Part shown: piece after piece, positions 1-6,533 of the stretch
Layout: each line of letters starts with the position of its first letter
How positions within the stretch are numbered: position 1 is the first letter of the stretch
Origin: a virus
Taxonomy: Duplodnaviria > Heunggongvirae > Uroviricota > Caudoviricetes
Virus record (IMG/VR): IMGVR_UViG_2548876862_000011
Location: 1 to 6,533 of that record
Reading direction: 5' to 3' (one strand)
Length of the DNA stretch: 6,533 nt
The notes under the pieces: generated by a model
What the model was told of the DNA's origin: nothing
The model's database searches: none
The model's input: only the letters and a program-made list of their open reading frames with translations
Made by a program: the position numbers and the translations under genes

Positions 1-3000
1 GGGGAAAGCTTTGCCCACTGTTTTAACGAGATCGCCTTCAATCTGGTTCGCGGACAATTTTCCCAGAACCCGACAGTTCTCGTTAATCGTGACGTTGTTG
101 AGCGTCCCGGAGTTCGCATTCACGTTACCGCTGATATCGGCATTTTTCGCCGTCAGCCGCCCGTCCGGTGTCAGGGAAAATGCCGGAGGATTACCGCCGC
201 TGGTAATGGTGGGAGCCGTCAGATATTTCAGGAACACTTCATTCATAAATATCTGATCGCCCTGACCAACAAACATCGGCTTTGTGTTGCCATTCGCAGG
301 ATTAATCATCGCAATCCTGTCTGCCGCCAGCAGCACCTGACTCTGCATTCCTGCTGGCGTATTCTCAATACCGGCACCGATACCCGCAATATAAAGGCGT
401 CCGTCCTGCATCTGCTGCAGTTTCACGGCCCACATGCTGTTCAGGTTATTATTTGTATCAACCTGAACTTTCTGTATCTGCTGGATTGCCGCACTCTGAT
501 TTTCCAGTTTTTTATTGACGGTCTGCGTGATTTCATTGCTGACATTCGTAATGGACGTCCTGATTTCAGCCAGGTCCGGCGCAAGCTGACCGTTATCAAT
601 CTGCGTCCACAGCTCCTGGGCCAGATGTGTTTTCCCGATTTCTCCTTTGAAAAAATCCAGGTAACCTTCCGCATCATCGCTCGCCCGACCGACAGCCTCC
701 ACGAATGCCGATTTGCCAACAGTATTCACACTGCGGATATAAAAATAATAATCATGGCCCGGTTTGATATTGATACTGGCAGCTATCCAGTACAGCGCCG
801 AGCCAAGATAGCGGGCTGCGGTTTCAACCTGCCTGATATCCGCAATCCGCTTTTCCGAGAACCAGAACTCAAACTGTACCGTCGGGTCATAAACGGCAAG
901 ATGCGGCGTGGCGGTTATCTGAAAATAGCCCGGCGTCAGCTCAATCCGCGACGGTGCTGCCGGTGCGGCAATCCGGAAGGTGGTGGTGGCAGGTTCACCC
1001 TGCTGGCCATAGCTGTTTATCGCCCGCACCGTCAGGGTGTATTCCCCGAGCGGCAGGCCGCTGAAACGGTGCTCCGTGTCTGCGGTGATGGCGGTGGTCA
1101 CCAGTCTGGCATCCGTTCCCTTACCACTGGTCAGGCGCAGACTGAAGCGCACGCCCTTCACCACCCGCGGCGTGTCCCATTTAGCCTGCGCCAGATACTG
1201 GCCGTCAGCTGCACTCACCTCCACCGTCAGGTGCTGTACTGCCGGTGGGATGACGCTGTTCAGGGAACCTGACTGCGGCTCAAAGCGGGCACCGTTATCC
1301 ACGATGGCTTCTTTTTCCGGTACGTGCTGCACCGCCGTGATGGCAAAGGTGCCGTCCGTGTTTTCCCGGACGGAGACACAGCGGAACAGGCGACGGCGCA
1401 GTGACGGCAGGGAGAGTCCCCACACCCCGTATGTCTCCACACCATCAGGCAGGGTACTGACCTGTATCCGGTCCGGCGCGGGGTGTGCGGTGATGTCCAC
1501 ACTCACCGGCTTACCGCTGCCGTTAATCAGGTTCACCGCCGATGTACCTGTCTCCGGCAGGGTAACCTCACGGTCCAGCGTCAGGGTGCGGGTGGCAGCA
1601 TCAATGGACAGGACACGTCCGCCGGTCAGGGTCCCGGCATAGTCATTATCACAGATTTCAATAATGTCACCGGGTGTGTGCCGCAGCCCCTGAGACCCGA
1701 GCGTGAAATCCACCGTCTGCGTTTCCAGCAGTTCGGTCTTTATCACCCACAGTCCGGCACGGTGGGCCTGACCGCGGCTGGTACAGCCGAACGCGTCCAT
1801 CTTCAGCAGGTTGCGTCCGTAGCGCAGTATGGCTTCCGGGTCTTCCACCAGTTCCGTGGAGGTCTGCCAGCCGTTCTGCGGGTCGGTGTAATTCACCTCC
1901 ACCGCCGTGTGCCGGTCCTTCAGGGCACTGAAGCTGTAGCGGAATCCCACGCCGTTATCATCCACCACCACATCGCTGTTGGTGTACGGCCACACCACAT
2001 CCGACGGGCGGTCCTGAACGAACGTCAGCGTCTGGCCGTTCCATACCGGCATACAGCGCATCGCCGAGCAGAAATCACTGAGAACGTCCCACGCCTTACG
2101 CTGTTGTGACAGGTACGCATTAAAGGTCATCCGCGGCTCTGTGCCCCCGAAACCATCCGGGACCGTCTGGTCGCAGTACTGCCCGATGGCATACAGCGCC
2201 CACTTGTCCACATCCGCCGCCCCCAGACGTTTTCCCATGCCGTAGCGCGGGTGAGTCAGCATGTCCCACAGACACCAGGCCGGGCTGTTGCTGTATGCCG
2301 GTTTCAGACTGCCGTCCCAGATACCACTGTACGTGCGTTTTTCCGGGTCATAGTTTGACGGCACCTGGATGATGCGACCGCGGATATGGTAGTTCACCGT
2401 CATCTGCTGGCCGCCGAACTGCTCCGCATCCACCTGCAGCCCCACAATGGCCGTGTTCGGGTAGCACTGTTTCACATCGATGATTTCGGTGTATGACGAC
2501 CACAGCGTCTTATTCTGCAGCTGGTCCGTGGTGCTGTCCGCCGTCTCCCTGACCATCCGGATGTTAAAGGGCCGGGGAGGCAGATTATCCAGAATCACCG
2601 AGGCCAGGAACTGTGAGGTGGTCTTGCCGTTAATGGTGACGTCCTTTTCTGTCACCCAGTTACCGTTACGCTGTAACTGAATCAGCAGGCGGACGGATGC
2701 CGGGTTACGGTCACCCTTTGAGGTGGTCTCCACCAGTGACTGCACCCCGAAGGTAACCCGCAGGCGGTCAATGTTCGCGGACGTAATGGTGCGCGTCACC
2801 GGTTTTGCCTTCGTCACTTCCACGCCCAGTCCGGTTTCAGCTCCGGAGGACTCAAAGCCTTCCGGTGGTGTCTGCTCCTGCTCCCCGGCACGCCAGACCG
2901 CGGTCACACCGTGTATCACGGGATTGCCGTCCGTGTCCGTCAGTGGGGTTTTGTTCACCAGAATACTCTGCAGTCCCTTCACCGGACCTTCTATCGGTCC

Positions 3001-3096
3001 CTCACCAATCGCATCAATCACACTCATCATCTGCGTGGATTTGAGATTATCCTTCGCCTCACGAGGCGTGTGTGCCTTACCGCCACCTTTTCCCAT
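1..3096 (-). CDS. J: Central tail fiber / host-specificity (tip attachment) protein J-like; N-terminal 1032 codons, 3' end beyond the window
   Basis: Hand translation of the minus strand from ATG at 3096-3094 ([42 protein letters not shown]...) stays open for all 1032 codons to position 1 (3096 nt, ends ...GKAFP). SD-like GGGGAAGG sits 4 nt upstream. Long stretches resemble lambda gpJ as I recall it (e.g. [72 protein letters not shown]). Missing from the ORF track because no stop lies in the window. Confidence 0.9.
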
Positions 3097-3198
3097 ACAG
3101 CCTTCCCCTGAATAAATTAACCGCCACTTGCCATTCCGTACAGAAGTCGGATATCCTTCGCCCGAAAAGCATGAAACACATTTCTGCCATGCTAAAGA

Positions 3199-3236
3199 GA
3201 AACCCCGGTATCAGCAGATACCGGGGTTTTCTTTCA
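3199..3236. terminator. Perfect 10-bp GC-rich hairpin with U-rich tracts on both sides; candidate bidirectional intrinsic terminator
   Basis: ccccggtatc (3203-3212), loop agca, gataccgggg (3217-3226); A/T pairs extend the stem at the base. Plus-strand 3' flank is ttttctttc; minus-strand 3' flank reads tttctcttt. Confidence 0.45.
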
Positions 3237-3301
3237 TGCCCACCGATAATCCTGTTGGTTAAAACCGGTAATGGCATAAAAATTCTGAATATCTTCACAT
3301 T

Positions 3302-3329
3302 TTCACACACTGACTGTGGCGCTTATAAT
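3302..3329 (+). promoter_or_regulatory. Candidate sigma70 promoter: -35 TTCACA, 16-bp spacer, -10 TATAAT
   Basis: TTCACA at 3302-3307 (5/6 match to TTGACA), TATAAT at 3324-3329 (6/6), A/T-rich region immediately upstream (3261-3300). Points toward gene I, antisense to the tail operon. Confidence 0.4.
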
Positions 3330-3335
3330 TTCGCT

Positions 3336-3433
3336 GCGTTAGTGTTTTTTTGCCCGAGTAACAAAAACAACTCCTTAACATTGATCTTCATTTGTCTGTC
3401 CCCGCAGCTCCGCGATCACTGCGGGATTTTTTT
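3336..3433 (+). ncRNA. Hypothetical small RNA of about 100 nt defined by the promoter at 3302-3329 and the terminator at 3401-3433
   Basis: Promoter-to-terminator spacing fits a short transcript starting near 3336. No ATG and no SD on the plus strand within it. Contains CUCCUU (3371-3376), complementary to a Shine-Dalgarno sequence. Inferred from sequence only. Confidence 0.25.
3401..3433 (+). terminator. Rho-independent terminator, plus-strand orientation only
   Basis: Stem cccgcag (3401-3407) / ctgcggg (3419-3425), 11-nt loop, followed by attttttt (3426-3433). On the minus strand the hairpin is preceded rather than followed by the T-run, so it should not terminate tail-operon transcription. 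Confidence 0.6.
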
Positions 3434-3438
3434 ATGTT

Positions 3439-4119
3439 TTATCCCTGTCGCCCGACAACCACGACCGTTCCGCCCCCGCCTTCATCACGGGTGCTGATGT
3501 CCTGGGATATACGGCGGGAGCCAACCAGCATTTCCCCGTAAGGCACCGGCATCGGGTTCCCCTGGGCAATCATGTTATCCAGCGAGGAAAAGTACGTGTT
3601 CTGTCTGCCGTTATCCGTTGCGCGGTAATCCGGTGTTTTTGCCTTCGGGGCCAGCATCTGGGCCACACCGCCCAGAATCATGCTGGCTCCAAGTGAAAAC
3701 AGCATCGTGGTGGCAGAAAAACCACCGGCTGCCAGGGCTGAACCCCATAACGCCATTGATGCCCCGGCAGTGAAGAAAGAGCCCACGATGGCTGCCGCCC
3801 CCAGCACAATCTGCAGTCCACCCTTTCCGGCCCCGGCCAGTCGCGGCACAATGTGGATGACCGTTCCCTCACCCAGCTGTTCGTGAAGACGGGCGTACAC
3901 CGCCTCCGGTGCCGTGTCATAACCGGCAATACGTATCTGGTACCAGCCTTCGTTCATCTGACGGCGAAAGCCCGGCACCTGTAACGACAGCGCCCGGATG
4001 GCTTCCGCTGCCGTGTTCACATACAGGCTGAGGCGGCGGCCAAATCGTTGCAAATCCCCGTGAAGGCAGATGCGTGCCAGTGGCGGTGACGCCAGACAGA
4101 ATGCGTTCGTCGTTGCCAT
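3439..4119 (-). CDS. I: Tail assembly protein I-like (ubiquitin-like N-terminal domain family), 226 aa
   Basis: ORF with ATG at 4119-4117 and stop TAA at 3441-3439; SD-like GGAGAGG about 10 nt upstream. Protein (MATTNAFCLASPPLARICLHGDLQRFGRR...GGGGTVVVVGRQG) resembles lambda gpI as recalled. Starts 103 nt inside the 3' end of K in another frame. Confidence 0.9.
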   Translation of the reverse strand: MATTNAFCLASPPLARICLHGDLQRFGRRLSLYVNTAAEAIRALSLQVPGFRRQMNEGWYQIRIAGYDTAPEAVYARLHEQLGEGTVIHIVPRLAGAGKGGLQIVLGAAAIVGSFFTAGASMALWGSALAAGGFSATTMLFSLGASMILGGVAQMLAPKAKTPDYRATDNGRQNTYFSSLDNMIAQGNPMPVPYGEMLVGSRRISQDISTRDEGGGGTVVVVGRQG

Positions 4120-4760
4120 TTTTCGGAATACCTCTCCCGTTTACTCAGTTGTTCAGGCAGATGGTGAAGCAGCTCACCGTTGCCGCAGTAAATGGCGGCA
4201 TGGTTCGGTACCGAAGCACCAAAGCAGCACAGCAGAATATCGCCCGCCTGTGCAGAGGACAGGGGCACCCGGTAAAAGCCGGTGACCGCCATATTGTCCA
4301 GGTAAAGGTTCTGACCGTTGCGCCACCAGTCATCCTCGCGATGAAAATCCGGCATTTCAGTCCCCGCCAGATGATAAGCATCCCGGAACAGCGTGTAACA
4401 GTCCGTCACCCCGTGCTCAAAGCGCCGTCCTGTCAGATGTGGCACACAGCGGAATTTGTGAATGTCACCCCGGCAGACCAGCCACCAGGGCAGTGCGCTT
4501 TTTATCTGCAGCCGCCGGTCAGCCTCGCTCAGCCAGGGCAGCCCACCGGGATGACTGTGGACCAGTGCCACAATCTCCCCCTGCATCTCTGCCCGCAGCC
4601 AGTCTTCCGGTGCGATACGAAAATACGCCTCCGGCTCTGCAGAAATATTCACACAAGGGATATACCACTCCCCCTCCGGCGTGCTTATCACGAAGCCGCA
4701 CGACTCCGCAGGCACACACCGCCGGGCATGCGCCAGAATCGCTGATTCTGTCTGTGTCAT
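4017..4760 (-). CDS. K: Tail assembly protein K-like with JAB/MPN (JAMM) metalloprotease motif and NlpC/P60-like region, 247 aa (long form)
   Basis: ORF ATG 4760-4758 to TGA 4019-4017. JAMM signature H-S-H-x7-S-x2-D present as HSHPGGLPWLSEAD (residues 68-83), with an upstream Glu in PAESCG. Downstream Cys/His-containing region (GVTDCYTLF ... HAAIYCG) fits NlpC/P60. Starts 5 nt after the L stop, with no obvious SD, suggesting translational coupling. Confidence 0.85.
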   Translation of the reverse strand: MTQTESAILAHARRCVPAESCGFVISTPEGEWYIPCVNISAEPEAYFRIAPEDWLRAEMQGEIVALVHSHPGGLPWLSEADRRLQIKSALPWWLVCRGDIHKFRCVPHLTGRRFEHGVTDCYTLFRDAYHLAGTEMPDFHREDDWWRNGQNLYLDNMAVTGFYRVPLSSAQAGDILLCCFGASVPNHAAIYCGNGELLHHLPEQLSKRERYSEKWQRRTHSVWRHRHWHASAFTGICNDLAAASACM

Positions 4761-4765
4761 TGGAT

Positions 4766-5464
4766 TTACTGCGAAAGTTTGTTAATGGAAAGGAAACCGC
4801 CAAAATTAGCCACCATGCCGCGCATCTCACACCCGCGCATGCACTTGCTGCATCTGTCCTTACGGATATCGGTGGTGGGTTTATCGAACTCATCCGCCAC
4901 CGCAGGACCGTTATACCCGCATTCATCTCCCCGGTAATCCCACATACAGGTGTTCGCCAGCATGATGCGACCGGGAAACAGCGCCCCATCCGTCTCGGTC
5001 GGTGTAGCCAGCACAAACGAGGCCGTCATGGCTGTCAGCTGCGACATCTGCTCCACCACCCAGCGGTCACTCAGCTCCTGCTCCGGGTCCGCCTCCGGAT
5101 TGCCCGCAACGAAATTCACCGCATCCAGAAAACGGGCATACACCCGGCGGCGGACCACCGTGGCCCCCACCAGACTCTGCAGGTCCTCCGCCATCCCGGT
5201 GACAAGGCCAAACAGATTGGACACCGTCAGCGACGGGCGGGCACTGCTGCCCCGGCCGTTCATCTCAAAGCCGCTGCCGTCAATCGGGTATGCCTCATAC
5301 TTACGCCCCTGCCAGGTGACCGGCTCCCCTTTTTCATTCAGCTCATTACAGAAAAAATACCGCTCACCACCCTGTACCGTCAGGTCGATTTCCCAGAGTA
5401 CCACCCGCGGTGACTGCTCTGACTTAACCGACTCGTTCAGACTTTCTTCGCGAATATCCTGCAT
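4766..5464 (-). CDS. L: Minor tail / tail tip protein L-like, 232 aa
   Basis: ORF ATG 5464-5462 to stop at 4768-4766. Start overlaps the M stop by 1 nt (TGATG). SD-like AGGTGGTG upstream. C-terminal cysteine cluster (C173, C182, C205, C208, C212). Same length and position as lambda gpL. Confidence 0.9.
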   Translation of the reverse strand: MQDIREESLNESVKSEQSPRVVLWEIDLTVQGGERYFFCNELNEKGEPVTWQGRKYEAYPIDGSGFEMNGRGSSARPSLTVSNLFGLVTGMAEDLQSLVGATVVRRRVYARFLDAVNFVAGNPEADPEQELSDRWVVEQMSQLTAMTASFVLATPTETDGALFPGRIMLANTCMWDYRGDECGYNGPAVADEFDKPTTDIRKDRCSKCMRGCEMRGMVANFGGFLSINKLSQ

Positions 5465-5805
5465 CAGTTCACCACCTGCTCAATCGTACAACTGAAATCA
5501 CTGTACCTGGCGTTATCTGTGACGCTCCACTCCCGGCACACCACCCTCACCGTCCGGTTATGTTTCGGCGGTCGCCACAAAAAGGCACGGTAACCACCAT
5601 GCCAGGATAAAAATTCATCCAGCCAGCGCCGGGTTGGTTCATCCGTCACCCGGAACACCGCCTGAAACGTCTTCAGTCTGGCATTAAGTCCCGTCGGTCG
5701 GCGCTGTTCATAACCGTCACCAAACCGAACCCTCACCACCGACGGTTTCTCACTCACCTGCATCCCTTCACGCGGGACCAGATGCAGCGTTTTTATCTCA
5801 GCCAC
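5464..5805 (-). CDS. M: Minor tail / tail tip protein M-like, 113 aa
   Basis: ORF from GTG at 5805-5803 (GGAGG SD 8 nt upstream) to TGA at 5466-5464; overlaps the H stop by 8 nt. C-terminus ...CTIEQVVN matches my memory of the lambda gpM C-terminus. An internal ATG at 5763 is an alternative start but has poor SD spacing. Confidence 0.85.
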   Translation of the reverse strand: MAEIKTLHLVPREGMQVSEKPSVVRVRFGDGYEQRRPTGLNARLKTFQAVFRVTDEPTRRWLDEFLSWHGGYRAFLWRPPKHNRTVRVVCREWSVTDNARYSDFSCTIEQVVN

Positions 5806-6481
5806 TCAGCATTCCTCCGTCACGTCGCATGGACAGCATCACCGCCTGCACCCGCTGGTCAATCAGCTGCACAAGACTGCCTGCCGCCTCCGCCCCTATC
5901 TGTCCGTTAGCCCCGTCATTCTGAATGGCGATGTGGTAGACCGGGGAATACACCAGACCGGCACTGCCGTTCATACTGCCCACCGCGCGTACGCCCAGCG
6001 AGCCATCCGCCGCCCGGGTCAGGGGCATAATGGCTTCAGGTCCGGCTTCCCCCATCAGCCCGGCCCCTTTTGCAAACGCAAAGTACGTGGGCGTGTCCAC
6101 AATGCTGTTGCTGTACGCACTCAGGTTTGCCGAGGTATACACGCCGCCTTTTGCATTGGCCACCGCACCGCCCAGCCAGTCACCAATGCTGCCAATAAAT
6201 CCTCCCGCACCGGACATACCGTTTGCCGCCGTCTTAATTCCGTTGACAATCGCGGCATTCATAAGAACTTTTGAGATTTCCTGCAGTACGGATGAGGCCC
6301 AGTTGCGCCATTCCACTTTGTTTCCGTTCAGCATCTCCGTGATGTTATTCACCATCCCTGAGATACCCTCCGTCGCAAGCTGTGCTGCCTGTGAAGCGTA
6401 ATCGGATGCATTGTCCACCCAGTTACTGAGCCCCTCCTGCAAGCCTTTCTGCCAGTCCGCACGCTGCGCATCCGATTCGTA
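5798..6481 (-). CDS. H: Tail tape measure protein H-like, C-terminal 227 codons only; reading frame closed upstream by a stop at 6482-6484
   Basis: Frame is open from 6481 down to stop TGA at 5800-5798 (...YESDAQRADWQKGLQEGLSNWVDNASDY...RRDGGMLSG). Gly/Ala-rich C-terminal region and position immediately upstream of M fit a lambda-type tape measure C-terminus. The track's start at 6442 is a TTG codon, not a real start. No start codon or RBS for a full-length protein lies in the window. Confidence 0.8.
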   Translation of the reverse strand, partial: YESDAQRADWQKGLQEGLSNWVDNASDYASQAAQLATEGISGMVNNITEMLNGNKVEWRNWASSVLQEISKVLMNAAIVNGIKTAANGMSGAGGFIGSIGDWLGGAVANAKGGVYTSANLSAYSNSIVDTPTYFAFAKGAGLMGEAGPEAIMPLTRAADGSLGVRAVGSMNGSAGLVYSPVYHIAIQNDGANGQIGAEAAGSLVQLIDQRVQAVMLSMRRDGGMLSG

Positions 6482-6533
6482 TTAGACGTCAACTAGTTTT
6501 GCCGACTCGCGCCAACTATACTGGCCGCACCCT
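6482..6533. other. Non-coding segment at the window edge that interrupts the H frame; possible breakpoint or junction
   Basis: Stops in all three minus-strand frames within 6482-6533 (the H frame is closed by TAA at 6484-6482). Contains GACGTC (6485-6490) and ACTAGT (6492-6497). Confidence 0.3.

Follow-up and report, generated by a model that had tools for sequence, protein, structure and literature searches.

Why do tail genes I and J lie 342 bp apart in a phage with lambda-type tail genes, when only 60 bp separate them in lambda itself, and what occupies the additional DNA? We addressed this in a 6,533-nucleotide stretch of viral DNA (hereafter the window), whose nearest relatives are E. 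coli phage vB_EcoS-783R2 (99.1%) and the PPompW prophages (97%). Its lambda-type tail genes are all on the minus strand and include, in the ORF list, gene M (5805..5464), gene L (5464..4766), gene K (4760..4017), the tail assembly gene I (3439..4119; PF06805 Lambda_tail_I, 2e-16) and the 5' part of gene J (1..3096; tail tip and host specificity), which runs off the window. The J ATG is at 3096–3094 with a Shine-Dalgarno sequence, AGGGGAAGG, at 3109–3101, the N-terminal 199 residues match PF24801 FNIII-A_GpJ in Pfam (3e-37), and homologues are annotated as gpJ. The upstream start of gene I is uncertain, as RefSeq homologues, including that of E2348/69, are annotated shorter. We consider it highly probable that the gap is made up of a small RNA gene, pasB, and a replacement J leader joined at a 35-bp linker, and that these would act in the manner proposed below.

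Coding potential of the I–J gap

The original prediction presented the segment 3097–3438 as a 342-bp non-coding gap between the I stop codon (3439–3441) and the J start, richer in A/T than its surroundings and much longer than the few tens of base pairs expected of lambda. The coordinates and ORF list agree with this, the GC content is 0.40–0.44 across 3101–3400 compared with 0.55–0.63 in the flanking genes, and the lambda junction, which we measured at 60 bp, has no such spacer. The two strong hairpins and the near-consensus promoter that had been pointed out are likewise present, the former as a 13-bp repeat at 3200–3229 and a CCCGCAG/CTGCGGG stem at 3401–3425, and the latter as TTCACA-16-TATAAT (11/12); across 2900–3700 a consensus scan found three promoter-like sites where 0.7 were expected. 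What had gone unnoticed is that the promoter and the terminator with its T7 tract oppose the strand of the tail genes.

The same prediction saw no convincing ORF in the gap and named a decayed coding remnant as the reading to be set against its own. Such a remnant, or an unannotated gene, would draw on three ORFs that do exist (77 aa, sense, 3310..3077; 141 aa, plus strand, 3072..3497; and 22 aa, sense, 3391..3323, beginning MKINVKELF), on two phage records that annotate a hypothetical protein in the gap, and on the MKIN start, which hand translation of the four main allele groups shows to recur in three of them. However, the gap has no Pfam match and its only PHROG matches have E values of 0.23 and 0.34, among the matches listed (about 65 of more than 1400 RefSeq records) none overlies an annotated feature, and natural variants carry 1-nt indels and a 47-bp deletion. 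In the commonest allele ACG stands in place of the start codon of the mini-ORF at 3391..3323, which also varies in length and frame from one allele to another. With no protein family recognized by either Pfam or PHROG, we regard a coding origin as extremely improbable.

The I-proximal half of the gap matches pasB

The I-proximal half of the gap (3273–3438, plus strand) is, by its sequence, a pasB cassette, antisense to the tail genes and already published. PasB, or pathogenicity-associated sRNA B, was described in EPEC O127:H6 strain E2348/69 and validated by RIL-seq and on northern blots, where it ran at 83 nt (Pearl Mizrahi et al. 2021, PMC8550237); it is listed there (table S6) as an 83-nt RNA of prophage PP6 at 1466343..1466261 on the minus strand of NC_011601, between E2348C_1436 and E2348C_1437, with the directionality '(> <) >'. 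The published RNA aligns to 3351–3433 on the plus strand with 82 of 83 positions identical, and the northern probe, AATCCCGCAGTGATCGCGGAGCT, matches the window exactly (23/23). The single mismatch, at 3377, corresponds to PasB position 27 and is A in the window and C in E2348/69. This is the position that separates PasB from a variant named PasB-2 (Zhu, Shabalina and Storz 2026, bioRxiv 10.64898/2026.05.13.724894), and the A at 3377 is consistent with the window allele being PasB-2.

The surroundings agree as well. In E2348/69, PasB sits between the I homologue and gpJ and is antisense to both, and gene order and strands place the window copy likewise; promoter and terminator are the same in the two loci, and in each the RNA gene lies 5 nt past the I stop. 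In the window a sigma-70 promoter and a Rho-independent terminator are recognizable as consensus matches. The loci differ in the J-proximal neighbor of the cassette, the E2348/69 gap being 240 bp long with another hairpin and the window gap 342 bp. An Rfam scan of the whole window, one of the checks proposed for the gap, gave no match at E ≤ 1; Rfam holds no PasB family, so there is no curated model by which to confirm the assignment.

In E2348/69, PasB is reported as a discrete RNA whose stability depends on Hfq (northern blot, RNA-seq in an hfq deletion), with log2 values in table S2 of −6.8 (activating conditions) and −2.4 (non-activating conditions) that we read as hfq deletion versus wild type, and its level is higher under non-activating conditions (PMC8550237). 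It took part in 37 Hfq-ligated RIL-seq interactions with partners in both the core and the accessory genome, although it has no validated target and no target motif was found (PMC8550237). According to the 2026 preprint, PasB is located in an operon of phage structural genes, and its seed is suggested to lie immediately before the terminator (bioRxiv 10.64898/2026.05.13.724894).

The gap had been predicted to be a moron-type insertion. By moron is meant an additional stretch that brings a promoter and a terminator of its own and separates two genes found side by side in related phages. The I-proximal half answers to this description because it is extra relative to lambda (342 compared with 60 bp for the whole gap), is lower in GC than the flanking genes, has its own promoter and terminator, and has a copy in E2348/69 that is expressed from the prophage, PasB having been reported in uninduced cultures (PMC8550237). 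The moron interpretation is thus supported in kind for the I-proximal half, and its cargo is a non-coding RNA gene antisense to the tail operon that has already been described; as a single insertion it does not hold, since the gap consists of two modules. A scan of raw sequence had in this case picked out a real prophage-borne regulatory RNA gene, though one published in 2021.

Organization and predicted action of the pasB cassette

The putative pasB promoter (3302..3329, plus strand) has a −35 hexamer TTCACA at 3302–3307, a 16-nt spacer and a −10 hexamer TATAAT at 3324–3329, and scores 11/12 in the scan. From the TATAAT box a transcription start is predicted at about 3336, and the primary transcript probably begins near this position and is about 98 nt long. 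The 83-nt RNA as annotated in E2348/69 occupies 3351..3433 in the alignment; the published 5' end at 3351, which is based on coverage, is 15 nt downstream of the predicted start and could be an approximate end or that of a processed RNA. In the minimum free energy (MFE) fold a U-run at 3345–3351 is able to pair with an A-rich tract, AACAAAAACAAC, at 3360–3371 that consists of four A-R-N triplets. Over 51 alleles, conservation among the single-stranded blocks is highest in UUGAUCUUCAU at 3381–3391, and we consider it the likely PasB seed. The intrinsic terminator (3401..3433) has a CCCGCAG stem arm at 3401–3407 and its CTGCGGG partner at 3419–3425, an 11-nt loop, one A and a T7 tract at 3427–3433; it is called by the terminator scan, appears in the MFE fold, and ends 5 nt short of the I stop codon.

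These features suggest how the cassette would operate. The near-consensus sigma-70 promoter would fire toward gene I and give an RNA of about 83–98 nt that ends 5 nt before the I stop. PasB would then be made in the lysogen and would regulate host and island mRNAs by base pairing in an Hfq-dependent manner, a role proposed because the E2348/69 RNA is made from a resident prophage, needs Hfq for its stability, and was ligated to about 37 partners. Its layout resembles class II, in which case the A-R-N tract at 3360–3371 would contact the distal face of Hfq and the U-tail the proximal face, and pairing would be seeded by UUGAUCUUCAU, the conserved single-stranded block that precedes the terminator. 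The present analysis shows the identity, position and strand of pasB, its promoter and terminator motifs, the mosaic structure of the gap and its distribution; expression, size and Hfq dependence come from the papers; and we infer where the seed lies, how Hfq is bound and what the module at 3097–3272 does.

PasB is also fully complementary to the I–J stretch of the late tail mRNA, and a cis-antisense effect is possible. An alternative explanation is that PasB acts mainly in cis, pairing with the I–J late mRNA to cause cleavage or to block read-through, and thereby tuning I/J expression or silencing leaky tail transcription in the lysogen. In its favor, pasB lies wholly antisense to the tail operon and occupies one and the same junction in every case, and the block at 3381–3391 is complementary to a conserved sense-strand AUGAAGAU(C/U)AA. 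However, RIL-seq gave about 37 partners in trans and PasB is expressed in uninduced cultures, in which late mRNA is scarce (PMC8550237), and its frequent occurrence in decayed prophages argues for a host-directed role. We therefore view a mainly cis-acting PasB as improbable and favor the trans-acting regulator, noting that roles in cis and in trans are not exclusive.

PasB alleles at the I–J junction

We determined how widely the gap and its parts are distributed. By BLAST, the full 342 bp is found at 100% identity in 13 phage records, which belong to EHEC prophages of the PPompW group and to a small number of E. coli phages. About 127 further Stx and lambdoid phages match only the I-proximal ~166 nt, at 74–78%. 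A PasB-type cassette is present at the junction in 147 phage records, and 1612 of 5426 complete E. coli genomes match at least part of the gap. The I–J cassette is not rare; many Stx and other lambdoid prophages carry one of PasB type at this junction. Decayed prophages often have PasB too, for example beside a frameshifted J or a truncated I.

To compare these cassettes we gathered 179 copies of 51 distinct alleles, taken from viral contigs and from individually retrieved loci, using a search pattern that included the terminator stem. TTCACA is present in 176 of the 179 copies, a count that includes the adjacent TTCACA at 3294–3299; the −35 copy at 3302–3307 is replaced in some alleles, such as that of Sakai. 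TATAAT is kept in 128/179 copies (26/51 alleles), a T(T/C)(A/G)ATCTT block in 169/179, and a tract of three A-R-N triplets in all but one (178/179). Between the conserved blocks the sequence varies over the 51 alleles, and allele groups differ by 23–35% over the RNA body (about 65–77% identity), all at the same junction. The terminator loop varies while the stem, itself part of the search pattern, is kept, and an alignment fold of the alleles gave the terminator only, without covariation, the stem having been fixed beforehand by the search pattern. Going beyond the published accounts, PasB is one allele of a broad I–J series and not a singleton of low diversity.

Gaps of 240 bp with a PasB-type cassette at the same place are found in E2348/69, in the Sakai prophages Sp11, Sp14 and Sp15, and in VT1-Sakai, with Sp11, Sp14 and Sp15 holding one diverged PasB-type allele. 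EcOnc22, EcOnc23 and EcOnc24 are Hfq-crosslinked RNAs of O157:H7 Sakai reported from Sp15, Sp14 and Sp11 respectively (Tree et al. 2014, PMC4104026, table S2), of which EcOnc22 runs at about 85 nt on a northern blot and is destabilized without Hfq (PMC4104026). Their coordinates refer to an older genome version, and we derived a shift of about +135 nt by comparing the AsxR peak with the Rfam position of AsxR in the current version. All three peaks lie inside I–J gaps, at the same offset and on the strand antisense to the tail genes, and the ~+135 nt shift puts the EcOnc22 peak within the PasB-like RNA. Because the peaks share one offset in three gaps and the shift places EcOnc22 in this RNA, EcOnc22–24 are very probably members of the PasB family. 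Neither paper states this link; EcOnc RNAs are absent from the 2026 preprint, and table S6 of PMC8550237 gives no EHEC homologue of PasB. The Sakai alleles have the PasB terminator, the UUAAUCUUCAU block, the U-run and the A-rich tract in common with PasB, but the RNA body is only ~75% identical, the 5' region is a different one, and the promoter match is weaker. Two other Sakai RNAs, EcOnc33 and EcOnc54, were considered as junction RNAs and discarded, as they map beside the sialate esterase gene and in an L–K moron of Sp6.

The anti-sRNAs AgvB and AsxR of EHEC prophages (RF02702 and RF02703) resemble PasB in being short Hfq-bound RNAs carried as morons by lambdoid prophages, and in forming allelic series whose A-rich 5' portion varies while the 3' portion with the terminator is conserved. 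Their locus, however, is downstream of PR' and stx, whereas that of PasB is in the tail operon, and no sponge activity is known for PasB. The two models give no Rfam match in the window at E ≤ 1, while a Sakai Sp5 control returned AsxR at 88 bits; STnc100 was also found in Sakai. An AgvB-like sponge of GcvB, suggested by a CA-rich tract, was rejected on the locus and on the Rfam result, and complementarity to GcvB R1 amounts by eye to only 6–7 bp. Esr41 was dismissed as well, as it lies in SpLE1.

Mosaic structure of the I–J gap

Comparison of the window with E2348/69 shows near-identity from the I stop to about 3273, beyond which the two are unrelated up to the J start codon, and the lambda, Sakai and window types also differ from one another J-ward of this point. 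In contigs with the window-type J-proximal segment nearly all of the variation falls in 3308–3437 and reflects swaps of PasB alleles, whose differences begin at 3308, whereas 3097–3307 hardly varies. Between the two regions lies a linker of 35 bp (3273..3307) that takes in the −35 region of pasB; its sequence is the same in 110 of 110 contigs and is largely common to all spacer types. The linker is likely to be a recombination joint, both variable cassettes beginning at its edges. The alignments thus describe the 342-bp island as two independently recombining modules and not as one insertion.

Other arrangements are also found. There are gaps of 240 bp, gaps of about 420 bp with a second PasB-like cassette in tandem (contigs L133 and L164), and a contig, L186, in which a 47-bp deletion removes the large hairpin of the J-proximal module. 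Such mosaic arrangements argue that the I–J junction is a cassette site, rather than a place where one insertion occurred. Recombination of the pasB cassette at a conserved 35-bp linker, independently of its neighbors, is a further point that goes beyond the published accounts.

The J-proximal module

The J-proximal module (3097..3272) is a 176-bp non-coding segment standing where spacers of the 240-bp type have a J leader of ~70 bp, and it has no similarity to E2348/69, Sakai or lambda. It is present in 1446/5426 complete E. coli genomes (~27%), with at least 99% identity in 1442 of 1451 records, and no diverged relatives were found among the E. coli genomes searched; only 13 phage records contain it. 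Among 185,579 species representatives it was seen in E. albertii only, where 176/176 positions are identical although identity in the neighboring PasB allele is 77%. In bins of 60 bp, the module diverges from the window by 0.05–0.18%, compared with 0.6–3% (up to 11.7%) in J and ~3% in I, and its variability is 5–20 times lower than that of the J coding sequence beside it. Near-invariance over all 176 bp, likewise a point beyond the published accounts, exceeds what a simple terminator and leader would need, and may reflect either a functional RNA or recent spread by recombination.

The most prominent feature of the module is a strong hairpin (3194..3238) with a perfect 13-bp stem (3200–3212/3217–3229) and a 4-nt loop, which dominates the predicted fold at −27.1 and −26.4 kcal/mol with its flanks. 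T-rich runs follow the stem on both strands, UUUCUCUUU (3202–3194) in the tail sense and UUUUCUUUC (3230–3238) on the plus strand, and the structure looks like a bidirectional intrinsic terminator or a barrier at an RNA 3' end. The consensus terminator scan did not call it, probably as the stem extension consumes the T-run. Non-homologous hairpins with a U-tract occupy the corresponding position, also in the tail sense, in the lambda and 240-bp spacers; among the 240-bp spacers a single stem pair exchanges from C-G to U-A with U.G intermediates present. Lambda has the same flanking genes and a sense-strand GC hairpin with its U-tract just upstream of J, although its junction is only 60 bp long, has neither an antisense promoter nor an sRNA cassette, and uses a different hairpin sequence. 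Because lambda and the 240-bp gaps have different hairpins with U-tracts at this one place, a predicted terminator-like hairpin on the sense strand just before J is a recurring feature of the junction.

We propose that the module 3097–3272 is a replacement J leader. In the tail sense, the 13-bp hairpin and its U-tracts would most likely be an intrinsic terminator or a barrier to 3' exonucleases; polymerase lacking the Q modification would be stopped ahead of J, and polymerase carrying it would pass. On the other strand the hairpin would insulate the pasB promoter from antisense transcripts. If the module does control J expression, this would bear on how prophages regulate their host-range protein.

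It is also conceivable that the module is a functional RNA under strong selection, acting either as a ~70-nt antisense sRNA, read from a promoter-like site at 3128–3157 to a terminator at 3200–3238, or as a structured leader that gates J translation in cis. Its low variability relative to J and its identity in E. albertii are what such selection would leave, although the invariance may reflect only a young module spread by recombination. Folding of 3090–3300 gives z-scores of −3.0 (sense) and −5.0 (antisense) against shuffled controls, base pairing between 3136–3145 and the region of the J start codon is predicted in the sense fold, the hairpin has a U-tract on the plus strand too, and the tandem cassettes of L133 and L164 show that the site accepts more than one sRNA gene. 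However, the plus-strand site, TTGCCA-18-TATCCT (3128..3157), is a weak one at 9/12 with TATCCT as its −10 and an 18-nt spacer, so that a ~70-nt antisense RNA from this site to the hairpin at 3200–3229 is speculative; the scan found no promoter-like site on the sense strand of the module, the module resembles neither the PasB alleles nor any Rfam family, and L186 has lost the hairpin to its deletion. On balance a functional RNA of this kind seems unlikely to us. The same doubt attaches to a wider reading, in which the module together with the 35-bp linker would be a selected RNA or DNA element, preserved at nearly every base between a hypervariable sRNA cassette and a mosaic J gene (a second antisense sRNA, or a leader and terminator switch for J) and PasB, EcOnc22–24 and some 50 alleles would form one fast-diversifying cassette series fixed at this junction. 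A replacement J leader with a terminator-like hairpin remains our preferred interpretation of the module.

Two further ideas about the hairpin were discarded. Phage records seemed to contain the J-proximal segment twice, matching in "2 places", but this is the palindromic hairpin matching both strands. A mobile or repeated element was also considered, but seven other viral contigs with a similar stem are unrelated terminators, and no terminal repeats or target duplications were seen. A weaker second hairpin, GCAUGGCAG...UUUCAUGC (3192–3169, minus strand), followed by UUUUC at 3168–3164, is predicted within the module by the MFE structure only.

Variation within the I–J intergenic region

The non-coding DNA next to J, comprising the J-proximal module and the linker that joins it to the pasB cassette (3097–3307 together), varies 5–20 times less than the coding sequences of I and J on either side, and an identical copy of it is found in another species, E. 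albertii (L206). The pasB cassette lying between this DNA and the flanking coding sequence is multi-allelic.

Natural variants of the region were also observed. One IMG/VR contig (L186) carries a 47-bp deletion, equivalent to approximately 3180–3226 of the window, with endpoints at short GAAA repeats; the deletion removes the 13-bp hairpin (stem 3200–3212/3217–3229) and leaves the remainder of the J-proximal module in place. In two loci with the shorter 240-bp-type spacers (L145 and L204), the J leader has about four copies, versus about two, of the heptamer GACATCA ahead of the J Shine-Dalgarno sequence; this short tandem repeat varies in copy number.

Two further IMG/VR contigs (L133 and L164) have an I–J gap of about 420 bp, in which pasB is followed on its J side by a second, different PasB-like cassette arranged in tandem with it. 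This second cassette has its own copy of the promoter-region repeat AAATGTGAAGAATTTCAGAAATTTT and a terminator of the form CTCCCG...CGGGAGCGTTTTTT, and the I–J junction is therefore able to hold two sRNA genes.

Coding potential around pasB

Opposite pasB, the minus strand contains a sense-strand mini-ORF of 22 aa (3323–3391; MKINVKELFLLLGQKNTNAAKL), which a GGGGA motif precedes by 7 nt. Its MKIN start is found again in several pasB alleles and the commonest allele has ACG there; the mini-ORF is probably a by-product of conservation of the sRNA sequence. The true start of gene I in the window is uncertain: the longest ORF for I, of 226 aa, shares 103 nt (4017–4119) with K, as I and K likewise overlap in lambda, and I homologues in the RefSeq annotation are 193 aa long and start 4 nt inside K.

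Other tail-operon insertions and decayed prophages

The L–K interval of Sakai Sp6 (L205; NC_002695.2, 1576553–1578208) contains a transcriptional regulator and the antirepressor Ant, and is another moron site in the tail operon; the Hfq peak EcOnc54 probably lies between these two genes. Ant is also located upstream of K in Stx2a_WGPS6 (L005).

PasB or the J-leader region is still present in the decayed prophages of E. coli NZRM4165 (L011), where I is truncated and J frameshifted, and VT1-Sakai (L004), where J is split. Such persistence fits the idea that the host benefits from keeping it.

Follow-up and report, generated by a model that had tools for sequence, protein, structure and literature searches.

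The window, i.e. the whole stretch of 6,533 nucleotides analyzed here, corresponds to the distal part of a lambda-like tail module encoded on the minus strand, as deduced from its list of open reading frames (ORFs) and from RefSeq annotation. The annotation was taken from a RefSeq locus in E. coli E2865 that is identical across window positions 3200-3500. The following genes and regions were assigned:

Minus strand: tape-measure gene, end only (ORF list, RefSeq annotation of the matching locus)
5805-5464, minus strand: M (ORF list, RefSeq annotation of the matching locus)
5464-4766, minus strand: L (ORF list, RefSeq annotation of the matching locus)
4760-4017, minus strand: K (ORF list, RefSeq annotation of the matching locus)
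3439-4020, minus strand: gene of the tail assembly protein I (ORF list and RefSeq annotation of the identical locus)
3097-3438: intergenic region between I and J, 342 bp
1-3096, minus strand: 5' part of the tail tip/host specificity gene J, exiting the left end of the window (RefSeq annotation)

J is missing from the ORF list, since ORFs that exit an end go unlisted. The I-J intergenic region harbors, on the strand opposite to the tail genes, a compact set of transcription signals:

3277-3285: A/T tract ATAAAAATT, upstream of the promoter
3302-3329, plus strand: sigma-70-type promoter with -35 TTCACA (3302-3307), a 16-bp spacer and -10 TATAAT (3324-3329), 11/12 match
3401-3433, plus strand: Rho-independent terminator (sequence, shuffles, conservation) with the stem CCCGCAG/CUGCGGG (CCCGCAG at 3401-3407, CTGCGGG at 3419-3425), an 11-nt loop, a single A (3426) and U7 (T7 at 3427-3433)

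An earlier note, made from the sequence alone, had described this promoter with its upstream A/T tract, as well as an intrinsic terminator consisting of a 7-bp GC stem and a run of seven T residues; both are present. TTCACA-16-TATAAT is the best promoter-like site and the sole 11/12 match within the window. The minus-strand complement of the terminator does not possess a U tail, and the terminator is therefore unidirectional. The probability of a chance occurrence was estimated with 300 dinucleotide-preserving shuffles of the window. An 11/12 promoter was encountered in 2% of them and an equally strict terminator in 1%, whereas a promoter-then-terminator unit was found in none (0/300, 0%).

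The predicted RNA begins approximately 240 nt from the start of J and stops 5 nt short of the stop codon of I (TAA on the minus strand, 3439-3441), and the 5-nt gap between T run and stop codon agrees exactly with the earlier reading. The designation of the RNA as antisense to the tail genes stands only with respect to orientation: the unit is located on the strand opposite to the tail operon, but no tail coding sequence is overlapped. Since the RNA lies wholly within the I-J intergenic region, it is antisense only to the polycistronic late transcript, of which it covers solely intercistronic sequence; an overlap with an opposite-strand gene, as expected of a cis-antisense RNA, does not exist here.

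Folding of the transcript, suggested as a check by the same note, yielded a stable terminator hairpin, but the energy of the whole RNA is unremarkable (z = -0.9). This hairpin is the sole stable and conserved structure in the RNA; its stem is kept across 28 aligned variants and shows one compensatory G-C to A-U change. Coding of a small protein was considered and rejected. The predicted RNA contains no AUG, as had been claimed, a plus-strand ORF (3072-3497) crosses promoter and terminators, and homologues differ by 1-3-nt indels, e.g. in a U run of 5-9 residues.

Identity of the unit with pasB

PasB (pathogenicity-associated sRNA) is one of five prophage sRNAs found by Hfq RIL-seq in the EPEC strain E2348/69 (Pearl Mizrahi et al., Sci Adv 2021, PMC8550237). 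It is listed as E2348CN_0006, an 83-nt RNA from the minus strand of NC_011601.1 (1466343-1466261) in prophage PP6, and its published Northern probe is AATCCCGCAGTGATCGCGGAGCT (Table S6, PMC8550237). The reverse complement of this probe corresponds exactly to window 3407-3429, and the published RNA is placed as follows:

3351-3433, plus strand: PasB sRNA as published, 83 nt (alignment with NC_011601.1 1466343-1466261)

Published PasB and window 3351-3433 are identical at 82/83 positions. The lone mismatch concerns base 3377 (position 27 of PasB), which is A in the window and C in E2348/69. Apart from this substitution, situated inside the predicted seed, the alignment of the two loci is gap-free and shows no difference from 3281, thus including the promoter region, to past 3445. 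Both units share the terminator and are located between the tail assembly protein I and tail tip protein J genes on the opposite strand. In contrast, the half of the intergenic region next to J (3097-3275) shows no relationship to its E2348/69 counterpart in the alignment; as the two sequences are unrelated left of approximately 3275, a mosaic joint lies directly upstream of the unit. Like PasB, the window unit has an intergenic position inside the structural operon of a lambdoid prophage and a terminator, here with a 7-bp GC-rich stem and U7. On the basis of the probe match, the 82/83 identity and the common I-J context, window 3302-3433 can be assigned with high confidence to pasB, a gene for a trans-acting, Hfq-dependent sRNA located between I and J in lambdoid E. 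coli phages and prophages, present here as a common allele. The change that separates PasB-2 from PasB is at position 27, and other variants are more prevalent than that of E2348/69 (Zhu, Shabalina & Storz, bioRxiv 2026, 10.64898/2026.05.13.724894). The seed SNP distinguishes the common PasB allele from the one that was studied.

The independently expressed prophage sRNA postulated by the earlier note is borne out by the E2348/69 copy (82/83 identical), which is seen on Northern blots, depends on Hfq and forms chimeras in the uninduced lysogen. A position at the 3' side of RIL-seq chimeras is typical of sRNAs. E2348/69 PasB is always the 3' member, has 37 RIL-seq partners and ranks 15th among the hubs (PMC8550237). 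On Northern blots it shows a band of the predicted size, and in the delta-hfq mutant its level changes, relative to the wild type, by log2 -6.8 under activating (DMEM) and -2.4 under non-activating conditions (LB) (PMC8550237). That the motifs are incidental to the intergenic spacer, e.g. to a recombination linker between tail modules, and yield no functional RNA would be in keeping with the mosaic joint. This explanation is, however, extremely improbable in view of the detection of the RNA in E2348/69 by Northern blot, RNA-seq and RIL-seq, of a homologue very probably seen by Hfq-CRAC and Northern blot in EHEC Sakai (see below), and of the shuffles.

The unit is a correct rediscovery of the known PasB and not a new sRNA. 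As a discovery it is of minor weight, since experiments had already revealed PasB in 2021 and a 2026 preprint has surveyed where it occurs (10.64898/2026.05.13.724894). Reading of the sequence alone nonetheless led to a genuine sRNA gene for which Rfam has no family and the records examined no annotation: a search against all Rfam families at a permissive threshold (E <= 1) gave no match anywhere in the window, and a pasB-type gene annotation was absent from the RefSeq and GenBank records examined. Going beyond the published work are the divergent homologues, a CRP/FNR-like dyad, the probable membership of EcOnc22-24 and the prediction of a 98-nt transcript, all described below.

The first guess, derived from the AACAAAAACAAC tract, was an identity with AgvB/AsxR, which is ruled out by Rfam, location and length. 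The families RF02702/RF02703 (AgvB/AsxR) had no Rfam match in the window at E <= 1, while the same search found AgvB in the Sakai locus at 96.5 bits as a positive control. AgvB and AsxR are RNAs of 51-60 nt that are encoded at a moron site downstream of PR' and sponge core sRNAs (PMC4104026). The unit described here resides in the tail module and not at such a moron site, convergent with a second sRNA. The RNAs have in common that they are short, Hfq-binding and prophage-encoded in pathogenic E. coli, and that their 3' part is conserved while the pairing regions vary; they differ in that AgvB and AsxR act as sponges of core sRNAs, whereas PasB is predicted to pair mainly with ribosome-binding sites (RBSs) of mRNAs.

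Transcript start and the conserved upstream block

From the location of the -10 element, transcription is expected to begin near G3336 and to yield a primary transcript of 98 nt, which is longer than the published RNA by a short leader:

3336-3350, plus strand: predicted 5' leader GCGUUAGUGUUUUUU (start inferred from the -10; outside the published 83-nt coordinates)

The RNA of approximately 100 nt expected by the earlier note thus agrees with the 98 nt predicted from the -10, but not with the 83 nt published. In the published coordinates the RNA begins at 3351, which is the final U of a run (3345-3351) and lies 15 nt downstream of the predicted start; the difference reflects either processing of the RNA or an error in one of the two estimates. 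The published ends derive from RNA-seq coverage and are said to agree with the size on the Northern blot (PMC8550237).

Among homologues, the -10 reads (T/A)AT(A/C)AT, its second base (A) and its sixth (T) being the same in every one of them, while the -35 is not conserved (TTCTGT, TCTGCA and CCGGCA in other variants). The choice of promoter in the earlier note is accordingly backed by the key -10 positions, but its -35 hexamer varies and a conserved 20-bp block lies just upstream. The sequence GCGTTA (3336-3341), which would form the first six bases of the RNA (+1 to +6), hardly changes within the family, in contrast to the variable discriminator, the stretch separating the -10 from the start site. 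These data bear on the alternative that the true start lies at or near 3351, that it depends on another, unrecognised promoter and that TTCACA/TATAAT is non-functional, leaving an RNA of 83 nt. The coordinates and Northern agreement reported by the original authors speak for it, as does the variable -35. It is nevertheless unlikely, because no acceptable -10 was found about 7-12 bp upstream of 3351 (GTTAGT and TTAGTG have neither A at position 2 nor T at position 6), because the key positions of TATAAT are invariant and GCGTTA is nearly so, and because the published ends stem from read coverage, with the U run 3345-3351 being a plausible RNase E site or site of read-coverage drop-out. For these reasons a start at approximately 3336, combined with processing in the U run or a coverage artefact, is favoured by the sequence comparison. 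A conserved 5' hairpin formed by the U run and an A-rich tract was also considered. It is predicted for the window and E2348/69 alleles, but other variants fold otherwise; RNAalifold recovers the terminator core alone, and a conserved 5' structure is absent from the variants.

Upstream of the -10, conservation is concentrated in one element, delineated with 16 BLAST-collected homologues of 73-100% identity:

3283-3302, plus strand: invariant 20-bp block TTCTGAANNTCTTCACATTT (conservation in 16 homologues; candidate activator site)

In these 16 homologues the block varies solely at the spacer positions 3290-3291, whereas the adjoining -35 region varies freely. TCTGA (3284-3288) and TCACA (3295-3299), 6 bp apart, resemble a dyad of the CRP/FNR type. 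Judged by consensus rather than by a position-weight matrix, TCTGA-N6-TCACA agrees with TGTGA-N6-TCACA at 9/10 half-site bases and shows TTT flanks. A distance of 32.5 bp separates the center of the dyad (3291.5) from the first -10 base, placing the dyad at about -44.5 for a start at 3336, which is 3 bp off the canonical class II CRP position (-41.5). The dyad suggests a candidate activator site and is regarded as a lead rather than a result. Such a site would explain the observation that E2348/69 PasB is higher in static overnight LB (non-activating) than in DMEM at OD 0.3, with 1820 vs 258 chimeric fragments (PMC8550237). The word "promoter" is absent from the 2026 preprint (10.64898/2026.05.13.724894).

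Predicted pairing region and proposed mode of action

The earlier note had pointed to a CUCCUU motif as a seed directed against RBSs. The pairing region was re-analyzed with 12 of the PasB partners that Table S3 lists for the non-activating condition (PMC8550237), using the E2348/69 sequences. Sliding 12-nt PasB windows were compared with 60 dinucleotide shuffles of each target; 35 genuine RBS-centred segments of the same genome served as a second control. This procedure replaced unconstrained RNAduplex predictions of the whole PasB body against the targets, which gave long meaningless alignments and were rejected. The result was the following assignment, which rests on duplex prediction for these 12 partners only:

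3370-3395, plus strand: target-pairing (seed) region ACUCCUUAACAUUGAUCUUCAUUUGU (RIL-seq partner re-analysis, predicted unpaired)

The region includes CUCCUU (3371-3376) and the family-conserved U(G/A)AUCUUC (3381-3389); it is single-stranded in the predicted fold, with a high unpaired probability. In the 98-nt numbering, perfect 6-7-mers complementary to PasB cluster at nt 30-57 for the 12 partners. Mean z values lie between -1.0 and -1.4 when the 12-nt window begins at nt 35-41, are about -1.1 at nt 49, and are near zero for windows upstream of nt 33. The best 12-nt window starts at nt 37-53 in 11/12 partners, within 9 of 30 windows (binomial probability 1.5e-5). Partners outpair the 35 RBS controls at windows spanning nt 37-60 (Mann-Whitney p = 0.0001-0.002), whereas at windows with CUCCU that end before the following CACAUUG (nt 29-44) they are no better than these controls (p = 0.11-0.46). 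In these models, pairing specificity would sit in UCCUUCACAUUGAUCUUCAUUUGU (window 3372-3395), with CUCCUU as its 5' edge. The proposed seed thus overlaps the pairing region, and approximately half of the sites fall on RBSs, but the motif named is just the border of the region; the complementarity of the partners and the location of their sites support the idea of an anti-RBS seed in substance.

Predicted sites lie over or directly upstream of the start codon in 7/12 partners (duplex prediction in each case; positions relative to the start codon):

napF: -17..+6
caiF: -11..+19
tolC: from -5
gshA: -19..+14
yijD (annotated as the end of fabR): ends at -6
gene after E2348C_2648: ends at -6
yrdD: start-codon region, less clear

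Among the RIL-seq partners of PasB are the virulence mRNAs map, cesD2, espC and bfpB (PMC8550237). When the original authors ran MEME, the PasB targets yielded no shared motif (Table S7 has 0 entries for PasB, PMC8550237). A seed just upstream of the terminator was proposed from conservation by Zhu et al. (10.64898/2026.05.13.724894), with which the mapping presented here agrees independently. A defined seed (3372-3395) and RBS-centred predicted target sites are concrete additions for further work on PasB. With A3377, the duplexes predicted for napF, yijD and caiF each lose 6.4 kcal/mol of stability; owing to this substitution in the seed, the window allele may have a partly different target set than the E2348/69 RNA.

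The best-supported account is that of a conventional Hfq-dependent trans-acting sRNA. According to this model, pasB would be transcribed from its own sigma-70 promoter, oriented against the late tail operon, which would enable a lysogen to make the RNA in the absence of prophage induction, as described in the literature for the E2348/69 copy. Transcription would end at the unidirectional terminator, whose U tail and hairpin would provide the usual Hfq-binding module. The adjacent single-stranded stretch (3370-3395) is predicted to pair with mRNAs, in many cases over the Shine-Dalgarno sequence and the start codon (napF, caiF, tolC, gshA, yijD), and also with some coding-region sites of host, LEE and plasmid mRNAs. 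The expected outcome would be a block of translation initiation. A3377 should shift target preference relative to the E2348/69 RNA, and the upstream CRP/FNR-like dyad may render transcription activator-dependent. With canonical enterobacterial RBS-occluding sRNAs, PasB shares an own promoter, a terminator U tail of at least 6 residues, a single-stranded pairing region, Hfq-dependent stability and many partners at the Shine-Dalgarno sequence or start codon. It differs from them in its horizontal acquisition, in its copy number (a genome may contain up to 10 family members), and in a pairing region that adjoins the terminator instead of the 5' end.

A main role in cis has been weighed against this account: the RNA, whose complementarity to the intercistronic I-J part of the late mRNA is perfect, could pair with it in the lytic cycle (a duplex of approximately 98 bp), or convergent transcription from the two strands could collide, uncoupling or tuning the expression of J (the host-specificity protein) versus I, with trans targets being secondary. 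Such a function would account for the constancy of position and orientation, for in every homologue examined the gene lies in the I-J gap and against the tail operon, and the slot is kept despite seed divergence. Moreover, a hairpin with a U-rich tail on the tail-sense strand is always found between the PasB promoter and the start of J. (A 66-aa minus-strand ORF, gp9c of phage ASU11, corresponding to window 3077-3277, spans the hairpin; it is absent from the RefSeq records examined and probably spurious.) Cis action as the main role is very unlikely all the same, since the RNA is plentiful in uninduced lysogens, where it is bound to Hfq and has 37 partners in trans, since no I-J chimera occurs in the PasB rows of the non-activating RIL-seq sheet, and since many copies reside in defective prophages unable to make late mRNA (Zhu et al., 10.64898/2026.05.13.724894). 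Action in cis and in trans is not mutually exclusive.

Distribution and divergent relatives

The distribution of the unit was determined by a sensitive BLAST census with window 3280-3440 as query against 5426 complete E. coli genomes. It was found in 1809 of them at 5516 places, with a median of 2 and a maximum of 10 per genome. Sorted by their best match, 863 records reach an identity of 99% or more, and 847 fall in the range of 60-90%. The unit is also present in many Stx1- and Stx2-converting phages. Divergent homologues (73-86% identity) fill the same I-J slot: all 14 divergent copies inspected are situated in the I-J gap and point against the tail genes. From IMG/VR and the BLAST loci, 50 distinct RNA sequences were gathered, to which the terminator and an AAUCUUC motif are common. 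The key -10 positions, the terminator and UGAUCUUC are kept in homologues down to 73% identity, while the seeds differ among family members (CUCCUUAAC, UUCCUUACAC, UUAUCUAUAG, CUCCAUAAC, CUCCCUGUGG and CUUCUUAAAA). These divergent paralogues are far more numerous than the few PasB SNP variants in the 2026 survey (10.64898/2026.05.13.724894).

To cover other species, the invariant 20-bp block was searched in one genome per bacterial species. The scan returned 42 matches; given the size of the collection and the length of the pattern, approximately 17 would arise by chance. With the matches assessed by organism, and those in Escherichia albertii and Brenneria inspected, the block occurs in a matching context only in E. 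albertii; the Brenneria match was without the unit.

A link to EHEC is offered by EcOnc22 (Sp15), EcOnc23 (Sp14) and EcOnc24 (Sp11), homologous Hfq-CRAC peaks of O157:H7 Sakai (Tree et al., Mol Cell 2014, PMC4104026, Table S2). EcOnc22 is approximately 85 nt long on Northern blots and destabilised without Hfq (PMC4104026); a review in 2021 gave its function as unknown. Its coordinates (2902714-2902774, plus strand) fall in the Sp15 I-J gap of the current Sakai record, where a PasB-like unit is predicted at 2902837-2902926. AgvB was used as a ruler between genome versions: the published peak (1941783-1941835, older version) compared with the Rfam match (1941920-1941981, current version) indicates a shift of +137 to +146 at 1.94 Mb. 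If the same shift is assumed at 2.90 Mb, the EcOnc22 CRAC peak falls inside the predicted PasB-like RNA. Like the window unit, the EcOnc22-locus unit lies on the strand opposite to the tail genes and possesses the same invariant upstream block, -10, AAUCUUC motif and terminator; it is about 74% identical to the window unit and differs in its seed (CUCCAUAACGUUAAUCUUCAUCG). EcOnc22/23/24 are thus probably members of the PasB family as judged from these sequence features, the identity of EcOnc22 being probable and not proven because the shift at 2.90 Mb is assumed from that at 1.94 Mb. No connection between EcOnc22 and PasB was found in the published literature, and EHEC homologues were given for PasA and PasD, but none for PasB (PMC8550237). 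The probable identity would link the EPEC and EHEC literatures.

A second class of units has another terminator (CUCCCG...CGGGAG) and retains AACUCCUUAAGG. This class is arranged in tandem with a class-1 copy, each behind its own invariant block. A tentative and rather doubtful extension of these observations is that the I-J slot houses a diversified sRNA family, comprising PasB, EcOnc22-24, the second terminator class and tandem arrays, with up to 10 copies per genome, in which one invariant CRP/FNR-type operator is combined with different seeds. If so, prophages would plug differently targeted RBS-blocking sRNAs into a single nutritional or oxygen signal of the host, and the same RNAs might also act in cis at the I-J junction of the late mRNA.

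As a side observation on the 14 divergent copies inspected, one carries a transposase gene in the place of J, and one stems from a record without annotation.

The J-proximal half of the I-J intergenic region

The half of the intergenic region next to the tail tip gene J (window 3097-3275) is unrelated to its counterpart in E2348/69, the EPEC strain of the published Hfq-dependent sRNA PasB, and in most Stx phages, and is covered in only 13 of 147 phage records. This lack of relatedness places a mosaic joint at about 3276-3283, just upstream of the invariant block that precedes the PasB promoter. The following elements map to this half of the gap:

3077-3277, minus strand: ORF of the 66-aa hypothetical protein gp9c, as annotated in phage ASU11
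3128-3157, plus strand: weak promoter-like site, TTGCCA-18-TATCCT, upstream of the hairpin
3203-3235, both strands: strict hairpin CCCCGGTATC-AGCA-GATACCGGGG, from our own terminator scan

The stem of the hairpin is followed on the plus strand by TTTTCTTTC and on the minus strand by TTTCTCTTT, so that it looks like a terminator for transcription from either side. It was not among the calls of the promoter/terminator scan of the window and was detected by our separate scan. In E2348/69 and the EHEC strain Sakai, the equivalent position is occupied by another hairpin, CAGGCACC...GGTGCCTG, whose tail is U-rich on the tail-sense strand only. Given these different hairpins, a terminator-like element is always found between the PasB promoter and the start of J. 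It may block non-antiterminated transcription entering J; alternatively, it may constitute the 3' end of another small RNA. Since the promoter-like site lies ahead of the hairpin, a second plus-strand RNA of about 70 nt is conceivable. The gp9c ORF spans the J-proximal intergenic region including this hairpin; it is not called in the RefSeq annotations examined, and its translation looks like that of non-coding sequence.

Tandem units, a probable EHEC counterpart and a possible inhibitory fold

In some IMG/VR prophage contigs (L071, L126, L146, and L112), the I-J gap is occupied by a tandem pair of sRNA units, and a separate copy of the invariant TTCTGAANNTCTTCACATTT block lies ahead of each. 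A further family member is encoded in the Stx1 phage Sp15 of Sakai.

L071 9840-10150, minus strand: tandem sRNA units of an IMG/VR contig
L027 1583-1727 (Sakai NC_002695.2 2902782-2902926): PasB-family unit in the I-J gap of Sp15

The invariant blocks of the tandem units are spaced 179 bp apart in L071, L126, and L146. The upstream unit is of a second class: its terminator differs, as does its -10 spacing in the case of L071. The Sp15 unit is very probably the RNA that Tree et al. (2014) listed as EcOnc22, with EcOnc23 and EcOnc24 in Sp14 and Sp11; the literature searched makes no connection of EcOnc22 with PasB.

In many variants, the nearly invariant 5' GCGUUA (window 3336-3341) is predicted to pair with UAAC(G/A)U adjoining the seed (3375-3380), strongly in the L075 and L112b units and weakly in the window. 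Such pairing could hide a portion of the seed and thereby act as a self-inhibitory fold; there is little variation in these elements.

Probable insertions

In the IMG/VR contig L117, one copy of the unit continues past the invariant block only as far as its -35 region, where it is broken by unrelated sequence bearing no resemblance to the sRNA unit. This looks like a mobile-element insertion, by which the sRNA gene copy would be disrupted. The best whole-window matches (H16-H27; O26:H11 and related STEC) consist of two pieces over about 8.9 kb, beneath which the IS66-family element ISEc22 is annotated. Accordingly, an insertion of about 2.4 kb without counterpart in the window seems to be present in these STEC genomes, probably situated in or near J (window 1-3096).

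What the first reader, a model, noticed from the sequence alone, without database searches (positions are those of the whole stretch)
4017..4760. K is encoded as the long 247-aa form; the shorter lambda-style start is not available here
The JAMM Glu (PAESCG, residue 19) and the HSHPGGLPWLSEAD motif lie in the N-terminal part of the ORF. The reference lambda annotation, as I remember it, gives K as about 199 aa starting at an internal Met. At the equivalent codon (residue 49, 4616-4614) this sequence has ATC (Ile), so translation must begin upstream at 4760, immediately after L. This gives internal support for the two-domain JAB plus NlpC/P60 architecture proposed for this family.
Basis: partly seen in the sequence, partly recalled or inferred. 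Interest (0 to 1): 0.4.

Follow-up and report, generated by a model that had tools for sequence, protein, structure and literature searches.

The report
Full-length phage tail-assembly peptidase K gene
This is the ordinary full-length (247-residue, two-peptidase-domain) tail-assembly gene K of a lambda-like prophage, and the "short" 199-residue K of the lambda reference comes from one missing G in the 1982 reference sequence, not from biology.

Summary
The minus-strand ORF 4760..4017 encodes 247 aa, with E19 in PAESCG, HSHPGGLPWLSEAD at residues 68-81, and codon 49 = ATC at 4616-4614. Its ATG lies 5 nt after the stop codon of L.

Pfam finds a complete Prok-JAB domain (residues 3-105) and an NlpC/P60 domain (111-224). 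An AlphaFold model matches solved JAMM deubiquitinase-like structures and NlpC/P60 structures.

The contrast is an artefact, though. The reference lacks one G after position 14266, which puts the first 44 codons of K in another frame. Independently sequenced lambda stocks, the MutaMouse lambda-gt10 transgene and 7,324 E. coli copies all carry the G. Lambda then also has a 247-aa K starting just after L.

RefSeq already annotates this gene as 744 nt in E. coli genomes, and the JAB + NlpC/P60 architecture was published in 2006. So the gene is already known and ordinary.

The useful by-product is a curation point. The 199-aa lambda K (UniProt TIPK_LAMBD, NP_040598) lacks half of its JAB domain, including the catalytic Glu, and is still used in recent work.

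The parts
4017..4760 (-). Gene K: 247-aa tail tip assembly peptidase (stop codon at 4017-4019). The exact protein is WP_024238564.1.
   Evidence: ORF and translation. Pfam JAB + NlpC/P60. 86.6% identical to corrected lambda K. Exact match in the protein collection. PGAP annotates the same 744-nt gene in a 99.9% identical copy.
4446..4754 (-). JAB/MPN (JAMM) metallopeptidase domain, residues 3-105
   Evidence: PF14464 Prok-JAB, E 1.6e-14, 54.2 bits against a cut-off of 25, profile positions 3-113 of 114. PDB 2kks aligns to residues 7-108. Foldseek matches to PfJAMM1 5ld9/5lda, Rpn11 and AMSH.
4704..4706 (-). Codon for E19, the JAMM catalytic Glu (in PAESCG)
   Evidence: Invariant in 34 homologues. 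Encoded upstream of the lambda reference start.
4518..4559 (-). JAMM zinc motif H68-S-H70-x7-S78-x2-D81
   Evidence: H68, S69, H70, S78 and D81 are invariant.
4614..4616 (-). Codon 49, ATC (Ile), the position of the ATG used as the K start in the lambda reference. A GGAGG sits 9 nt upstream.
   Evidence: The column is M16/I13/L4/V1 among homologues.
4089..4430 (-). NlpC/P60 (C40) cysteine peptidase domain, residues 111-224. Candidate triad C121 (4398-4400), H187 (4200-4202), H199 (4164-4166).
   Evidence: PF00877, E 7e-13, 48.9 bits against a cut-off of 23, profile positions 1-105 of 105. The triad residues are invariant. Foldseek matches to MepS, LytE and Acd33800.
4761..4768 (-). L stop codon TAA (4766-4768) plus 5-nt spacer ATCCA before the K ATG. 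No Shine-Dalgarno sequence, so translational coupling to L is likely.
   Evidence: sequence. The same arrangement occurs in lambda and UTI89. Coupling is inferred.
4766..5464 (-). Gene L (minor tail protein L, 232 aa)
   Evidence: PF05100, E 1.3e-91
5464..5805 (-). Gene M (distal tail protein, 113 aa)
   Evidence: PF05939, E 2.5e-28
3439..4119 (-). Gene I (226 aa), the likely substrate of K. It has an N-terminal ubiquitin-like domain (residues 15-97), then G100-G101 (3817-3822), then the structural C-terminal part. Its first 34 codons overlap the end of K (4017-4119) in another frame.
   Evidence: PF06805, residues 15-97 = profile positions 3-83 of 83. GG position. GGGAGAGG lies upstream of ATG 4119. 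Lambda gpI is resolved only from residue 101 in virions (PMC11101478).
1..3096 (-). Gene J (central tail fibre), 5' part; runs off the window
   Evidence: Frame open for 1070 codons to the window start. [21 protein letters not shown] begins at ATG 3096. PGAP names the homologue gpJ.
5798..6479 (-). 3' part of the tape measure gene (H homologue), cut at about 6479
   Evidence: Alignment to the tape measure gene of CAU16175 starts at window position ~6479..

Best explanation
Window 4760..4017 (minus strand) is the complete gene K of a lambda-like E. coli prophage, sitting in the usual tail-tip operon order H-M-L-K-I-J.

Translation starts at the ATG 5 nt after the L stop codon, probably by coupling to L. 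It gives a 28.2-kDa cytoplasmic assembly enzyme with two peptidase domains:
- an N-terminal JAB/MPN zinc isopeptidase (E19, H68, H70, S78, D81);
- a C-terminal NlpC/P60 cysteine peptidase (C121, H187, H199).

By homology with lambda gpK, the JAB domain most likely removes the ubiquitin-like N-terminal domain of the next gene product, I. Cleavage would fall at or next to G100-G101, once I has docked into the growing tail tip. That leaves only the C-terminal part of I in the virion, and K itself is not incorporated. The role of the NlpC/P60 domain is unknown.

The 199-aa 'lambda K' is an annotation artefact. The 1982 reference lacks a G after nt 14266, so the first 44 codons fall out of frame. 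Annotators then chose the next ATG (Met49), which happens to follow a GGAGG.

What is shown: the ORF, the domains, the motifs, their conservation, and the reference discrepancy. What is inferred: the coupling to L, the cleavage site in I, and the enzyme activity.
For: ORF and residues.

Domains:
- Complete Prok-JAB (residues 3-105) and NlpC/P60 (111-224), both well above Pfam cut-offs.
- PDB sequence match to the JAB protein 2kks over residues 7-108, with AILAHARRCVPAESCG aligned to MLAHARQALPNEACG.
- AF2 model with pLDDT 83.4. Foldseek matches both NlpC/P60 enzymes and JAMM enzymes, including PfJAMM1 bound to the ubiquitin-like SAMP2.

Conservation:
- 34 full-length homologues (66-98% identity) keep all catalytic residues invariant, including those in the first 22 residues.
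- Synonymous:non-synonymous codon differences against lambda are 9:5 in codons 1-48 and 55:29 in the rest, so the constraint is the same.
- 199-aa versions score only PF00877.
- RefSeq annotates 744 nt starting just after L.

Lambda reference:
- The upstream ORF is in another frame.
- +G is present in LC730321, PV340536, KT232076, DE3 and lambda imm21, each giving 247 aa.
- The whole-genome comparison places it after 14266.
- The MutaMouse lambda-gt10 variant table lists '14266 C>CG' (PMC6760142).
- The reference allele has 0 hits in IMG/VR, the GTDB genomes and the JGI metagenomes, against at least 120 hits for +G in IMG/VR.
- None of 7,324 places in complete E. coli genomes is an exact match to the reference allele.

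Mechanism:
- PMC1779556 predicted that the JAB domain of K cleaves the Ub-like domain of I.
- A 2025 talk by A. Davidson reported that gpK does this (PMC12908700).
- gpI is resolved only from residue 101 in tails, and GG sits at 100-101 in both I proteins.
- gpK is absent from virions by mass spectrometry (PMC10721106).
Against: - There is no protein-level evidence for the N-terminus of this K or of lambda K.
- No Shine-Dalgarno sequence precedes ATG 4760, whereas a GGAGG precedes codon 49.
- The cleavage of I by K is known to me only from a conference summary, not from a paper with data.
- Two database records besides the reference (OR974322 and OR474059) carry the reference allele. OR974322 also has one real marker difference (45352 G>A) and a called 1-nt deletion, so it was not simply copied from the reference.
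- The prophage here has its tape measure gene abutting an IS21-family end, so K may sit in a defective prophage and may not be used.
Confidence: 0.9

Rival explanations
1. K in this window is really made from an internal start (GTG16, GTG24, GTG37 or ATG59). The upstream codons would then be untranslated or only weakly translated, and the functional protein would be essentially the NlpC/P60 peptidase.
For: No Shine-Dalgarno sequence lies before ATG 4760. Different pipelines choose other starts for the same gene: 211 aa from GTG37 in KT232076 and in the JGI cluster P0055, and 199 aa in many records.
Against: - The JAB profile is matched end to end from residue 3.
- Residues P17, E19, S20, C21 and G22 are invariant across homologues down to 66% identity.
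- Codons 1-48 show the same synonymous excess as the rest of the gene.
- Helix 3-15 is modelled at pLDDT above 90.
- A 5-nt stop-start spacing fits the overlapping or adjacent gene junctions seen across this operon (M/L share 5464; H/M overlap at 5798-5805).
Confidence: 0.03
2. The missing G in the lambda reference is real in the stock that was sequenced in 1982. That phage would have made K in two pieces, or by -1 frameshifting, or only as the 199-aa NlpC/P60 protein from Met49 with its GGAGG. A short 'lambda-style' K would then be a genuine biological form that this window's phage cannot make.
For: OR974322 shares the reference allele while differing from the reference at the Sam7 site 45352 and carrying a called 1-nt deletion. 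Met49 preceded by GGAGG is a plausible initiation site. PHROG families of half-K proteins exist (phrog_2635, 2552 and 7305).
Against: - Every independently assembled lambda or lambda hybrid examined has the G, as does lambda-gt10 in MutaMouse.
- There is no exact hit for the reference allele in three large de novo collections or in 7,324 E. coli copies.
- The 76-aa frameshift product is absent from about 15 billion predicted proteins.
- The only canonical slippery heptamer (T TTC CCC) lies upstream of a stop in the K frame, so it would be unproductive, and there is no homopolymer run of 6 or more.
- The same comparisons also show a second shared 1-nt indel (138 delG), which is typical of errors in the old sequence.
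- PMC9119081 states that 9 differences from the published sequence are common to extant laboratory strains.
Confidence: 0.05
3. The ORF is intact but is a relic in a defective prophage. It would then not be expressed, or would be irrelevant to any phage particle.
For: The tape measure gene stops matching at window position ~6479. There it abuts 54 nt that match the end of a multi-copy IS21-family element (IstA/IstB upstream in plasmid CP025890). No complete E. coli genome has the junction.
Against: - K, L, M and I are all intact and under purifying selection.
- The IS junction is at a contig end, so only one junction is seen.
- This reading does not change what the gene encodes.
Confidence: 0.3

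Closest known systems
Bacteriophage lambda gpK (tail tip assembly protein K), as encoded by resequenced lambda (e.g. LC730321, PV340536)
   Same: Same operon position (L-K-I-J), same length (247 aa), 86.6% identity, the same ATG a few nt after the L stop, the same JAMM and NlpC/P60 residues, and the same 103-nt overlap with I.
   Different: Residue 49 is Ile here and Met in lambda. There are 33 other substitutions. The host prophage is of the PPompW / Stx-phage tail type (98% DNA identity), not lambda itself.
Lambda K as annotated in J02459 / NC_001416 / UniProt TIPK_LAMBD (199 aa)
   Same: Residues 49-247 here align with the whole 199-aa protein.
   Different: The reference entry lacks residues 1-48, that is helix 1, the catalytic Glu and the first two strands of the JAB domain. 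The cause is the absent G after 14266. It scores only NlpC/P60 in Pfam.
TAPK family of Iyer, Burroughs and Aravind 2006 (JAB + NlpC/P60 next to the ubiquitin-like TAPI)
   Same: Exactly this architecture and gene neighbourhood (PMC1779556).
   Different: None found; this is a typical member.
Archaeal/prokaryotic JAMM deconjugases (P. furiosus JAMM1 with SAMP2, PDB 5lda; H. volcanii desampylase)
   Same: Same fold and motif, and a ubiquitin-like substrate ending in Gly-Gly.
   Different: About 20% identity. The NCBIfam desampylase model scores far below its cut-off (27 against 130 bits). Here the ubiquitin-like domain is an N-terminal part of the substrate polypeptide, not a conjugated modifier, and the enzyme is fused to an NlpC/P60 domain.

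Membership tests
JAB/MPN (JAMM) metallopeptidases, Pfam PF14464 Prok-JAB | Profile match above the curated cut-off, covering the whole domain | tested here: met
   54.2 bits against a cut-off of 25; residues 3-105 = profile positions 3-113 of 114
JAB/MPN (JAMM) metallopeptidases, Pfam PF14464 Prok-JAB | JAMM motif E...H-x-H-x7-S-x2-D | tested here: met
   E19, H68, H70, S78 and D81, all invariant in 34 homologues
JAB/MPN (JAMM) metallopeptidases, Pfam PF14464 Prok-JAB | MPN fold | tested here: met
   AF2 model with pLDDT above 90 over most of residues 1-100. Foldseek matches 5ld9/5lda (TM 0.64 on the target), Rpn11, AMSH and CSN5. 2kks matches by sequence.
JAB/MPN (JAMM) metallopeptidases, Pfam PF14464 Prok-JAB | Zinc-dependent (iso)peptidase activity | not testable with these tools
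   Only a conference summary reports that lambda gpK cleaves gpI (PMC12908700)
NlpC/P60 (MEROPS C40) cysteine peptidases, Pfam PF00877 | Profile match above the curated cut-off | tested here: met
   48.9 bits against a cut-off of 23; residues 111-224 = profile positions 1-105 of 105
NlpC/P60 (MEROPS C40) cysteine peptidases, Pfam PF00877 | Catalytic Cys at the start of a helix, plus His and a third polar residue | tested here: met
   C121 starts helix 121-131. C121, H187 and H199 are invariant. The assignment of the triad is by position and is inferred.
NlpC/P60 (MEROPS C40) cysteine peptidases, Pfam PF00877 | Papain-like NlpC/P60 fold | tested here: met
   Foldseek top hits are MepS 8xup, Acd33800 9ubf and LytE 8i2e
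Lambda gpK / TAPK tail tip assembly protein | Encoded between L and I in the tail-tip operon, next to a ubiquitin-like I protein | tested here: met
   Pfam assignments for M, L and I; gene order
Lambda gpK / TAPK tail tip assembly protein | Close full-length similarity to lambda K | tested here: met
   86.6% identity over 247 aa without gaps to K of resequenced lambda
Lambda gpK / TAPK tail tip assembly protein | Needed for tail assembly but absent from the virion | not testable with these tools
   Literature on lambda only
'Short' 199-aa K as in the lambda reference annotation | ATG at the codon aligned to lambda Met1 (residue 49 here), with no in-frame coding sequence upstream | tested here: not met
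   Codon 49 is ATC and the frame is open and conserved upstream. In lambda itself the feature exists only in the reference sequence, which lacks a G.

The most novel reading that the evidence does not exclude
The 1982 lambda stock really lacked the G after 14266 and was still viable. The N-terminal half of the JAB domain would then be dispensable or able to act in trans. More generally, phages with GGAGG-N9-ATG at codon 49 would also make a 199-aa NlpC/P60-only isoform from an internal start (like lambda C/Nu3 or S107/S105). The phage in this window (Ile49) would be a natural variant lacking that isoform.
Probability: 0.05. Interest if true: 0.45.

Novelty: already known. Interest (0 to 1): 0.18.

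Why it matters
For this window it matters little. The gene is a textbook member of a family present in about 80% of complete E. coli genomes, and RefSeq already annotates it correctly.

The practical value lies in what the comparison exposes. The most-cited lambda records (J02459, NC_001416, UniProt TIPK_LAMBD) give a K protein missing its first 48 residues, which include half of the deubiquitinase-like domain and its catalytic Glu. The cause is a single-base discrepancy.

That truncated entry still shapes recent work:
- A 2020 review analysed gpK as 199 aa and saw only 'a peptidase domain' (PMC7291167).
- A 2025 ORF-library screen cites NP_040598.1 for lambda gpK.
- About 11,000 member sequences sit in 199-aa clusters.

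Anyone cloning or modelling lambda K, or studying the K-I ubiquitin-like processing step, should use the 247-aa form.

Tried and rejected
- **Contigs carrying the 199-aa call.** I looked for the reference allele among contigs on which the exact 199-aa lambda K had been called. The ten longest-contig places all carry +G or unrelated homopolymer errors, so the 199-aa calls come from start choice or assembly errors. The tool could not reach the 20-50 kb whole-lambda contigs that might stem from commercial lambda DNA.
- **The 76-aa frameshift product.** I looked it up in the 15-billion protein set. It is absent. This is weak negative evidence, because gene callers may skip an ORF that overlaps another.
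- **DE3 as a Sam7-lineage control.** The deposited DE3 S gene is wild type, so this is uninformative.
- **-1 frameshifting in reference lambda.** The only slippery heptamer is unproductive.
- **Literature.** I found no paper stating that lambda K is 247 aa or explaining the discrepancy. I found only a variant table and an unitemised remark about '9 differences'. My searches cover open-access text only.
- **RNA families.** Rfam scan of the whole window: nothing.
- **Candidate small transcript.** The predicted fold of the candidate antisense transcript in the I-J gap is not better than shuffled sequence (z = -1.0).
- **Other libraries.** NCBIfam has no K-specific model; it gave only sub-threshold desampylase and phage NlpC hits.

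Full report
**1. What is in the window**

All long coding frames lie on the minus strand and form the tail-tip part of a lambda-like operon.

| Gene | Coordinates | Evidence |
|---|---|---|
| Tape measure (3' part) | 6479-5798 | alignment to CAU16175 |
| M | 5805-5464 | PF05939 |
| L | 5464-4766 | PF05100, E 1e-91 |
| K | 4760-4017 | see below |
| I | 4119-3439 | PF06805 |
| J (start) | 3096-1 | frame open to the window edge |

- The window is a whole 6,533-bp contig. The exact K protein is WP_024238564.1.
- The closest phage records are PPompW-type and Stx-phage tail regions at 96-98% identity.
- The closest complete genome is E. coli CAU16175 at 99.9%.

**2. The observation**

- The ORF is 247 codons.
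- E19 (GAG) is at 4706-4704, inside PAESCG.
- HSHPGGLPWLSEAD is at residues 68-81.
- Codon 49 is ATC at 4616-4614.
- The ATG at 4760 lies 5 nt after the L stop codon (TAA, 4768-4766). It is the first possible start after an in-frame stop.

**3. Is the N-terminal part really coding, and is it a JAB domain?**

Yes.
- Pfam matches Prok-JAB over residues 3-105, covering profile positions 3-113 of 114 (E 1.6e-14). It matches NlpC/P60 over residues 111-224, covering the whole profile (E 7e-13).
- The PDB sequence search finds the prokaryotic JAB protein 2kks over residues 7-108, with the N-terminal helix and the P-x-E-x-C-G motif aligned.
- An AlphaFold2 model built on 34 homologues has mean pLDDT 83.4, with values above 90 over most of the first 100 residues.
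- Foldseek against the PDB returns two sets of hits:
  - NlpC/P60 enzymes: MepS, LytE and C. difficile autolysins.
  - JAMM enzymes: P. furiosus JAMM1 alone and with the ubiquitin-like SAMP2, Rpn11, AMSH, CSN5 and BRCC36.
- Three groups of residues are invariant in 34 full-length homologues at 66-98% identity:
  - P17, E19, S20, C21, G22
  - H68, S69, H70, S78, D81
  - C121, H187, H199
- Codon differences against lambda are 9 synonymous to 5 non-synonymous in codons 1-48, and 55 to 29 in the rest. Selection is therefore the same on both parts.
- Starting at residue 49 would delete helix 1, two strands and the catalytic Glu. Accordingly, 199-aa versions score only NlpC/P60.

**4. The lambda comparison**

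The DNA shows why.
- In the reference, the ATG just after L (14133) is conserved and encodes MTQTESAILAHARRCAPAESCGFVVSTPEGERYFPCVNISGEPEA. The frame then runs on to a stop after 76 codons. Annotated K is in the -1 frame relative to it.
- The reference reads GAGGC-TATTTCC where this window reads GAGGCGTATTTTC.
- Five independently determined lambda-type sequences read GAGGCGTATTTCC, and each gives a 247-aa ORF from the ATG after L:
  - Lambda_AGU (LC730321, 48,503 bp)
  - PV340536
  - KT232076
  - DE3
  - lambda imm21
- A whole-genome alignment of J02459 with LC730321 places the extra G after 14266, among 15 differences.
- The MutaMouse paper lists the same change ('14266 C>CG') and the same second indel ('137 AG>A') as constitutional variants of its lambda-gt10 transgene (PMC6760142).
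- Feiss et al. report 9 differences from the 1982 sequence that are common to extant laboratory lambdas, without listing them (PMC9119081).

Counts of the two alleles in large collections:

| Collection | Reference allele (40-mer, no G) | +G allele |
|---|---|---|
| IMG/VR viral contigs | 0 | at least 120 |
| GTDB species genomes | 0 | not scanned |
| JGI metagenomes | 0 | not scanned |
| Complete E. coli genomes (7,324 matching places) | none reaches 99% identity; the best, 98.8%, span 81 nt for the 80-nt query, i.e. one gap | not counted separately |

- Only two other records share the reference allele. OR974322 has coordinates and annotation that mirror the RefSeq record. OR474059 is marked UNVERIFIED.

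I conclude, at about 95%, that the missing G is an error or a private change of the 1982 sequence, and that lambda K is also 247 aa. I could not inspect raw reads of the cI857 Sam7 stock, so the residual doubt is stated as a rival explanation.

**5. Why the short start was chosen**

Met49 in lambda is preceded by GGAGG (from the codons for E-P-E-A), whereas the true start has no Shine-Dalgarno sequence.
- Gene callers still often pick the short start even on intact sequence. Three of the ten places examined had an intact 247-aa ORF but a 199-aa call.
- Four 199-aa clusters hold about 11,000 member sequences.
- DE3 and the lambda hybrids keep the legacy 199-aa annotation although their DNA has the G.
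- RAST-style annotation of KT232076 starts at GTG37.
- PGAP and PV340536 use the 744-nt gene.
- Residue 49 itself is just a variable hydrophobic position: M16, I13, L4, V1.

**6. How it most likely works**

Established from the sequence: K is a two-domain peptidase encoded immediately upstream of, and overlapping, a gene whose product begins with a ubiquitin-like domain.

From the literature:
- Iyer et al. predicted that the JAB domain of K releases the Ub-like domain of I at its C-terminal glycine (PMC1779556).
- A 2025 plenary by A. [quoted passage not shown]
- gpK is not found in virions (PMC10721106).
- gpI is resolved only from residue 101 (PMC11101478).

Here, as in lambda, the I protein has Gly-Gly at residues 100-101, right after the Pfam Ub-like domain (residues 15-97).

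Inferred: translational coupling of K to L; cleavage at or next to GG; and zinc-dependent chemistry through E19/H68/H70/D81. The function of the NlpC/P60 domain remains unknown.

**7. Novelty and verdict**

The gene, its length and its architecture are already known and already annotated this way. Its framing, that a 'lambda-style' short form exists, is an artefact of the reference sequence.

The finding is ordinary. The by-product is a useful curation note on a heavily used reference record.

Noticed in passing
window 4017-4119 (K/I overlap); I starts at 4119 versus 4020: The start of gene I is annotated in two ways. The lambda reference and the ORF here use an ATG inside K (226 aa here, with GGGAGAGG upstream). 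PGAP and PV340536 start I at the GTG overlapping the K stop (about 190-193 aa). The Pfam Lambda_tail_I profile begins at residue 15 of the long form, so the short form would cut off the first strand of the ubiquitin-like domain. The RefSeq E. coli annotation of I therefore looks N-terminally truncated, the mirror image of the K problem.
   Followed up: partly
window 3097-3438 (I-J intergenic gap): This is a 342-nt gap at 40-45% GC, against about 60% around it. On the plus strand, antisense to the tail operon, there is a near-consensus promoter (TTCACA-16-TATAAT, 3302-3329) and an intrinsic terminator (3409-3425 followed by ATTTTTTTAT). That would give a transcript of about 95 nt. There is no Rfam match, and the fold is not better than shuffled sequence. 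The gap is 100% identical in PPompW-type prophages and unannotated there. A second hairpin (CCCCGGTATC...GATACCGGGG) lies at about 3203-3226.
   Followed up: partly
window 6480-6533: The last 54 nt of the contig do not belong to the tape measure gene. They match the end of a multi-copy IS21-family element (IstA/IstB genes adjacent in plasmid CP025890; up to 22 places per E. coli genome). No complete genome has this junction. The tape measure gene of this prophage therefore seems to be interrupted by an insertion sequence, and the prophage may be defective.
   Followed up: partly
window 3096 versus ~3202 (J start): PGAP starts J about 35 codons upstream of the lambda-like start (1158 aa in CAU16175). 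The lambda-like start is [21 protein letters not shown] at ATG 3096. The longer version would read through the low-GC gap.
   Followed up: no
L144 (J02459) positions 138 and 20832, compared with L142 (LC730321): Two further 1-nt indels separate the reference from Lambda_AGU. A G at 138 is absent from AGU, and this is also listed as '137 AG>A' for lambda-gt10 in MutaMouse, so it is probably a second error in the old sequence. AGU also has an extra C after 20832, inside orf-401 (19650-20855); from memory this is the position of the known laboratory-lambda (PaPa) frameshift in the side tail fibre gene stf, so AGU may carry the Ur-lambda allele, but I did not check this.
   Followed up: no
proteins P0019, P0021, P0027, P0041, P0045, P0114; PHROGs 2635, 2552, 7305: The protein collection holds L-K and K-I fusion products and families of half-K proteins (JAB-only or NlpC/P60-only). 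Most are probably frameshifted or mis-assembled copies. Iyer et al. also noted natural K-I fusions and NlpC/P60-only versions.
   Followed up: no
L143 (OR974322, 'Escherichia phage Lambda isolate P6/2022/SA' from chicken cloacal swabs): This record is identical to J02459 apart from a small cluster at 45037-45041, the Sam7 site 45352 G>A, one deletion and ragged ends. It lacks the cI857 and ind1 changes and shares the reference-only allele at 14266. It looks like laboratory lambda DNA assembled against the reference, not an environmental isolate.
   Followed up: partly

Follow-up and report, generated by a model that had tools for sequence, protein, structure and literature searches.

The stretch analysed here (the window) comprises 6,533 nt of tailed-phage DNA carrying the distal part of a lambda-like tail operon on its minus strand. 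It raises the question of why the reading frame of the tape-measure gene, H, is lost close to the right-hand edge, and whether the gene was cut by a deletion, an insertion element or a prophage integration junction, or whether the edge is an assembly or vector artefact.

The H remnant and the neighbouring tail genes

Profile searches and identity comparisons gave the following tail genes in the window:

5798-6479, minus strand: 3' remnant of the lambda-type tape-measure gene H, running from the third base of codon 854 through codon 1080 to the stop (Pfam, NCBIfam and identity)
5464-5805, minus strand: M, minor tail protein, directly downstream of the H remnant (Pfam Phage_min_tail, E 2.5e-28)
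4766-5464, minus strand: L (Pfam Phage_tail_L)
4017-4760, minus strand: K (Pfam Prok-JAB and NLPC_P60)
3439-4119 or 3439-4020, minus strand: I (Pfam Lambda_tail_I)
1-3096, minus strand: J, tip attachment protein (Pfam GpJ domains)

The H remnant matched Pfam Tape_meas_lam_C (E 2e-19) and scored 167 bits against NCBIfam TIGR01541 (cut-off 104.75), and positions 5700-6479 were 100% identical to annotated tape-measure genes. Its C-terminal lambda tape-measure domain, together with its position upstream of M-L-K-I-J, marks the gene as H. The lambda tape-measure protein, gpH, is 853 aa; it has the Tape_meas_lam_C domain in common with the gene studied here and is likewise followed by M-L-K-I-J in lambda order, whereas the closest intact relative, the H gene of strain 97-3250 (locus L003), is longer (3,243 nt, 1,080 codons, 1080 aa), and only the last 226 codons are present in the window. 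With 226 of 1080 codons the gene is not a complete ORF, and the initial annotation, which had expected roughly another 600 codons upstream, set the missing part too low: it amounts to about 854 codons, since the closest intact gene has 1080.

Position of the break

Translation of the minus strand showed an H frame of 227 codons that runs open from 6481 down to its stop at 5800-5798 and is closed by a TAA at 6484-6482, with stops in the other two minus-strand frames at 6518-6516 and 6495-6493, all of which agrees with the frame reading in the initial annotation. Positions 5700-6533 were searched against phages (50,697 records) and E. coli (5,426 complete genomes), and matches were found in 98 phage and 1,674 E. 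coli records; all listed alignments in both sets, many of them at 100% identity, ended at query base 780, which is window position 6479. The same break at 6479 was seen in a search with the whole window, for which the best matches covered 1-6479 at 99.6% identity.

The window end reads ...GCATCCGATTCG|TATTAGACGTCAACTAGTTTTGCCGACTCGCGCCAACTATACTGGCCGCACCCT. Across the same break the intact H of strain 97-3250 reads ...CCGATTCG|GCATAAAA or, over a longer stretch, ...CCGATTCG|GCATAAAAGG..., and an uninterrupted H would be expected to continue past 6479/6480 as GCATAAAAGGCTG... Because the intact gene of 97-3250 reads through the break, G6479 is part of H. The breakpoint is 6479|6480 and the foreign segment is 6480-6533; a foreign-looking tail is present as first described, but its length is 54 nt and not 49 or 52, given that the alignments end at 6479.

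The terminal 54 nt are one end of ISEc10

Two features account for this segment, the second of them contained in the first:

6480-6533, minus strand: terminal 54 nt of ISEc10 (IS21 family), istB-proximal end (IRR), non-coding (identity to full copies); the TAA that closes the H frame lies in it
6480-6527, no strand assigned: 48-nt imperfect terminal inverted repeat (IRR) (inverted-repeat search on the full element)

The segment was 100% identical to positions 3503-3556 of a locus from strain 06-00048 (L001), where it lies beside istB and istA genes that PGAP annotates, there and likewise in CFT073, as 'IS21-like element ISEc10 family'. Against natural records the 54-mer gave hundreds of matches at 100% (E about 1e-19), and a match of this length is, judged by the alignments, far beyond chance. 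Among complete E. coli genomes, 591 had matches to positions 6470-6533, at 777 places in total and up to 22 per genome, and matches to the ISEc10 end were also found in 565 plasmid records, while 398 E. coli records matched it at ≥99%. Most of these matches were 99-100% identical and lay under many unrelated genes on chromosomes and plasmids; both the terminal sequence of 6480-6533 and the mobility, seen as many copies in unrelated contexts, are those of ISEc10 and the IS21 family.

The inverted-repeat arms of the full element (L001, 3503-3550 and 5865-5912) are 48 nt long, 71% complementary and placed exactly at its ends; the full right-end repeat is inside the window, and the partner arm was seen in other copies only. 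The distance from the tip to the istB stop is 65 nt in full copies, so that this stop would fall about 12 nt past the window end, and istA and istB are expected to run on the minus strand at this site, the same as H. The IS adjoins the third base of H codon 854 (...AAFYA|ESDAQ...), inside a gene that more than 1200 genomes carry uninterrupted. Truncation at an insertion-element junction, one of the options originally put forward, is what was found: 6480-6533 is the right end of ISEc10.

A prophage integration (att) junction, also among those options, or a tape-measure gene that is naturally shorter and ends here would be consistent with the abrupt loss of homology and with nothing more. The break falls in the middle of the tail module, where the gene is continuous in the genomes just mentioned; what flanks it is the end of an IS, not chromosomal DNA of the host; and the remnant lacks the TMP_3 and Phage_HK97_TLTM domains that are present in N-terminal H pieces of relatives. 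We give such an origin next to no credence.

An outward-facing TTGACG on the minus strand (6492-6487), a perfect-like -35 hexamer, lies within the IRR, 7 nt from the IS tip, and GACAAT sits 8 nt inside the left end of ISEc10. A junction promoter is known in the tandem or circular form of IS21, and TTGACG and the left-end GACAAT could, to go by their sequence, make up a junction promoter in tandem or circular ISEc10. No -10 follows TTGACG in the H flank, and there is therefore no hybrid outward promoter at the junction; neither a sigma-70-like promoter nor a terminator-like site was found in 5700-6533.

The contig edge and a second assembly

Reverse-complemented, contig AIBM01000076.1 (6533 bp, assembly GCA_000446785.2) is identical to the window over its full length, so that the window edge is the contig end, and the earlier suspicion of an assembly edge was well founded. 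Apart from this source contig, the H|IS junction was found in a single further draft contig at NCBI; it was absent from the listed matches in complete E. coli genomes and phage records, and from GTDB representative genomes, JGI metagenomes and IMG/VR. Contig CBJYJD010000087.1 (GCA_966512395.1) matched the window at 99.89% over 6533 nt (7 mismatches, no gaps). Its junction between H and the IS is identical, and it starts 127 nt into the element, the extra 73 nt being nearly identical to the matching part of the 06-00048 element, which covers the istB 3' end.

De Bruijn assemblers stop a k-mer length into multicopy elements, and 54-55 and 127 nt are typical k-mer sizes. Because two independent assemblies stop 54-55 and 127 nt into the same repeat, a chimera and a read error are ruled out, and the proposal that a sequencing error or indel created the stop is contradicted by the presence of the same junction in the independent assembly. 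The position of the junction at the very end of a draft contig and the occurrence of two 6-bp restriction sites, GACGTC (6485-6490) and ACTAGT (6492-6497), within 13 bp might still be taken to indicate that the 54 nt are an artefact, either an assembly chimera or a vector or linker at the contig end, and the initial annotation had considered an engineered linker or vector junction for this reason. Both sites, however, belong to the 48-nt inverted repeat with which the IS naturally ends, and hundreds of natural genomes carry that repeat unchanged; the 54 nt occur in hundreds of isolates as natural IS sequence and are not synthetic or vector DNA; and the junction recurs in the independent assembly, which differs by 7 mismatches and runs a further 73 nt into the IS. 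An artefact is, on this evidence, extremely improbable.

Full ISEc10 copies and the mode of insertion

Two full ISEc10 copies were read in detail, those of strain 06-00048 (L001) and CFT073 (L002). Both are 2,410 bp and contain istA and istB; the element starts TATTAGACGTC... and ends ...GTCGTCTCATA. IstA and IstB of the full copies passed the NCBIfam IS21 cut-offs (226 bits vs 160 and 267 vs 200), and IstB matched Pfam IstB_IS21. The copies lie inside split genes and are flanked by direct duplications, 8 bp in 06-00048 (GTTGAGCG) and 5 bp in CFT073 (GTTTG). In the IS21 family, IstA (a DDE transposase) and IstB (an AAA+ helper) insert the element and duplicate 5-8 bp of the target.

ISEc10 is active and disrupts or silences genes (PMC7482066, PMC8764528): new insertions arose experimentally and were selected in CFT073 (PMC7482066), and the element was found in the afa promoter of ST131 (PMC8764528). 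The latter study gives the insertion size as 2,530 bp (PMC8764528), as against 2,410 bp measured here in two copies. The 54 nt in the window are identical to the istB-proximal inverted repeat of ISEc10 and the element itself shows no differences; the difference lies in the site, an insertion at H codon 854 being absent from all 5426 complete RefSeq E. coli genomes, so that the collections searched offer no finished sequence spanning it.

We consider it very likely that a copy of ISEc10 lies inside H of a lambdoid prophage of a pathogenic-type E. coli and that the contig ends in this repeat, with simple insertion as the probable route. The istB-proximal end of the element would have come to abut the third base of codon 854, splitting H and leaving a 226-codon C-terminal part (Tape_meas_lam_C) that would have neither a start nor a promoter of its own. 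A short-read assembler would be unable to walk through the multicopy repeat and would end the contig a k-mer-like length into the IS. We infer that a complete IS follows beyond the edge, that the 5' part of H is on its far side and that the contig break was caused by the repeat; expression of the H remnant and of M-J would then depend on read-through.

Simple insertion makes predictions about both sides of the element, starting from the following bases:

6472-6479, no strand assigned: target bases abutting the IS, CCGATTCG, of which the last 5-8 are the predicted copy of the target-site duplication

In the coding direction of H, simple insertion predicts ...CAGCCTTTTATGC followed by CGAAT(CGG) and then by TATGAGACGACAATAAC of the other IS end, and this other end (CTGAGTTATTGTCGTCTCATA) should be joined to ...TTTTATGC plus the 5-8 duplicated bases. 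The far (istA-side) junction, sought as a degenerate pattern with 4-8 bp duplications, was absent from GTDB representatives and JGI metagenomes, which are also without the first junction, so that this absence says little. Five N-terminal H fragments, predicted from the 97-3250 allele with 4-8 bp duplications, were absent from the protein collection in an exact look-up, although this requires an exact 854-residue match to a borrowed allele and a miss is weak evidence. A homology search, which returned 90%-cluster representatives only, gave 'partial' H proteins of 842-876 aa; these carry the C-terminal domain and so are not the expected truncated fragment.

With a single IS junction in view, loss of the 5' part of H by deletion has to be weighed as well. 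In an IS-mediated rearrangement, a deletion or inversion involving two ISEc10 copies, or a deletion next to the element, would have taken away or relocated the first 854 codons of H together with the head-proximal genes, and the rest of H would not lie beyond the IS. The multicopy state of ISEc10 in many strains offers substrates for recombination, the exact look-up did not retrieve the predicted N-terminal fragment, and relatives carry other IS elements in tail genes, such as ISEc22 in J of 97-3250, which shows that these prophages decay via IS activity. The two full copies read, on the other hand, are both simple insertions with target duplications in split genes, and the failed look-up counts for little when the 854 residues come from the allele of another strain. 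We regard a rearrangement as unlikely, though not negligible, and simple insertion remains the preferred account.

The protein collection does hold a 185-aa ORF from the ATG at 6355, which an exact look-up traced to AIBM01000076.1; alternative calls for the remnant, of 214 aa (from TTG) and 206 aa (from GTG), were not on record in this exact look-up. A 185-aa 'H C-terminal' ORF has been called in many other contigs (L004-L009, L011, L012), in which H is split without an IS and the ORF comes after N-terminal pieces of 820-896 aa. These split genes in other strains suggest frameshifted or prematurely stopped alleles, or assembly errors. The appropriate annotation for the H remnant is a pseudogene fragment, not a 185-aa gene.

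J, the I-J spacer and pasB

The start of J is intact at 3096, and the left contig end cuts the gene about 125 codons short of its 1157-aa relatives. The sister contig CBJYJD010000087.1 reads through the J end into lom. The left end is probably another repeat-induced break, the C-terminal regions of J being shared among co-resident lambdoid prophages. In the closest complete-genome relatives (97-3250, L003 5160-7610, and others among the top matches) the IS66-family element ISEc22 is inserted in J, and it is missing from J of the window; different IS elements therefore inactivate the same prophage lineage in different strains.

The spacer between I and J (3097-3438, 342 nt) is AT-rich, with 43.6% GC vs 57% for the window. 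It contains, at 3351-3433 on the plus strand and thus antisense to the tail operon, the gene of a known Hfq-dependent prophage sRNA, pasB (83 nt). This sRNA was discovered in EPEC E2348/69, and its northern probe, AATCCCGCAGTGATCGCGGAGCT, has been published (PMC8550237, supplementary table); the window contains this probe sequence on its minus strand. Compared with E2348/69 the pasB locus has one mismatch, at sRNA position 27 (window 3377), the position that distinguishes PasB from PasB-2 (2026 preprint). The gene is flanked by a strong promoter-like site, TTCACA-16-TATAAT, at 3302-3329 and by a terminator hairpin at 3409-3425 followed by a T-run. No Rfam family reached its gathering score in the window, and Rfam contains no pasB model. 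The J-proximal half of the spacer (3097-3280) differs from E2348/69 and was found in full in 13 phage records only. At about 3195-3235 the minus strand has a GC-rich hairpin, CCCCGGTATCTGCTGATACCGGGG, and then TTTCTCTTT; for the tail-gene strand this would resemble a terminator separating I from J.

Implications for the prophage

Inactivation of lambdoid prophage tail genes by IS elements is common in EHEC/EPEC-type genomes, where IS629 and IS66-type insertions in tail genes are known. The present case likewise has a mobile element in a lambda-like tail gene and differs in the IS and in the target gene.

Where a contig ends abruptly in 'foreign' sequence about one k-mer long, the cause is usually a collapsed repeat rather than anything biologically odd, and the contig described here can be scaffolded to another contig ending in ISEc10. 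It is conceivable, although quite improbable, that an IS-mediated rearrangement detached the tail-tip module (M-L-K-I-J and pasB) from the remainder of the prophage, leaving it to be transcribed by read-through from istAB. Were this true, the tip genes and the sRNA would have been kept while the phage was immobilised, and the allele would be common to a lineage, given two assemblies 7 mismatches apart.

The locus is a known insertion sequence inactivating a lambdoid prophage tail gene; mechanistically this is nothing new, and its significance beyond annotation is small. A prophage without a full tape measure should not build tails by itself, and the one on this contig is to be scored as tail-defective.
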